Shown here one piece after another: positions 1 to 64,000 of a DNA stretch of 64,000 nt. The notes below the pieces were generated by a model. It had not been told where the DNA came from. It saw only the letters and a program-made list of their open reading frames with translations, and did not search any database. A program made the translations under genes and the position numbers. Every line of letters starts with the position of its first letter. Within the stretch, counting starts at the first letter, position 1. This DNA comes from a bacterium (lineage in GTDB: Bacteria; Hinthialibacterota; Hinthialibacteria; Hinthialibacterales; Hinthialibacteraceae), in the NCBI GenBank assembly GCA_041946805.1, contig JBHGBC010000002.1:82354-146353 (forward strand), read 5' to 3'.

Positions 1-107
1 ATATTTTCCTGAAGAACGGTTTCAGGGATGGGTGGGCTACGCTTCGCTTGGAGCCCACCCTATATTCCCTGTGCAACGCGCCCACTGTCTTCATGTATCA
101 CAGCGCA

Positions 108-150
108 ACCCTCCCCTCTTCCCCTGGGAGAGGGCCAGGGTGAGGGAATT
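108..150. repeat. REP-like GC-rich palindromic element, copy A (ccctcccctcttcccctgggagagggccagggtgaggg)
   Basis: Imperfect hairpin. Shares the core GGGAGAGGGCYAGGGTGAGGG with copies at 19459, 36168 (reverse orientation), 62288 and 31681. Intergenic. Generates the spurious ORF 32..265 (…PLFPWERARVREF…). Confidence 0.7.
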
Positions 151-159
151 CTGTAGGGT

Positions 160-185
160 GGGTGGATTGAAGCGAAATCCCCCAT
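160..185. repeat. Second hairpin repeat family, copy 1 (gggtggattgaagcgaaatccccc)
   Basis: Near-identical to 2244..2273 (gggtggattgagcctcgcgaaatccaccc). Both lie immediately 3' of minus-strand genes. 9-bp stem gggtggatt/aatccaccc. Confidence 0.55.
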
Positions 186-309
186 CCGGATCTGATTCAG
201 ACAAAAACCTGCCCTTTTCTCTCTCAGGAGCCCCGGAGGGGCATTCCTATTTTAGCCAGGGGTAAAACCCCTGGAACATTGAAATATCTTGACATCCGAT
301 CAGGCGGGA

Positions 310-2100
310 TTACTCGGATGGGGTATACACATTCCGGCCGCTATCCAGCAGAGTGCTGATCGTGGGAGACACGGTGATGTTCACCCCGTGTTTTTCACAG
401 ATCCTCTGAATCAACGGAAAATGCTCCGACTGGGTCATCCATTCCCAGGTGATGAGCAGGTCGGGATGATACACTTCGAACAACGATTCCAGGTCCGGAA
501 TCGTCCCGATGATGTTGAATCCGGAGATCGAGGAATAGCGCTTCCACTCGATGTCCGTCACGATCCCCAGAATCTTCCAGGCGTCGTTGTTGATCCGCTC
601 CAGGGTGCTGAGCAGGAGTTCGGCCTCGAGGCCCACGCCCAGCAGGATCACCCGCCGGGGGGCCGGCTGCGCGGCGGCGTTGAACTGGGGCAGGCACCAC
701 AAGAGCGCCATGACCGCCGACAACACCGAGAAGACCACCGTGTCCAGGATGATGGAAAGACGGGAGTAGTTCGGATCCTGCCGGATCAAGTACACCAGTA
801 GAATCAGGCCCATCCCGATCATGGAAACATGCGTGATACGGAACAGTTCCCGCCCGAAGAACGAACGCCAGGTCTTGGCCCGGGGAGGCCAGAGAAACAG
901 CGCCAAGGCCGCGCGGATGGCGAAAGTGAACAGGGAGACGGCCCACACTTTGGGAATCAAGAGGGCGATGTTCAACTGGCTCAGCCGGATCATGTGCGAG
1001 ATCCAGAACGAAAAAAAACCGATCAATCCGTACAGCGCCAGTATAACTAAATGAGTCAGCGCGCCGCTCAGGGACTGGAAAAATCCGGTGGCCAGAAACG
1101 CGTCGTGGATGGCGATGTATCCGATGCGCGCCGCCGTCAGGAAGGCCGGCAGCAGCAGCGCATCGGTGATGTGGGCGCTCAAGTACAAATCCCGCTCCTC
1201 GAAGAACATCAAGACCGTGGTCAACGCCAGCGAGGAATAGAGCGAAGCCTTGATGAGGGTCAACAAATAGCCGGCGGTGATCGCGGAGGAAATCGGATAC
1301 CGGTGCAGCCCGAACAGGAAAAACACCGCGGGCCGGATCAACAGGCTGAGCCAGACCACCTTGCGCAGGCTGGGGAACACGTCGGGCGGTATGCCCATCT
1401 GGAACACCAGGTGAAAAGCCAGCACCAGGCTGAATCCCGAGACGATCGTGTCGGAGAGCAGCATGAACGCGTGGGTCAGATGGACCAGCAGCCATTGCCA
1501 GGTGATGGTCTTGGTGAACAATGCTCCGGCGACTCCGATGAAGATCTTCAGATCGAGCGCCAGGCTCTTCCCCGCGATGTATTCGATCTCGTGGTCCAGT
1601 TTTTCCGGCAGGATGTGTTCAACGTAATACTTCTCGTGGTCCACGCAGCCGGGCGGGTAGAGGTCGGTTTCATGGGGATGCTTGATCTGGCTGTATCCGA
1701 TCACCCCGGGGCGGACGGAGAGTACCTGTTTCCACTTTTCAGGATAGAAGGCGGTGAACTTGGGGATCTCGGGACGTGGGCCAATCAGGGCCATGTGCCC
1801 GAGGAGGATGTTGACGATCTGGGGCAGCTCGTCCAGCTTGAAGCGTTCCAGGAACCGGCCGATGCGCGTGAGGCGCACATCATGCCGCGTGGTGATGCCC
1901 TTGCCGTCCGGAGGGACGTAGGAAGGCATTTTGCGGAACTTGATCATCCAAAAATACCGGCCGTGGATCCCCACACGGCGCTGAAAAAAGAGCGGCCATC
2001 CAGGGGAATCCAGCACGATAGCGGCCATCAGCACCAGAAACAGCGGGCTGAGAAGGAGCAGCGCCAACAACGCCAGTATGAATTCCAACCACCGCGGCAT
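310..2100 (-). CDS. Phosphoglycosyl transferase with permuted architecture. N-terminal PglC/WbaP-type monotopic sugar-transferase catalytic domain, then polytopic membrane region, then C-terminal CoA-binding/Rossmann-like domain
   Basis: N-terminus has a reentrant helix (FILALLALLLLSPLFLVLMAAIVL) then DSPGWPLFFQRRVGIHGRYFWMIKFRKM…ELPQIVNILLGHMALIGPRP…, the hallmark of bacterial sugar transferases (PF02397). It ends with DHEIEYIAGKSLALDLKIFI. The C-terminal 400 aa are multi-TM plus RRVILLGVGLEAELL…ILGIVTDIEW…, resembling the N-terminal TM+CoA-binding module of large WbaP-type PGTs. Domain order is inverted relative to WbaP. Confidence 0.8.
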   Translation of the reverse strand: MPRWLEFILALLALLLLSPLFLVLMAAIVLDSPGWPLFFQRRVGIHGRYFWMIKFRKMPSYVPPDGKGITTRHDVRLTRIGRFLERFKLDELPQIVNILLGHMALIGPRPEIPKFTAFYPEKWKQVLSVRPGVIGYSQIKHPHETDLYPPGCVDHEKYYVEHILPEKLDHEIEYIAGKSLALDLKIFIGVAGALFTKTITWQWLLVHLTHAFMLLSDTIVSGFSLVLAFHLVFQMGIPPDVFPSLRKVVWLSLLIRPAVFFLFGLHRYPISSAITAGYLLTLIKASLYSSLALTTVLMFFEERDLYLSAHITDALLLPAFLTAARIGYIAIHDAFLATGFFQSLSGALTHLVILALYGLIGFFSFWISHMIRLSQLNIALLIPKVWAVSLFTFAIRAALALFLWPPRAKTWRSFFGRELFRITHVSMIGMGLILLVYLIRQDPNYSRLSIILDTVVFSVLSAVMALLWCLPQFNAAAQPAPRRVILLGVGLEAELLLSTLERINNDAWKILGIVTDIEWKRYSSISGFNIIGTIPDLESLFEVYHPDLLITWEWMTQSEHFPLIQRICEKHGVNITVSPTISTLLDSGRNVYTPSE

Positions 2101-2243
2101 AACGAATGTCTACCCAAATCGGTCCTGCATCAACAACCTGCCCTCGCCGGTCGATCGCCTGATCCGCGTTTCCTTGCGCAGTACCCATCCATCTCTATCA
2201 TACCGTATTTTCGGCGGACCGTCTGGATTCATTGAGACTAGGC

Positions 2244-2273
2244 CGGGTGGATTGAGCCTCGCGAAATCCACCC
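2244..2273. repeat. Second hairpin repeat family, copy 2
   Basis: gggtggatt-gagcctcgcga-aatccaccc, a perfect 9-bp stem. Homologous to 160..185. Confidence 0.55.
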
Positions 2274-2282
2274 CATCGCCAG

Positions 2283-3575
2283 TCACCCCCTCCCCGCCTT
2301 CCCGGACGCGATCCCGGCGGCGGAGCAGACCATCGCCAGGGTGGTCAAGCCGTCGGTGGCGACAGTCATCCAGGCGGCCCCAATGAAGCCCCAGGCGGGG
2401 ATCAGTATGGCATTGCCGGTGATGTTGATCAACAGTCCGGCCAGATTGATGCCCATATAGTGGCGGATGCCCCGCCGTTCCTCGTTGACCAGAAAATAGC
2501 CGAAGGCGTTGCCCAGAAAAGTGATGGGCAGGGTCCAGGCCATCACTTGCAGGGCATGGGTGGTCTGCTGGTACGCATCCGGATAGAGCCAAGCCGTGAT
2601 CCGGCCGCTTTCGGCCTGTAACAACAAGGCCAGGAACAATCCCAGGGCGCCCAGCAGCAGCCCGACGGCCGCGACGAAGCGGAAGGCCGCCGGGCGGGAG
2701 CGGTTGATCCGGCGGCTGATGGTGGGAGCCAGGGCCTGGTAGACGGAGAGGAAAATCATGCTCAGAAGGCCGGCCAGCCGGAACGCCCCGCTGTAGTAGG
2801 CGATCGAGGAGACTGGGCCAAGCCATTCCAGCATGATCATGTCGATCCGGGCGTATAAAATGAAAAAAACGGAACCCAGCGTCAGGGGGTAAAAATCGCG
2901 CGCCAGTTCGGCCAGGGACATGGGCGCGGCCGGCGCGCCGGGGGGCATCGCCGCGTAAATCCGCCGGACGCGCCGGACATACAAGACATGGTTAAGCACC
3001 CAGCGCAAAAGCAGGACCAGCGAAGCACCGGCCAGCGGGAACGGGAGATACAGCACCAGCGCCGCGCCCAGCCCCAGCACCGCTAGGTTGCACAGCACGT
3101 TGACGCTCATCGCCCACTGCACCTGGTTGAGCGAGATGAAAAGCGACTCGTACACGCTGCAGGTGCTTTGAAAATAGATCGCGGCGCAGAACATCCCCAG
3201 CACGCCGGCGCGGGTGAAAGTGAAGGATTCGAGGATGACCGCGGCGAAGAGCAGCGTGGCCGCCACGAGGACGATCTGGTCCAGCAGAGCCATCACCCCC
3301 GGCCCCTGATCGCGCCACCATTCCTGGCGGCGGGAGTTCTCACGCAGGACGATCAGGGCCAAGCCGGGAACCGCCACGCCGGCCCCGATCTCCAGGCAGG
3401 CGCGTCCCAGCTCGAACAGGCCGAGTTCGTCGGATGTGAACGTGTTGATCAGCAACAGGAAAAAAAGGAATTGCACCGCCCCGTTCGCGATCTTTTGTCC
3501 CGCGATGAAGGCGCTGTTGCTCAAGACACGGAAAATTTCTTTCATATCGAGAAGGCCGCGCGGGGCCCTGGACAC
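2283..3575 (-). CDS. Polysaccharide/O-antigen flippase (Wzx-like, MOP/polysaccharide biosynthesis protein family)
   Basis: 430 aa with ~12 predicted TM helices. Typical Polysacc_synt N-terminus (VLSNSAFIAGQKIANGAVQFLFFLLLINTFTSDELG). Gene context between the PGT and a nucleotidyltransferase. Confidence 0.7.
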   Translation of the reverse strand: MSRAPRGLLDMKEIFRVLSNSAFIAGQKIANGAVQFLFFLLLINTFTSDELGLFELGRACLEIGAGVAVPGLALIVLRENSRRQEWWRDQGPGVMALLDQIVLVAATLLFAAVILESFTFTRAGVLGMFCAAIYFQSTCSVYESLFISLNQVQWAMSVNVLCNLAVLGLGAALVLYLPFPLAGASLVLLLRWVLNHVLYVRRVRRIYAAMPPGAPAAPMSLAELARDFYPLTLGSVFFILYARIDMIMLEWLGPVSSIAYYSGAFRLAGLLSMIFLSVYQALAPTISRRINRSRPAAFRFVAAVGLLLGALGLFLALLLQAESGRITAWLYPDAYQQTTHALQVMAWTLPITFLGNAFGYFLVNEERRGIRHYMGINLAGLLINITGNAILIPAWGFIGAAWMTVATDGLTTLAMVCSAAGIASGKAGRG

Positions 3576-3587
3576 TTCCCTGCCGGA

Positions 3588-4298
3588 TCAAGCCGGGGGC
3601 CAATATCGGTCCCGGTGGGCCTCGAATTCCTCGATGGCGAGGTTCAGTTCATCCGGGGTTCCCATGTCGAGCCAATGGCCCGTAAAGGGGTAGACCGCAA
3701 CCCGTTCGCCGGCCGCCAACAGGCGGTGCATCAGGTGATCGAAGCCGAACGGTTCGCCGCGGGGAATGTAGTCGAGGATCCGCGGCTCGAAGATGTAGAC
3801 GCCCATGCTCACGTCGTAGTCGAACTCGGGTTTCTCCTGGAATCCGGTGATCCGCCGGTCCGCGCCGTAAGTGATCACTCCCAGCGCCAGGCGGACATGC
3901 CGCTTGCAGGTCCCCACCGTGGCGATCGCGCCGCCGCGGCGGTGGGTTTCATACAGATCGCGGTAATCGAGATCGGTCAACAGGTCGCCGTTCATGACCA
4001 GGAACGATTCATTCAGGCCGGAAATCAGGGTCAGGGGTGCGATGGTATTGAGGGGTTTGTCCTCCAACGAATAATCGACGCGGATGCCCAGGCGGGAGCC
4101 GTCGCCCATCACGGCCATGATCAGTTCCGCGTGGTAGCCGACCGAGATGGTGATGTGATCGAAGCCCCGCCAGGCCAGCTGGCGGATGACGACTTCCAGG
4201 ATGGGCTTATCCCCCAGGGGAACGAGGGGCTTGGGCAGGACCAGGGTGTAGGGAAAGAGGCGCTGGCCCCGGCCGCCCGCCATGATGATCGCGCGCAT
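3588..4298 (-). CDS. Sugar-1-phosphate nucleotidyltransferase (NTP_transferase family)
   Basis: N-terminal MRAIIMAGGRGQRLFPYTLVLPKPLVPLGDKPILEVVIRQL, the G-rich nucleotide-binding loop of glucose/mannose-1-P nucleotidyltransferases. 236 aa. Confidence 0.8.
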   Translation of the reverse strand: MRAIIMAGGRGQRLFPYTLVLPKPLVPLGDKPILEVVIRQLAWRGFDHITISVGYHAELIMAVMGDGSRLGIRVDYSLEDKPLNTIAPLTLISGLNESFLVMNGDLLTDLDYRDLYETHRRGGAIATVGTCKRHVRLALGVITYGADRRITGFQEKPEFDYDVSMGVYIFEPRILDYIPRGEPFGFDHLMHRLLAAGERVAVYPFTGHWLDMGTPDELNLAIEEFEAHRDRYWPPA

Positions 4299-4526
4299 GA
4301 ATCCCGCTTCCTTTCACGAGGTATGATACGTTCTTGGTTCCCTCCACCACCGGTCGGATTTGCCCAAAGGCCCAGCCAAGAACGGGTGAAGTATAAGGGC
4401 CGGGCGGGGATAAATCCACCCGGAGCGATGGCAGAGGAGGAATCACCACCCGGGTATGGAAAGTTGTCTGTATCTGAATGGCCGGCGAGAAGCGCGGAGA
4501 TTCCTAACGAATTCCTCCCCGAGGGG

Positions 4527-4550
4527 AATCCATGTGTATAGACATGGATT
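4527..4550. promoter_or_regulatory. Perfect 9-bp inverted repeat with 6-bp spacer (aatccatgt-gtatag-acatggatt) in a divergent promoter region
   Basis: Seen directly. Lies between the divergently transcribed nucleotidyltransferase operon (-) and the antitoxin-like/VapC pair (+). Candidate operator for a dimeric regulator (possibly the TA complex itself). Confidence 0.4.
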
Positions 4551-4741
4551 TTAACCTGCGGTAAAAAAAACCTTACCAGCAATGTGTTGATCATCCCACG
4601 ATTGATAAGACTGATTTGTAAATTAATTTTCTGTAAAAAATCACTTGACAATTCCTAGAACCGGATGGGGAAATAAAAAGGAGAGGAATTGAAATAGGGG
4701 TGCTGGATAGATTCAAAGCGGGTACGCCAAGGAGGTTCCTG

Positions 4742-5728
4742 ATGAGCAATAAACAACTCCCGCTCTTGATGATTGAATTGGAAGGGCCGGGTATCGGGCC
4801 GGGACGCATGACCGTGTCGCAACTACTCTGTTTGCTGGAAAACTTTGGCAAAGTACTGTTACGAACCGGCCAGGTTCTCGCCGGGGAGAGCCATAGCACC
4901 CGCAAAGGCCCCAAAACCAAGCGGCTCAAGGAATCGATTGACCTCCAACTCGTTCAACTGACACATGGCAGCCCTACGACCGTGCTTGGTTTCGATCGTG
5001 GAGTGCAGATCGATTTTCCAGAAATGGATGATGGTGAATATATTCTTGAAACCACGCTCCAAGGACTCACCGCAATTCAAAATCCGGATCATCCCTTACC
5101 TGCCGGTGTGGACCGGGGAGTTTTACTCGCTTGGCGAGAGTTAGGCCTCCTCTTTCGCAAAAGATGCAATCGAATTTTATTTTCTCTAAATAACCGCGCA
5201 ATTCCGTTACGGATTAAATATACCCCCGCGGGATTCGAACAGATTCAGAAGCGTATTCGAGGTCCCGAACTCAACCTTCGTACAGTCGAGGGCAGGCTTT
5301 TGATGACGGATTTCAAAGAATACGGCACCCGTTGCCGGATTCACCCTCCGATCGGCGATCCCATTATTTGCCTGTTTGATGAAGACCAGAAAGAGGCCGT
5401 TTTGGAAAATATTCTCCAATATGTGCGGATCGAGGGAGAAGCCCAAGAAGACTCGATTTCCAGAAAAATTACAAATATAAAGATCCGCGATATTGAAAGA
5501 ATAGAGGATATGGAGGTCGATGAGAAAAACATCCCAACGGGTGAACCCTTACCGTTCGATTTCTGGAAATCCTGGACGATCGAAGAACTCGCGGAAGCGC
5601 AAGGAGTCATTCCCGTTACGGATGTGACAGCCCTTTTGGGAACATGGCCCGGGGAAGTGGACGATGGTTTTGAGGAATTTATCCAAGACTTGAGGCGGCA
5701 AAATTCGATTGGAGAAAATAACCCGTAA
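4742..5728 (+). CDS. Hypothetical 328-aa protein with a C-terminal antitoxin-like tail (DUF2281/VapB-like motif …LLGTWPGEVDDGFEEFIQDLRR) and a large N-terminal domain of unknown function
   Basis: ATG at 4742 is preceded by a strong SD (aaggagg, 7 nt spacer). The ORF track's 4700 start is GTG without SD. The stop overlaps the VapC start (TAATG at 5725-5730). The C-terminal ~40 aa resemble the toxin-binding tails of small antitoxins partnered with PIN toxins. The N-terminal ~280 aa have no similarity I can recognise. Lies in a low-GC islet. Confidence 0.65.
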   Translation: MSNKQLPLLMIELEGPGIGPGRMTVSQLLCLLENFGKVLLRTGQVLAGESHSTRKGPKTKRLKESIDLQLVQLTHGSPTTVLGFDRGVQIDFPEMDDGEYILETTLQGLTAIQNPDHPLPAGVDRGVLLAWRELGLLFRKRCNRILFSLNNRAIPLRIKYTPAGFEQIQKRIRGPELNLRTVEGRLLMTDFKEYGTRCRIHPPIGDPIICLFDEDQKEAVLENILQYVRIEGEAQEDSISRKITNIKIRDIERIEDMEVDEKNIPTGEPLPFDFWKSWTIEELAEAQGVIPVTDVTALLGTWPGEVDDGFEEFIQDLRRQNSIGENNP

Positions 5729-6128
5729 TGGTAGCGAAACTCATCTTGGATACCAACATTGTATCGTACCTCATGAAGAGGCACTCTTTCGGTCAAAAAT
5801 ATTTGCCACACCTCTTGGGTAAGCTTTTGGCGATCAGCTTCATCACGGTGGGGGAACTTTATGTCGGGGCGGAAAAAGACAAATGGGGAGAAAGAAAGCG
5901 CCTTCATCTCCAGCCATGCTCAAAAACTATGTGGTGATTCCTTATGATGATGGCATCGCGAAGGAGTTTGCGCGAATTTTTGTCAATCGGATGCGGTTGG
6001 GTAAGCCCATTTCATTTTCAGACGCCTGGATATCGGCCTGTGCTGTACGGCATGATGTACCTTTGGTTACACACAATGCGATACACTTTGAGTCCATACC
6101 AGGATTACGGATTATTACTGAGCCATAA
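5728..6128 (+). pseudogene. vapC: VapC-type PIN-domain toxin, split by a +1/-1 frameshift near 5910-5920 (frames 5728..5937 and 5883..6128)
   Basis: N-terminal part MVAKLILDTNIVSYLMKR…ITVGELYVGAEKDKWGERKRLHLQP, with the conserved first acidic residue (LDTN). C-terminal part in another frame: MLKNYVVIPYDDGIAKEFARIFVNRMRLGKPISFSDAWISACAVRHDVPLVTHNAIHFESIPGLRI, the canonical PIN VLPFD / D-x-x-IAA / LVT-N motifs. The shift falls in an a/g-rich stretch (ggaaaaagacaaatggggagaaagaaagcgcc). Either a real pseudogene or a sequencing indel. Confidence 0.65.
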
Positions 6129-6260
6129 AGCTCAAGCTCATGAACTGTTCACTTGAATGAAGTCCATAACGCTACTGAAAGAAATATGGCATTGAAAATC
6201 GGACTATCTAAATTTCCTACCTCTTTTTAGCCCGATTATCGAATTGCATTTAAGAAAATT

Positions 6261-7418
6261 TCACCGCGGCTCCAGCCGGTCCTTCCCTCCCGTCAGCCAT
6301 TCCAGGGTCAGGCGGGCGAAGGTGATCGTTTCGTACGGGCTTTCGTCTCCCCGTTCGTAGAGGCAGCCGATCGTCCCATCCGGCAGCACCACCAGGTCCG
6401 AGTAGGCGGCGGGGCCGGGGTGGATCATCCGCGCCACGGGCCAGGTCTCGCCCTCGTCATAGCTGAGACGGATCGTCAGTTTTTCCCGCTCCGTGCTGGC
6501 GGGATTGGAAAACAGGATCCGGCTTCGGTGAAAATCCCGGGACGAGGTGTAGCGGATCACGGAGGCCTGGCAGACCGGCTCGATCAAGGCGGGATCTTCG
6601 CGCGCCGGCGTCCAGGTCATCCCGCCGTCCCGGCTGTGAGAAACCTGGCGGCGGTGGGTGCTTTTGTATCCCCGCATGTTCAAATAGAGCGAGCCGTCAT
6701 CTCTTTCCAGCACCGTGGATTCGTTGGTGAAGCCGCCAGGCACCGTCCCTCCAATCCGCCAGCCGGCTCCCCGGTCGTCGCTGTAAAAAATGTGGGAATA
6801 CCACTGGAAGAAATCCGGCCCGGTGGAATGGTCGCCGGGGATCACCAGCCGGCCGCCGCGCGTTTGGATCCCATGGCAGGGACCCGTGGCGTACCAGCGC
6901 CAGTCCGTTTTTTTGACGTATTGCGTGATTTCCACCGGTTCGGCCCAGGTGGCGCCGTCATCCCGGCTGAAGGTGATCCACGCGGTACGGGAGCCTTGGC
7001 CCCGGTGGATGGCGCTCTCCTCGATATCGCCGCCGTTCTTGGTGAAGGGCAGCCAGATCGTGCCCGATTCGCGGTCCACCACGGGCGCGGGATTGCCGCA
7101 CGTGTTGCCGCCGTCGTCCACCAGGATTTGCAGGGGGAGCCAGGTTTTCCCCTGGTCGCGGCTGCGTTTGAGCACCAGGTCGATGTTCCCCGAGTCGCCC
7201 CGCCCCGCTTTCCGGCCCTCGCCGAACGCGAGGAGGGTCCCTTGGTTCGAGACCACCACGGCGGGGATCCGGTAGGTATCGTAACCGTCCAAGCCCGAGA
7301 CGTAGACTGGTTTTTGGCGGATCCAACTGTCTTGGGGATTCGATTCGCCCGGCCGACTGCTGCTTCCGGCAAGAAATAAGAAAACAAGTGGAATCCCGAG
7401 TGATTTCATTACGCTCAT
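6261..7418 (-). CDS. Exo-alpha-sialidase (GH33, BNR/Asp-box repeats) with N-terminal signal peptide
   Basis: YRIPAVV (RIP arginine motif) plus four Asp-boxes (SRDDGATW, SDDRGAGW, SRDGGMTW, SYDEGETW). Likely start at MSVMKSLGIPLVFLFLAGSSS (signal peptide). The ORF track's 7520 start adds 34 non-conserved residues. Confidence 0.85.
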   Translation of the reverse strand: MSVMKSLGIPLVFLFLAGSSSRPGESNPQDSWIRQKPVYVSGLDGYDTYRIPAVVVSNQGTLLAFGEGRKAGRGDSGNIDLVLKRSRDQGKTWLPLQILVDDGGNTCGNPAPVVDRESGTIWLPFTKNGGDIEESAIHRGQGSRTAWITFSRDDGATWAEPVEITQYVKKTDWRWYATGPCHGIQTRGGRLVIPGDHSTGPDFFQWYSHIFYSDDRGAGWRIGGTVPGGFTNESTVLERDDGSLYLNMRGYKSTHRRQVSHSRDGGMTWTPAREDPALIEPVCQASVIRYTSSRDFHRSRILFSNPASTEREKLTIRLSYDEGETWPVARMIHPGPAAYSDLVVLPDGTIGCLYERGDESPYETITFARLTLEWLTGGKDRLEPR

Positions 7419-8298
7419 GATCAAATGTTTCACCCCTGTTTCAAAAGATGCATCCATGATACGGCTGGAAAGGCCGGCAAGGCAACATGGTTCTGCCGAG
7501 TTTTTCCAACACCGATCCAATACCCCTCCAATACCCCAAACGGAGCGGATTCATCGATTGCACAAAACACCCATATGGCGCCCTTTCCGGGTCTCCCTCG
7601 ACTTGATCCTCTCAGAGGGTGAGGGGAATTGTCAGCGGGAGGCCATGGAGTGGCCGGATTGAACCACGGATGACACGGAGGGGGCATATGGATTTCAAAG
7701 AAAAAAGAGATTCGGAAAGGACGTTCTGGTCCGGGGCCGCCCAGGATTTGGCAAGGATTTGCGTAAGGATTTTGTTCAGGTTTGTATCGCGCCCCGGGTC
7801 GAAATCCTCAATTGAGGAAAGCGTCATTCATCGGGTTCGCGTGGTATAAGAACCAGGGTTGCATGGCCGTAACCGTACGGTAACCGCGGTGGCGAAGGCA
7901 CGTTGCCCCGAGGGGAACGGATAAGCCGATTCCGCACCTTGAAACGGCGCGGCTGCCACCCCATCGCGATCCTCGCGGCCGCCGTCCGGGAATTCGTCCG
8001 CACCGGACAACGGCCGCCCTTCCCGCCGGTCATCAATTCAGAAGGGCGGCCAATTGCGAAATATTCAACCCTGCACTATGCAGTTCATCCCTAAAAAATG
8101 CAATTCATCACAAATTATTTCTCATTTACTTGAATTAGAATTATATCACTTTAAAATAAATCCCAGACGGTTGGAGAAGGGAGGATGAATCGGGAACCAA
8201 TCTACGGATCTAACTTACGGCTCAACCAATATTCAATGTGGATTGGACTATGAATACCCTGCTAAATTAAAACAGTTCTCGTGCCGAAAGGAAGAACC

Positions 8299-9303
8299 AT
8301 GGATAATAAGCAAACCCGGCGGCATTTCATAAAAACCAGCGGTATCGCTTTGGGGACAGTTGCCTTGAACAGCTGGATAATTCCCGGTAATCCTGTCCCG
8401 GCGGCGGAGAGTAAAATCCCGGTATATTTCACTAGCAATATCAGCGCAAAGGGATTGCAAAATATTTATTCCAAACTGGAGCGAAACCGGAAATTGCCCG
8501 GAAAAACCGCAGTCAAAATACATTCCGGTGAACCTGGCGGTCAACATTTTCTTTCTGCCAATCTGATCAAGGAATTGGTCCGATCGCTTAACGGCACTAT
8601 CGTTGAATGCAATACCGCTTACCGCGGCAAGCGCTACGAAACAGCGAGTCATAAAAAGGTAATGCAAGACCACGGTTTGGCTGAAATTGCGCCCGTGGAT
8701 ATTCTGGATGAAGAGGGATCGATCAGTTTGCCAATCCCGAAAGGTCAAAACATACAGGAGAATTTTGTCGGATCTCATTTTACGAAATACGATTCATTCC
8801 TGATCCTGTCCCATTTCAAGGGCCACGCCATGGCGGGATTCGGCGGCGCGATCAAAAACATGTCGATCGGAATCGCTTCCGCCGAGGGGAAATTATGGAT
8901 TCACACCGCCGGGTCTACCAAGAATCTAGATAATTTCTTTGATGCCTTTCGGACGAAACAGGATCTATTTCTGGAATCGATGGCCGAAGCCGCCGGATCG
9001 GTGATCACCAAACTTGATCATAACCTGCTGTATATCAATGTAATGAATAATCTCTCCGTGGACTGTGACTGTAGCAACAGACCCGCCCCGCCGGAGCTCG
9101 AGGATATAGGCATTCTGGCTTCCCTGGATCCGGTGGCGCTGGATAAGGCTTGCGTCGATTTGGTCTATGCCGCAGACAAAGGCAAGAATGCCGCTCTACG
9201 AGAACGCATCGAATCCCGAAACGGCATCCATGCCCTGGATCACGCCGAGAAAATGGGCCTGGGCAGCCAGGAATATGTTTTGGAAAAAATTGATGTTTCT
9301 TGA
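8299..9303 (+). CDS. DUF362-domain protein with twin-arginine (Tat) signal peptide
   Basis: MDNKQTRRHFIKTSGIALGTVALNS is a Tat motif. Body resembles the DUF362 family (…LILSHFKGHAMAGFGGAIKNMSIGIAS…SVDCDCSNRP…). An SD (aaggaag) precedes the ATG at 8299. Lower-GC region. Confidence 0.65.
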   Translation: MDNKQTRRHFIKTSGIALGTVALNSWIIPGNPVPAAESKIPVYFTSNISAKGLQNIYSKLERNRKLPGKTAVKIHSGEPGGQHFLSANLIKELVRSLNGTIVECNTAYRGKRYETASHKKVMQDHGLAEIAPVDILDEEGSISLPIPKGQNIQENFVGSHFTKYDSFLILSHFKGHAMAGFGGAIKNMSIGIASAEGKLWIHTAGSTKNLDNFFDAFRTKQDLFLESMAEAAGSVITKLDHNLLYINVMNNLSVDCDCSNRPAPPELEDIGILASLDPVALDKACVDLVYAADKGKNAALRERIESRNGIHALDHAEKMGLGSQEYVLEKIDVS

Positions 9304-9656
9304 GGATATCAATCCGATCCAGCTATCCAGTTCCCGCCGCGGAAAGGAACAAAAGATTCATCCGGGAAGCGCGCGCATCATGAGGAAAATCGATTCCCTT
9401 CACTCCGGTCTGAGGGCGGACACCCAGATCCGTCCCAACAAAAATACCCTCCTCCTGGCCCTCGCCCAGAAGGAGCGGAAATTCAGGGGGCGGTTTTCAT
9501 CGCTCCTTTCGAAGCGATGCGGTCCGGCGATCTAAATAAAGTATGCGCTTGCCGGATGAGCCATCATTACTCCTGCCGTACCATCAAAATCCTACCGTAT
9601 GGCGATGGGATTTTTGAATTGTCTCTCAATAATCCAACGGCAGGTTTGATTTTCCC

Positions 9657-10640
9657 TTACTTCTTGGGACGGTTATGCGAGGAGGGCAGTGCGTGCGACG
9701 AGGGCCACGCCTGGGACGAGGGCCACTGCTCGGTGGTGATGTTCCACGGCACGCGCGCCCGCTGCCGCAGTACGTGGGCGGTCACGCCGGCGGACGATCC
9801 GCCCCCCGCGGCGAAATCCAGTCCCCCCGCATGCTGCAGGACGTCCTGGAATTCCTCGCTGACCATGGACCAATGTTCGTCGGTGACCGTGCTTGGCTCC
9901 CGCGGGGGCAGGGTCACCCGGTTGGATCGGGCCAACGAACGGAACTTGCCTTCCGGCCCCTTGAGCCCCAACTCGAATTCGTACGTTTGGCTGTGCGCCA
10001 GATTCAGATACCAGTTGTGCGCGTCCAGGAGGATCGGCACATCCTGGATAACCCGGCCGCTCTCGTCGTACACCAGCAGGCAGGGATCGGCGATGTCGAA
10101 AAACCACTCGCCTTCCTCGGCGCGGATGCTGTTGCGGGTCTCTTCCGATATCTCCCAGTACAAGCAGACCCAATGCGGATCCCTCGGCATGGCGCGCAGC
10201 ACGGTCACTCCATATTGGCCGGGCAGTTCAGGGCCTTCCTCGCCCTCCCACACCGGCGCGGGTTCGGCCACGGGGGCGGCGGGGGCGGGAGCGGGGACGC
10301 CCGATGTGACGGAGGCCGTTTCCAATGCGGTTTGCGGGGCCGGCGCGGGACGCGCCGGCGGAGCCGTCACCACCTCGTTTGTCTCGGATTTCGCCGCGGC
10401 CGAGGGAATCTTTTCCAAGAGCGCGGCTTTCCTGGCCGGATCGGATTTCATGAATTGCTCCATAATCGGCTTGGTTTCCTCCGGTTTTTCGGATAAGGCA
10501 TCGACCAGGTCCTGCTTCGACATGGTGCTTCGTCCCGTGATACCCATGGATTGCGCGATCCGGTAAAGGGCCGATTTGGTCAATTCGGCCAATTCCTGGA
10601 AAAGGGAATTGGAATGCGGGGGATTAGGAGTCGCAGTCAT
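9657..10640 (-). CDS. Rho_N-domain / DUF4912-like protein with Pro/Ala-rich linker
   Basis: N-terminal LTKSALYRIAQSMGITGRSTMSKQDLVDAL matches the Rho termination factor N-terminal helix-hairpin (Rho_N). Low-complexity PAPAP linker. Conserved C-terminal domain (…VLRAMPRDPHWVCLYWEISEE…DIADPCLLVYDESGRVI…). An alternative GTG start lies at 10688. Confidence 0.55.
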   Translation of the reverse strand: MTATPNPPHSNSLFQELAELTKSALYRIAQSMGITGRSTMSKQDLVDALSEKPEETKPIMEQFMKSDPARKAALLEKIPSAAAKSETNEVVTAPPARPAPAPQTALETASVTSGVPAPAPAAPVAEPAPVWEGEEGPELPGQYGVTVLRAMPRDPHWVCLYWEISEETRNSIRAEEGEWFFDIADPCLLVYDESGRVIQDVPILLDAHNWYLNLAHSQTYEFELGLKGPEGKFRSLARSNRVTLPPREPSTVTDEHWSMVSEEFQDVLQHAGGLDFAAGGGSSAGVTAHVLRQRARVPWNITTEQWPSSQAWPSSHALPSSHNRPKK

Positions 10641-11286
10641 GAGTCTCTCTCTTTCGTCAAACGACGGTTTCCCGGGCTGAGGTACCACGAAGGGTCTGAG
10701 TCAGATTTCACATAATAACTCCTAATTATAGTAGCGCAAATCGCATACCATAAGGAGAGGATTGGCGTTCAGGGGAAATTCCCTGAAAAAAAGCGATTGA
10801 CCTGCGGATACGAGGCATCGGGTGTTCAAGGACCAACAATTGGTTAGAAAAAATCAGCAGAAGCATCCAGCGCGCAGTATGGATGAAGCCCGGCCGGCTG
10901 CTCTTCCATCGAGCTGACCGGGAAGATTAACTCCCAATCCCCGTACTTCCCAGGAAAGGAATACAATGCGGGAATTTTACAGGGGTGAACTCATGCGTAC
11001 AGCCGCTTGCCGAAGAGGATATAGAAAGCCTTTTTCAACATCCGATGCCAACTACCCGGTGGAAACGTTTTTCCAAAGGGACCGTGGATTATCCTTGTCT
11101 ATGCCAGGCCCTTCTGGTATATTCCGTCGGACGTAACCAGAAACCGAAATGCCGCGCCCCGGTTCCGCCGCCATTTCCGGGACGCGCCAGGCGGTTCCGG
11201 CCCCGATGCGGTTTGCCCGTGGAATCCATTCGTCCCACCGGTTGAGGTCAAATGTCCCCACTCCGGGGATCCAGCATGAAAACGCG

Positions 11287-12411
11287 ATGAATTGGCACCA
11301 CTATCTCGCCCTCTTCTTCCAAGGCTTTCTTTTCTCGGTGATTATGACTCCCGTTATGCGGCGCCTGGCGCCCTCCTTGGGTTTCCTCGATCAGCCCGGC
11401 GAACGCAAGGTCCACAGCCATCCCAAACCCCTGCTCGGCGGCGCGGCGATCTTTCTCTCGTATGTGCTCCTGATCGGCATCGACCTGGCCGTATTGCGCT
11501 GGATTTTCGTGCAGGACATCCGCGGGACGGGCTGGCTCGCCAACCAGCTCAATCTGCTGGCCTGGAACGCGGCGGGTGTCACCCGGGTGATCCACCAGTT
11601 GGCGGGCCTGCTGGCCGGGGGAACGGTCCTGTTCCTCGTGGGGCTGGTGGACGACCGGATCGGGCTGAAACCCTTCGTGAAACTGGCCGCCCAGACCCTC
11701 GCCGCCGTGATCCTTTACCTGGCCAACGTGCAGATCGCCTTGTTCATCTATCACCCGATGATCAATTTTCTCATCACCCTTGCCTGGATCGTCCTCATCA
11801 CCAACTCCTTCAACCTGCTGGACAACATGGACGGCCTCTCGGGGGGAGTGGCCATGATCTGCCTGATCCTCATCGGCATCTCCACGCAGTTGGTCAACAA
11901 GCAGATCTTCATGACCTCCGCGTCGTTCGCCCTGGCGGGCTGCATTGCTGGATTTTTGCGGTATAACCTGCATCCCTCCACGATCTTCATGGGCGATGCG
12001 GGTTCATTGTTCATCGGCTTCACGGTGGCGGCCCTGACCATTCAAGCCACGTACTATCAATACGGCACCGAAACCGCCACCGCCTGGGCGGTGGTGATGC
12101 CCTTCGTTATCCTGGCGGTGCCCATTTTCGATACGCTGTCGGTGATCTGCATCCGGCTGCGCAATCACAAGCCGGTCTTCGTAGGCGACAAAAACCATTT
12201 TTCCCACCGCCTCGTGGCCCTGGGCATGAGCCAGCGGCGGGCGGTGTTCTTTATTCATCTGATCACCTTGTGCGAGGGCAGCGCGGCGCTCATCCTGGCC
12301 ATCATCACCGAGTCGTTCGGGGCCTATATCGTGTTGACCCAGACGGTGCTCTTCTTCATCATCATCGCCATGCTGGAACGGGTGCGCAATCACTCCCAAC
12401 CGTCTTCTTGA
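11287..12411 (+). CDS. Glycosyltransferase family 4 polyprenyl-phosphate N-acetylhexosamine-1-phosphate transferase (WecA/WbpL/MraY-like)
   Basis: MNWHHYLALFFQ… with …DNMDGLSGG…, the MraY/WecA signature (NxxNxxDGIDGL-like), and 10-11 TM helices. Start chosen at ATG 11287, where the conserved N-terminus begins. The track's 11149 start adds an unconserved Arg/Pro-rich extension. Confidence 0.8.
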   Translation: MNWHHYLALFFQGFLFSVIMTPVMRRLAPSLGFLDQPGERKVHSHPKPLLGGAAIFLSYVLLIGIDLAVLRWIFVQDIRGTGWLANQLNLLAWNAAGVTRVIHQLAGLLAGGTVLFLVGLVDDRIGLKPFVKLAAQTLAAVILYLANVQIALFIYHPMINFLITLAWIVLITNSFNLLDNMDGLSGGVAMICLILIGISTQLVNKQIFMTSASFALAGCIAGFLRYNLHPSTIFMGDAGSLFIGFTVAALTIQATYYQYGTETATAWAVVMPFVILAVPIFDTLSVICIRLRNHKPVFVGDKNHFSHRLVALGMSQRRAVFFIHLITLCEGSAALILAIITESFGAYIVLTQTVLFFIIIAMLERVRNHSQPSS

Positions 12412-12908
12412 GTTTCATCCGGCCGCGGCGGCGGGTCTTTCTGGCGCAGCCATTCCCAAAAGATGATCCGGAACAACAGAAGGACTACCAGAAAAATGAA
12501 GAGGTTTTTGATCAAGTAGTACGGGACCGGATTTTGCAGCCGGACTTCACCGAATAGCACATACTCCATCCCGTTCATCAGGTAGAGCAGTCCCATCAGC
12601 AAACCCAGGTAGAAGACATGCGACTCGTAGGCGGTCCAACGGGACAACCGCCACGCCCGGTAGAGGATGGCGGCCGAAAAGAGGGTGAACAACAAGGCGA
12701 TCAGGGCGTACACCACCAAGCCCAGGTTGTTGCGCAGATGGACAAAGCCGAGAGGCGTCAGGTTGAACGCGATCGTGGTTTCCAGGTACAGGCCGAACAG
12801 AAACGCGATGACGAGCGTCAGGATCACGGAAATCTTGATGAGGGGCGACTTCCATAAATCCATATCACCCGCCGATTCATCCGGATGAGTGATCGATTGC
12901 TGTTCCAT
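12390..12908 (-). CDS. Hypothetical small integral membrane protein (4 TM)
   Basis: 172-aa ORF with four hydrophobic helices. Coding-like composition. Converges on the WecA-like gene with a 22-nt overlap. Confidence 0.45.
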   Translation of the reverse strand: MEQQSITHPDESAGDMDLWKSPLIKISVILTLVIAFLFGLYLETTIAFNLTPLGFVHLRNNLGLVVYALIALLFTLFSAAILYRAWRLSRWTAYESHVFYLGLLMGLLYLMNGMEYVLFGEVRLQNPVPYYLIKNLFIFLVVLLLFRIIFWEWLRQKDPPPRPDETQEDGWE

Positions 12909-13113
12909 GAGTGAGTATCATACAAAGAAATCACCGCGGATCAAAGCAATGGACGTTTGGATCGGCACGAAAATTCCTGGCCGTGGTTTCATGGCCGTCC
13001 GGCCATTTACTTCCTTCCCGCGGTTCGCCTAGAATGACTGGCTGGAGATCGTACTACGGGGGAATCGGAAAAAGAACGCGCCCCCGGTTTATTTCTGTCT
13101 GGGAAGGTCTACC

Positions 13114-14319
13114 ATGCGGATCCTGGTCACCAATGTCGGCAGCACCTCACTCAAGTACCATCTCTACGATTTCCCCCAGGAACAGTCGCGGGCTTCCGGA
13201 CGGGTGGAACGGATCGGCTCGGGAAAGGGGATGGCGGCCTGGAACCACGGCGGGCAAACAGGCAGCGCGGAACAGGCCTTCGCCAGCCACCGCGAGGCCA
13301 TCGAGTTCATCCTGGAAAAACTGCGGGAGAACGGCCTCGCCTCCATCAGCGATTTGGACTGTGTGGCCTTCAAGACCGTCATCGCCAAGGGATACGTAGG
13401 CTGCGAATGGCTGGATGAAACGGTCTTGCAGGCCATGCAGGATTATGTATTTCTGGCCCCCGCCCACAATCCCCCGTACATCAAGGCCATCCGCCTGTTC
13501 CGGGAGATTCTGCCGGACACGCCGCTGATCGGCCTGTTCGAACCAGCCTTTCACCTCACCATGCCCGAGTACGCCCGGGTGTACCCCATCCCCAAGGCCT
13601 GGCGGGAGAAACACCGGATCCAACGCTATGGATTTCACGGCGCGTCGCACCGCTATATCTCCGAACGCCTGCCCCAATTGATGAACCGCCCGAAGGAAGA
13701 TCTTAACCTCATTTCCTGCCACTTGGGCGGCAGTTCGTCCTTGTGCGCGATCGCCGGGGGGAAATCCATCGACACCTCCCTGGGATTCACGCCCCAGACC
13801 GGCATCTTCCACGGTTCGCGGATCGGGGATTTCGATCCCTTCGCCGTGCTGTTCCTGATGCGGGAAGAAGGCTTTACGATTGACACCATGGTGGACGAAT
13901 TGACCCGGAAGAGCGGGCTCTTGGGCCTCTCGGGCGTATCGGAGGACATGCGCGACATCGAGGCGGCCATGGACGCGGGGAATCCGGACGCGGCCCTTGC
14001 GTTTCAATCGTTTTGCTACCATATAAAGAAATATATCGGCGCCTATACGGCGGTGCTTGGCCGCGTCGACGCCCTGGCCTTCGCCGGAGGTATCGGCGAA
14101 CGCGGGGCGCGCGTGCGGGAAGAGGTTTGCCGGGGATTGGACCATCTGGGCATCTGCCTCGATCCCTCTCAAAACGCCGCCTGTTCCGCCAGGGAGATGG
14201 ATCTCAGCGCTCCGGGAGCCCCGGTGGCCGTCTGGGTGGTCCCCACCAACGAGGAACTGATCGTCGCGCGCGCGGCCTATGAGAAACTGGGAACCGTGGA
14301 CCAAGCCACCCAGCCGTAA
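13114..14319 (+). CDS. ackA: Acetate kinase
   Basis: MRILVTNVGSTSLKYHLYDF…, the canonical acetate/propionate kinase N-terminus. 401 aa. Conserved …ISCHLGGSSS…, …HGSRIGD…. Confidence 0.9.
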   Translation: MRILVTNVGSTSLKYHLYDFPQEQSRASGRVERIGSGKGMAAWNHGGQTGSAEQAFASHREAIEFILEKLRENGLASISDLDCVAFKTVIAKGYVGCEWLDETVLQAMQDYVFLAPAHNPPYIKAIRLFREILPDTPLIGLFEPAFHLTMPEYARVYPIPKAWREKHRIQRYGFHGASHRYISERLPQLMNRPKEDLNLISCHLGGSSSLCAIAGGKSIDTSLGFTPQTGIFHGSRIGDFDPFAVLFLMREEGFTIDTMVDELTRKSGLLGLSGVSEDMRDIEAAMDAGNPDAALAFQSFCYHIKKYIGAYTAVLGRVDALAFAGGIGERGARVREEVCRGLDHLGICLDPSQNAACSAREMDLSAPGAPVAVWVVPTNEELIVARAAYEKLGTVDQATQP

Positions 14320-14382
14320 CGTGACGAAATCTGTGGTTATCAACCCGTTCCAGCGGTTAAACACCCGCGTAGGTGCGATTTT

Positions 14383-15384
14383 GTGTTTGAACAATCGGGA
14401 AGGAATGCAATCGTGCGAGGCAATGGAGGCAGGACCTTGAAAGTCTTCTCCGGGTTGTCCAACCGCCCCCTGGCGGAAGAAATCTGTTCCTACATGGACA
14501 TTCCTCTCGGCAAAATAGAAATCATCGAATTCAAGAACGAAAACCTCTTCGTCCGGATCGGTGAAAACGTGCGGGAATGCGATGTGTTCGTCATTCAGAC
14601 CTCCACTACGCCCGTCAACACCCGCATCATGGAATTGCTTTTGATGATCGACGCCATGAAGCACGCCTCGGCGGCGCGCGTCACCGCCGTGTTGCCCTAT
14701 TTCCCCTACGTCCGCTCCGACAAGAAGGACCAGCCCCGCATTTCTATCGCCGCCCGGCTGATGGTCGATCTCATCGAGGCCGCGGGAGCCGACCGGGTGC
14801 TGACCATGAACCTGCACTCGTTCCAGATCCAGGGTTTCTTCCGGATCCCCACCGACCACCTGCTGGCCACGCCCGTGCTGGTCGATTATTTCAAGAACAC
14901 GGATGTCTCCAACTCGGTGGTGGTCGCGCCCGACGCGGGCAGCGCCAAGCGGGCGGAAAAATACGCCCGGCTGCTGAACCTGCCCCTGGCCATCATCGAC
15001 AAGCGGCGGATCGGCAACAAGGACACGGCAGTGGTCAAACACATCATCGGCGACGTGAAGGGGAAGCGGGCGATCATCTTCGATGACGAGATCAGCACCG
15101 GCGGCTCGCTCATCAACACGGCGGAGACCTTGGAAGAGCAAGGCGTGACCGACATCCGCGCCAGCGTGGTGCACCCGGTGTTGTGCGGCGACGCCGTGGA
15201 ACGGATTCAAAACTCCAACATCAGCGAAGTGATCGTCACCAACACCATCCCGGTCGAAGGCCCCAAAAAGATCGACAAGATCAAGGTGCTGTCGGTGGGC
15301 AAGATTTTTGCCAAGGCCATCCGCCGCATCCACAACGGCGAATCGGTGAGCGTGTTGTTTACGCCGTTCGAGGATTTTAAATAG
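14383..15384 (+). CDS. prs: Ribose-phosphate pyrophosphokinase (PRPP synthetase)
   Basis: LKVFSGLSNRPLAEEI…CDVFVIQTS…PYFPYVRSDKKDQPR…VVAPDAGSAKRA… DDEISTGGS, the PRPP synthetase motifs. Exact start codon uncertain (14383 or the GTG a few codons in). Confidence 0.9.
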   Translation: MFEQSGRNAIVRGNGGRTLKVFSGLSNRPLAEEICSYMDIPLGKIEIIEFKNENLFVRIGENVRECDVFVIQTSTTPVNTRIMELLLMIDAMKHASAARVTAVLPYFPYVRSDKKDQPRISIAARLMVDLIEAAGADRVLTMNLHSFQIQGFFRIPTDHLLATPVLVDYFKNTDVSNSVVVAPDAGSAKRAEKYARLLNLPLAIIDKRRIGNKDTAVVKHIIGDVKGKRAIIFDDEISTGGSLINTAETLEEQGVTDIRASVVHPVLCGDAVERIQNSNISEVIVTNTIPVEGPKKIDKIKVLSVGKIFAKAIRRIHNGESVSVLFTPFEDFK

Positions 15385-15472
15385 GCAAAAATGAACCCAA
15401 TCAGATAACCGGGATGGTTGGAATGAACTGTCAACCATCAAGCACTCAGGAACCGGATGAACTTAATTTACC

Positions 15473-15691
15473 TCAAGGAAAATATCGACAGATTTCACTT
15501 CGATGCAAAAAGCGGACAAAGATCAGTGGCTTTTGCTCGGAGAAAAGTCCAATCCGGTATTCCCCGATTCGAATGGCCCAGTGTGAGCCCTCCGTTTTCA
15601 GTTTTTTCAATTGAGAAATAGACGGGTGGTCATCCGCCTGTTCCACGAGGAGAATCAATTTTTTTGATCCTCCGCAATAAGGATTGATCAT
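15473..15691 (-). CDS. RelE/ParE-family toxin-like small protein (72 aa)
   Basis: C-terminus …WAIRIGEYRIGLFSEQKPLIFVRFLHRSEI matches the RelE/ParE consensus RIGDYRIIY…(8-10 aa)…VLRIGHRxxxY. Starts 3 nt after the stop of the upstream 82-aa ORF. Lies in a low-GC gap after prs. Confidence 0.5.
   Translation of the reverse strand: MINPYCGGSKKLILLVEQADDHPSISQLKKLKTEGSHWAIRIGEYRIGLFSEQKPLIFVRFLHRSEICRYFP
15619..15633. repeat. 15-mer tagacgggtggtcat, copy 1 (second copy at 19620..19634)
   Basis: Exact 15-nt match in two separate intergenic regions. Very unlikely by chance in 64 kb. Confidence 0.6.
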
Positions 15692-15694
15692 GTA

Positions 15695-15943
15695 TTATTT
15701 CGGGATCTTTACAAAATGATTCCCGGAAAGCGGTTTTCCTGGTTTATCATCGAGCCGTGAGATGATTTCATCCCGGCTGACCGGCGGCGTGCCCATCCCT
15801 TCATCGACCGCCCGGCTCAGCGCGTTATCCTCCCCGATGCCATGGATATATTCCTGAATTTCCTTCTTTTGCTCGATTAGGAATTCATTGAATGCTTCCT
15901 TGATCAGTTTCTTAAGAACCTTTTCATTCGTGGAAAGGTTCAT
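15695..15943 (-). CDS. Putative antitoxin / addiction-module component (82 aa) upstream of the RelE-like ORF
   Basis: …EYIHGIGEDNALSRAVDEGMGTPPVSRDEIISRL resembles the C-terminus of the short 'putative addiction module component' (TIGR02574-like) partners of RelE/ParE toxins. Operon arrangement fits an antitoxin-toxin pair. Confidence 0.4.
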   Translation of the reverse strand: MNLSTNEKVLKKLIKEAFNEFLIEQKKEIQEYIHGIGEDNALSRAVDEGMGTPPVSRDEIISRLDDKPGKPLSGNHFVKIPK

Positions 15944-16044
15944 AGCTCTTCCCTGTTTTTTTATCGTTATTCCAGATCCATTATACTCTAGGGGGGTGGT
16001 GGGATTTCATTAAACCGGCTTTTTTCGCAAGGCGTCTTTCTCCC

Positions 16045-18999
16045 TCACCGCGACGTCAATTCCTTCATCTTCGTGTACACGGCGGGATCATCGGCCGCGC
16101 CGTGGAATTCGAAGGGAACATATTGGTTCAATTCCTTGTGCATGAAGCCCCACGACGCGCCGTTCCGGACGGACAACTCCGCCGCTTGAGCCGCCTCTGC
16201 CCCGGTTTTGTCATCCTCGTTGCAGACGATCGGTTTGCCGTACTTTTTCAAAGCTTGTATGCATAGGGGAATATCTTTGAGAGCCACCCCGTTGAAATGG
16301 ATCAGGATGAAATCCGCCGCTTCCGCCACGGCTTCGGGATACCGCCCATCGCCGATGCCGCTGGTGGATACCAGCAACTCCGGCCAGGTGCGCCTCGCCA
16401 GGCGGATCAGTTCCGCCTCTCCTTCCGGCGATTTGAGGATCGCGTGGTCATAGCCCTCGTGGGGGAACTCGTTGGCGATTTCCAGCAGGACATGCGTGAA
16501 GCCCTCGGAGCGGATCCAGTTCACGGTTTCCACCACCGCCCGGCGCACGGCGGCCTCGTCGCGCAGAATCTGGTCCTGCCGTTGATAGAAACACCCCAGG
16601 ATGACCGCGCAACCCTGACTGTCGCAGGCATCGATCACCCGCTTGACTCTCGGGAGATACGTCTCGTCCAGGGATCCGTCCGGGTGAAACGCGGAATTGA
16701 CCGCGCCTTCGTATCCCGGCATGCCGCCCTGCAGGTTGAGGGTGAACGCGCGGACGCCATGCGATACGTAATCGGGGATCCGCCGGATGAAACGGTCCGT
16801 GTTTTCATCGGGATCGAATTCAGGCTTGTTCTTGTCCTCAAAGGTCGAATTGACCATGCGGACGTTCATCAGCAGACCCTCGGCCGGGGTGCCGGGATAG
16901 GTTACTGATCCGTTCACGTGCCATTTTCCATCCTGAAGCGATATCTTGACCGCCTGGCCGGCATGTTGGGAATGATCATCCGCGAGGGTGAAGAAGGCCT
17001 GCCGGACGGAGAAACAATCCTGGCCGGAGAAAACCAGCCAGGCGGAGCGGCCGTCCAGGCTCATCCATTTCGGAGGAAACGAGCTGGTTTCGCCGGGGCC
17101 GGTATCCCATAACTCCGTGAAATAGGCTGTAGTCCAAGGTCCCCAAGGCTCGGGAGCGTCGTAGATGCCGAATCCGCCTTCGAAGCGGGGGGCCTCGCCG
17201 GGGAGAATCTGGCACCACAAGTAACGTTGCAAGGCGGGATTGAAGCTGATCCCGGAACGGTAACAGCGCCGGTAATGATCAAAGACGCCGCCGCGCTCGC
17301 GGATATCCCGGGTCCAGACCGGCCGGCCGTATTCATCGAGCCGCCGGAAGAATTCATAGGCGGATTGATCCCGCAGGCGTTCCTTGGGGACGCGGGCCAT
17401 CACCATGCGGTCCGCGGCCTCGTAGGCGCTGCCGCTGTCCGGCGAGTAGATATAGACATGCCCATCGCACGCAGTTTCATAATTCTTCCCGAAATTCAAA
17501 AAAGTAGGGCAGCCGAAACTCTCGGTGAATTTCCAGTCACACCAATGCCAGGTTTGCGCGTGATCGTCTGACCAAGCCAGTTGAGAATTACCGGCATTGC
17601 GCGCCCAGAGGTACAAAACGCCGTCCACCATCAGCAGGCCGCTGGCTTTTTTCCCCTGCGGCCCCTCGCCGATTTGCTCCCCGCTTTGGGGCCGGATATT
17701 GGTTCCCTGAATCGCCGGCGGCATGCCGGACACGCGGGCGAAACCCAGGCTTAACTTTTCGGAGATGAAAGGCTCGAATCCGGCCCCGTCCCCGTACGCG
17801 GTATAGAGTTCATCGTCATCCGCCCAGGTTAGAGGCCAGTTGTCTCCACCGGTGGCCATCCGAACGATGGTAGAGACAGGCGCCCAGGCCACCTCCCGAA
17901 TCACCGGGCTGGGGGGATAAGGTTTCCTTACGGAATCCACGATGAGCCGCACGGCGCGGTTGGTCTGGGTGTCCGGATTACCGGGGCTGTCGTCGTGATC
18001 CTCGACGGTCGTATCGTTCCAGGAAACCACCAAGTCCAGGCTGGGGAAAATCCAGACCGCCCGCTTGCCGCCATGACCGCTGGCCACGAACGTATCGGGC
18101 GGCGCGGCGGTAAACAAGCGGCGGCCTTGCTGATCGGTTTTGTTCAACCACCAGTTGAAACTGTAAAAGCCAGGACCGATGGGGGTGATGTTTTTACCTC
18201 CGCCGATGGAACGCTGGCCGGGAAGCATATCGGCTTCGCGGCCGCTGACGGGCGGCGTATCCGCGGGAACCAGGCTGTAGAGCATGAGATCGAAGTACTT
18301 TTTCTCCAGAAGTTGTTGATCCAGCCAGCGTCCCTGGTTGAGCATCCAGAGGCCGTAACGGGCGAAATCGCGGACCGACAGCGCCAGGCGGCCGGGACGG
18401 TTTTGGGGACCGAACGCGTCGAAGGTATAGGAATCCTGGAATCCCAGCGGCTTGGCGATGTATTGGGCCAGCACGTCCGTGCCGGATTTATGAAACACCT
18501 TATCCATTAACGTGTCGTAATACAGGGCGAGGGCGAAATCGTTGTACGCCCACGCCGTGCCTGGCGGTTCCGCCCAGCCGTAGGCGGCGGTCTGCGAGGC
18601 GAGATGCCGCCAGGTCATGGATGCGTCCTTGCCTTGGTTGATCTCCTTCAAACGCGGCTCCCAGTTGGTGACCAGATCGTCGGGGCTGGAGAGTTTCCCT
18701 TCCTGCAACGCGAAACACAGCAACGTGCTCAATACCGGTTTGAAGGCGGAGGCCACATCTCCGCTGCGGGTTGGATCCCCCCAGGCATAGACCATATACC
18801 CATACCGGACTACACAGCCGCGCCCGCCCACCAGATCCCGCAAGGCATCCAGTTCACCGGCATCGAGTCCGGCTTCGTCCGGCGTCTTGGTCTGCCACTC
18901 TTCCCGCGGAAAAACGAGAGAGACTCCCGCCGCCCGGCCGGCGCCAGGAAATCCGGAAAGCATGAAGCATAGGGGTATTATGAAATGGATAGGTTTCAT
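16045..18999 (-). CDS. Secreted 984-aa multidomain hydrolase. N-terminal beta-lactamase-fold serine hydrolase, central DUF4185-like beta-propeller, C-terminal GH-A (GH5-like) TIM-barrel
   Basis: Signal peptide MKPIHFIIPLCFMLSGFPGAG. S-x-x-K (SAFKPV) and Y-x-N (AWAYNDF) motifs of class C beta-lactamase/family VIII esterases. Middle region has TAYGDGAG and WSDDHAQTW (Asp-box-like). C-terminal HVLLEIANEFPHEGYDH and IVCNEDD are GH5-type NE motifs. Confidence 0.7.
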   Translation of the reverse strand: MKPIHFIIPLCFMLSGFPGAGRAAGVSLVFPREEWQTKTPDEAGLDAGELDALRDLVGGRGCVVRYGYMVYAWGDPTRSGDVASAFKPVLSTLLCFALQEGKLSSPDDLVTNWEPRLKEINQGKDASMTWRHLASQTAAYGWAEPPGTAWAYNDFALALYYDTLMDKVFHKSGTDVLAQYIAKPLGFQDSYTFDAFGPQNRPGRLALSVRDFARYGLWMLNQGRWLDQQLLEKKYFDLMLYSLVPADTPPVSGREADMLPGQRSIGGGKNITPIGPGFYSFNWWLNKTDQQGRRLFTAAPPDTFVASGHGGKRAVWIFPSLDLVVSWNDTTVEDHDDSPGNPDTQTNRAVRLIVDSVRKPYPPSPVIREVAWAPVSTIVRMATGGDNWPLTWADDDELYTAYGDGAGFEPFISEKLSLGFARVSGMPPAIQGTNIRPQSGEQIGEGPQGKKASGLLMVDGVLYLWARNAGNSQLAWSDDHAQTWHWCDWKFTESFGCPTFLNFGKNYETACDGHVYIYSPDSGSAYEAADRMVMARVPKERLRDQSAYEFFRRLDEYGRPVWTRDIRERGGVFDHYRRCYRSGISFNPALQRYLWCQILPGEAPRFEGGFGIYDAPEPWGPWTTAYFTELWDTGPGETSSFPPKWMSLDGRSAWLVFSGQDCFSVRQAFFTLADDHSQHAGQAVKISLQDGKWHVNGSVTYPGTPAEGLLMNVRMVNSTFEDKNKPEFDPDENTDRFIRRIPDYVSHGVRAFTLNLQGGMPGYEGAVNSAFHPDGSLDETYLPRVKRVIDACDSQGCAVILGCFYQRQDQILRDEAAVRRAVVETVNWIRSEGFTHVLLEIANEFPHEGYDHAILKSPEGEAELIRLARRTWPELLVSTSGIGDGRYPEAVAEAADFILIHFNGVALKDIPLCIQALKKYGKPIVCNEDDKTGAEAAQAAELSVRNGASWGFMHKELNQYVPFEFHGAADDPAVYTKMKELTSR

Positions 19000-19458
19000 A
19001 CTCTGAGATCCTTTTGGAATCCATCATGTGAACAGAAATTGGGGCTATTTTACCGGAAGGAACGGATCGATGGGAACGCCGGCGGCGCGAGATAAAATAT
19101 CCCCACGATTTGCTACCGGACTGCAAGTTATGAAGCGTAGGGGCACATTGCAACGTGCCCCCGCTTTGCATGTGAAAGGCCATTAAGCCGATTGGCGCGG
19201 GAGAGTGGGCTCAAGCATGTTTTCATCCTCGGATACCCGCTTTAACCTCGGGTCCTTTATGAACCGCACCAAAACAATGCTGGTTTTAACTTGGGGATAC
19301 AAAACACCTTTCTTTTCGGTTTCCCCTCTCCCTTTGGGCCGATCTCAAGTTCATGAAAATCGATGCATATATATGGCGCATCCAGCAAGTGCGTACTTAT
19401 TTTCCGATCGCCGGTTCGCATCTCTTCGAAGTGATCGATGAAAACCACCCCCCAAATT

Positions 19459-19491
19459 CCCTCTCCCTCTGGGAGAGGGCTAGGGTGAGGG
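19459..19491. repeat. REP-like element, copy B (ccctctccctctgggagagggctagggtgaggg)
   Basis: Exact reverse complement of copy C at 36168..36200. Confidence 0.75.
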
Positions 19492-19576
19492 AATTTTTGT
19501 AGGGGCGGACCTTGGTGTCCGTCCCCATCCAGAAGTGAATGGAATCGCTTTTACCTCATGATGTACGCACTTCTCG

Positions 19577-19605
19577 GATGAACCATATATATTGGATGAA
19601 CCAGA
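19577..19605 (+). promoter_or_regulatory. Perfect 10-bp direct repeat ggatgaacca-N8(tatatatt)-ggatgaacca upstream of the leuA promoter
   Basis: Seen directly. Centred ~70-100 bp upstream of the -35. Next to the shared 15-mer at 19620..19634. Candidate transcription-factor site. Confidence 0.4.
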
Positions 19606-19619
19606 AAAAAGAGGATCAT

Positions 19620-19634
19620 TAGACGGGTGGTCAT
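19620..19634. repeat. 15-mer tagacgggtggtcat, copy 2
   Basis: Identical to 15619..15633. Lies 24 bp upstream of the -35 hexamer of the leuA promoter. Confidence 0.6.
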
Positions 19635-19657
19635 TTTGATTTTCTTCTGGAATTGAG

Positions 19658-19685
19658 TTGACAGTCCCGGAATGTAGACTATAAT
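19658..19685 (+). promoter_or_regulatory. Consensus sigma70-type promoter (TTGACA-16 nt-TATAAT) driving the T-box leader/leuA
   Basis: ttgaca at 19658-19663 and tataat at 19680-19685. Both hexamers perfect. Confidence 0.6.
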
Positions 19686-19692
19686 CACACGA

Positions 19693-19966
19693 GATATAGG
19701 CCATCAAAGACGGTGAAGAGGAGTAGTAGGCGTTCCCACGGGATGGAGAGAGCCGGTGGTTGGTGCGAACCGGTTCCCGCGAATGCCGAACTCGCCTCGG
19801 AGTCGCCTCCGCGAAGCCCGGAGATCCGGGTGGTAGTCGAGGCCGGGACGCGACCGTGACATCGCGGAAACGAGGGCGGCGCCAACGGCCGCCGAACCAG
19901 GGTGGTACCACGGGGAAACCGAAAACGAACCTCGTCCCTGACACGGGACGGGGTTTTTTGTTTTTA
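19693..19966 (+). promoter_or_regulatory. T-box riboswitch leader (Leu specifier CUC) with intrinsic terminator, upstream of leuA
   Basis: AGAGAG box and GGUGG distal-loop motif. Candidate specifier GAA-CUC-G (Leu codon + purine). T-box sequence ccaGGGTGGTACCACGG (consensus AGGGUGGNACCGCG; UGGU matches tRNA-Leu discriminator A). Overlapping terminator cctcgtccc-tgacac-gggacgggg + TTTTTTGTTTTT (19929..19966). Confidence 0.7.
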
Positions 19967-20033
19967 TTACCGTTTTTATCACCGGCGCGGCCGGAAGCCA
20001 AATCGTTCTTCGATCCGGAAGGAGGTGGTGACC

Positions 20034-20189
20034 GTGTTGGGTTTAGGCAGCGAAGAGAGCGACCTGAGCGACCTTAGCGACTTGGGTTGGAAGCCGAAAA
20101 GCCGAATGGGAACGCTAAGCACAATCAATCCGCCGGCGCGGGGCACGGATCACCGCCCGGCCAGAACGGAGAAACGCAATCATGACTGA
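20034..20189 (+). other. Possible upstream ORF (~51 codons, GTG start, SD ggaaggagg) overlapping the leuA start (ATGACTGA). Contains 3x tandem 9-nt repeat agcgacctg/agcgacctt/agcgacttg (SDLSDLSDL)
   Basis: Strong SD 8 nt before GTG 20034. Stop TGA overlaps the leuA ATG. Tandem repeat at 20058..20085. Coding status unverified. Confidence 0.3.
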
Positions 20190-21726
20190 GAAAATCATAA
20201 TCTTCGATACGACGCTGCGGGACGGGGAGCAATCGCCCGGCTTCAGCATGAACATGAAGGAAAAAATCGAGTTCGCGCAGCAGCTGAAGCGGCTGAACGT
20301 GGACATCATCGAAGCCGGATTCCCGATTTCGTCGCCCGGGGATTTCGACTCGGTGAAGGCCATTGCCCAACAGGTGGAAGGGCCGCAGATCTGCGGGCTG
20401 GCGCGGGCGCTGGAGAAGGACATCGACCGCTGCTGGGAAGCGGTGCAGTACTCGAAACGGCCGCGCATCCACACCTTCATCGCCACCAGCCAGGTGCACA
20501 TGGAGAAGAAACTCAAGAAAACGCGGAAAGAGGTGCGCGACCTGGCGGTGCAGGCGGTCCAGCATGCCCGGAAATACACGGACAACGTGGAGTTTTCGAC
20601 GGAAGACGCCGCGCGCACGGAGCGGGATTACATCTGCGAGGTGGTGGAGGCGGCGATCGACGCGGGAGCCACGACCATCAACATTCCCGACACGGTGGGG
20701 TATTCCAATCCGTGGGAATTCGGCGATCTCATCGCCTATATTTTCGAGAAGGTCCCCAACGTGCATCAGGCCATCATCAGCGTGCACTGCCACAACGATC
20801 TGGGGCTGGCGGTGGCCAATTCGCTGGCGGCCATCCGCAACGGGGCGCGGCAGGTGGAATGCACCATCAACGGGATCGGCGAGCGGGCCGGCAACGCCTC
20901 GCTGGAAGAGACCGTGATGAACATCAAGACCCGGCAGGATTTCTTCCCGTTCCACACGGACGTGAACACGGAGCAGATTTATCCCGCCAGCCGCATGCTG
21001 ACGCGCTTCACGGGCATCGCGGTGCAGCCGAACAAGGCCATCGTGGGGGCGAACGCCTTCGCGCACGAGGCGGGCATCCACCAGGATGGGGTGCTCAAGG
21101 AGCGGACGACGTACGAGATCATGCGGCCGTCGGCGGTGGGGTGGACGGGCAGTTCGATGGTGCTGGGCAAGCATTCGGGGCGGCACGCGTTCGTCGCGCG
21201 GCTCTCCGAGCTGGGCGTCACCCTGGAGGGGCCGGCGCTGGAGAACGCCTTCAACGCCTTCAAGGAACTGGCCGACCGCAAGAAGACCGTTTTCGACGAG
21301 GACCTGATCGCCATCGTGGACGAGCAGACGCGGAGCGTCGAGCAGGCGCGCTTTGTGCTGCAAGACCTGTTCATCAAGATCGGGCCGGACATGAAGCCGT
21401 CCGCGACGGTGCGCATCCAGGCCAACGGGGAAACGCTCGAAGGCAGCGGGACGGGCGACGGAGCGCTGGACGCGGCGTTTTCGATCATCAAGCAGCTGAC
21501 CGGCATGCAGGAAGCGGTGCTGGTGGATTACAGCGTCGGAGCGGTCACCGTGGGAACGGACGCGCAAGGCTCGGCGCGGGTGGTGCTCAAGAAAAATAAC
21601 CGGGAAGCGGTGGGCCGCGGGACGGACACGGACGTGATCCGGGCCAGCGTGAAGGCGTTCCTCAACGCGGTCAACCGCCTGTGCACGGCCGCCGAGCGGG
21701 AGAAGGAAGTTACGCCGTCGGTGTGA
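20182..21726 (+). CDS. leuA: 2-isopropylmalate synthase
   Basis: [24 protein letters not shown]…[16 protein letters not shown]… conserved throughout. 514 aa with C-terminal LeuA dimerisation/regulatory domain. Confidence 0.95.
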
Positions 21727-21756
21727 CGGCCTCCCATCCATCGGATTGCATCATTT

Positions 21757-21788
21757 CCCGGGGGTGTTCGAAAGGATGCCCCCGGGGG
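21757..21788. terminator. GC-rich hairpin (cccggggg-N15-cccccggg) between convergent leuA and methyltransferase genes
   Basis: 8-bp G/C stem. Weak U-tract (gtttgtaaatg). Possible bidirectional terminator. Confidence 0.3.
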
Positions 21789-21808
21789 TTTGTAAATGAA
21801 TTTACAGA

Positions 21809-22474
21809 TCATAAATCAGGTATTAAAAGGCCCTGGATGTGGGTTTTTAAAACAGGTTTTGTATGGTTCGAATAAGTTGGCCAGGTAGGTTGATAATCGT
21901 CCACTTCATTTCCCCACTGTGTCCAATGATTTCTTTTACCCCGTGCAAAGAGTTCAAGATATGGACCTGGACTACAAGATTCGATAATGGAATATAGTTC
22001 ATCTGGTTTCCGGGAATGTTCTCGTTTTTGCGCACGAATGATATTTACTTGTTTGCGGCCAGGGGGAAGTGTACGAAGATGACCACGCACACCAAATAAC
22101 ACTAATTCAGTTGTATTTCTGAAATAAAAACCAACCCCACGGCCATCTGGTCCTCCATCTTTTCTTATCTTATGCCAAACCAGGTTTGTTTTATAAATAT
22201 ACCCCCAAGATTTCATAACTTCTAAACCTTCTAACAGTAATGCATTAGGTACCCAGAGGTATAAATGACTTTGATCGGCTGACACAGAACATATAGGAAG
22301 ATTTTTTATTATATCGAGTTTCAATGTTTCATAGCGGGATAAACGCTTATGTTCAGGGGCCATTTTCCCCGTTCGATTAACAAATTGCCAAGGGGGATCC
22401 GCTAGTATTGTACCAAATTTCTGCCCATTTATTGTTTTTAATAAATCTTCTGAAATTTCATCTAATATTTTCAT
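21809..22474 (-). CDS. DNA methyltransferase, MT-A70 family (DPPW motif; N6-adenine/N4-cytosine beta-class)
   Basis: ILADPPWQF (motif IV DPPW), …RYETLKLDIIKNLP…LYLWVPNA… typical of MT-A70-like bacterial MTases. Start codon overlaps the stop of the upstream endonuclease gene (ATGA at 22474). Low-GC DNA. Confidence 0.75.
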   Translation of the reverse strand: MKILDEISEDLLKTINGQKFGTILADPPWQFVNRTGKMAPEHKRLSRYETLKLDIIKNLPICSVSADQSHLYLWVPNALLLEGLEVMKSWGYIYKTNLVWHKIRKDGGPDGRGVGFYFRNTTELVLFGVRGHLRTLPPGRKQVNIIRAQKREHSRKPDELYSIIESCSPGPYLELFARGKRNHWTQWGNEVDDYQPTWPTYSNHTKPVLKTHIQGLLIPDL

Positions 22475-23064
22475 TATTCATCCTCAATATATAACTTTCG
22501 GGTAATTCCGAATATCAAGATAGGACATCCGCCACCGCCACCACCCTCTATTCTTGGTAATAATCTGCTCATATGAGTAGTTGAAGTTCCATATGATTTG
22601 CCTCTTCCAATCGAATCAAATATTTCTTGAAGTTCATCACAACGAGTAATTATTATGCCAATACTGATTGCTCTTAGATCAAACAAGAGTCTAAAATTAT
22701 TCAAATCACGGTCAAAAAATGGATCCTTGTTATTCCATTCAATTTCTAGAGCTATGCGGTTTTTATAGCAATCAATTTTGTGTGTCGGAGTTTCCATCGC
22801 ATGGTCATCAACCACAACTTTCGTTGAAAAATCTTTTTCTTGCCATCCTCGAGCATATAAAAAATGATCAATGAATTCCGATATTTTAGATTTTCGACCC
22901 CCACCGATGGTTATCCAACTCTTATAAAACCTGAATTTCATTAAAACTTCAATCAAATCATTCCACTCATTTTGGAAATCATTTTCTAGAATTGCCGAAG
23001 CATGTTTCCATTCATGAATCTCGTAATTTTCTTGAATATATGATGGAAATCTTTCTACAGTCAT
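22474..23064 (-). CDS. Type II restriction endonuclease, BglII/BstYI-like fold
   Basis: …IALEIEWNNKDPFFDRDLNNFRLLFDLRAISIGIIITRCDE… parallels the BglII catalytic core (…EVQFSNYPFLLNNTVRSELF…KVAIIITKG…). 196 aa. Translationally coupled to the MTase. AT-rich promoter region 23065-23170. Confidence 0.55.
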   Translation of the reverse strand: MTVERFPSYIQENYEIHEWKHASAILENDFQNEWNDLIEVLMKFRFYKSWITIGGGRKSKISEFIDHFLYARGWQEKDFSTKVVVDDHAMETPTHKIDCYKNRIALEIEWNNKDPFFDRDLNNFRLLFDLRAISIGIIITRCDELQEIFDSIGRGKSYGTSTTHMSRLLPRIEGGGGGGCPILIFGITRKLYIEDE

Positions 23065-23169
23065 TCTCTACCCAAAATCTCGTGAAAATTTGTTCACTTT
23101 TTCATTATAACAAAAAAAACCTATAATTAATACTCCCATAAAAAAATTCTCCAAAAAAATTATAACTAT

Positions 23170-26100
23170 CTACAAATCCACCACATACGTCGTGAACGGC
23201 GCGGCGCCGTCGGAGTTGTAGTGGTGCTCCTCGCGGCCGCCGGGATATTGCTGGCGGACCGGATTCAGGTACTTGCGGTTGGCGCGGACAAACAGGAAGC
23301 ACACCGGGCCGCGGCGGAGAATCTTGGTCTTGAGAAATTGCTCCGGCTCCAAGACGTCCTTGCCCTGGGCCTCGGGGGCCAGGAACTGGATGGTCCCGTA
23401 TTGGAAAAACACGTGCGGCGGGCCGAAGAAATAGGTGTACGGCGTGGAACCCGCCTCATGCAGATAGCGGGCGATGCGGGTCCATTCATCGAGCAGTTGA
23501 GGCTTGGCCTGGATCTGATGGAAATAGCGGTGCATGCCCAGTACAAGGATCAATACCAAGGCCAGGGCCGTAAATCCGGCGCGGGCGCGCCCGGACCATT
23601 GGCAAATCCCTCCCAAGTGGTTCAACACCCCTTGCAGCACCGGCGCGGCGATCAGTATCAGGAGGGGAATCAGGCCCACCAGGCGCTGGTAGGCGGGGGC
23701 GTGATCGGTGAGGGCGCTGCCCGCGATCACCGTGACCACGCTCCAGTAGAGGAGCAGGCGGGCCGCCGGGTGGCGTAACATGGTGAAGAGCATCAGGAAG
23801 CCCACGGTAAACAACACGGCGGGGATGGGATCGAGCATCCCGCCGTGGCGGCTGTTGATCAGGTAAGGGCTATGGTCTTCGTGGGTGATGGGCGCCAGGA
23901 AGCTGCGCTCGAACTGATGCCGCACGATTTCGGCGAGGGAGAGGTCGGCGGGATAATCCCGTAGGATCAGCTCGCGGCCGCTCTTGGAAAAGAGGCTCAC
24001 GCTCTGGGCGCGGGAGAAGGCCGATCCCGGCGCGGCGAGGAAGGTCCCCGCCAGGGGCGCGATTCCCACCCAGAAGGCCAGCAGGTACGCGAATACGCTG
24101 GTGATCAGCGAACGGAAGCGGAGGGCGCGGGTCAGCCACAATAAAATCAGCGAAGACAAAATCAGGGGGGTCAGCAGTTTGGTGGCCTGATAGGACAGTT
24201 CGCCCACGGCGGTGAGCAATCCCGCGTAACAGAGATACCGGCTATCTTCTTGCAATCCGCGCGCCAGGCAATAGAGGACGGCCACGGTGAACAGGATGGT
24301 TTGATTGTACCCGATGCCAACGCGGGAAAAATGCACCGTGTAGGACGAGACGGTGAACAGAAAGACTGCGAGCACCGCCGGCGCGGGCCGCAAAAACCGC
24401 CGGGCCAGAAGATAAAACACGGGGATGGCGGCCAGGGAGATCAGCGCCCCCGTCAGGCGGACGCCGAACAGATTGCCGCCGAACAGCCACATGCCCCACG
24501 AGGGGATGAGATAAAACAAGTAGGGGATCTGGTACCAGCCCAGGTCGAAGAAGTTCCAGTTGCCGGCGTCACGGAGGCGCAGGGCTTGCAGGGCCACTTC
24601 GCCTTCATCCCCGTGCACGTCGGTGGGGATGGAAGTGGAGCCGATGGAATACAGGCAGGCGCCCAGCAGCACGATGAGCGCCACGGCCGTGTTGCCCCAA
24701 TACTCCGCCACGCGGGAGGGCGCATCGGAAGCGGACGGCGCATCCGGGGCGTCCCGGTCCGGGGAGGGATCTTTCGGTAAAGATACCGGAAACGCGAATG
24801 TCAACGGCCCGATCCGCAGCAGGCCCGGCTCGAAATAACCTTTGCGTTCAGGACGGGGGAAATAACGGAACAGCAAGGCCAGTGAGAATCCCCAGGCAAT
24901 CATGGGCCAATACCACGGCCAAGGGCCGCCCACGGCAAATCCCCGGACATGGAAATATTGGCAAAGCAGAGGGATCAAGGGGAATAGAATCAAGATCAAG
25001 GTTTGACGCTTCGTGAAGGGAAATGGAATGATCCCGGCGAGGGACTGCCACCGGCCGCGGGGAAGGTAGGCGTCCGCGGCGTGGCGCAGGGTGAAGAGCA
25101 ACAACAGCGCGCAACCGAGCCAATAAGTCAATCCTGGGCGGTGGCTGGGCGAAGCCGCCGCCAGGGCGTGAGCATGGTAGGTAATGGCGAACGCCAGCGC
25201 GTAGGCTGTCACCAACGCGGCGCGGACCCTGGGACCTCCCGGAGTGAAGCGGGAACTCAGCCACCAGGCCAATCCCGCCGCCAGCAGTCCCACATAGGCA
25301 TTGAAAAGCGGAAATCCAGACGATGAGGCAGCCGGAGCCTGAACCGCTGGTTCACCGGGAGTCGCGGGCGGCGCGGCCGGCGGGGGAAACTTGGCCTGCA
25401 CGAGGCACAAGAACAAGTTCGCTTCCTGAAAGAATTCCACGGCCTGGATGAAGTTGAGTTGTTTTCGGAATACTTTGAGAGAGCCCTCGGGAGTGAGTTC
25501 CTGGATTTGCTGCTGGTCGCCGTCGGCGATGAGGACCGAGCCGGTGGGCAGCGGCGTCAGCTTCACGGGGTGGTTGAATCCCCGGTATTCTTTCTCGATC
25601 TGGCCGGAGGGCCGGACATCCAGAAGGCGGTGGTTGTCGAAGTCGGAGATCAGGGTGTTGCCGTTGGGCAGGCGCAGGGCGTCCATGGGCTGCGTGAGGC
25701 CCTGCTCGTAACTCCAGGCCAATTGGCCGTCTCGGGTGACTTCGAGGATGGCGCCGGCCTGGGCGTCGCACACGAGGAGGTTGCCGTTGGACAGCAAATC
25801 CGCGTCGACGGGGCCCTGGAAAGGATACGGAACATTCTCCTGGAATCCGGTTTCCTGGTTATAAAAAAAAACCCGTTTGCCCGGGCGGGAGGTTAAGAGA
25901 AAAAGACCCGGCTCCAGATCCAGGACATCGACATCGTTCAGCGGCTCGAAGGAGGATTTGAACACCTGCACGCCGTCGCCGGAGTAGATGAGGAAATCCC
26001 CGGAAAGCGTGGTCACCGCGAAATGGGCCCGGGCCGGGATGACGGCTAGGTCGGTGGGGCTGTCAGGCACGGGATAAAGCCCCTGTGGCCCCCCCCGGGC

Positions 26101-26244
26101 ATCCAGAACCACCACGCCGGATTTTGTGGGAAAGCCATCCACCAGCGCCTCGGATTGCGCGCGGGAGATTGCGGGAAACACCAGCCCGAGCCCGGCCGCG
26201 GCCGCCACAATCAGCAGCCGGGACGCAGAGAATTTGTTCTCCAT
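23170..26244 (-). CDS. 1024-aa membrane protein. Signal peptide, NHL-repeat/beta-propeller domain, and a polytopic GT-C-fold (PMT_2/ArnT-like) glycosyltransferase domain
   Basis: N-terminal repeated blades (…LSNGNLLVCDAQAGAILEV…, …LPNGNTLISDFDNHRLLDV…, …LPTGSVLIADGDQQQIQEL…). C-terminal ~650 aa have >12 TM helices with the …PTDVHGDEGEVALQAL… loop typical of ArnT/PMT-type GT-C enzymes. Confidence 0.65.
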   Translation of the reverse strand: MENKFSASRLLIVAAAAGLGLVFPAISRAQSEALVDGFPTKSGVVVLDARGGPQGLYPVPDSPTDLAVIPARAHFAVTTLSGDFLIYSGDGVQVFKSSFEPLNDVDVLDLEPGLFLLTSRPGKRVFFYNQETGFQENVPYPFQGPVDADLLSNGNLLVCDAQAGAILEVTRDGQLAWSYEQGLTQPMDALRLPNGNTLISDFDNHRLLDVRPSGQIEKEYRGFNHPVKLTPLPTGSVLIADGDQQQIQELTPEGSLKVFRKQLNFIQAVEFFQEANLFLCLVQAKFPPPAAPPATPGEPAVQAPAASSSGFPLFNAYVGLLAAGLAWWLSSRFTPGGPRVRAALVTAYALAFAITYHAHALAAASPSHRPGLTYWLGCALLLLFTLRHAADAYLPRGRWQSLAGIIPFPFTKRQTLILILFPLIPLLCQYFHVRGFAVGGPWPWYWPMIAWGFSLALLFRYFPRPERKGYFEPGLLRIGPLTFAFPVSLPKDPSPDRDAPDAPSASDAPSRVAEYWGNTAVALIVLLGACLYSIGSTSIPTDVHGDEGEVALQALRLRDAGNWNFFDLGWYQIPYLFYLIPSWGMWLFGGNLFGVRLTGALISLAAIPVFYLLARRFLRPAPAVLAVFLFTVSSYTVHFSRVGIGYNQTILFTVAVLYCLARGLQEDSRYLCYAGLLTAVGELSYQATKLLTPLILSSLILLWLTRALRFRSLITSVFAYLLAFWVGIAPLAGTFLAAPGSAFSRAQSVSLFSKSGRELILRDYPADLSLAEIVRHQFERSFLAPITHEDHSPYLINSRHGGMLDPIPAVLFTVGFLMLFTMLRHPAARLLLYWSVVTVIAGSALTDHAPAYQRLVGLIPLLILIAAPVLQGVLNHLGGICQWSGRARAGFTALALVLILVLGMHRYFHQIQAKPQLLDEWTRIARYLHEAGSTPYTYFFGPPHVFFQYGTIQFLAPEAQGKDVLEPEQFLKTKILRRGPVCFLFVRANRKYLNPVRQQYPGGREEHHYNSDGAAPFTTYVVDL

Positions 26245-26325
26245 GGAGGTTCATCCTCATTCAAAGGGTACCCACCCCGAATCAGGATGGGTACCCCGGT
26301 ATGACAAGCGAAAGAATCCCGCCGA

Positions 26326-29283
26326 TCAACGGCCCTGCTTGGTTTGCGAAAGTTTCTCGTTGGTGGTCCCGTCTTCTTCCGTGGCGGAATCCACGTGGTA
26401 TTTGATCGTGGCCGCCGCGCTGACTTCCTCGATCCAGGCCTGAAAGGCGACCGCTTTCAGGCGTTGCTCCAATTGCTGGAGGCTGGGAATCTCGGCATCG
26501 GGCTTTTCCTGGGCCGCGGACTTACCCAACACTTGTACGATATACGCGCCGGCCAGGCGGTCACGAACCCAGTGTTTGTTTTCATCCATGCGCTCCTGAT
26601 AGATCTTCACGACGCCCGAGATCTTGCCTGGTTCGAGTGCGAGCACGGTCTTGGTGAACGGCAGGGCGCGCCCGGCGATGCCCGGGACGAAGCCGTTGCC
26701 GGTGATCTCACTGGGGCCGCGGTACAAGGCTCCCTTGCCGGTGGGACGCTTGCTGTCCAGATCATCGTACTGCTTCAACGCGACGGCTTGCGTGGCGGAG
26801 ACCGGCTGGGCGTTGACCAGGGCGTCCTGGATCATTTTCAACGTCTGCTCCGCGGACTGGATGGCCAGGTCACCGGCCATGAAGAGGCGGTAGTCTTCCT
26901 CGGCCTTTTCCCGGACCTCGGCGAGATCGGGGATGTAGGGCTCCTTGATCTCGTTGAGTTTCATGATGTAGTACGCCTGCACGGGCTGCTTGGCGGAAGG
27001 ATTGGCCGGATTGGATTGCGGCGACACCGGAACCGGCAGGGAGACTTCGCCGACCTTTTGCAGATCGAACGCCGCATAGTTGAACGCGGGCTGTGGCCCG
27101 ATGCCTTCGATGGGATCGGACATCTTGAACAGAGGCGTCGTGCCCCAGGCGATATTCTGTTTCGCGGCGGCTTCGGGAAGGCTCAGGGCGTTGTCGATCA
27201 CGAAATAGGCGAAGTTGTTGGCCTCGACGCGGGCCAAGGACTCGGCGCGGGACTGGACGTATTCCTTGACGGCGCGGTCCCGCACTTCCGCCAGTTCGGG
27301 CAGGTGTTCCGGCTCGCGGGCGGTCAGGCGGATAATATGAACGCCGTCTTGCATTTGGATGGGTCCGCCGGTTTCACCGACGTTGAGGGTAAAGGCGGTG
27401 CTGATCAGTTCCGTCGGGCGGGGGCCGAAGCCGGGCACGTACGAATCCTCCCGGCCGAAGAGGCCGGAGGTTTGAATCTCCAATCCCCGCTCCTTGGCGA
27501 TGTCCTCGAGTTTCAGGGATTCCTTCTTGATCCGGTCGAGATCGGCCTGGGCGAATTCCTTGACCAGAGAGGCCGCCTTGGTTTGCTTCAACTGCAGGAC
27601 CACACGGCTCCGGGCTTCCTCCAGGGTCATGGGTGTGGCGGGTTGCCGCTCCAGGAATTCAATGACATAGAGATTTTCGCTGAATTCCCGCCCGGCGATC
27701 TGGACCGGCTTTTCGGCGTTGGTCTGGAAGGCGGCGGAAGAGAAGATCAGCCGGTCGCGGGTGGGAATGCCGGCGATGTCCTCCCCACGGGCGAACCAAT
27801 CGGTGGTCTTGATTTCATATTGTCCGGCGAGTTCGTCGAGCGATTTGACCGGGGCGGTCTTGGCCTGGAAAGCCTGGAAGGCATTCTGTTTTTGGATTGT
27901 GTCGCGGATTACGTTCTTCACCGCCTCCAGGGGATCGGTGCCCTTCTGCTTGCGGTCCTCGACCAGGATCAGATGGTAGCCGTATTCGGTCTTGACCGGT
28001 TCGGAGATCTGTCCCAGGGGGAGTTCGAAGGCCGCTTTTTCGAACGCGGCGGTCATGCGGCCGCGGGGGAAGTAGCCCAGTTCCCCGCCCTGCACGGCGC
28101 TGCTGTCCTGGGAATATTTCTTGGCCGCGTCGGCGAAGGTGATTTTCCCGTCCGCAATTTCCTGGCGGATATCGAGTATGCGTTTCTTCACCGCCTCGGA
28201 CTCCTCGGCCGTGGCTTCCGGGGTGACTTTCAACAGGATGTGGCTGGCCTTGGCCAAATCTTCCGGATGCTGGAAACGGGCCAGGTTGGTTTCATAGTAC
28301 TGCTGGATGGCCTCGTCCGTGACGGCCTCCTGGCCGGCCATGGGCGCGAGGGGCTGCATGACATAGCGGACCCGGATCTTCTCCTGATGCTGGTAGGAGG
28401 CGAGGTTGTCATTGTAGTATTTCTGGATTTCTTCCTCCGTGACCTGCGCCCGGTCGGCGAACTGCTTGGCGGTATAGGCGATGTGATCCACGCGGACGCG
28501 GTCGGGAATCCGGTAATTTTCCTGGTTTTCCTGGAAGAAACGGGTGAGCTGGGTCTCGCTGAAGGTGACGCCGTTGACGAAGGACGAAGGCAGGAACACG
28601 GCGTAATCGACGCGGCGCTGTTCAGGAATCTCGTACTGCTTTTTCCGCCCTTCGAAGAATTCCTTCAGTTTGCCTTCATCCACCTGGACATCCTGGGTAT
28701 AGCGGCTGGGCTCGAAGGCCAGGTATTCGACCTGGATCTTCTGCTCTTCCTGGCTTTTGATCCGCTGGAGTTCCCCGGCGGACGGGAAAAGCGTCGAGGA
28801 GACAAAGGATTGGATTTTCATCCGGGTGAGGTTGTCCCGTTGTTCCTCTTCAAACTGGATGGGATGGATGTTGTTGGACAGCAGGACATTGCGGTAACGG
28901 GCGGCGCTGAAGTTGCCGGCCTCGTCCTTGAAATACTCCATTTCGCGGATGGAGCGGGAGACTTCGCTGTCGGTGGTGTGCAAGCCGAGCTCCCGGGCCT
29001 TCTGCTCGTTCAACACGGACACGATAGCCCGGCGCATGGCCTGGGCATGGAGCTGATCGAAATCCAGGTCCTGGCCGAATTGTTGATACTGGCGCTGGAG
29101 GTTTTCGCGCAAGGCGGCGAGTTGCTGATCCGTGATCTGGTCTCCGTTGACGGTGGCGGCCCATTGGATCATGGCGGGTTTCTGGCATTCCCCGTAGCCG
29201 TACAGCACGATAAAGGATGGTATGACCAGCCACAGGGTGTAGGTCATGATGTCTTTCTTGTGCCGATTCATCCATTCAAACAT
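26326..29283 (-). CDS. ppiD: Giant PpiD/SurA-like periplasmic chaperone with parvulin-type PPIase domain (985 aa)
   Basis: N-terminal TM anchor (YTLWLVIPSFIVLYGY). Repeated SurA_N-like segments. Parvulin signature …ASHILLKV…GGELGYFPRGRMTAAFEKAAFELPLGQISEPVKTEYGYHLILVED…. Confidence 0.75.
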   Translation of the reverse strand: MFEWMNRHKKDIMTYTLWLVIPSFIVLYGYGECQKPAMIQWAATVNGDQITDQQLAALRENLQRQYQQFGQDLDFDQLHAQAMRRAIVSVLNEQKARELGLHTTDSEVSRSIREMEYFKDEAGNFSAARYRNVLLSNNIHPIQFEEEQRDNLTRMKIQSFVSSTLFPSAGELQRIKSQEEQKIQVEYLAFEPSRYTQDVQVDEGKLKEFFEGRKKQYEIPEQRRVDYAVFLPSSFVNGVTFSETQLTRFFQENQENYRIPDRVRVDHIAYTAKQFADRAQVTEEEIQKYYNDNLASYQHQEKIRVRYVMQPLAPMAGQEAVTDEAIQQYYETNLARFQHPEDLAKASHILLKVTPEATAEESEAVKKRILDIRQEIADGKITFADAAKKYSQDSSAVQGGELGYFPRGRMTAAFEKAAFELPLGQISEPVKTEYGYHLILVEDRKQKGTDPLEAVKNVIRDTIQKQNAFQAFQAKTAPVKSLDELAGQYEIKTTDWFARGEDIAGIPTRDRLIFSSAAFQTNAEKPVQIAGREFSENLYVIEFLERQPATPMTLEEARSRVVLQLKQTKAASLVKEFAQADLDRIKKESLKLEDIAKERGLEIQTSGLFGREDSYVPGFGPRPTELISTAFTLNVGETGGPIQMQDGVHIIRLTAREPEHLPELAEVRDRAVKEYVQSRAESLARVEANNFAYFVIDNALSLPEAAAKQNIAWGTTPLFKMSDPIEGIGPQPAFNYAAFDLQKVGEVSLPVPVSPQSNPANPSAKQPVQAYYIMKLNEIKEPYIPDLAEVREKAEEDYRLFMAGDLAIQSAEQTLKMIQDALVNAQPVSATQAVALKQYDDLDSKRPTGKGALYRGPSEITGNGFVPGIAGRALPFTKTVLALEPGKISGVVKIYQERMDENKHWVRDRLAGAYIVQVLGKSAAQEKPDAEIPSLQQLEQRLKAVAFQAWIEEVSAAATIKYHVDSATEEDGTTNEKLSQTKQGR

Positions 29284-29324
29284 GGAACGACGTCCTCCTC
29301 AAACGTTCGGTCTCTTCCTCCGCT

Positions 29325-31550
29325 TCAGGGGAGCGGCATTTCCACGCCGTTAGCCACCCGGCGTACACGGAATGCGGTATCCTTCCGAAAGGATGGAAGT
29401 GGAATATTCAAGCCTGTGCTGGTTGCCGCGAGCACCGTGGCGGAACCGGCCGTCCCCATGTAGGGATCAAACGGTTCCACGCGGAATTCACCCTCGCGGA
29501 GGGCCGGAAGGGTCAGCACCGTGGGTTCGGTGGGGCCGTACTCCGCGTACCGGGCAAGCATCGCGAATTGATGCGGCCGGTCATGCACCCACACCAGCAC
29601 CCGGTCGGTGTTGCCGCGCGCGTAGGCCACGGCCCGCTCCACGAAATCTTCCAGCGTGTACGACTGGACCCGGAACCAATCCCGCCCTGGATTGAGCACC
29701 GCGATCGTGTGACTGCCCGCGGGGACGGGAACGGCGATCCGCCCTTCCTCGCCTGACATTGTAGAATCATTTTCCTGCGGCGCGAATGTCCGCCGGAAGA
29801 CCTCGGCGCCGTCCAGTTCGAGGGCGCAGACCGCCCCGGCCGCCGCCGCCCGGTCGATTTGCAGAACAAACCGGGATGGCTGCTCCAGAACAAAGCGGAA
29901 CAAGGGATTGGGCGCCATGTCGCGGTGGGCCGCGCCATGGACGAAATGGGTGCATTGCTCCAGGCCTTCCACGTTGCCATCGGATTGGATTATGAAGTAG
30001 CGGCGTTGCGAAGTCCCCCAGTCCACCAGGGGAATAAAGGTCAGATCGCTGCGGTTGGCCGGGAGGGGTTCGATCCGCGTTTCCATGGGCAGGAGATTTT
30101 CCTTGTCCCAATGAATCCCCTCCACATAATTGGCCACGGCCCGGAAATGAGGATACAAATTGTAAGGCCGGACCCAATTGTCCCACCACCAGGTCATGGC
30201 GGTTCCCGCGTCATACGAATGGACCGAGGCCCAAAGTTGGTTGTGAAGAATCACGCCTTCCTGGTCGCCGGTGTTGGGGCCGCGCCAATCGTAGGACATT
30301 TCCCCAAAAAAGTGGGGGAGGCGGGGATAAGCCTCGCGCCGCTGGCGGGAAGTGGTCAACTGGGTACCGATGATATTTTGCACATACGCATGGGACTGCA
30401 GGTAATCCAGACCCTGGACGTCGTAAAGTTCCGGCCGGTTGCTGGAGGTGCTAGTCGTCCTCAGGTGGTCGTAGGGATCGAGGCGGTGGAGATACTCCGC
30501 CATTTCCTCGTGCCATTGTTTCACGGTGGCGGCGTTGTAGCGGTGGGTGAGGTCCACTTCGTTCCAAAATTCCCACGCCAGCAAGTGCGTGTTGTATCCC
30601 CAGCGGGCCACCAGGTACCGCAACCGGTCGCGGTAGTGGCGCTTGGCTTCTTCGTTGGTGAAGAATTGCTCGGGCGATTCCAGAAATCCGCCGTTCTTGA
30701 CGTTGTACGGATTCTCGTCCCACACCGGATTGGTGTCGATGGAATACTGGCCGTGGTGATTGATGACCCACTGAATAAAAATGCCCCGTTTTTGGGCTTC
30801 TTGAAAGATGCCGTCATTCACGCGGGCGTTTTCGAGGTCATATTGCTGGTAACCGTGGTAGCGCCCGTTCTGCGGGGTCCAGACCAATTCGGTCATGCCC
30901 CAGGAGCACATCCAGATCCGGATCCAGTTCACGCCGGACAGCTGGCATTCATCCAGGTATCCGGTCCAGGTTTTCAGGTTGGACGAACCGCCCCAGCGTA
31001 CCCAGCCCAGATTCTCGCCCACGGGAAAATAGGAATCCCCGTTGTCGAACACAAAATGCCGGGACGTGTTTTTCCCCACCCGGACAAAGCCCGGTTCCGC
31101 GCCCGGTTCCATCTGAAACCGGCCCGCCGCCGCTTCGGTTTGGACGGCCGGGGTTTTGGCTATCACCCGATAAGAATACTCGCCGGGCCGGGAGGGGGTG
31201 AAGCGCAATTTCCAGCCCGCCGCGCCATCGAAAAAGCAAGGAACCGTGAGGATGGAGCCATCCGGCGTCCGTATTTCGGCATCCACCTGGATGCTGGAGG
31301 AATCAAAGGGATTGTCGTACTCCAGAGTGACCGCGAAGGAGGTTTCGAACAAACCATACGCGGGAATCCTTACCGGGGAAGGCGCGGTTGTTTCGGAAAA
31401 AGCGGAATCGGCCGTTCCCAGCCAGACGGCCAGCAGGAGGACGGGAATCCCCACGGGGATCATCCACAACCGGCTGGGAGTTATCGAAATCCGATCGCTC
31501 CACCGGAATCGCCTGATCGAGTTCATTTCCTTCTCCATGGATAGAGGCAC
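29325..31550 (-). CDS. Glycoside hydrolase, DUF5060 N-terminal domain + GH5-type (DUF4038/cellulase-like) TIM barrel, N-terminal membrane anchor/signal
   Basis: WEFWNEVD (GH5 acid/base NE motif). …WIRIWMCSWG… typical of DUF4038/GH5. N-terminal beta-sandwich (DUF5060-like …IRTPDGSILTVPCFFDG…). 741 aa. Confidence 0.7.
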   Translation of the reverse strand: MPLSMEKEMNSIRRFRWSDRISITPSRLWMIPVGIPVLLLAVWLGTADSAFSETTAPSPVRIPAYGLFETSFAVTLEYDNPFDSSSIQVDAEIRTPDGSILTVPCFFDGAAGWKLRFTPSRPGEYSYRVIAKTPAVQTEAAAGRFQMEPGAEPGFVRVGKNTSRHFVFDNGDSYFPVGENLGWVRWGGSSNLKTWTGYLDECQLSGVNWIRIWMCSWGMTELVWTPQNGRYHGYQQYDLENARVNDGIFQEAQKRGIFIQWVINHHGQYSIDTNPVWDENPYNVKNGGFLESPEQFFTNEEAKRHYRDRLRYLVARWGYNTHLLAWEFWNEVDLTHRYNAATVKQWHEEMAEYLHRLDPYDHLRTTSTSSNRPELYDVQGLDYLQSHAYVQNIIGTQLTTSRQRREAYPRLPHFFGEMSYDWRGPNTGDQEGVILHNQLWASVHSYDAGTAMTWWWDNWVRPYNLYPHFRAVANYVEGIHWDKENLLPMETRIEPLPANRSDLTFIPLVDWGTSQRRYFIIQSDGNVEGLEQCTHFVHGAAHRDMAPNPLFRFVLEQPSRFVLQIDRAAAAGAVCALELDGAEVFRRTFAPQENDSTMSGEEGRIAVPVPAGSHTIAVLNPGRDWFRVQSYTLEDFVERAVAYARGNTDRVLVWVHDRPHQFAMLARYAEYGPTEPTVLTLPALREGEFRVEPFDPYMGTAGSATVLAATSTGLNIPLPSFRKDTAFRVRRVANGVEMPLP

Positions 31551-31680
31551 AAGAAATTAAATATACCATCGAGCCGGAGAAGCGGCTAGGAGCGGAGGAG
31601 GGGGGCATCCCCAAAGTCGTTGTTGGAAGCGGAGGGTTGTTTGAATCAAATCGGAAAGGGAACACGAGAAGGGAGGTTTT

Positions 31681-31725
31681 CCCTCACCCCGGCCCTCTCG
31701 GGGGGGAGAGGGAGGTGAAAAGCAA
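31681..31725. repeat. REP-like element, divergent copy E (ccctcaccccggccctctcgggggggagagggaggtg)
   Basis: Shares the ccctcacc…gccctctc…gagaggg arms with copies A-D. Intergenic between the GH5 gene and tyrA. Confidence 0.5.
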
Positions 31726-31747
31726 GGGGCTCGGCGGGGGGCGAGGA

Positions 31748-32614
31748 TCAGCGGGAGCGGATGTTTTTTTTCCATTCCTGGGCTTCGGCGAGAAACTGGA
31801 GAATGGCCGCTTCGTCCCCGTGGTCCAGCCAGGAGAGGAAATCGGCGATCCACCGCTGCAAAACCAGAAGCGAATCGCGCAGGGATTCGCGGTTTTCCAT
31901 GCAGATATCCAGCCACAGGCCGGGATCGCCCCCGGCGACACGGGTAGTGTCGCGGAAGCCTCTGCCCAGCAGGGCTTCGATGGATTTCCCCTTTCCCATC
32001 GCGGCGTGACACAGGGCGGCGGCGGCGATATGGGGCAGATGGCTGGAAAAGGCCAGGAAGTGGTCGTGTTCCCCGGGATCCATGTGGATGACTTTCATGC
32101 CAAGAAACCGCCATAAACCGGTAATGGCTTCTAGGGCCGGCGGATGCGAGCGGCCGGTCGCGGTGACGACGCAAACCTTGTTGTGAAAGAGATTGGCTTT
32201 GGCGGCCTGGACGCCGGTTTGGTGCGATCCCGCGATGGGATGCGAGCCGATGAACCAGACGGCGTCTTCAGCGAGTTCCTCGCATTGGCGGACCAGGCCG
32301 GCCTTGGTGCTGCCGACGTCGGTGACCAGGGCCTGGGGCGCCAGGGAAGGCAACGCGGTCCGCAGCGCGGCGGGGACAAGCCGGACCGGCGTGCAGATCA
32401 CCAGGGCGTCGAGGGGTGGATCGATGACCGCGGAACCCAGCGCGTACTGATCGATGGCCCCCCGGCGGAGCGCCGCGGCCAGCCGTTCCTCGGACCGTCC
32501 GATGCCGGTGATCTGGATGTCCGGCGCGCGGGATTTGAGCGCCAAGCCCAGCGAACCTCCCAAGAGGCCCACTCCCACGATGCCCAGGCGTTGAAAGGGA
32601 AGTTGTGAATTCAC
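31748..32614 (-). CDS. tyrA: Prephenate dehydrogenase
   Basis: LGIVGVGLLGGSLGLALK (Rossmann GxGxxG), …ICTPV…VTDVGSTK…GSHPIAG… typical TyrA. Confidence 0.85.
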   Translation of the reverse strand: MNSQLPFQRLGIVGVGLLGGSLGLALKSRAPDIQITGIGRSEERLAAALRRGAIDQYALGSAVIDPPLDALVICTPVRLVPAALRTALPSLAPQALVTDVGSTKAGLVRQCEELAEDAVWFIGSHPIAGSHQTGVQAAKANLFHNKVCVVTATGRSHPPALEAITGLWRFLGMKVIHMDPGEHDHFLAFSSHLPHIAAAALCHAAMGKGKSIEALLGRGFRDTTRVAGGDPGLWLDICMENRESLRDSLLVLQRWIADFLSWLDHGDEAAILQFLAEAQEWKKNIRSR

Positions 32615-32628
32615 GCTTCGCCTTTCCC

Positions 32629-33777
32629 TCAGGCCGGTTTGAGTTCCGAGGCGGTGACCCGCGATTGCGGATAGGAGCCCAGGATTTTCACATAGAGGCT
32701 GCTGGATTTGATTTCCTCCACGGCCCGCTTGAGGTTGTCATCCTCGAAATGGCCCTGGCATTCGAGAAAGAACATGTATTGCCAGGCTTCCTGCTTGGTG
32801 GGGCGGGACTGGATGTTGGTCAGGTTGATCCCGCGGTTCTTGAAGGGTTCGAGCATGGAGAACAGCGCGCCCACCTGGTCGCGCAGGAAGATCACCATGG
32901 ACGTTTTGTCGTCGCCGCTGGGGGGCACCTGGTTCACGCCGAGGACGAAAAACCGGGTGGTGTTGCCGGCGAAATCCTCGATGCCGCGCACCTGGATGGG
33001 GACATCCAGCATTTCGGCGGCCAGATCGCTGCCCACGCCGGCCGCCCGGCGGTCTTGCAGGCAGCAGCGGATGCCCTCGGTGGTGCTGGACGAGTCGATG
33101 AGGCGGGCCTTGGGGAGATTCGATTCCAGCCAGTTCCGGCATTGGGCCAGGGCCTGGGGATGGGAATAGACCTTCTCGATTTCATGCAGCTCGGAAAAAC
33201 TGACGAGATTGTGGCGGATGGGCAGGAAGACCTCGCCGGTGACACGGACATTCGAATGGGCGAGGAAATCGATGGTCTGGGCGACGCTGCCCTCGATGGA
33301 GTTCTCGATGGCCACGATGCCGTAATGGACCCGGCGGCATTCCACCTCTTGAAAGACGGCGCGAAGGGTTTCCATGGGGATGAACCGGGCGGACCGGCCG
33401 AAATGCGATTGCGCGGCGGAATGATGAAACGTCCCCTCGGGACCCAGGTAGGCGATGCAGAGATTGGTTTCGAGGGCGCGGCAGGCGCTGATGATTTCCC
33501 GAAACACGGCCTCCACGGCTTCGTCGGGCAAGGGGCCGGAATTGAGCCCGCGGACGCGTTTCAAAATTTCCTTTTCCCGCGAGGGGATGTAATATTCGGC
33601 ATCGAAACGGTTCTTGATCTTGCCCACGTCCTGGGCCAAACGCGCCCGTTCGTTGAAAAGCGCGAGCAGCCGGCTGTCGATGCCGTCGATCGCCTGGCGC
33701 AACGCGGCCAAATTGTCCGGGAGTTCCCCGGCGGGGGAATCGTGATCCTTCAATCGAGTCTCTTCCATGCGCGCCAC
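32629..33777 (-). CDS. pheA: Bifunctional chorismate mutase / prephenate dehydratase (P-protein)
   Basis: N-terminal CM_2 (LRQAIDGIDSRLLALFNERARLAQDVGKIK). PDT domain (IAYLGPEGTFHHSAA…). C-terminal ACT domain (TSMVIFLRDQVGALFSMLEPF…). Confidence 0.9.
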   Translation of the reverse strand: MARMEETRLKDHDSPAGELPDNLAALRQAIDGIDSRLLALFNERARLAQDVGKIKNRFDAEYYIPSREKEILKRVRGLNSGPLPDEAVEAVFREIISACRALETNLCIAYLGPEGTFHHSAAQSHFGRSARFIPMETLRAVFQEVECRRVHYGIVAIENSIEGSVAQTIDFLAHSNVRVTGEVFLPIRHNLVSFSELHEIEKVYSHPQALAQCRNWLESNLPKARLIDSSSTTEGIRCCLQDRRAAGVGSDLAAEMLDVPIQVRGIEDFAGNTTRFFVLGVNQVPPSGDDKTSMVIFLRDQVGALFSMLEPFKNRGINLTNIQSRPTKQEAWQYMFFLECQGHFEDDNLKRAVEEIKSSSLYVKILGSYPQSRVTASELKPA

Positions 33778-33903
33778 TCCACGCTACGCTCCGGGCGGGA
33801 TTCATCGCCGGTCCCGCGGCGGCCGGCGGGCGGTCCGGTGATAATCGAACGTTGGCATCAGGGATTGGTGGATACGGGCCGGGGAGTGGGCGGCCAATCC
33901 GGA

Positions 33904-34359
33904 TTATTGAAGGAGGTAGCTCATGGAAGGGGAATCTTCTCCCGGCCAGGCGTCTCCTCCCAGGATTTGGTTCACCAGGTATTGAATCTCACCCACGTCC
34001 ACTTCGGAGGTATCCAAGAAGAACGCCCGTTCGACGACATCTTCCCGTTGCTCGGGAGTCAGGACGCCTTCTTTCACGAGGGTTATTAAATAGCCCCGCG
34101 CCGCGATTGTCAATTTCATGCGTTCCAGGAACTGATAGATCTGGTTGGTGCGGAGCGGAAAGGAGATGGAAGGCCCGTCCTCGACGCGGGAGCGGATGCG
34201 ATTGGCGACTTCAAAGGCGATATCGATTTCGTGATCCTTGAATCCACGGCCTTCCAATTGCTCGGTCAACTCGCTGCGGAGCAGTCCCCAGTCGTCGTCA
34301 TCGCTTTCCAGGGTTTTCGCCAGGATGTAGCTGACCATTTCAATCAAACGTGAGAGCAT
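33904..34359 (-). CDS. smg: Smg-family protein (DUF494)
   Basis: MLSRLIEMVSYILAKTLESDDD…, ~150 aa acidic protein matching the Smg/DUF494 family. Start taken at MLSRL (the track's 34383 start adds 8 aa). Confidence 0.7.
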   Translation of the reverse strand: MLSRLIEMVSYILAKTLESDDDDWGLLRSELTEQLEGRGFKDHEIDIAFEVANRIRSRVEDGPSISFPLRTNQIYQFLERMKLTIAARGYLITLVKEGVLTPEQREDVVERAFFLDTSEVDVGEIQYLVNQILGGDAWPGEDSPSMSYLLQ

Positions 34360-34671
34360 AGTGTCTCCAGACCATTCTTGCACGGTGTTCCCGCGTTGAA
34401 AAATATGGAACGCGAGGCGGCTCGCTTTCCCCCGCCATTCCTCCTCCCCATCATCATATCACAAAATACATTCCCCTATTGAGGGAGAAGTATAGAATCA
34501 ACTCCCGCGGATGGCTAGCGGAAAAACGGGTAAATTGGAGGAGGTCTGGCTCCGCCCAAAAGAAGGAGGAATCGGCCACCGGCCCGCGCCGGATGGTTGA
34601 CAAATCGCGAACGCTAATTACTATTATCACCTGTTTGCGCCACTACACGCTCCTTGACGGGAAAAACACAC

Positions 34672-34744
34672 GGGCCATTAGCTCAACCGGTAGAGCATCC
34701 GACTCTTAATCGGCAGGTTGAAGGTTCGATTCCTTCATGGCCCA
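34672..34744 (+). tRNA. tRNA-Lys (anticodon CUU)
   Basis: GGGCCATTAGCTCAACCGGTAGAGCATCCGACTCTTAATCGGCAGGTTGAAGGTTCGATTCCTTCATGGCCCA. Cloverleaf with 7-bp acceptor stem, anticodon loop CU-CUU-AA, T-loop GGTTCGATTCC. No encoded CCA. Confidence 0.9.
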
Positions 34745-35169
34745 TTTCCCCCTCTTCCTCCCTTCCTGGTCTTCGCTTACCAACCGGCAGGTAATGCCGT
34801 TCCGATGCAGGCTGGATGCCGCGGGCCAACCCCGGAGGCGGGAAACGATCTCCTTGCGGCTCATCCCGCCTGCGTATCACGAATGCTGAACATGGCATTC
34901 CCTCCCCTTTCTGATACGGATGAACACGAAGGTCCTGCCCGGCCAGAGTCCCTCACCCAAATCCACGTCCCGGGAGAGAGGGGATGATTTACTTTTGTCT
35001 CACCCACCCCAGAGCACATGCCATGAGATTTACTCATGCAGGACCGTTGGCGCTCAAAAAAACAACGCGGTATACGTAAATCAGTTCCGGAAGCCGATCC
35101 GGGAGAGGTGCTCAGGCCACACGGCATGAGAAAGGCCGGCAGGATGCTTGGACCACTATTATTGGAGTG

Positions 35170-35210
35170 GAGGAGTATCGCATGAGGAGTATCGCATGAG
35201 GAGTATCGGA
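35170..35210. repeat. Tandem repeat 14-nt unit gaggagtatcgcat x ~2.9
   Basis: gaggagtatcgcat gaggagtatcgcat gaggagtatcgga, seen directly, in the 500-bp non-coding stretch downstream of tRNA-Lys. Confidence 0.8.
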
Positions 35211-35247
35211 GGATTCCACGTTGCGCGCCAATCCACCCTCCCGCGCT

Positions 35248-36111
35248 TTATCCGGGATTTTGGGCCACTCCCTTGAAGAAAGTATAGCAGAACACGCCGT
35301 CCGGAGGCGTGGCGGTCCGCCACAGGGCCTGGATGCCCCGCTCCCAACGTGCAGGATCCGACAGCCCCATGGCCAGCGCCCGTTCGCGCACGCCTTCCAC
35401 CATCGCGATGATGGTTTTGACCGTGAAGTATTCCACCCACCGCGGGCGGCTCGCGTCGGCGTAGATGAAGCGCGGCGAGACCTGGGGTGTCTCGAAGCCT
35501 GCTTCACACAGCAAGGGATACAGCCGCCGGCCGATGAGCGAATCACCCCCCAGCCGCGCCTGCGCCTCGATCAGGCAGTTCCACACATGCCCGGCTTCCT
35601 GGCTGCGCGGGTGGAAGAAGCACGAGCCGTGATCGCCCTCGATCACCGTGATCGTCCCGCCGGGTTTCAAGACCGCTTTCAATTGCCTCAGCGCGCCCAC
35701 GGGTTCCGCCAGGTGTTCGAGCACGAAACACACGAACACGTGATCGAACACGCCATGGCCAAAGGGCAGATGAAAGAGATCGGCCTGGAGTAAATCGGGG
35801 AGCGGTCCCTTCATGTCCCGCAATGTGGCCCGGGCCAGCCGCAATGAATCCAGCGAGAGGTCCAACGTGGTCAGCGAGATCTCCGGGCTGCCCGCCAGCA
35901 GATGGACGGTTTGCGCGCCCACGCCGCAGCCCGCTTCCAGCACGCGTTCCCGGGGGGCGTAGCGGGTGTCATGATGCAGCAGATCGCTCAGGATGAACGA
36001 CTGGTCGCGCAGCCGCCGCGTTTCCGGGCCGGAATAGCCGTGGACATAGGTGCTCATGAACGGGGCGTCCTTCGTTCGGTTGAATTCGTCCATGGGATCC
36101 ATGAAAACCAA
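35248..36111 (-). CDS. Class I SAM-dependent methyltransferase
   Basis: VLEAGCGVGAQTVHLL (motif I GxGxG), …VFVCFVLEHL…LKPGGTITV… (motifs II/III). Confidence 0.75.
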   Translation of the reverse strand: MVFMDPMDEFNRTKDAPFMSTYVHGYSGPETRRLRDQSFILSDLLHHDTRYAPRERVLEAGCGVGAQTVHLLAGSPEISLTTLDLSLDSLRLARATLRDMKGPLPDLLQADLFHLPFGHGVFDHVFVCFVLEHLAEPVGALRQLKAVLKPGGTITVIEGDHGSCFFHPRSQEAGHVWNCLIEAQARLGGDSLIGRRLYPLLCEAGFETPQVSPRFIYADASRPRWVEYFTVKTIIAMVEGVRERALAMGLSDPARWERGIQALWRTATPPDGVFCYTFFKGVAQNPG

Positions 36112-36167
36112 TCGGTGATTTCATCCCCGATCGCACGGATGATACGCATCCTGCCCTTTCAGGATTA

Positions 36168-36200
36168 CCCTCACCCTAGCCCTCTCCCAGAGGGAGAGGG
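36168..36200. repeat. REP-like element, copy C (reverse orientation; ccctcaccctagccctctcccagagggagaggg)
   Basis: Exact reverse complement of copy B (19459..19491). Flanked by gaattc/gaatt on both copies. Confidence 0.75.
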
Positions 36201-36325
36201 AATTCATGGCTCGGACCGGCATTTGTCCCAGGGCTAAAAGCCCTGGGCTAGTTTAAACACACCGCCGGCGTTTGAAAACCAGACCGCATTCCTGGAAATC
36301 ATTTGTTAACATGTCGAAATAGACC

Positions 36326-37627
36326 CTAATTTTTCTTGGGTTTGGAAGGGGGCTTGGCCGGTTTTTTCTCGGGCTTTTTCTCCGGAGCGGATTTCGCCGC
36401 GGGTTCCGCGGGTTTCTCAATGGGGGCGGGCACCGGGGAATATTGCAGCAGACGGGGGCGGAAATCCTCGCCGGTCACGGACTGAATCGCGTCCAGGATG
36501 ACGTTGAGATCCCGGATCACGATTTTACCCGAGATTTTCCCGTCCGGCTGCGCCGCGGCTTTCAGTTCCTCCTCGGAAGGCGCGTGTTTGCGGACCTCGG
36601 CGAACAGTTTGGGGATGATATCGGGATTGTGGCGTTTGACCAGTTCCATGATTTCATACGTGGCGAAGGCATAGCGCACCCGTTGCAGCACGCCCGCCGC
36701 CATACTGCTGGAGGTTTGATCCGTCGCGCTCTTGGGCTCTTCTCCGATCCATTGGACCAGGCGGACCAGGTGTTTCTTGCCTTCGAAGGGCTGAGTGCTT
36801 TGCGTCTCCAAGTAGATTTGAGCGGCGTTCTCGGACACGTAATTTTTGAGCGACATCCAGGTCAGGTACCCGCCCAGACCCGCGCTGAACCAGCGGATCA
36901 GGCAGAGGGAGGGATAGAGGTTCTCGCGGATCACCATCTCCAACTGGGTTTGCAGGCAGGTGGCGGCCATGATCGGAGGCATTTGGGGGATGTTATTCAA
37001 CGCCTCGGTCAGAAAGGTTTTGGCCGCCTCGAGATCATCCTCCGGTTTGTCGTTTTTCAGGATCACGGGCAGCAGGGGCGCGTCGACGGCGCTCTTTTTC
37101 GTTTCGCCCTTTTCGCTGAAGGTGATGCTTTTTTCCATGATCAGCTGGTTGTCCCCCGAGGAGCCCGGGATATACCGGTAACCCGGAATGCTGCCGCCGC
37201 CGTCCAGAAAGGCCTTCAAATCGTCCCGCCGCCAGATCTGGAGATGCCGCAGGTCGGGCGCGGGATTCCCTACCTCCAGGTATTTGGCCATGACCTTGGG
37301 CATGTCGTTCTTCATGAAATCCGAAGGCTGGGCGAGAGCCAGCTGCTGCGTCAGAAAGGCAACGATCTTCTCCTGGTTTTTGATCAACTGCTGGATATCG
37401 GTGTTGAGGTTCTCGGGATATTTTTTGAGTTGGCCGGTGTACCAGGGATGCAATTGTTTCACCATCGGCATCAGATCCGGCACACACTCGATTTTCACGC
37501 CGTTCTGGTCCAAAGCCGCCAGGGAAGGGATCTCCTTGGCTTGTCCGGGAAGGGAAAACAGGATCAGCGCCAACCATCCTGCCCACGCGGAAAAAACCAA
37601 TCGAAACGGTTGCTGAAAGTCTGACAT
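36326..37627 (-). CDS. Hypothetical secreted protein with Lys/Pro-rich basic C-terminal tail
   Basis: Start at MSDFQQPFRLVFSAWAGWLALILFSLPGQA (signal peptide). C-terminus …KPAEPAAKSAPEKKPEKKPAKPPSKPKKN. No recognisable domain. Confidence 0.5.
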   Translation of the reverse strand: MSDFQQPFRLVFSAWAGWLALILFSLPGQAKEIPSLAALDQNGVKIECVPDLMPMVKQLHPWYTGQLKKYPENLNTDIQQLIKNQEKIVAFLTQQLALAQPSDFMKNDMPKVMAKYLEVGNPAPDLRHLQIWRRDDLKAFLDGGGSIPGYRYIPGSSGDNQLIMEKSITFSEKGETKKSAVDAPLLPVILKNDKPEDDLEAAKTFLTEALNNIPQMPPIMAATCLQTQLEMVIRENLYPSLCLIRWFSAGLGGYLTWMSLKNYVSENAAQIYLETQSTQPFEGKKHLVRLVQWIGEEPKSATDQTSSSMAAGVLQRVRYAFATYEIMELVKRHNPDIIPKLFAEVRKHAPSEEELKAAAQPDGKISGKIVIRDLNVILDAIQSVTGEDFRPRLLQYSPVPAPIEKPAEPAAKSAPEKKPEKKPAKPPSKPKKN

Positions 37628-38465
37628 GACGGGTACTCCTTGGTTCGTTGGGCGGCCTCGATCGAAGGCTGGATTCATCCGGAATGGAGAGCTTGGGAGA
37701 TTCACGTTTCTCCACTACGCTCTACGGTATCGCCGAAGAACGCGAACCGGCAGCCTGAACCGTGTACCGTTGGAGAGCCATGCGGTGAAACCCTACGAAG
37801 CCTTCGCCCAGAAACCCTTTCCCCGGCGGCGGTCCCGGCTCGAACAGTGGGCTGACCGCAGCGGCCTGACCCGCCTCTTTTTGCGCGAGGGCCGGCGGCC
37901 GCAGGTCCGCGCCGCCGGCGACACGATCGTTTCGCCCGCCGAATGCCGTCTGAGGGAGATCCAAACCCTGCGCGGGGGCGGCGAGATCCTGGGCAAACAA
38001 GGTATCGCCCGGGCCGAGCACTACACCTTCGAGCAAATCGTCCATGGGTTGGAAATGCGCGAGGCCTTCGTGGACGGCTTGTGCTTCAACCTGTATCTCT
38101 CGCCCCTAAGCCTGCACTATCTGCTCTATCCGGTCAACCTGCGCGTGCTTATGATCCGCCACCATCCCGCTTTTTGCCGCCCGATCTGCTTCATGAAATC
38201 GGGCGAAATCCACAATGAACGGCTGGTGATTTACGCCGAAAGCGCCCAAGCCATTCCATTGGTGATCGTGCTGGTGGGATCCTTTCTGGTCAGCGGAATC
38301 GAATGCCTCGCCGAGGAGGGCGGCGAATACAGGGCGGGCGAGCTGATGGGCGGTTTCAAACTCGGTTCCACGGTGCTGCTGCTCTTCCCGCGGGACCGGG
38401 TGAAACCCCTGGCCCAGCCGCGCGGCCGCCTGTTTCTGGGCGAACCGCTGGCGCGCCTGGCGTAA
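37626..38465 (+). CDS. psd: Phosphatidylserine decarboxylase-related (small Psd/Asd type). True start probably internal (~37770)
   Basis: C-terminal FKLGSTVLLLFP contains the G-S-T motif where PSD proenzymes self-cleave to form the pyruvoyl group. The track ORF start overlaps the divergent upstream gene start, so a TTG/GTG start near LESHAV is more likely. Confidence 0.65.
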   Translation: MTGTPWFVGRPRSKAGFIRNGELGRFTFLHYALRYRRRTRTGSLNRVPLESHAVKPYEAFAQKPFPRRRSRLEQWADRSGLTRLFLREGRRPQVRAAGDTIVSPAECRLREIQTLRGGGEILGKQGIARAEHYTFEQIVHGLEMREAFVDGLCFNLYLSPLSLHYLLYPVNLRVLMIRHHPAFCRPICFMKSGEIHNERLVIYAESAQAIPLVIVLVGSFLVSGIECLAEEGGEYRAGELMGGFKLGSTVLLLFPRDRVKPLAQPRGRLFLGEPLARLA

Positions 38466-38468
38466 GGC

Positions 38469-39080
38469 CTACCGGTACAATCCTTTTTCCTCGATATAAA
38501 GACGCACCGGTTCCGGCACCCGGTAGAGGATGGATTTCCCCGTTTGGACTCGTTCGCGGATCATGGAGGAGGAGATGTCGATCCGCGGCATGTCCACATA
38601 GAGGATGCGTTCACCCTGTGGATCGTACCGCAGGTGGGTTTCGTGCCGGAAATCCGGCCGCGAGAAGAGGGCGATGGTGAATTCGCGCGTCAGGAGATCA
38701 CCGTCTTTCCAGGTGGGGATCTTGTCTTTCCAGTCGCCTCCGGCCAGGAAGAAGATTTCCGTGCCCGGCGGGTAATGGTCCCGGAAGTGGCGCAGCGTGT
38801 CGATCGTGTAGCAGAACTGTTTTTGCCGGACTTCGTAATCGCAGGTTTCGAAGAGGGGATTGGAAGCCACCGCCAAGCGCGCCATGGCCAGGCGGTCCGG
38901 GCCGGAGGCGACGTTCCGGTCTTCCTCCTTGTAATGAGCGTGGCCGCCCGAGGGAAGGAAAACGATCCGGGAGAGATTCAATTCCTCGAGGGCGGTTTGG
39001 GCCAACAGCAAGTGCCCGATGTGGATGGGATCAAAACGTCCCCCGAAAATGCCTATGCGTTCCCTATTTGGTTGGTTCAC
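38469..39080 (-). CDS. nadD: Nicotinate-nucleotide adenylyltransferase
   Basis: IGIFGGRFDPIHIGHLLLA (HxGH nucleotidyltransferase motif), …ISSSMIRERV… (ISST/SxxxxR motif). Confidence 0.85.
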   Translation of the reverse strand: MNQPNRERIGIFGGRFDPIHIGHLLLAQTALEELNLSRIVFLPSGGHAHYKEEDRNVASGPDRLAMARLAVASNPLFETCDYEVRQKQFCYTIDTLRHFRDHYPPGTEIFFLAGGDWKDKIPTWKDGDLLTREFTIALFSRPDFRHETHLRYDPQGERILYVDMPRIDISSSMIRERVQTGKSILYRVPEPVRLYIEEKGLYR

Positions 39081-39113
39081 CGGTTTCGAGAATCCCGCCT
39101 CCCTGGCTTAAAC

Positions 39114-40412
39114 CTATTCGCGGATGTGCCCGTCTCCCAGGACGATGAATTTCTGGCAGGTGAGTTCCACCAGGCCCATCGGCCCCCGGGCGTGGAGTTT
39201 GTCCGTGGAGATGCCCATTTCGGCTCCCAGGCCATACTCGCCGCCGTCCGAGAAGCGGGTGGAAGCGTTGACCATGACCGAGGACGAATCCACTTCGCGC
39301 AGGAAACGCTGGCTGGCGGCGTAGTCATTTGTGACGATCGCGTCGGTGTGGCGGGACGAATGCCGGCCGAGGTGCTCCAGCGCCTCGTCGAGGCTTTCCA
39401 CGATTTTCACGGCGACGATCAGGTCGAGATATTCGGTATCCCAATCGGCTTCCGTGGCGGGACGGACAGCGGGATAGAGGGCGCGGGTCTTTTCGCAGCC
39501 GCGCACTTCCACCCCGTGTTGGATCAAATCCTCCAGGAGATTTTTCAAAAACGCGCCGCTGTGGGCTCGATGGATCAAAAACGTCTCGGCGGCGTTACAC
39601 ACCCCGGGACGCTGGACTTTCGCGTTCAGGCAGATCTTGTGGGCCATGGCGGGATCGGCGTGTTCGTCCACATACACATGACAGTTGCCGTCGTAGTGCT
39701 TGAGGACCGGGATGGTGGCCAGCTCCACGACCGTTTCGATCAGCGATTTCCCGCCCCGGGGGATGATGACATCCACCAGGCCCCGCAAACGGCACAAGAC
39801 ACGCACCGCCTCGCGGTCGGTGGTCTCGATGAACGACACCGCCGCCGGGGGCAGGCCGCAATCCACCAGCGCGCCTTGCAGCAACCGCGCGAGGGCCCGG
39901 TTGGAGTGGATTGCCTCCGAGCCGCCGCGCAGCAGGCAGGCGTTGCCCGACTTGAGGCACAAGGCCGCCGCGTCGGCCGTCACGTTGGGACGCGATTCGT
40001 AGATCAGCCCGATCACTCCCAGCGGGACGCGCATCCGCCCCACGCGCATCCCGTTGGGCCGGACGGTCATGCCGGTGATCTCGCCCACCGGATCGGGCAG
40101 CGCCGCCACTTCTTCCAGCATGACGGCGATGGCTTCCAGCCGCTTGCCGGTCAAGGCCAGGCGGTCCAGCATCGCCGCGCTCAGGCCCTTGGCCTTGCCC
40201 GCGTTCAAGTCCAGCTGATTTTGCGCCTGGAGATCGGCCTGGCGTTCGCGAATCCGGCGCGACGCTTCCAAGAGGGCCTGGTTTTTCAACCGCGTGGAGA
40301 TCCGGGCCAGGGACACCGCGGCGGTCTTGGCCTCGCGCGCGGCCTCCTGAACATACGCTTCCACGTTTTGGATCGGGGGGGATTGCGTCACCGCCATGGT
40401 TTTCCTCGTCAT
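39114..40412 (-). CDS. proA: Gamma-glutamyl phosphate reductase
   Basis: Aldehyde dehydrogenase-fold ProA (…LIYESRPNVTADAAALCLKSGNACLLRGGSEA…, catalytic Cys in …PGVCNAAETFL…). Confidence 0.9.
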   Translation of the reverse strand: MTRKTMAVTQSPPIQNVEAYVQEAAREAKTAAVSLARISTRLKNQALLEASRRIRERQADLQAQNQLDLNAGKAKGLSAAMLDRLALTGKRLEAIAVMLEEVAALPDPVGEITGMTVRPNGMRVGRMRVPLGVIGLIYESRPNVTADAAALCLKSGNACLLRGGSEAIHSNRALARLLQGALVDCGLPPAAVSFIETTDREAVRVLCRLRGLVDVIIPRGGKSLIETVVELATIPVLKHYDGNCHVYVDEHADPAMAHKICLNAKVQRPGVCNAAETFLIHRAHSGAFLKNLLEDLIQHGVEVRGCEKTRALYPAVRPATEADWDTEYLDLIVAVKIVESLDEALEHLGRHSSRHTDAIVTNDYAASQRFLREVDSSSVMVNASTRFSDGGEYGLGAEMGISTDKLHARGPMGLVELTCQKFIVLGDGHIRE

Positions 40413-40531
40413 TCAGATCGATCGCCGGGACAGGCAATCAGCATAGGGGATTCACGGGCTTCGGACAACCCGGATGGTCCAGTCCGGATGGGCGGGCCGC
40501 GATGCGCGCATACCTCCCGGCATTTTCACTT

Positions 40532-43333
40532 TCAATACCGTTCCCGCGTGGGAAGTATACACGAAAGCCTCTTTTCCCCGCCATCCGCAAAATGCAGAAT
40601 GGCCTCTGCCATTGTTCCGCGTGGAACATACTGTTCCCGGAACCGGTTGCCCGCGAAGATCCGGAAAAACATAGGGCCATCCACGGGAATGGAAAACTCC
40701 CGTTCCTGTTTGTCCCACGAATAGGTGGAGGGATCATACCTCATCAACACGGCCTTCCAATCCTCGCTGGGCCGCGAAGACCACACGAATTCCCGGCCCG
40801 GCCCTTCCCTTCCCGGTGTGCACAAGGTGACGGCTTCCAGAGTGCGGTCCTGGCAATCCCGCCCGAGGATCAATCCGAATTCCAAATCCGCCAGGCGGTC
40901 GGCGCCCCAGCCGGTGGTTCCCACCGCGTCCAGATTCACTCCCGCGAACCAGAGGCGGGTATCGGCTTCCGGCCGCGCGATCCATACCGCCAACATGCCG
41001 AAGGCGATCAACGCGCACATGCCAGCCGATACGGACCACGCGGGAACCAACTTGGGAATCCCAAAACGTTCACGCGATTCGGTGGCTGAGATTCGTGGAT
41101 AAACAAAACCCGCAATCAGTACTATCCCCGCTGCCAGCGAAACCAGCCGCCCGGCCCAATCCACCGGCTCCAAGACATAACGCAATTCAATCCAGCCGTT
41201 GCCCGCGGCCACGGTGATGAATTTCCCCGCGTAGGGGGATTCATAGGGACGGATGTATTCAAGGATGGGGATTTCCTTCCCATTCTCATATGCCCGCCAT
41301 TTACGGTACCGCGAGATAGGAAACCGGACATGGACCGGCTGGGCGTACCCCTCCAGATTCACCGCCATGTAGCCATACTCCATCCGTTCCAGCCGGGCCT
41401 GGCCTGTCACGGATTCCAGTATCAAAAAAGGATCGTTCCGGTAGTTGCGGTTCTCGTACAGCACATAATCATTAAAGCGATGGATTTCGTCCATGCCCGG
41501 CACAGCCAGCACCCGGGTCCGATTGCCCCGCCCGATGCAATATTTCATGTGCGACAAGGCGGGGCTGGTCCAATCCACCCAGGCGGCGCGGGTCGATAAG
41601 ACTTGCGTAGGCATATACGGAGGTGGCACGATGCCATAGCCGTAAGCGATGGGGATCACGCTCTCCATCACGTTTGAACGCACGCCGACGCGCGGGGCGC
41701 TGACCGGCAGGAAAAAGGCCGCATCGCCGGGCGGCAGCGGTCCCCGCGCCGCAATGAGCGCCATCGCCTGTTCGAAAGCCCACCGCTGGCCGGGCTCGGC
41801 TGTACCCAGCGGGAATTGCCCGTCCCGTCCGGGGACATGCGGCAGCACGCGGGGCAAGGATTCCAGCACGGGAAGCATCCCCATCCCGGCGGCGGCCAGG
41901 AGCAACGTGGTGAACAGAGAAACGAACCCGGATGCATTCCCCGCGCCATTTTCCGGGTGGAAAACCGGGCCGTGTATCAACCCGCTTAAACCACGGAGCC
42001 TCGCGCCGGTTTGGGCGAGCAGCGGTTGGAGCATCCCTCCCGCCAAAATCGCTCCCCCCAATTTGGCGTAGCCGGGGAACCGGATCGAACGCACGGTATC
42101 GGCATACGCCGTCAACCACTCCGAGGGGAACCAGGAGTAAAACACATCCTGAATCAACGCCCAGTTCACCAGGGCTGACACCGCCAATCCCATGGCCGCG
42201 GCCCGGCCGGAAACCAGCCCCCACAGACAGCCGCCGAGCATCAAGAAAGTAAACAGGGGGAGGGTGTTGACCCAGGCCGTGCCGTCCCAAATCCCCTCGG
42301 CGATCCGCCCGGGTGAGGTCAATAGCGAGCCATAAGGCTGGATCCAGTCGAAACTCGCCAGGCAAGGGATCAGCCACCAGCCGCTCAGGAGGATCCCCAA
42401 TCCCACATAGAAGGCGTTCCGCAAGGCCGTATGGAGAAAGAGACGCGGATTGGGCGCGTGAAAATATAAAACGAGTGTGAGGATCGAGAGATTGGTCACC
42501 AACACCAGCAAGGAAAACACATGCGCCAGGATGGAGGCCGCCGCCAGCGCCGCCAGCAACGCCATCCAGCCGCGATGGACGGAGCGGCCAAGGGTTTCGA
42601 TAAATATCAAGATGGCAAAGACCACCAAACCCCCGCTCAAGGCCATCGGCCACACGCCGATCGAAAAACAAGCCCCCCAGCCGAAGAGGTCCATGGCCCC
42701 CACGTCCAGAAGAATCAGAAGCGCGGCCGCCGCGCCGCCCGCCACGCCGAACCAATACCGCCCCGCTGTATACAAGGCTCCGATCAACAGAAACCATGAG
42801 CAAAACACGGTGGCCTTGTATGCCGCCGGGACCGTCAAAAATCCCAACGAGAGCAGGCGCGTTACACAATACAGCATCACCCCACCAGGAGGATACAAAT
42901 CGTTGAGGGGCGTCCCGGAACCGATGGCCGAGGTCCAGGGCAACAGCGTTCCCTCCCGCCTGACGGCCAGTTCGGTCAGCCAGGCGCGCAACAAATGGGT
43001 AGTGTGATCGAAGGTGGCGGGAATCTCCACCATCCATGCCGAGCGGAACAGGTACAACGACAATCCGGTGAGGATCAGGGGAACACCGCCCTCCCGGATT
43101 CCGGATCGCGTCCAGCCAGGCGCGCGGTCCCAGACGAACAAGACCCACCGCGGCGTCAGGGCCAACAACAGGACGAACAGCAGGGACCGGGATAGATCAT
43201 GAAAGAAGGCGGGGGAGAGCAAGCCGGCGGCGATCCTCCCCTGTCCCAGGCTCCAAGCCAGGACGGCGGACAAACCGGTCAATCCGGCATGGATCCCTGC
43301 CGGATGTCTCCTCCACCAATCACGCCATGCCAT
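40532..43333 (-). CDS. 933-aa polytopic membrane protein (~14 TM) with large C-terminal extracytoplasmic domain; possibly GT-C/YfhO-like
   Basis: Long hydrophobic N-terminal half. No catalytic motif I can assign with confidence. Confidence 0.55.
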   Translation of the reverse strand: MAWRDWWRRHPAGIHAGLTGLSAVLAWSLGQGRIAAGLLSPAFFHDLSRSLLFVLLLALTPRWVLFVWDRAPGWTRSGIREGGVPLILTGLSLYLFRSAWMVEIPATFDHTTHLLRAWLTELAVRREGTLLPWTSAIGSGTPLNDLYPPGGVMLYCVTRLLSLGFLTVPAAYKATVFCSWFLLIGALYTAGRYWFGVAGGAAAALLILLDVGAMDLFGWGACFSIGVWPMALSGGLVVFAILIFIETLGRSVHRGWMALLAALAAASILAHVFSLLVLVTNLSILTLVLYFHAPNPRLFLHTALRNAFYVGLGILLSGWWLIPCLASFDWIQPYGSLLTSPGRIAEGIWDGTAWVNTLPLFTFLMLGGCLWGLVSGRAAAMGLAVSALVNWALIQDVFYSWFPSEWLTAYADTVRSIRFPGYAKLGGAILAGGMLQPLLAQTGARLRGLSGLIHGPVFHPENGAGNASGFVSLFTTLLLAAAGMGMLPVLESLPRVLPHVPGRDGQFPLGTAEPGQRWAFEQAMALIAARGPLPPGDAAFFLPVSAPRVGVRSNVMESVIPIAYGYGIVPPPYMPTQVLSTRAAWVDWTSPALSHMKYCIGRGNRTRVLAVPGMDEIHRFNDYVLYENRNYRNDPFLILESVTGQARLERMEYGYMAVNLEGYAQPVHVRFPISRYRKWRAYENGKEIPILEYIRPYESPYAGKFITVAAGNGWIELRYVLEPVDWAGRLVSLAAGIVLIAGFVYPRISATESRERFGIPKLVPAWSVSAGMCALIAFGMLAVWIARPEADTRLWFAGVNLDAVGTTGWGADRLADLEFGLILGRDCQDRTLEAVTLCTPGREGPGREFVWSSRPSEDWKAVLMRYDPSTYSWDKQEREFSIPVDGPMFFRIFAGNRFREQYVPRGTMAEAILHFADGGEKRLSCILPTRERY

Positions 43334-43887
43334 TCCGTGAATCCCCTTCCAGCCCGGTATCTGTTATATATATCCATAACCACGCGCGCGATGTATACCC
43401 GCGCGCGGGTGATCCTATATCCTGGCGAGGCAATGATATTCATCCCCCGCATTCACAGGGTGTCGTGCCATTCCGGATGGCAGGATCCGGGCGGCCGGCG
43501 GATCGCCCCTTGTCCAATACAGTCTAGGATCCTCATCGATTTTACAAGATCCAAATGCCGTGCCTCACGCAGCGGAATCGCAGATCCAGGTGACGTCATC
43601 TCCCCCCCGGCCGGGCGGTTGCATTGAAAGCCGGATCAGAGAGGCTGTATTTTTAGACCATATAAAAATAATTGGCACGGTGCGTCCGGTCTTCCCCGCC
43701 ATTTTCCCTGAAAGGACTTGCTGCCTGTTTCATTTTATTTTATTATGACAAAGTCTGTTGATATCACAACAAAAAAGCGCGGGATCAATCCCCGCGAATC
43801 CCTTGGGATTCAGGACCGTCATCAAGGCAAACAGAACGTATTCTGTGCGCTTAAAACCAACCATATTCTGGAGAGAAGGGGGACACC

Positions 43888-45294
43888 ATGAGCGAGAACA
43901 AAGTATCTCGACGTATATTCATCCTGAGCGGCGCGGCGGCGGCCATGGCAGGCTGCGCCAGCCTGCAGAAAACCCAAACGGCAGAGACCGCGCGCCGCGG
44001 CACGCCGAGCCTGAAACGGCTGGGATATAAATCACCCAACGAAAAACTGAACGTGGCGGCGATCGGCGCCGGCGGCAAGGGCGGCGGAGACATCGAACAA
44101 TGCGCGGGCGAAAACGTCATCGCGCTGTGCGACGCCGATTGGGACAAGGCGGCGGGCTCGTTCCGCAAATTCCCGAACGCCCGGAAATACAAGGATTTCC
44201 GGGACATGCTGGACAAGGAACCGGCCATCGACGCGTGCACCATCTCGACGCCGGACCATGTCCACGCCGTGGCCGCCATGGCCTGTATCAAGCGCGGGAT
44301 CCACGTCTACGTCCAAAAACCCCTGACTCATACCGTGTACGAAGCCCGGATGCTCACCGAGGCCGCCCGCGAGTACAAAGTCGCCACCCAAATGGGCAAC
44401 CAGGGCCATTCCGGCGACGGCGTGCGGGAAATGTGCGAAATGATCTGGGACGGCGCCATCGGCGATGTCCAGGAAGTCCATGCCTGGACCAACCGCCCCA
44501 TCTGGCCCCAGGGAATGCTCGAAGCCTGGAAAGACGGCGTGCCCAAACCCCTGCCCGAGGAACCGATTCCCGGCACCATGGATTGGGACGCCTGGATCGG
44601 CCCGGCGCCTTTCCGCCCCTACAACTCGGCCTACGCGCCCTTCAACTGGCGCGGCTGGTGGGATTTCGGCTGCGGCGCGCTGGGCGACATGGCGTGCCAT
44701 ATCCTCGATCCTGTCAACTGGGCCTTGCGGCTGACCGCCCCCATCAGCGTCGAGTGCGTCAAACAAGAACAGAACAACGACCAGACCTTCCCCACCAAGT
44801 CGATCATCAAGTATGAATTCCCGCGCCGGGGGGCCATGGGTCCCGTCACCGTCTATTGGTATGACGGCGGGCTGATGCCCGAACGGCCCGAGGGCGTCGA
44901 TCCCAACGTCCAGCTGGGGGACGGCGACAACGGCTCGCTGTTCATCGGCGCCAAGGGCATCCTCTCCACCGGGACGTACGGCGGCGGCTCGCGCATGATC
45001 GCCGGAGAAAACATGAAGGATTACAAGAAGCCCCCGCAGATCATTCCGCGGATGCCCGAGGGCGATGACGACTACCGCCAGAAGATCGATTGGATCAATG
45101 CCTGCAAGGGCGGTCCGGCGGCGGGCGCCAATTTCGATTATTCCGGCCCCTTCACCGAGTGGGTGGTGCTCGGCAACCTGGCCCTCAAGTTCCAGGGCAA
45201 ACTGGAATGGGACGCGGCCCACATGAAGGTGACCAACGTCAAGGAAGCCAACGAATGGGTGAAGCGGCCCTTCCGTAAAGGCTGGTCGTTGTAA
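43888..45294 (+). CDS. Gfo/Idh/MocA-family NAD(P)-dependent oxidoreductase with Tat signal/lipoprotein-like N-terminus
   Basis: SRRIFILSGAAAAMAGCAS (twin-arginine motif). NVAAIGAGGKGGGD Rossmann loop. …CDADWDKA…FRDM…HVYVQKP… typical of Gfo/Idh/MocA (GH109-like) enzymes. Confidence 0.8.
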   Translation: MSENKVSRRIFILSGAAAAMAGCASLQKTQTAETARRGTPSLKRLGYKSPNEKLNVAAIGAGGKGGGDIEQCAGENVIALCDADWDKAAGSFRKFPNARKYKDFRDMLDKEPAIDACTISTPDHVHAVAAMACIKRGIHVYVQKPLTHTVYEARMLTEAAREYKVATQMGNQGHSGDGVREMCEMIWDGAIGDVQEVHAWTNRPIWPQGMLEAWKDGVPKPLPEEPIPGTMDWDAWIGPAPFRPYNSAYAPFNWRGWWDFGCGALGDMACHILDPVNWALRLTAPISVECVKQEQNNDQTFPTKSIIKYEFPRRGAMGPVTVYWYDGGLMPERPEGVDPNVQLGDGDNGSLFIGAKGILSTGTYGGGSRMIAGENMKDYKKPPQIIPRMPEGDDDYRQKIDWINACKGGPAAGANFDYSGPFTEWVVLGNLALKFQGKLEWDAAHMKVTNVKEANEWVKRPFRKGWSL

Positions 45295-45331
45295 CCGTAC
45301 CGGGTTCGTACTACCTTCTCTCGAGGCAACA

Positions 45332-45358
45332 GCCGCCGGGCGACCGGCGGTTTTTTGT
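45332..45358 (+). terminator. Rho-independent terminator after the oxidoreductase gene
   Basis: ccgccgg-gcga-ccggcgg followed by TTTTTTGTT. Confidence 0.65.
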
Positions 45359-45570
45359 TGGATACCCTTCACTCCGGCCCTTTCCCATATAAGGAAGAGG
45401 GAGGGTTGGATGTGTTACGCGGCGCCAATCCATCCTACTTTTTCACCCCCTCCACACCTCCTCCAATCTGTGGGGGAAGGAATCCGAAAAAACCAGAAGG
45501 ACATGGCAGGGGCAATATGCCCACACCACAAAAAGACCGGTCGGGGGGGGTAAAATAGGCCCAAATAGGC

Positions 45571-45600
45571 AAAAAAAGGGTGGGAAACGAGTTTCCCACC
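45571..45600 (-). terminator. Rho-independent terminator downstream of ftsZ (minus strand)
   Basis: On the minus strand: ggtgggaaa-ctcg-tttcccacc followed by CTTTTTTT. Confidence 0.6.
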
Positions 45601-45771
45601 GGTCACAATCAGGACATCCTTGGGTAGGGATGTTTTGAGATCCGTGGTTTGGTTTGGTACGATCCGCCCGGCGCGTGTATTGGGCGAGGATGCGTGGGAC
45701 CCGAAGGTCCCACACATCCTACCTGTGACACACACCCAACCGTGCGGTACTCGGCGAATCGGGAATCCGGC

Positions 45772-47097
45772 TCAGCGTTCCTTGCGGATGCTGAACAGGG
45801 TCTTGGTCATGGGCGGCAGCCGCTTGCCCGGATCGGTTTTGGGCCGCGTATCCAAGACCGGAACCGGCGTGGATTTGGACGTTTCCATCAGGACCAGTTC
45901 CTCCATTTCGTGCTGATCGCCATCGACGGTGTCGCTGAGTCCCTTTTTCGTGTAGGGAAGCGGGGCCTTCAGGGGATTCTTCTGGATATGGACGCTGGGC
46001 CGTTCCTCGGCCTTGGCCTTGGGATATTCCCGCTTTTCCGTCTGGGTCGAGCCGGTGGCCAGGATAGTGACCTTCATCTCTTCCTGCAGGTCGGGATCGA
46101 TCACTACGCCGAAGATCACGTTGGCGTCGGCGTCGGCCTTGTCACGCACATGGCGGGTGATCGCCTTGTCGATCTCCAGCAGCTTGATGTCCGGGCCGCA
46201 GGTGATGTTGATCAAGATGCCCTTGGCGCCCTCGATCACCTGTTCCTCCATCAGCGGGCTGCAGGACGCCTGCTTGAAGGCCTCGTCCGCCCGGTCGCCG
46301 CCGCGGCCGTAGCCCACGCCCATGACCGCGCCGCCGGCGGTGTCCATGATCGCCTTGATATCGGCGAAATCGAGATTGATCAGGCCCGGGCGGGTGATCA
46401 GGTCGGCGATGGACTGCACACATTGCTTGAGCACGCCGTCGGCCACCCGGAACGCCTCGATCAGGGTGGTGTTTTCGTCCACCACGCTGATCAGCCGCTG
46501 GTTGGGGATGGTGATGAGCGTGTCCACCTTCTTGCGGAGAATTTGCTGCCCTTTTTCGGCGTGGTTGCGGCGCACGGAGCCTTCGAAATCGAAGGGCTTG
46601 GTGGTGATGGCCACCGACAAGGCCCCGATTTCCTTCACCACGTCGGCGATGACCGACGAGGCCCCGGTGCCCGTGCCGCCGCCCAGTCCGGCGGTGATGA
46701 ACACCAGGTCGGCTCCTTCGAGATTCTGGCGGATCACGTCCCGGTCCTCGTTGGCCGCCTGTTCGCCCAGGACGGGATTCGCGCCCGTGCCCAGCCCCTT
46801 GGTCACGCTCCGGCCGATGTGGATGCGCCGCACGGTCTTGGCCCGCTGGAGGGCCTGCAGGTCGGTGTTGATGATGATGAATTCCACGCCGTCCAAGGCC
46901 CCGTCACCCATCGAATCGACGGCGTTGCTGCCGCCGCCCCCGACGCCCACCACGGTGATCTTGGGGCCGCCGTTGGCCCCGAAGGTGTCCCGCGTGTGGT
47001 CCTCGGCGAATTCGATCGTCGGCTTGACCTTGGCCGTATGGTACTCCCGGCCTTCCATTTCTCCGTAATTCTGATCCTGGTTGAAGTCGATTCCCAT
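45772..47097 (-). CDS. ftsZ: Cell division GTPase FtsZ
   Basis: KITVVGVGGGGSNAVDSM (tubulin GGGTGTG signature region …AGLGGGTGTGA…). 441 aa. Confidence 0.95.
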   Translation of the reverse strand: MGIDFNQDQNYGEMEGREYHTAKVKPTIEFAEDHTRDTFGANGGPKITVVGVGGGGSNAVDSMGDGALDGVEFIIINTDLQALQRAKTVRRIHIGRSVTKGLGTGANPVLGEQAANEDRDVIRQNLEGADLVFITAGLGGGTGTGASSVIADVVKEIGALSVAITTKPFDFEGSVRRNHAEKGQQILRKKVDTLITIPNQRLISVVDENTTLIEAFRVADGVLKQCVQSIADLITRPGLINLDFADIKAIMDTAGGAVMGVGYGRGGDRADEAFKQASCSPLMEEQVIEGAKGILINITCGPDIKLLEIDKAITRHVRDKADADANVIFGVVIDPDLQEEMKVTILATGSTQTEKREYPKAKAEERPSVHIQKNPLKAPLPYTKKGLSDTVDGDQHEMEELVLMETSKSTPVPVLDTRPKTDPGKRLPPMTKTLFSIRKER

Positions 47098-47237
47098 CTT
47101 CGTGTCCCTCCCGTGGTTTTATTCAAACGATGCCTCTTTGCACACCCGTTGGCGGTATCCGGCCCGGTGCGCGCCCTCAGCCCCGGCCGGATTCCAAGAC
47201 GGCCCGGAATCCGGACCGTCTTGGAACGCCGTTCCTC

Positions 47238-48479
47238 TCAAAAGGTCTCCTGGAGCCATCGCAGCGCCCGGCGCGCCACGCCCGTCCATCCCGTGCCGTA
47301 CACGGCGGCCTGCGCGTCCCGCCGTTCATACCCGTAATGCAACAATCCGATGACCGTGGCGTAGCTGGGACTCGATACGATCTCCTCGTAGCCCGCCACC
47401 CCGTTGGGAAATCCGATATGCGTGTCCCGCTGGAACTGGTCCTGGGTCTTTTCGCGGATGCCCTCCAGCAGCGAGCTGCCGCCGGTCAGCACGATGCCGC
47501 CGTACATCACGCCCATCAGGTCGCGGGAACGCAGGGAGCGGATCACCTCCTCGATGATCTGCTCCACCCGCGCATCGATGATCTCGCACAAGAGCCGCCG
47601 TTTCACCGTGATCGTCCGGCGGTTCTTGAAGCGCACCACTTCCAGCGGTTCCTCGGGATCCACGGCGTCGAGCCAGGTGGAGCCGGAATATTTTTTCAAG
47701 GTCTCCGCGTTCTCCAAGGGGGTTTGGAAGTAATGGTTGATGTCCCGGGTGATGTCCTCGCCGCCGATGCCGATCGTTTCGCTGTGATAGATGCTGCCCT
47801 CGTAGAAAACCAGCACCGAGGTGGTTTCGCCGCCGATGTCCACCAGCGCCACGCCGATGTTCTTTTCATCCTCGGTGAGCACCGAGAGGCTGGAGGCCAC
47901 CGGCTGATAAGCCAGGTCTTCCACGGCGAAACCGGCCTTGATCACGCAGCGCCGCAGATTTTTGAGAATCGAAACCCGGCCGATGATCAGGTGCACGTCC
48001 ACTTCCAGCAGGCTGCCCACCATGCCCAGGGGGTCGCGGATGAAGGGCGTTTCGTCCAGCCGGAACCAGCGGGGCATGGGGTGGATGACCTCGAACTCGC
48101 TGGGCACGGATTTGCGGATGGCGGCCTCGATGCACTGGGCGATGTCATCGGCATTCACCGGGCGGCCGTGCTTGGAGAGAATCAGCGATCCGGTGGTGTT
48201 TTGGCTCTGGATGAAGGTGCCCGAAACGGCCGCCACGGCCTTGTGGATCTCCAGGCCGGGGACATGGTTCAAGGCCTTGTGACAGGCGTTGGAGATGGAA
48301 GCGACGATCTCTTCCAGGTTCACGATGCCGGTGGCGGACAGGCCGGAGCAGGGATGCAGCCCGTGACCCAGGATTTCGATCACCCGCCGCTCGTTCCGCC
48401 GCGCCACCACCGCGCAGACTTTCGTCGTGCCGATGTCGATGGCCAACATGTAATCCCGGTCGTACATGCGTTTCCTCAT
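47238..48479 (-). CDS. ftsA: Cell division protein FtsA
   Basis: MLAIDIGTTKVCAVVAR… actin-like ATPase. Position between ftsQ and ftsZ. Confidence 0.9.
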   Translation of the reverse strand: MRKRMYDRDYMLAIDIGTTKVCAVVARRNERRVIEILGHGLHPCSGLSATGIVNLEEIVASISNACHKALNHVPGLEIHKAVAAVSGTFIQSQNTTGSLILSKHGRPVNADDIAQCIEAAIRKSVPSEFEVIHPMPRWFRLDETPFIRDPLGMVGSLLEVDVHLIIGRVSILKNLRRCVIKAGFAVEDLAYQPVASSLSVLTEDEKNIGVALVDIGGETTSVLVFYEGSIYHSETIGIGGEDITRDINHYFQTPLENAETLKKYSGSTWLDAVDPEEPLEVVRFKNRRTITVKRRLLCEIIDARVEQIIEEVIRSLRSRDLMGVMYGGIVLTGGSSLLEGIREKTQDQFQRDTHIGFPNGVAGYEEIVSSPSYATVIGLLHYGYERRDAQAAVYGTGWTGVARRALRWLQETF

Positions 48480-49387
48480 GGCTCCAGGCGTCCGGATTGG
48501 GTGAGATACGTTTTCTCCGAGCGGTACAGGCGCGCCCACTGTTCCGGCTGCGTGGCATCGCCCCGCACGGCGAATCCTTTATCAGGAAAGCGCGCGTCGA
48601 CGTATACCGCCCGCAGGTTTTCTTCCTCCATCATGCGCCAAAACGCGCCTATCTTTTGCGTCAAGTCCGGGGATTGCAGATCGTGCATCACCATCACCCC
48701 GATCCGGCGGCGGAGATGCAGCGTGAAATTGCCGTCCTTCTGGATTTCCATCTCCACGATTTCCCGGAAAAACACGGGAACCTGGTTTTGCAATTGGTCC
48801 AAAAATCCCAGTCCCCGGATCACCCGGGGCTCTTGGACGCGATCGCCCGCCTTCTCCGGCAGGGGCAAGGCGGTTTCGATGAGTGGATGGGACAACAGCG
48901 TCTGGATATCCTCCTCGGCCGCCGGATTCTCCCCGTCCGGCCCCGCCGGGGGGATCAACGGCGGCAGCACCATGCCGTCCAGATCCAGCCCGTACAGGCC
49001 GCCGTCCGCTTTGCGCAGGAAGAAGGCCACCGGCGCGCGCTCCACGATGCTCAGATGGATCCGCTTGGGCGGAATGCGGCGCACCGCCGCGGTCCGGATG
49101 TAGGGATGCGTCTCCAGCCGCGCTCCCAGCTCTTCCAGGCTGATCAGCCAGATGTTCGTCCCCGGGGGAATGGCGGCCAGCGCGCGGATCTCCTCCCCGG
49201 TCACGCGGTGATTCCCCTGGATGGTGATTTCCTGGATGGTGAAATCGGGGGAGCGGTAGAACTTCAGGGCCAGGTCCAGGACCAGCAGGATCAGGCCGGC
49301 CAGGGAGATGCCCAGGATCAGCACCCGGCACACGTACTGCACCAGGTACACCAGGGCGTCCACGCCGCGGGAAACGAATCCGCTCAT
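48476..49387 (-). CDS. ftsQ: Cell division protein FtsQ/DivIB (POTRA domain)
   Basis: Single N-terminal TM, then POTRA-like …FTIQEITIQGNHRVTGEEI…. dcw context. ATGA start/stop overlaps with its neighbours. Confidence 0.8.
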   Translation of the reverse strand: MSGFVSRGVDALVYLVQYVCRVLILGISLAGLILLVLDLALKFYRSPDFTIQEITIQGNHRVTGEEIRALAAIPPGTNIWLISLEELGARLETHPYIRTAAVRRIPPKRIHLSIVERAPVAFFLRKADGGLYGLDLDGMVLPPLIPPAGPDGENPAAEEDIQTLLSHPLIETALPLPEKAGDRVQEPRVIRGLGFLDQLQNQVPVFFREIVEMEIQKDGNFTLHLRRRIGVMVMHDLQSPDLTQKIGAFWRMMEEENLRAVYVDARFPDKGFAVRGDATQPEQWARLYRSEKTYLTQSGRLEP

Positions 49388-50784
49388 GGTCCGCCTCCCT
49401 CCAGGCGCGCGCGGAGTTCCTCCAGAATCCGCCGGCCCACTTTCCCCACGTCCCCCGCCCCCAGGGTCACGATCAGGTCCCCTGCCCGGGCGTACGACGC
49501 CGCCACGCGGGGAATCTCATCCAGCGAGGGCACGTAGACCGCCTCGGCGCCGGCGCGCCGGACCGGATCCAGCAGCACCGCGCCGGTCACGCCGGGGATG
49601 GGCTTTTCGCGGGCGGGATAAATATCCGTCAGGATGAGAAGATCCAGCCCGGTGAAGGCCTGGCCGAATTCCTCGAGCAACTTGAGCGTGCGGGAATAGA
49701 GGTGCGGCTGGAAAATGCCGATGAGGCGGCGGGGGCGGCGGTCAAGCAGGGCCTGGATGGTCGCCTGGATTTCCGTGGGGTGATGGGCGTAGTCGTCGAT
49801 CACGGTCACGCCCCCGGCCTCGCCGGTCCTCTCCAGGCGGCGGCGAATGCCCGTAAAGCGGGAGAGGGATTCGGCGGCCTGATCAAACGGAATGCCGGCC
49901 AGATGGCTGACGGCCAGGGCGGCCAGCGCGTTGTGGGCATGCATGCGTCCGCTGACGCGCAGCCGGAGGATCCCGGCCCGTTTCCCATGGATCGAGACCT
50001 TGCAACGTCCGCCGTCCGGCTCGGGCTCATAATCCCCGCCCTGGATGTCCGCCTGGGAAAAGCCGTAACTCAGGCGCTGGATTCCGGGACGGCCCACGAG
50101 CCGCCGGCAATGGGCGCAATCCACCGAGGCCACGATCCACCCGCCGTCCCGGACGCCGTCCAGGAAGCGGTTGAACCCGGCGATGATCGCGTCCAGGTCC
50201 GGATAGAAATCGAGATGGTCGGCGTCGATGTTGTTGACAACCGCGATTTCGGGCTTGAGATGGACGAACGAACCGTCGCTCTCGTCCCCCTCGGCGATCG
50301 CCCATTCGCCCCGCCCCACGCGGCAATTGCCCCCGATCCGGTCCAGGTCCCCGCCGATAAACGCCGTGGGATCCTTCCCGGCGTCCAGGAAGACCGACAC
50401 GGTCATCCCCGTGGTGGTGGTCTTGCCGTGGGCGCCGGTGAACACCGCGGCGCGGTAATCGCGCAGCAGATAGCCCAACATCTTGGCGCGCGGCCAGATG
50501 GGAACGCCCCGCGCGCGCGCCGCCTGGATTTCGGGATTGTCTTCCTTCGCCGCCGAGGTGACAACCAACAGCGAGGCCCCCTCGATGTTCGCGGCTTGGT
50601 GATCGTGATAAATAAGGATTCCCTGCCGCTCGAGGCGTTCGGTCACGGCGTTGCGCGCCGGATCCGAGCCGGTCACGGTAAACCCCCGGCGGCGCAGGAG
50701 CGGCGCCAGCGCGCTCACTCCGATGCCCCCGATACCCACCAGGTGGATATGGGTGATCCCCGGCAGGGATTCCTGGTTCGGCAT
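49384..50784 (-). CDS. murC: UDP-N-acetylmuramate--L-alanine ligase
   Basis: IHLVGIGGIGVSALA…AVFTGAHGKTTTTGM (Mur ligase P-loop). Confidence 0.9.
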   Translation of the reverse strand: MPNQESLPGITHIHLVGIGGIGVSALAPLLRRRGFTVTGSDPARNAVTERLERQGILIYHDHQAANIEGASLLVVTSAAKEDNPEIQAARARGVPIWPRAKMLGYLLRDYRAAVFTGAHGKTTTTGMTVSVFLDAGKDPTAFIGGDLDRIGGNCRVGRGEWAIAEGDESDGSFVHLKPEIAVVNNIDADHLDFYPDLDAIIAGFNRFLDGVRDGGWIVASVDCAHCRRLVGRPGIQRLSYGFSQADIQGGDYEPEPDGGRCKVSIHGKRAGILRLRVSGRMHAHNALAALAVSHLAGIPFDQAAESLSRFTGIRRRLERTGEAGGVTVIDDYAHHPTEIQATIQALLDRRPRRLIGIFQPHLYSRTLKLLEEFGQAFTGLDLLILTDIYPAREKPIPGVTGAVLLDPVRRAGAEAVYVPSLDEIPRVAASYARAGDLIVTLGAGDVGKVGRRILEELRARLEGGGP

Positions 50785-50791
50785 GGTTCCC

Positions 50792-51907
50792 TCAACCCTT
50801 CAACAATTCAAGCAGATCGTTCGCGATGACATCCGCCGCGTCACGGCGCGCCAAGGCGGCCGCCCGCCGGCCCATTTCCCTCCGCGTTTCGGCCTGTCCC
50901 AGAAGATCCGCCAAGGCGGCGGCGAGTCCTTCCGGCGTCAGGTCTTTCTCCTCCATCACGCGGGCCGCGCCCGCGTCCTGAAACGCTCTCGCGTTCACGT
51001 ATTGATGATTCCCGCTGGCGTACGGATACGGCACGAGAATCGCGGGCAAACCCCACAGGGCGATCTCCGACAGCGAGCCCGATCCCGCACGGCTCACCAT
51101 CACGTCCGCGTCCCGGTACGCCGCCGCCATGTCGTGGATAAACGGCACGAGTTCCACGGCGGCGGGACAGAGCCGCGTCCGCGCCCAGTCGTAATTCCGT
51201 TCCCCGGTCTGCACCACCGCCCGGAACGCGGCGCCCCGGGCGGCCAGGCGGTGGAACGCCTCCAGGCTGATCTCCACCAGCCGCCGGGCTCCCTGGCTGC
51301 CCCCGGTGACCAGCACCCCGGGAACCGCCTTCGTGGAACCGGACACGGCCCGGTCCCGTTCCTCGATCAATTCCCGGCGCAGGGGAAACCCGGTCACCTG
51401 GCAGGGTAGGGTCTTCCAAAAGTCCCGCGTGGCGGGATACGTCACATACACCCGGCCGCACCAGCGCGCCATGATCCGGTTCACGGCGCCGGGCCGCACG
51501 TTCTGCTCGTGCAAGGTCAGTTTCCATCCCCGCCACCGGCCCGCGAGCAGGGCGGGAGCGGAAACGTACCCGCCCACGCCGAAAATCACGCCGGGCCGGA
51601 GAGGCTTCATCCACCGGCCGCATTGCCAGGCCGCGGCGGCGGCCCGCCACAAGGCGCGGGCGTTGGTCCAGGTCAGCCGCCGGCGCATCCCCTCCACCCT
51701 GAAGCCATGAAAGGGGATACCGCGTTTTTCGACTTCCTCCCGGTCCCGGGGGGCCTCCTTCCCGAGGTAAGCCAGCCGGACATCCGGGTCCGCGGCGCGC
51801 AGGGCTTCGGCCACCGCCAACGCCGGATACAAATGCCCTCCCGTTCCCCCGCCGGTCAGGATGATCGTCCCGGTACGGCCTTCTTCCGTTGTCCGGCTCG
51901 CGTTCAC
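50792..51907 (-). CDS. murG: Undecaprenyldiphospho-muramoylpentapeptide beta-N-acetylglucosaminyltransferase
   Basis: IILTGGGTGGHLYPALAVAEAL (MurG G-loop). GT28 C-terminal domain. Confidence 0.9.
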   Translation of the reverse strand: MNASRTTEEGRTGTIILTGGGTGGHLYPALAVAEALRAADPDVRLAYLGKEAPRDREEVEKRGIPFHGFRVEGMRRRLTWTNARALWRAAAAAWQCGRWMKPLRPGVIFGVGGYVSAPALLAGRWRGWKLTLHEQNVRPGAVNRIMARWCGRVYVTYPATRDFWKTLPCQVTGFPLRRELIEERDRAVSGSTKAVPGVLVTGGSQGARRLVEISLEAFHRLAARGAAFRAVVQTGERNYDWARTRLCPAAVELVPFIHDMAAAYRDADVMVSRAGSGSLSEIALWGLPAILVPYPYASGNHQYVNARAFQDAGAARVMEEKDLTPEGLAAALADLLGQAETRREMGRRAAALARRDAADVIANDLLELLKG

Positions 51908-51950
51908 CCCGTCCGCCCTTTCCGTCTTCCGCTTTCTGAGGCCGGCCCGG

Positions 51951-53072
51951 TCATCCCCGGGACCGGACCTGGTTGGCGTCGAAGGTCTCCTTGGCGACGC
52001 TCATCAACAATCCGATCATCGCCATGCTGACGCACAACGACGATCCGCCGTACGAGATGAACGGCAGCGAAATCCCCGTGGTAGGCAGGCAGCCGGTTAC
52101 CACGGCGATATTGATGGCGGACTGCATCCCCAGCGCGGCGGTGCATCCCGTGGCCAGCAGGCGGCCGAAGGGATTCTGGCACCGCAGCGCGATCGTGAAG
52201 CCCAGCCATACGATGGCGAGAAAGATCAGCAGCACCAGCGAGCACTTCACGAATCCCAGTTCCTCGCCCATGGCCGCGAAAATGAAGTCCGTGTGCACGA
52301 AGGGGATGAAACCCAGGGTTTGCTGCCCTTCACCCAGTCCCACGCCCCACATCCCCCCGTGGGCGAATCCGATCTCGGCTTGCTCGACGTGAAACGATTT
52401 GTCCTTGTAGGCGCCGGGCTGGAAAAAGGCGTAAATCCGCTCCAACAGATACGGCTTTTGATAGAGGGCGACCAGCACCGCCACGCACAACGCCGCGAAA
52501 AAGGGAATCACGTGCCGTATCCGGCCGCCGGCCACATACCAGATCGACACGGAGAGCACGCCGATGAACAGCGTGGCGCTGTGGCTCGGTTCCAGCAGGA
52601 TCAACCCCAGCGCCGTCACGACCAGCGACATGGGAAACATCACGCCCTTGAAGAACGAGCCCAACCGCTCGTAACGGCCCGCCCATACCGACGAGAGATA
52701 CAGGATGACCGCCAGTTTCGTGAACTCCGACGGTTGGAACTGCAAACCGAACACTACGATCCACCGCCGCGCGCCGTTCACCTTCGGCCCGAAAAACAGA
52801 ACAAAAACCAACAGGCCGATCGCCAGCACCATGAGGGCCCGCGACCACCGGTCCCAGCGGTTGTAATCCCGCGTGCTGCAGAATCCGAGGCAGGCCAGGC
52901 CGAGACTGAACGAGATCAGCTGCTTGCCCATGTACTGATACATGTTCCGGTCGGGATTCGCGGACGAAAACACGAACTGGCTGGCGCTGAGCACCATGAT
53001 GATTCCCAGCATCACCAGTCCCAGGGTCAGCACGAACAAGGCGCCCACGACAAAAGGGCCGGTGCGGATCAT
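51951..53072 (-). CDS. ftsW: Peptidoglycan glycosyltransferase FtsW (SEDS family)
   Basis: FtsW/RodA/SpoVE family multi-TM protein. Start MIRTGPF with ATGA overlapping the murD stop. The longer track ORF (to 53141) overlaps murD. Confidence 0.85.
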   Translation of the reverse strand: MIRTGPFVVGALFVLTLGLVMLGIIMVLSASQFVFSSANPDRNMYQYMGKQLISFSLGLACLGFCSTRDYNRWDRWSRALMVLAIGLLVFVLFFGPKVNGARRWIVVFGLQFQPSEFTKLAVILYLSSVWAGRYERLGSFFKGVMFPMSLVVTALGLILLEPSHSATLFIGVLSVSIWYVAGGRIRHVIPFFAALCVAVLVALYQKPYLLERIYAFFQPGAYKDKSFHVEQAEIGFAHGGMWGVGLGEGQQTLGFIPFVHTDFIFAAMGEELGFVKCSLVLLIFLAIVWLGFTIALRCQNPFGRLLATGCTAALGMQSAINIAVVTGCLPTTGISLPFISYGGSSLCVSMAMIGLLMSVAKETFDANQVRSRG

Positions 53073-54496
53073 GAATTCCACTCCTCCACCGCGCGCTTGA
53101 ACCGGTCGCCGCGGTCCGCGTAGTTCTTGAACATGTCCCAACTGGCGCAGGCGGGGGAAAGGAGCAGAATCTCACCCGCCGCGCCGTCCCGCAGGGCGTG
53201 GTCCACCGCCGCCTCGAGGGTGGCTTCCAGGTGGACCGCGGTTAGAGGCCGCCAGGCGCGCGCGAAGGTTTCCGCCGCCTCGCCGATCAGGTAAATAGCG
53301 CGGACTTTATCGCGGATCAGCGGCGTGAGGGGATCCAGGCTGTCGCCCTTGGCCTGTCCGCCGGCGATCAGCCGGACGGGCCCGGGCAGCGATTTCAAGG
53401 CGGCTTCCACCGCGTGCACGTTGGTGGCCTTGGAATCGTTGTAGCAGCGGATCCCCTTTACGTCCTTGACGAACTCCAACCGGTGCGGCAACGCTTGAAA
53501 CGATTCTATGGCGTGCAACGCCTCAGCCAGGGGGATGCCATACGACACCGACGCGCCGGCGGCCGCCAGCGCGTTCAATCCCTGCTGAGCCGGATAATTG
53601 GCGAAAGAGGGCCACGAGTGGCTCTCTTCCCTCGAACCGTCCCGGTACACCACGGATCCGTTCTGGTACAAGAGTCCCTGGGATTCCAACGAATCCACGG
53701 CAAAGGACATCTTTTGGGAACGGACCCACCGGGGACAGTTCCCCTCAACCATGGGGCCCAACCACAGTGCCTCATCCGGCGCCTGATTGATACACATCCG
53801 GAACTTCGTTTCGTAGTACTCGCGGACGGAGTTGTACCGGTCCAGGTGGTCGGGAGCGAGGTTCGTGACCACCGCCACCGCCGGCCGGAAATACTCCATC
53901 GTCTCGCACTGGTAACTGCTCACTTCCATGACCAACGGCGCGCCGCCGGTCCGCCGTCCTTCCGCCGCCACCCGCGACACGGGGTAGCCCACATTCCCCA
54001 CCGCCTCGGCGGGAATGCCCTGGCGGTTGAGAATATGCCGGATCATGTGCGTCACGGTGGTCTTGCCGTTGGTTCCCGTCACCGCCAGGATGGCGCGCTG
54101 GAGAAACCGGCAGGCCAACTCCAACTCGCCCAGGAGCGGGATGCGCGCCTGCCGCAGCCAGGTAAAAAACGGTCCGAACGGCGGCACGCCCGGGCTGACG
54201 ACGCAAAAGTCGAGCTTCTCCACCGGCTCCAACCGGCCGCTCAGCAGCTTCACGCCGCGCGGCTCCCATTCCGCCCGCAGCGCCTCGATCTTCTTGGCGT
54301 CGCTGTCGTACACGGTCACCACGGCCTTTTCCCGGCACAGCAAATCGGCGGCTCCCTGGCCGCTCTCGCCCATGCCCACGACCAGGACGTTCAGCCCGGC
54401 CAGATCGGGGCGGGGAGGGGCCAGGCGCGGCCGGATCGGCGAATCGGCCGCTTTCCAGAACCCGGGATCTATGGTATCCAAGCCGCCTGGTTCCAT
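53069..54496 (-). CDS. murD: UDP-N-acetylmuramoylalanine--D-glutamate ligase
   Basis: VLVVGMGESGQGAA…ILAVTGTNGKTTVTHM (MurD Rossmann-like N-domain and P-loop). Confidence 0.9.
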   Translation of the reverse strand: MEPGGLDTIDPGFWKAADSPIRPRLAPPRPDLAGLNVLVVGMGESGQGAADLLCREKAVVTVYDSDAKKIEALRAEWEPRGVKLLSGRLEPVEKLDFCVVSPGVPPFGPFFTWLRQARIPLLGELELACRFLQRAILAVTGTNGKTTVTHMIRHILNRQGIPAEAVGNVGYPVSRVAAEGRRTGGAPLVMEVSSYQCETMEYFRPAVAVVTNLAPDHLDRYNSVREYYETKFRMCINQAPDEALWLGPMVEGNCPRWVRSQKMSFAVDSLESQGLLYQNGSVVYRDGSREESHSWPSFANYPAQQGLNALAAAGASVSYGIPLAEALHAIESFQALPHRLEFVKDVKGIRCYNDSKATNVHAVEAALKSLPGPVRLIAGGQAKGDSLDPLTPLIRDKVRAIYLIGEAAETFARAWRPLTAVHLEATLEAAVDHALRDGAAGEILLLSPACASWDMFKNYADRGDRFKRAVEEWNS

Positions 54497-54499
54497 GGA

Positions 54500-55615
54500 T
54501 TACCGCACTTTCAACGTGGCCAGCCCCAGAAAGGCGAAGACCGCCGCCAGAATCCAGAAGCGGACCACGATGGTGGTCTCGGACCACCCTTTCATTTCAA
54601 AGTGATGATGCAACGGGGCCATCAAAAACACCCGCTTTTTGTTGCGATATTTGTACGACGCCACCTGCAGGATCACCGACACCGCTTCCAGCACGAAGAC
54701 GCCGCCGATGATGAACAGCAATAGTTCCTGCTTGATGAAAACCGCCAGGGTCCCCAGCGCTCCCCCCAGCGCCAACGACCCCGTGTCCCCCATGAATATC
54801 ATCGCTGGGTGGGCGTTGTACCACAGGAAGGCCATCGCCGCCCCGGCCAGGGCCATGGCGAACACCGCCAGCTCGCCGCTGTGGGGCACGTGCAGAATAC
54901 CCAGGTAGTTGCTGTAATCGACCCGGCCGACGATGTAGGCCAGCGCCGCGAAGGCCAAGGAGGCGATGATCACGCAGCCGCTCGCCAAGCCGTCCAGGCC
55001 GTCCGTGAGGTTCACCGCGTTGCTCGATCCGGTGATGACCAAGGCCACAAAGGGGATGTAGAAAATCCCCAGCGGGATGAAAGCGTTCTTGAAGAATGGC
55101 AATGGCAGATCGAATGGCCGGTCGGGGATCAACGGGTGGAGAAAATACAGGGAGAAGCCCACCGCCAGCCCGATGGAGAACTGCACGAACAGCTTTTGCC
55201 GGGCCTTCACGCCCAAGTATTTTTTCTCCGTCAGTTTGGTGTAATCGTCCAGGAAACCCAGCGCCCCCAGCGACAAGGTCCCCACCAGGCTGGCCAAAAC
55301 CAGGGGATTGGTCAGGTTGCCCCAGATCAAGATGGAGATGGTCACCGCGGCCAGAATCAGCGTGCCGCCCATGGTCGGCGTCCCGGATTTGTCCTTGTGA
55401 CGTTCATACAGCGCCTTGACTCCCTCGCCCCGGATGGTCTGTCCGATTTTCATCCGCGTCAGCCATTGGATGAAATAGGGACCGATCAACACGCCGATGA
55501 CCATGGCGGTCACCGCGGCCATCGCCGAGCGGAACGAGATGTAGCCCAGCACGTTGAGCACGCCCAAAAGGTCCGGATACGTCCGTGAGAGAGGGAAGAG
55601 GAACATCAGCGCCAT
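54500..55615 (-). CDS. mraY: Phospho-N-acetylmuramoyl-pentapeptide transferase
   Basis: …TPTMGG… and …NAVNLTDGLDGLA… are MraY signatures. 371 aa, 10 TM. Confidence 0.95.
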   Translation of the reverse strand: MALMFLFPLSRTYPDLLGVLNVLGYISFRSAMAAVTAMVIGVLIGPYFIQWLTRMKIGQTIRGEGVKALYERHKDKSGTPTMGGTLILAAVTISILIWGNLTNPLVLASLVGTLSLGALGFLDDYTKLTEKKYLGVKARQKLFVQFSIGLAVGFSLYFLHPLIPDRPFDLPLPFFKNAFIPLGIFYIPFVALVITGSSNAVNLTDGLDGLASGCVIIASLAFAALAYIVGRVDYSNYLGILHVPHSGELAVFAMALAGAAMAFLWYNAHPAMIFMGDTGSLALGGALGTLAVFIKQELLLFIIGGVFVLEAVSVILQVASYKYRNKKRVFLMAPLHHHFEMKGWSETTIVVRFWILAAVFAFLGLATLKVR

Positions 55616-57114
55616 GAGCCGTCCTCCCTTCCCTTGCCCGCCTCGATCAGCAGCGCGCGGGTGATTTCCCGGTCGTCAAAGGGATATTTCTGGCGGCCGA
55701 TGATCTGGTAGGTTTCGTGGCCCTTGCCCGCCACCAGCAAGATATCCCCCGCGCGCAGCTCGGTCACTCCCGCCCGCAGTGCTTCCCGCCGGTCCACGAT
55801 GATCCGGTAGCGGTCCCGGCCGGATGACATGCCCGCCACGATGTCCTCGATGATTTTCTCCGGGTCCTCGGTGCGGGGGTTGTCGGAGGTCACGATCACC
55901 CGGTCGCTGTAGCGCAGCGCGATTTCACCCATCAGGGGACGCTTGCGCTTGTCGCGGTCGCCCCCGCAACCGAACAGGGTGATGATCCGCTGGTGAGGGA
56001 TGACGGCCAGCGCCTGGAGGCATTTCTCCAGCGCGTCCGGCTTGTGACAGTAATCGACCACCACTTGCGCGCCGATCGTGTTGGGGACGGATTCGAGCCG
56101 CCCCGGCACCCCGTGGCAGGCTTCCAGTCCCTGCTGGATGACCTCCACCGGGGTTCCTGATGCCCAGGCGGCCGCGCCCGCCGCCACCAGGTTGGACACG
56201 TTGTGCGCACCGATCAGCGGGGAGTGAATGTCACACGTCCGGCCGCCGGGAAACTCCAAGCGGAAACGGAAGCCGTCCAGGCTCATGTCGATCCCGCGGG
56301 CGCGGACGTCGGCCTCCCGTTCGACCGCATAGGTCAGGAGTTTGCGCCCGGCGAGTTCGTCCCGGAAGCGGCGGCCGGTCTCGTCATCGAGGTTCAACAC
56401 CGCCGTCCCTTCCGGTTTGAGGTGCCCGGTGAACAACCGCTTTTTGGTTTCGCGGTAGTGATCCATGGTGGGGTGGAAATCAAGGTGCTCCGGGGTCAGG
56501 TTGGAGAACACGGCCACATCGAAGGCGATCTCGTCCACGCGGTGCAGCGCCAGGCCGTGCGACGACACTTCCATCACCACATGGCGGATTCCCCGGTCCG
56601 CGATTTCCCGCAGCAGCTGTTGCATTTCATGCGGCAAGGGGGTGGTGTTGGGCGATTCGCGGATCTGATCGTCGAAGCGGTACTCGATCGTGCCGATCAC
56701 CGCCGCCCGCACGCCCTCCGCCTTCCAGATGGATTCGCGCAGATAGGTGAAGGTAGTCTTGCCGCTGGATCCGGTCACGCCGGTGATATTCAGATCCCGG
56801 GCTGGATTCCCGTAGAAATTGGCCGCGACACGGGGCAGCGCCGCCAGGGTGTCGGCCACCCGGATCTGGGGCAGCGTAGACGGTTCTCCGAATCGGTCCA
56901 CCACCGCCGCGCCCGCTCCCCGGGCCGCCGCGTCAGCCAGGAACTGGTGTCCGTCGAACGCGGAACCGCGCAGCGCCACGAATAGCCCGCCCGCCCGCGT
57001 CTCGCGCGAATCGCAGGTCAGCTGTTCGAAAACGCCGGGAAGCGCGCCCCGCGTCTCGAGAATTTCCACGCCCGAAAAGATCCGGCTGCCCTCGGCCATG
57101 CCACCTCTCCTCAT
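55606..57114 (-). CDS. murE: UDP-N-acetylmuramoyl-L-alanyl-D-glutamate--2,6-diaminopimelate ligase
   Basis: GVTGSSGKTTFTYL (P-loop) and DNPR motif (…VTSDNPRTEDPE…), which specifies meso-DAP. Confidence 0.9.
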   Translation of the reverse strand: MRRGGMAEGSRIFSGVEILETRGALPGVFEQLTCDSRETRAGGLFVALRGSAFDGHQFLADAAARGAGAAVVDRFGEPSTLPQIRVADTLAALPRVAANFYGNPARDLNITGVTGSSGKTTFTYLRESIWKAEGVRAAVIGTIEYRFDDQIRESPNTTPLPHEMQQLLREIADRGIRHVVMEVSSHGLALHRVDEIAFDVAVFSNLTPEHLDFHPTMDHYRETKKRLFTGHLKPEGTAVLNLDDETGRRFRDELAGRKLLTYAVEREADVRARGIDMSLDGFRFRLEFPGGRTCDIHSPLIGAHNVSNLVAAGAAAWASGTPVEVIQQGLEACHGVPGRLESVPNTIGAQVVVDYCHKPDALEKCLQALAVIPHQRIITLFGCGGDRDKRKRPLMGEIALRYSDRVIVTSDNPRTEDPEKIIEDIVAGMSSGRDRYRIIVDRREALRAGVTELRAGDILLVAGKGHETYQIIGRQKYPFDDREITRALLIEAGKGREDGSWR

Positions 57115-57205
57115 GATGAGGAAGTACCGCTTCGTATTCGTTATTGATCAATCCCTGCATCCCGGGAAGTCTCTTCCCGCCGCGGCCCAAACGCCACACA
57201 CAGAG

Positions 57206-59338
57206 CTAACGGGTCACCACCATCTCCGGGGTGGGTAGAATGCCGGGATCGGTCAGCGCCGGTTCACATTCCACCACGCCGATCTTTTTCAAACCGTTCA
57301 AGGGAGTCCCCGGGGGGATCGGCTGTTTCACGACCTTCCCGGTTCCCTGAATGTCCGCTTTCAATCCATTCACCGCCAGCCGCACATAGGCTTCGCGGAT
57401 GGACAAGCCCACCAGATCGGGCATGGTCCCGTTCCCGGGAGTCCAGACCGGCGCGGGCGGAACCGGCAGTTGCCGGGTCACACCGAACGAGAGAAAGGGC
57501 TTGGAGTCGCCGGGACCGGAAACCGAAGTGGCGGATTGGATCTCCGCCTGGGCCTTGGCGGCCGCTTGAACCAGCAGAGGATCTTCTTTGTACGTGGGAC
57601 TCAAGCCCCAATAGGCGATGATTTCCTCGGCAATGGTCTTCCAGACCGGGCCGGCGGTTTCGCCGCCGTATTTCTTTTTCTTCGGCTCGTCGACAACCAC
57701 CACGATCACGGCTTCGGGATTTTCAGCAGGGAAAAATCCGGCGAACGAGGCGATGCGTTTGCCGCGGGCATAGGCCCCCGTGCGCGGATCGGTTTTTTGC
57801 GCGGTTCCCGTCTTGCCGGCGATATGGAACCCCGGTATCCGCACATAACGTCCTGTCCCTTCAGGGTTTTCAGTGACGTCGATCATCATTTTGATTAATG
57901 CGTCCGCCGTCTGTTCCGAGATGATGCGGTAGGGCGGCACAGGTTCCCGCGGATAGAAATACCGGTCCATGACCTGGTATCCGCGCAGGATCGAGGGTTT
58001 CTGATAGAGGCCCCGGTTCGCCAACGCACCATAGGCCGCTGTCAGGATCAGCGTGTTGGTGGCGATCTCCTGCCCGTAGGGAATCGAGCCGATGGACGCG
58101 GGCTGCCACTGTTGCGGCGGCCGCAAAATTCCGCCGCTCTCGCCGGGCAACAGGGTGGTCGCTTCCCCCCCGTTCCGGAAGCCGAAGCGGGTCAGGTAGT
58201 CATACAACACCCGCGCCTGGCCGCGGAAGTCATCGGGATGGGAGCCCAACCGCTGGGTGATCTTGATGGTTCCAATGTTGCTCGAGTAGACGAGAATATC
58301 GTGCACCGAAAGCGTATCGAAGCGGTGGATGTCGTCGCGGATGGTGCGGCCCTTGAAGTAGAACGATCCGTTTTCGCAATAAAAGCGGGTGCCGGGCGTC
58401 ACCACTCCCTGATCGAGGGCCGCGGCGATCGTGAACGGCTTCATCACCGATCCCGGTTCGAATACGTCGGTGAGCAGCCGGTTTTTGCGGTAGTCTTCCG
58501 AATAATTCTGGTAGTCGTTCGGATCATACGTGGGATAGTTTGCTAAAGCTAAAATTTCACCGCTGTGGGGATGGATGACTACGGCGTCAGCCTGGACCGC
58601 GTTGGTTTCCTCGCACACTTTCTTGAGTTCCCGCTCGACGATGTATTGGATGTAGCTGTCGATGGTCAGCACATAATCCGCGCCACGGATCATGGCCTTG
58701 GTGTAATCCGTGTCGGCGATGGGCCGGCGGCGGATGTCCTTGTCGGCCTCGATCACCTGGGGCATGCCCTTCAGTTTCTCGTTCAAGGAAAATTCCAGCC
58801 CCGCCAGGCCGGCGTTATCCGCTCCGGTATAGCCCACCACGTGGGCGGCCAGCGTTCCCTCCGGGTAGAAGCGGATCGGCTGTTCATGGAATTCGATCCC
58901 GGAGATCCCGGCGGCCTCGATCCGCTCCTTGTCTTCTTCGGTCAGATTTTGCTTCAGTTCGCGGGCCTTGACCTTTTCCTTGAGCAAAAACGAGATATGA
59001 CGCTGAATTTCAGCGGGCGACAGGCTCAACATCCCGCCCACCTGTTCCAAGGTTGCGGTCACGTTCTGGATATGAGTTTTGTCGGCCACGGCCGTGTACA
59101 GAATGTCGTTCTGCGCCAGCGCCTTGCCGTTTCGGTCGAGGAGCAAACCGCGCGTGGGAGGCAAGGGCAGATGGAAGGTCCGCGCGCGCCCGCTCCGGGC
59201 GATCACGTCGGGGGCGTGGACCACCTGCAGAAAGAAAAGGTTGATGACGAGGCCCGCGTACACGAGAGTCGCGATCCCCATCAACAACACAATACGTGAC
59301 GCCGAGATCTGGTTACTCTTCACGATCCCACCTGCCAT
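57206..59338 (-). CDS. ftsI: Penicillin-binding protein (class B transpeptidase FtsI/PBP2x/SpoVD-like) with C-terminal PASTA domain
   Basis: PBP dimerisation plus transpeptidase (SxxK …SVMKPF…, SxN, KTGT …AGKTGTAQ…). C-terminal PASTA (…MPDLVGLSIREAYVRLAVNGLKADIQGTGKVVKQPIPPGTPLNGLKKIGVVE…). Confidence 0.9.
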   Translation of the reverse strand: MAGGIVKSNQISASRIVLLMGIATLVYAGLVINLFFLQVVHAPDVIARSGRARTFHLPLPPTRGLLLDRNGKALAQNDILYTAVADKTHIQNVTATLEQVGGMLSLSPAEIQRHISFLLKEKVKARELKQNLTEEDKERIEAAGISGIEFHEQPIRFYPEGTLAAHVVGYTGADNAGLAGLEFSLNEKLKGMPQVIEADKDIRRRPIADTDYTKAMIRGADYVLTIDSYIQYIVERELKKVCEETNAVQADAVVIHPHSGEILALANYPTYDPNDYQNYSEDYRKNRLLTDVFEPGSVMKPFTIAAALDQGVVTPGTRFYCENGSFYFKGRTIRDDIHRFDTLSVHDILVYSSNIGTIKITQRLGSHPDDFRGQARVLYDYLTRFGFRNGGEATTLLPGESGGILRPPQQWQPASIGSIPYGQEIATNTLILTAAYGALANRGLYQKPSILRGYQVMDRYFYPREPVPPYRIISEQTADALIKMMIDVTENPEGTGRYVRIPGFHIAGKTGTAQKTDPRTGAYARGKRIASFAGFFPAENPEAVIVVVVDEPKKKKYGGETAGPVWKTIAEEIIAYWGLSPTYKEDPLLVQAAAKAQAEIQSATSVSGPGDSKPFLSFGVTRQLPVPPAPVWTPGNGTMPDLVGLSIREAYVRLAVNGLKADIQGTGKVVKQPIPPGTPLNGLKKIGVVECEPALTDPGILPTPEMVVTR

Positions 59339-59381
59339 TGTCCGGCGCCGGCCGCGCAGCGCGGCGCGTCACCGGGACGTT

Positions 59382-59828
59382 CTACTCGATCCACCTATGC
59401 ACTTGTTCCCTCACCCAATCTCCCATCCGTTGCCAATATTTCCGGACGCGGGACAACAGGCCCGGTTCCTCCAACTCCGGGGCCGCCGGGACCGGCAAGC
59501 CCGTACGGGTTTGCAGGCCGGGAACCACCAGCTCGATCGCCGGGTGGCGCGGCGGACCCAATTGCGGCAACTGCGTCCGCACCAATTCCGCAATGCGGTG
59601 GTAGCGTTCCAGTTCGCCGATGCGGTTTTCCACCCGCCGCAATTCATCCAGAAGACGTATCTTCTCGAGGTTCTTCTCACCCAGGCTGTAGCGGATCCGT
59701 TTCACTTCCATGGACATGTTCACGATCAGAATGACGCTGCCGGCCAGGACAATCATCCAGATATAACCCAAAAAGCCCCGCGCCACGTGAATCGTGGTAT
59801 GAAAGTCATCCGCCGGTTTCCGCGGCAT
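59382..59828 (-). CDS. ftsL: Cell division protein FtsL
   Basis: Small bitopic protein (TM YIWMIVLAGSVILIVNM + coiled coil) between rsmH and ftsI. Confidence 0.7.
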   Translation of the reverse strand: MPRKPADDFHTTIHVARGFLGYIWMIVLAGSVILIVNMSMEVKRIRYSLGEKNLEKIRLLDELRRVENRIGELERYHRIAELVRTQLPQLGPPRHPAIELVVPGLQTRTGLPVPAAPELEEPGLLSRVRKYWQRMGDWVREQVHRWIE

Positions 59829-59927
59829 CGCTCGCCCTGTTTTTTTTATATAATGGAAACCGGGGGTTCCGCCGGAATCCTGGACTGAATCCCTGGACCG
59901 CAGGACACCCTCCCGGTCAGCATTCCC

Positions 59928-60902
59928 TTAATCCGCCCGGACGCCCAGGCGTTCCATAACCCGGAACTGCGCGCTGCGGGAGCGTGGATTCCGGTTCAGT
60001 TCGGCCGCGCAGGGCCGGATGGCCTTGCGCGTGAGGATCACTCCCCGGGCCGGTTCTTCATCGCCCCGCACCGGCATCCCGGGAGGATGCTGCCGCGGGC
60101 CGCAGAATTCTCCAAACTCTTTCTTCGTGATCCGATGCTCGAGCGAGTGGTAACTCAGTACGCCGATCCGGCCGCCGGGGCTCAGATGCGCCTGGGCCGC
60201 CTGGATTCCTTTCCGCAAGGCCTCCAGCTCGTCGTTCACGAAGATCCTCAACGCCATGAACACCCGCGTGGCGGGATGAATCCCTTCCTGATGCTGGTAC
60301 CGGGCGGGAATCGTCTGGATCACCACATCCGCCAGCTGCTGGGTGGTGCCGATCGGTTCATCTTTCCGCCGGCGGACGATCGCCTTGGCGATCCGCCGGG
60401 AAAACCGTTCCTCGCCATACCGCTGAAACAAGCCGGCCAGCTCCTTTTCATCCCATGTCTGGATCACATCCTTGGCCGTCAGGGGCTGCCGCCGGTCCAT
60501 TCTCATGTCCAGCTCGGCGTCCCGTGAAAAACTAAAGCCTCGCTCCGCCCGGTCCACTTGGGGGGATGAAAAACCACAGTCGATGAGGTACCGGTCCGCG
60601 GCATGGATCCCCTCTTCCGTCAGGATTTCCTCCAATTCCTCAAATCCCCGATGATGGAAACTCACTCGGAACGGTGCGTCTCGAAAGCGCTCCCGGCAGA
60701 AGGCCAAGGCCTCGTCATCCCGGTCGATTCCGATCAGCCAATCCCGGGAATCAAAAAAGCGGGTAATCGCCGCGCTGTGCCCCCCATACCCAATCGTACA
60801 ATCCACGAAAACGGCTCCTGGCATGGCCGGCCGCAGCATCTCGGCCACTTCGCTCTCCATGACCGGAACATGATAAACATTATGCGGATCCATTGGATCC
60901 AT
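59928..60902 (-). CDS. rsmH: 16S rRNA (cytosine1402-N4)-methyltransferase
   Basis: HVPVMESEVAEML…FVDCTIGYGGHSAAI…DLGFSSPQVD…, the RsmH/MraW signature. Start taken at MDPMDPHN. The upstream extension in the track is unconserved. Confidence 0.9.
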   Translation of the reverse strand: MDPMDPHNVYHVPVMESEVAEMLRPAMPGAVFVDCTIGYGGHSAAITRFFDSRDWLIGIDRDDEALAFCRERFRDAPFRVSFHHRGFEELEEILTEEGIHAADRYLIDCGFSSPQVDRAERGFSFSRDAELDMRMDRRQPLTAKDVIQTWDEKELAGLFQRYGEERFSRRIAKAIVRRRKDEPIGTTQQLADVVIQTIPARYQHQEGIHPATRVFMALRIFVNDELEALRKGIQAAQAHLSPGGRIGVLSYHSLEHRITKKEFGEFCGPRQHPPGMPVRGDEEPARGVILTRKAIRPCAAELNRNPRSRSAQFRVMERLGVRAD

Positions 60903-61494
60903 TCTTGCCGGATGGATTCTGAGCCATCTCTTTCTCGAAGACTTCCCAGCTTTTCCGCCCTTGCGTGACCGCCAGCACACTGGGCATCTTCTCGTTGAGC
61001 GTCACATCATCTTTCGCGATTTGCTCGAGGAAGATGGCGTGATTCCAGATCATGATTTTGTCCCAATCGCCTGATACAATAACTTTTCCATCCAATCGCG
61101 CATATTCCACCATATCTTGTGGTATAATGATGCGGCCTTCTTTATCCAAACTGACTTCGCGCGCATTGGCGTACATCTGGCGGCGGATCGCCTGCCCTTC
61201 CTTTGTATAGTAAGCCAAACGGCTGACATTCTCCGCCAAGGGCAGCCAATTGCACTCGGGAAAGAGAACCAGCGATTTGTCCATCCAACGGATCAGGATG
61301 AGCGGAGAATTCCCGAGTTTGTCGCGAAATTGATGAGGCAGACCGATGCGCGATTTGGAATCGATCGTGCGCTCATATGTCCCGATTAATCTGTCAATGA
61401 CCGGCGGATTCCCCGGACGGGCGTTAGGGCCATGTTCCAAACTGCCGGAGTTCTCGCCGTTCATCCTAATTTTTACTTTTCCCCAATGTTTGGG
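60880..61494 (-). CDS. mraZ: Transcriptional regulator MraZ
   Basis: Two MraZ/SpoVT-AbrB-like halves: …TYERTIDSKSRIGLPHQFRDKL… and …VSLDKEGRIIIPQDMVEYA…. Start taken at MNGENSG (61494). The track ORF extends to 61587. Confidence 0.8.
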   Translation of the reverse strand, partial: PKHWGKVKIRMNGENSGSLEHGPNARPGNPPVIDRLIGTYERTIDSKSRIGLPHQFRDKLGNSPLILIRWMDKSLVLFPECNWLPLAENVSRLAYYTKEGQAIRRQMYANAREVSLDKEGRIIIPQDMVEYARLDGKVIVSGDWDKIMIWNHAIFLEQIAKDDVTLNEKMPSVLAVTQGRKSWEVFEKEMAQNPSGKNGSNGSA

Positions 61495-62287
61495 TTTTTT
61501 TGGAATTTTTCGGGATTTTGTTCCACAACATGGGATAGTAGCAGAGTCGGAGGGCGGTTTCAAGCGAATTTTGCGAAAAATAAGCACCTAAATTCTTTTT
61601 TCCAAGCCATTTAAGTGTACATTTGTGCAGTAAATCCCAGACTGTTTCGATGGGTAGAAATCCCAAATACATGAGGTTCTTCGCGATTAAATTACAGACT
61701 CTCTAATTTGATTGATTCATCCGCCGAAACGTGTTACGCAGAGTGGAATCGGTATTACTCATACCGCCAAGAGGCTTTCCCCCACTCATATCCCGATCCG
61801 GAAGGTGGATACACCCATCCACAAGGAAATCTCCCATACTATAACCTTTTTATAATCAGGAAGATACAATCGGAAAGAGCCGTAGGGGCGCCGCAACCGG
61901 AAGCAAAGAACCGGGCAATCGATGATCCGGGGAGCAGGGGCTGGATGAATCGGGAGAGAGTATTGCAACGGCTAGTACATTAAGAACTTAGACATCCGGG
62001 TACTATGTACGGGATGGAGAAAAAGGTATTACCTCCCCGCAAGGAAGCGGGCGGATGCCAAGGTACACCCTGACGTAATTTCCCCCAACCTATCCCAAAG
62101 ACAGAGATGTTCTTTGCCCCGAAGTCTTGATCACACAATAGAACTTCATGTCCCTCCGGTTAGTGAATCCATGACGGGCGAAATCGCATTTCAATTCCAA
62201 TTCTCCAAACCGAAAAGAGAAACTACTTTCTTCCCCAGCGATCATTGGATCCAGCCGGGGGATAGACGGTGAAACAAGGTTTTCCCG

Positions 62288-62317
62288 CACCCTGGCCCTC
62301 TCCCAGAGGGCCAGGGG
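62288..62317. repeat. REP-like element, copy D (caccctggccctctcccagagggccagggg), a near-perfect 12-bp palindrome
   Basis: ccctggccctct-ccc-agagggccaggg. Intergenic between the mraZ upstream region and the aminotransferase gene. Confidence 0.65.
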
Positions 62318-62476
62318 ATAGCGGATGGCTCTCTCCCACCCGTCGAATCGATAGCCGGCCGCGCGTTCGGAAAAATGTACGCACTTATCGGATGAACCTT
62401 AATGATCCTTTTGCGAGCGGGTACACGGCGGCAAGCCAAGAAAGGCCGGCCGGATCCCATTTCGCCAGCCTTCCTT

Positions 62477-63808
62477 CTAACTGATTTTGGCCAGCTGCCC
62501 GCGTTTGGCCCACACTTTTTCGAATGCTCGGGCGTATTGTTCGATCAATTCCGGCGCTTCTTCATACAATAACGCCACAAAGAAGTGCGACCGGTTGACC
62601 TGCTCCGAGCCCGGAAGCACATCGGGTATCTTCGGCTTGTGGTGCCACCACTTCGCCTCGGAATAGATTTTATACTTGTGTTGGAGGGGATATCCGTCTT
62701 CACCCCAAATACTCGCCTTCACTCCCTCGGTCCGTAAAGCCTTCAGGAGAGCCTGGCGCGAGAATCCAGCCTTCTTCTCATCGAAGAACAGCATATTGGC
62801 ATAGTAGTAAACACGCTTCTGATCGGGACGGCAGACCGGTTCCGACAAACCGGGCAGCTGGGCGAGGCGGCCGTTCAATTGACGAACCTGACGTTCCACG
62901 AGAGCGTTGCGTTGATCGAGAGTGCGCAGCTGCTCGCGAAGCAGGACCGCCGCCAGGGGATGCATGCGATACTTTTGGCCGAAACCGGTACCCTCGTAGG
63001 CGCGGACCGGGCTGTCTTCCGGGAATTTGGCCGGGTCTTCATAATGTCCGAAGGCGGCGGCGCGCTCGTAGTATTCCCGCTTTTGATACATGCCCATGCC
63101 GCCTTCGATGGCGGGTAAAACCTTGCTTTTTTGGAAACTGCAAATACCCATATCGCCCCAGGTACCCATCATTTTGCCTTGCATCGAGGCTCCGTGAGCG
63201 TGGGCGGCGTCTTCGAGTAGGATCAATCCTTTTTCCTGGGCGAAGCTGGAGATCCTGTCCATTTCGCAAGGCATTCCCCACGAGTGCATCGGGCACAGGG
63301 CGCGCGTCCGTTTGGTCAAGTGGCGCGTGGCATAATCCAGATCGAAAGTGGCCGTGCGGGGATCGATGTCGATGAAGATCGGCGTACAGCTAAAGAAGCG
63401 CATCGGAAGGATTTGAGCGAAAAAAGTGTACGACGGGACCATGATTTCGCTTCCCGGGGGCAGGTCGAGCGCGAAGTACATCGAGGTCAAGGCGCTTGAT
63501 CCATTCATGTGCGCTTTGCAAAACGCCGTCCGGGTGTACGCCTTCCACTCCTCTTCCAGAAGAGGAAGCTGTTGGTAGAAGTCGCCCTTCTCAATCACCG
63601 CGGCCAGGGCGTTCTTTTCCTCGGGCCCATAGCGCGGCCATTTCGTCAAGGCGCTATGGCGATCCTCAGGAAAGGTCACAGCCTGAGGGCCGCCATCGAG
63701 GGCCAGCCGCTCCGGGTTGGAGACCGCCTGCACCCGGCTACTCCCGCCGAGACCGGCCAAGGCTACAGTGGTTTTCAAGAACGCCCTGCGAGTCGGTCCC
63801 GGTTCCAT
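62477..63808 (-). CDS. DegT/DnrJ/EryC1/StrS-family PLP-dependent aminotransferase with twin-arginine signal peptide
   Basis: MEPGPTRRAFLKTTVALAGLGG (S/T-R-R-x-F-L-K Tat consensus). …DGGPQAVTF…, …SFQKSKVLPAIEGG… (PLP-lysine in the DegT sugar aminotransferase/dehydratase context). Confidence 0.8.
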   Translation of the reverse strand: MEPGPTRRAFLKTTVALAGLGGSSRVQAVSNPERLALDGGPQAVTFPEDRHSALTKWPRYGPEEKNALAAVIEKGDFYQQLPLLEEEWKAYTRTAFCKAHMNGSSALTSMYFALDLPPGSEIMVPSYTFFAQILPMRFFSCTPIFIDIDPRTATFDLDYATRHLTKRTRALCPMHSWGMPCEMDRISSFAQEKGLILLEDAAHAHGASMQGKMMGTWGDMGICSFQKSKVLPAIEGGMGMYQKREYYERAAAFGHYEDPAKFPEDSPVRAYEGTGFGQKYRMHPLAAVLLREQLRTLDQRNALVERQVRQLNGRLAQLPGLSEPVCRPDQKRVYYYANMLFFDEKKAGFSRQALLKALRTEGVKASIWGEDGYPLQHKYKIYSEAKWWHHKPKIPDVLPGSEQVNRSHFFVALLYEEAPELIEQYARAFEKVWAKRGQLAKIS

Positions 63809-64000
63809 TTTTGGCTTGCCGCGTAACATAGTTCATGTCCCTCCTTTCTTGTACATGTCGATTCAAGGATTATTACTATAACACCATTTTGTGGCGCATG
63901 CGGTCATTCTGTACTTTATTATATAGTTCATCCAGCCAATGAGGTTCATCGGGCCAGTGAGTATGAGATGGGCGAATTCGCGTTTCCATTCCATGACTCC

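Follow-up and report, generated by a model that had tools for sequence, protein, structure and literature searches.

What kind of genes make up the low-GC block that separates leuA from a glycosyltransferase gene in an Omnitrophota genome, how did they come to lie there, and which DNA sequence might they act upon? In the window, the whole 64,000-nucleotide stretch of DNA that was analysed, GC content falls to 0.33–0.42 over positions 21750–23250, against 0.60–0.68 in the flanks. The open reading frame list places two overlapping minus-strand frames of 196 and 221 residues between leuA (20182..21726, plus strand, with HMGL-like and LeuA_dimer domains) and the gene for a PMT_2/GT39-type glycosyltransferase of 1024 residues (23170..26244, minus strand), both neighbours being confirmed by domain matches; an exact look-up of the window's LeuA protein gave no record. 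The original prediction had taken the pair for a compact Type II restriction–modification (R-M) islet, in which a BglII-like endonuclease is coupled to an MT-A70/DPPW methyltransferase, and the peptides that it cited (EIEWNNKDPFF, IGIIITRCDE and DPPW) are all present in the translations. The islet itself is evident, with 35% GC in a 60% GC genome; its limits, first placed at 21757 and 23170, become slightly narrower upon comparison with the empty site of a relative. The foreign block thus delimited spans 21787..23169 (1,383 bp, GC 0.353 versus 0.598 for the remaining window) and consists of the R-M cassette with short non-coding ends. We consider it very probable that this is a functional, horizontally acquired two-gene Type II R-M cassette devoid of a mobility gene, featuring coupled expression, protection by N6-methyladenine (m6A), restriction at a GATC-core site and recent entry into the genome.

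The first gene (22474..23064, minus strand) encodes a restriction endonuclease of the BglII/BstYI family. Its 196-residue product matches the Pfam family Endonuc-BglII (PF09195) over the entire profile (1-163/163; E=1.8e-45; 155 bits, the curated cut-off being 26). A phmmer search of the PDB returned no match, BglII being undetectable by sequence, and a profile search matched only BstYI in the PDB. The nearest solved relative is BstYI (PDB 1sdo/1vrr) and not BglII; the assignment to the family stands. The structural model of the endonuclease matches BstYI, BglII and BamHI, all three of which have the PD-(D/E)XK core fold in common. At about 18–20% sequence identity, D98-X8-E107-X-E109 aligns with D119-X8-E128-X-Q130 of BstYI, and K113 with BstYI K133. 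These four predicted catalytic residues (D98, E107, E109 and K113) are invariant in 80/80 endonuclease orthologs; an intact active site accompanies the BglII/BstYI/BamHI fold. The third active-site residue is Glu, as in BamHI, while both BglII and BstYI have Gln; details of catalysis or recognition may differ as a result.

The second gene (21809..22474, minus strand) encodes a 221-residue protein that belongs, as originally proposed, to the MT-A70 family: it covers the Pfam profile PF05063 in full (1-172/172; E=9.7e-30; 104 bits, cut-off 23.9) and matches the PADLOC Type II methyltransferase model MTase_II with E=1.2e-86. NCBIfam models matched neither this protein nor the endonuclease. Residues ~17-194 align with solved ciliate chains named 'MT-a70 family protein' (e.g. 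7f4r, E=1.5e-22) and with METTL3 (E=1e-15). The ciliate chains occur in entries that also hold MTA9, and we regard them as MTA1, the enzyme that makes m6A in ciliate DNA. The LADPPW sequence is invariant in 75 orthologs, and its DPPW (motif IV, residues 26-29) lies N-terminal to the SAM-binding region, the permuted β order. The DPPW motif, together with the literature, points to N6 of adenine in DNA as the likely target of this enzyme.

The two genes are tightly linked. At the junction GAA-TAA-TG (22470..22478, minus strand) base 22474 belongs both to the TAA that ends the endonuclease gene and to the ATG that opens the methyltransferase gene; the overlap and close coupling had been recognized correctly, but the junction reads TAATG instead of the ATGA given originally. 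Upstream lies an AT-rich leader of 105 bp (23065..23169, minus strand), in which an extended −10-like element, TGTTATAAT, occupies 23112..23104, with the ATG 40 nt further on. A generic sigma-70 scan gave neither a significant promoter excess nor a significant promoter signal, and it is the sequence of the leader and a pattern search that make TGTTATAAT a candidate promoter element. The endonuclease gene would be transcribed first, probably from this leader, and the methyltransferase would be translated off the same mRNA via the 1-nt overlap. Downstream of the methyltransferase stop codon, a 22-nt tail (21787..21808, minus strand) still belongs to the transferred block. Just beyond the right block boundary there is a host hairpin (21757..21786; CCCGGGGG, a 14-nt loop and CCCCCGGG), which is also present in the empty-site relative. 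This hairpin is probably the leuA terminator, now serving the convergent methyltransferase gene as well.

How common is such a gene pair? The pairing of a BglII-type endonuclease with an MT-A70 enzyme had been considered unusual, an opinion that did not withstand comparison. In 78/80 genomes chosen as species representatives, which span 12 phyla or more, the MT-A70 gene lies directly downstream of the endonuclease gene, and the junctions in orthologous loci almost always fall within −17 to +5 nt. On plasmids and viral contigs, close MT-A70 homologs adjoin other BglII/BstYI-family endonucleases, and GenBank (PGAP) already names both proteins of the present genome. Moreover, MT-A70 relatives have already been placed in 'BglII R-M systems' by Iyer, Zhang & Aravind (2016; PMC4738411). 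The bacterial MT-A70 clade of these systems (PMC4738411; Bujnicki et al. 2002) comprises the same kind of gene pair. Neither of these two accounts gives specificity or biochemistry, and what the present copy contributes beyond them is a new host phylum and some detail at the level of populations. In the literature searched, no specificity or structure is published for the bacterial MT-A70/BstYI-like pair. The original assignment to compact Type II R-M pairs is borne out by family matches and conserved pairing, and the cassette is an ordinary R-M system of a very widespread, already annotated type.

The target is likely RGATCY, protected by m6A, as several indirect lines of analysis suggest. 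One of them is structural, since BstYI, the nearest solved structure, recognizes RGATCY. BstYI, BglII, BamHI and OkrAI all read a GATC core flanked by R...Y. Another line comes from word counts. Of the NGATCN classes counted in 519 kb of host flanks, RGATCY shows the strongest depletion, although a weak one (O/E 0.77), and AGATCC/GGATCT is the lowest non-palindromic word there (O/E 0.92). However, CGATCG is more depleted than RGATCY (O/E 0.54-0.56 in pooled host flanks of 456-519 kb), and the avoidance of RGATCY is weak, with a general avoidance of palindromes as confounder; in the window alone, GATC-core hexamers are not avoided. The third line is provided by related systems. A plasmid endonuclease of Acinetobacter, 49% identical to the present one, has its three-gene layout of endonuclease, HTH regulator and Dam-like methylase in common with the system of A. 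baumannii A118, and a Dyadobacter endonuclease is 61% identical. Experiments on the A118 system demonstrated that it makes RGm6ATCY, restricts incoming DNA and is blocked when Dam methylation is present (PMC10287943). We likened it to these relatives by family and layout; the Acinetobacter TR3 endonuclease has Ser at position 176, and the mutated K176 of the A118 protein does not map onto its numbering. MCA0246 of M. capsulatus Bath, an adenine methyltransferase gene of 651 bp, has RGATCY as its REBASE assignment, and this sequence is methylated in that organism (PMC13390346). The likeness of MCA0246 to the present methyltransferase is one of size and annotation only, and no paper in the literature searched names both MT-A70 and RGATCY. 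RGATCY in R. blasticus was discarded as a specificity link, because the mark there is m4C.

A less probable, yet serious, alternative is that the same type of R-M system acts on another site: AGATCT, GGATCC, plain GATC, YGATCR (TGATCA or CGATCG) or even a non-GATC sequence. Against it speak the R...Y context read by all four structural neighbours, the symmetric adenine that GATC offers to a DPPW enzyme expected to modify adenine, the fact that the indirect links lead to RGm6ATCY systems, and the overall rank of the RGATCY class as the most depleted. If RGATCY is indeed the site, the MT-A70 enzyme would methylate its adenine at N6 on both strands, and an endonuclease homodimer built around D98, E107, E109 and K113 would cut unmarked incoming DNA at R^GATCY, leaving 5′-GATC ends; another GATC-core site would be treated in a corresponding way.

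Comparison with characterized systems shows both the similarities and the limits. BstYI is not known to be blocked by Dam-type m6A, nor to have an MT-A70 protein as its own methyltransferase. The BglII/M.BglII (AGATCT) and BamHI/OkrAI (GGATCC) systems use N4-cytosine methyltransferases, whereas the partner here is a DPPW MT-A70 enzyme. EcoRI-type operons resemble the present one in layout: ecoRIR precedes ecoRIM on the same strand and there is no C protein, although the enzyme families are unrelated. In the EcoRI system, internal methyltransferase promoters or antisense RNAs are known. An endonuclease-first order without a controller protein sits uneasily with protection of a new host during establishment, a point that we counted on the negative side. 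The A118 RMC system resembles the present pair in having a BglII/BstYI-family endonuclease and adenine methylation in a GATC core as protection, but it combines a Dam-like methyltransferase of ~390 residues with an HTH controller, in a gene order and orientation unlike the tandem pair here (PMC10287943).

How did the cassette reach its present location? It had been described as a mobile, horizontally acquired islet, and the GC deviation and the empty site in a close relative agree with this. In that nearest relative (L088, MAG GCA_013177805.1) synteny is identical and the site is empty: homology ends at the glycosyltransferase stop codon (23170) and restarts at 21786, with the block standing in place of ~230 bp of unrelated spacer. 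A second genome, L116, has flanks that are 99.3% and 99.8% identical to those of L088, yet it carries the cassette. Its endonuclease and methyltransferase genes are 99.0% and 98.6% identical to those of the window, while its flanks are only 85% and 92% identical to the window. Informative sites in L116 define a single window-like patch, with one end ~45-57 nt within the glycosyltransferase gene and the other at the leuA stop codon. The 22-nt tail adjoins the methyltransferase gene in L116 and is missing from L088. We considered whether the L116 mosaic might be an assembly chimera and rejected this explanation, as the intervals in which alleles switch are just 12-15 identical nt and L116 has its own cassette allele, different from that of the window and recurrent in 16 contigs and in phage-like contigs. 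Stretches of 12-15 nt are, we assume, shorter than the k-mers typical of assemblers. Taken together, the comparison of empty and occupied alleles indicates that entry into the Omnitrophota genome was recent, and that the cassette moves among related genomes through homologous recombination of short patches, with exchange in the 3′ ends of both flanking genes.

Other routes of mobility left no trace in the material covered. A search for terminal direct or inverted repeats and for target duplication found repeats at chance level only, which is not what a classical mobile element would display, and integrase and transposase are absent from the 25 most frequent of 181 Pfam families in 138 neighbouring genes. 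A 12-nt direct repeat (21713-21724 and 23205-23216) was dismissed as an insertion signature: it lies 35-63 nt outside the junctions, within coding 3′ ends, and its left copy is simply what the glycosyltransferase gene reads in its donor-type allele. At the DNA level, similarity to the nearest cassette does not extend beyond the two ORFs. The 130 nt upstream of the endonuclease gene at ~75 loci have nothing in common, neither promoter nor C-box nor cassette end, and the endonuclease ATG of several hosts directly adjoins or overlaps the host gene that precedes it.

The question of activity was illuminated by an unexpected set of sequences. Three independent metagenome contigs (L117-L119) possess a phage-type module of DnaB, SSB, C5 MTase and RuvC-like resolvase, together with the methyltransferase gene but without that of the endonuclease. 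Their methyltransferase DNA is 100% identical to the L116 allele and is still joined to the 22-nt tail, the 3′ spacer, the hairpin and ~58 nt of leuA. Capture of a protective methyltransferase by a phage-like element implies restriction pressure; such methyltransferase-only contigs are the outcome expected from selection to escape an active endonuclease, and activity in vivo is therefore likely. It seems improbable, by contrast, that the endonuclease has lost its activity and that what persists is an orphan or epigenetic methyltransferase next to a dead partner. Decay does occur, as in one locus (L063) where the endonuclease has G186D and a read-through C-terminus and the methyltransferase gene is absent; 23/61 close methyltransferase homologs in viral contigs are orphans, and MCA0246 is reportedly not near a predicted endonuclease (PMC13390346). 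However, in the window both ORFs are full length and none of the catalytic or family-invariant residues has been lost, a second lineage carries the cassette at 99% identity, and there is the phage-like capture itself.

Two further explanations appear very improbable. That the MT-A70 protein makes m6A in RNA, beside a nuclease of unrelated function, might be surmised from the JGI name of its homologs ('N6-adenosine-specific RNA methylase IME4') and from METTL3 being among the best solved relatives, but it conflicts with the near-obligate pairing with a restriction endonuclease fold across phyla, the strong match to Type II methyltransferase models derived from REBASE, the presumed MTA1 chains as best solved relatives and the assignment of the bacterial enzymes to R-M systems in the literature. 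Equally doubtful is an ancestral block deleted in the relative, for which one could invoke the single empty-site genome found and the different synteny of more distant relatives, but which disagrees with the 25-point GC deficit, the 99% identical cassette between lineages with 85-92% identical flanks, the recombination patch with both ends mapped and the fact that hundreds of other species have the same cassette at loci unrelated to this one, as in the case of the Geobacter cbi operon, within which it lies.

Overall, as an R-M system the functional, horizontally acquired cassette adds little, being automatically annotated, present in hundreds of species and of a pairing already published. It nevertheless corrects the belief that BglII-family nucleases normally pair only with N4-cytosine methyltransferases, since in this clade MT-A70 is the standard partner. 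The Omnitrophota alleles offer a clean natural example of a defence cassette without a mobility gene spreading via flanking homology, and the phage-like contigs one of a cognate methyltransferase captured by a phage-like element. Prokaryotic pairs of MT-A70 and BglII-type endonuclease represent the outgroup radiation of eukaryotic METTL3, METTL14, METTL4 and MTA1, according to one study (PMC4738411). Among prokaryotic relatives of the eukaryotic m6A writers, the bacterial MT-A70/BstYI-like pair is the closest. We give about even credence to the broader view that the locus may record stages in the spread of a selfish, gene-only R-M cassette in the little-known phylum Omnitrophota, from entry between genomes differing by 8-15% to phage-like methyltransferase capture with a 58-nt leuA scar from this chromosomal site, and that the pair may come from an uncharacterized, very widespread bacterial sister group of METTL3/MTA1, possibly combining a sequence-specific MT-A70 enzyme of ~190 residues with an m6A-sensitive nuclease of BstYI fold and BamHI-type E-x-E active site. 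Any convenient ortholog of the pair would make a useful minimal model.

The gene pair between leuA and the glycosyltransferase gene is a real, intact Type II restriction-modification system, recently acquired, and belongs to a type that is very common and has been annotated before. In the ORF listing the endonuclease (196 aa; 22474..23064, minus strand) matches the whole Pfam Endonuc-BglII model (E=1.8e-45), and the methyltransferase (221 aa; 21809..22474, minus strand) matches the whole MT-A70 model (E=9.7e-30) as well as REBASE-derived PADLOC Type II methyltransferase models (E=1.2e-86). On either side lie leuA (20182..21726, plus strand) and the gene for a 1024-aa PMT_2/GT39-type glycosyltransferase with NHL repeats (23170..26244, minus strand). 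Along the window, GC falls to 0.33-0.42 in the block from 0.60-0.68 on either side (overall, 0.353 versus 0.598 for the remainder of the window). ORFs, Pfam matches and composition thus agree with the original prediction of a gene pair in a low-GC block beside these two genes. The ATGA stop/start overlap that it also described is not there: the junction reads GAA-TAA-TG-AAA, with one base common to both genes, and since the endonuclease stop is TAA, the overlap is TAATG. Upstream of leuA, an Rfam T-box leader was found at 19704-19942 (plus strand; 104 bits, gathering score 93).

The idea that the block is an islet found strong support in a related genome. The window's glycosyltransferase marks the host as a member of the Omnitrophota: its best relative (79% identical) comes from the Candidatus Omnitrophica MAG GCA_013177805.1 (locus L088), where the gene order is the same (pheA, prephenate dehydrogenase, DUF5060, SurA-like, glycosyltransferase, convergent leuA), the cassette is absent and a 291-bp spacer alone separates the glycosyltransferase gene from leuA. 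Homology between L088 and the window ends at the glycosyltransferase stop codon (23170) and picks up again at 21786, which delimits the foreign block as 21787..23169 (1,383 bp); L088 has some 230 bp of unrelated spacer in its place. Neither terminal repeats nor a target duplication was found. A 12-nt direct repeat (21713-21724, CGCCGTCGGTGT; 23205-23216, CGCCGTCGGAGT; 11/12 matching) was rejected as a target duplication: it brackets the cassette, but both copies fall within coding sequence of the neighbouring genes, 35-63 nt away from the junctions, and it was judged to be chance plus donor-allele sequence.

How the cassette moves among close relatives is illustrated by a second occupied contig, L116; occupied and empty alleles are both present in one Omnitrophota lineage. 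Metagenomes SRR29307520 and SRR31359994 contain the Omnitrophota lineages. L116 carries the cassette at the same site, although its flanks are nearly identical to those of the empty-site L088 (99.3% and 99.8%); they are 85% and 92% identical to the window's flanks, and the cassette genes are 99.0% (endonuclease) and 98.6% (methyltransferase) identical to those of the window. When L116:4246-5764, L088:11050-11400 and window 21724-23216 were compared, informative sites in L116 proved L088-like up to about 4246, window-like over 4259-5748 and L088-like again from 5764. The window-like stretch begins 45-57 nt before the end of the glycosyltransferase gene, takes in the two cassette genes with the spacers on either side, and reaches the leuA stop. 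An assembly chimera could yield such a mosaic, but is unlikely, because the allele switches fall within intervals of 12-15 identical bases and the L116 allele is found in 16 contigs. The mosaic instead bears the signature of a short homologous-recombination patch (about 1.5 kb) that brought the cassette from a window-like donor, the crossovers lying near the 3' end of each flanking gene (the glycosyltransferase gene and leuA).

Outside this lineage, DNA similarity between the window and the cassette next closest to it (L094, whose endonuclease is 82% identical) is limited to the two ORFs, and the regions upstream of about 75 orthologous cassettes have nothing in common. The 138 genes neighbouring cassettes represent 181 Pfam families, mostly housekeeping, with no integrase or transposase among the 25 commonest. 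In Geobacter anodireducens and related contigs (L002-L007), a cassette of the same two genes (76% identity to the window's endonuclease, 72% to its methyltransferase; GC 0.45 versus 0.64-0.69) lies in the middle of the cobalamin (cbi) operon, on the same strand, between tetrapyrrole methylase genes. Elsewhere it directly follows nrdB (L042, L048, L081, L083), a RimO-like TRAM protein gene (L044, L068, L075) or a HIT protein gene (L031, L038), and in some of these genomes the endonuclease ATG abuts or overlaps the host gene stop. Such recurrence behind one housekeeping gene in several genomes may reflect vertical descent inside clades, a preferred target, or spread through the flanks as seen in Omnitrophota.

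The endonuclease looks active, judging from its conserved catalytic residues. A PDB search with the single sequence gave no match; a profile built from 29 family members matched BstYI (E=2e-4). The AlphaFold model from the 29-member alignment is confident (pLDDT 92.3, pTM 0.89), and Foldseek relates it to BstYI (TM 0.71, E 1e-8) and BamHI (TM 0.56), with no match to BglII below E 0.001. In the profile alignment, D98-X8-E107-X-E109 lies opposite BstYI D119-X8-E128-X-Q130, and K113 opposite K133 (BstYI-DNA complex: PDB 1vrr). The active site is a hybrid: its D-X8-E-X spacing is that of BglII and BstYI, whereas its third residue, unlike BstYI Q130, is Glu (E109), as in the BamHI structure. D98, E107, E109, K113, T140-R141 and S161-T-T-H164 are conserved in all 80 species-level orthologs, and therefore the loss of catalytic residues that would have refuted the original prediction can be dismissed.

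The methyltransferase carries DPPW at residues 26-29, within an LADPPW stretch invariant in 75 orthologs (family length, 213-224 aa). In amino-methyltransferases a DPPW motif IV marks an N6-adenine enzyme, and because motif IV here is DPPW, this indicates that the protein is probably such an enzyme. Its best solved relatives, aligned over residues 17-194, are 'MT-a70 family protein' chains whose entries contain MTA9 as well (E=1.5e-22), with METTL3 next (E=1e-15). This bacterial group is sister to the eukaryotic m6A writers, and our literature search turned up no published biochemistry for it. With the Pfam assignments, the BstYI-like fold and the MT-A70/DPPW methyltransferase, the structural description of a Type II pair holds.

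What does not hold is the claim that the combination is unusual. Database relatives of the endonuclease number more than 8,000 (the top 120 at 71-99% identity), and a one-genome-per-species scan gave at least 577 confirmed matches. The best 80 of these, which we examined, are 65-78% identical and come from at least 12 phyla, among them Desulfobacterota, Planctomycetota, Alpha-, Beta- and Gammaproteobacteria, Bacteroidota, Chloroflexota, Bacillota, Spirochaetota, Verrucomicrobiota, Nitrospirota, Ignavibacteriota, Actinomycetota, Synergistota and one CPR member. Cultured carriers found by the scan include Paracoccus sediminis DSM 26170, Defluviimonas denitrificans DSM 18921, Stagnihabitans tardus and Geobacter anodireducens. 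An MT-A70 gene (59-74% identical to the window's) lies directly downstream in 78 of the 80 loci, and junctions in orthologous loci are nearly always -17 to +5 nt. As to the other two, one contig ends short of the downstream position; in L063 (3983-4774, 'Candidatus Azophilus lithoversatilis') no methyltransferase gene follows the endonuclease, which carries G186D and a read-through tail of 67 aa; it has the look of a remnant in decay, its activity lost after the methyltransferase had gone. A BglII/BstYI-type endonuclease with MT-A70 is thus the norm for this clade and already on record: GenBank names the source genome's proteins 'BglII/BstYI family type II restriction endonuclease' (MFB3784934.1) and 'MT-A70 family methyltransferase' (MFB3784933.1).

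Over a wider range, partners have been swapped repeatedly. On plasmids such as Xanthomonas pXfc37, methyltransferases 62-71% identical to the window's adjoin a different BglII/BstYI-family clade, 28-32% identical to the endonuclease. Of the 61 close methyltransferase homologues on IMG/VR contigs, 38 lie beside an endonuclease of the BglII/BstYI family, at widely varying similarity (28-74%), and 23 are orphans. Across plasmid loci L091, L092 and L093 and viral loci L120-L185, methyltransferases are 58-72% identical between hosts, and their endonuclease partners, in tandem or convergent, range from 28% to 74% identity. Conversely, window-clade endonucleases (49-61% identical) also partner Dam-like methyltransferases and an HTH regulator.

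A recognition site with a GATC core of some kind is quite probable; RGATCY itself, with m6A as the mark, is slightly favoured. BstYI is the closest enzyme of solved structure, and R-GATC-Y sites are read by it and by the three other structural neighbours (BglII, BamHI, OkrAI). The A. baumannii A118 system (endonuclease H0N27_10830), which was compared by layout and shares with the 49-61% identical endonucleases the endonuclease/HTH regulator/Dam-like methylase arrangement, makes RGm6ATCY, restricts transformation and is blocked by Dam (PMC10287943). In M. capsulatus Bath, RGATCY is methylated and REBASE predicts this site for MCA0246, a 651-bp adenine methyltransferase likened to our family by size (PMC13390346). 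Over 519 kb of host flanks, no class has a lower observed/expected ratio than RGATCY (0.77); among non-palindromic NGATCN words the minimum is AGATCC/GGATCT, at 0.92. CGATCG, however, is depleted more than the RGATCY palindromes in the pooled flanks, which counts against RGATCY, and the window itself exhibits no site avoidance (108 RGATCY and 568 GATC sites). Excluding 21757-23170, GATC is very frequent in the window (one site every 113 bp, 568 in all), there is little AGCT and CTAG, and GGGCCC is strongly depleted (8 observed versus 22.6 expected), being also the most depleted palindrome in the pooled flanks. These word biases may reflect other restriction-modification pressures.

The cassette resembles EcoRI-type operons, in which the endonuclease likewise comes first and there is no controller protein. 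Its 105-bp AT-rich leader contains an extended -10-like element, TGTTATAAT (23112..23104), 40 nt before the ATG; a generic promoter scan did not rise above background.

Three phage-like contigs from three samples (L117, L118, L119) have the methyltransferase gene and lack the endonuclease. The gene sits behind a module of DnaB, SSB, C5-methyltransferase and RuvC-like resolvase that matches phage protein families. In L117:3006-5806, L118:1-806 and L119:678-1966, the DNA match (to window 22474..21669) has its start precisely at the ATG of the methyltransferase, in front of which stands a GC-rich GGAGG site of unrelated sequence. The match continues past the stop codon and the 22-nt tail, across the host hairpin, and into the 3' end of leuA for about 58 nt; at the DNA level the gene and the L116 allele are 100% identical. 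The attached leuA fragment shows that the element's gene was, to all appearances, copied from this chromosomal locus, and the whole looks like capture of a host methyltransferase by a phage-like element from this exact locus. A mobile element with the protective half alone is the outcome that escape from an active endonuclease would select, and the capture is the best, if indirect, evidence of the system working in nature. The cassette family is known and automatically annotated; slight added value comes from having the locus in cleanly distinct occupied, empty and phage-captured forms, and from its kinship with the eukaryotic m6A writers.
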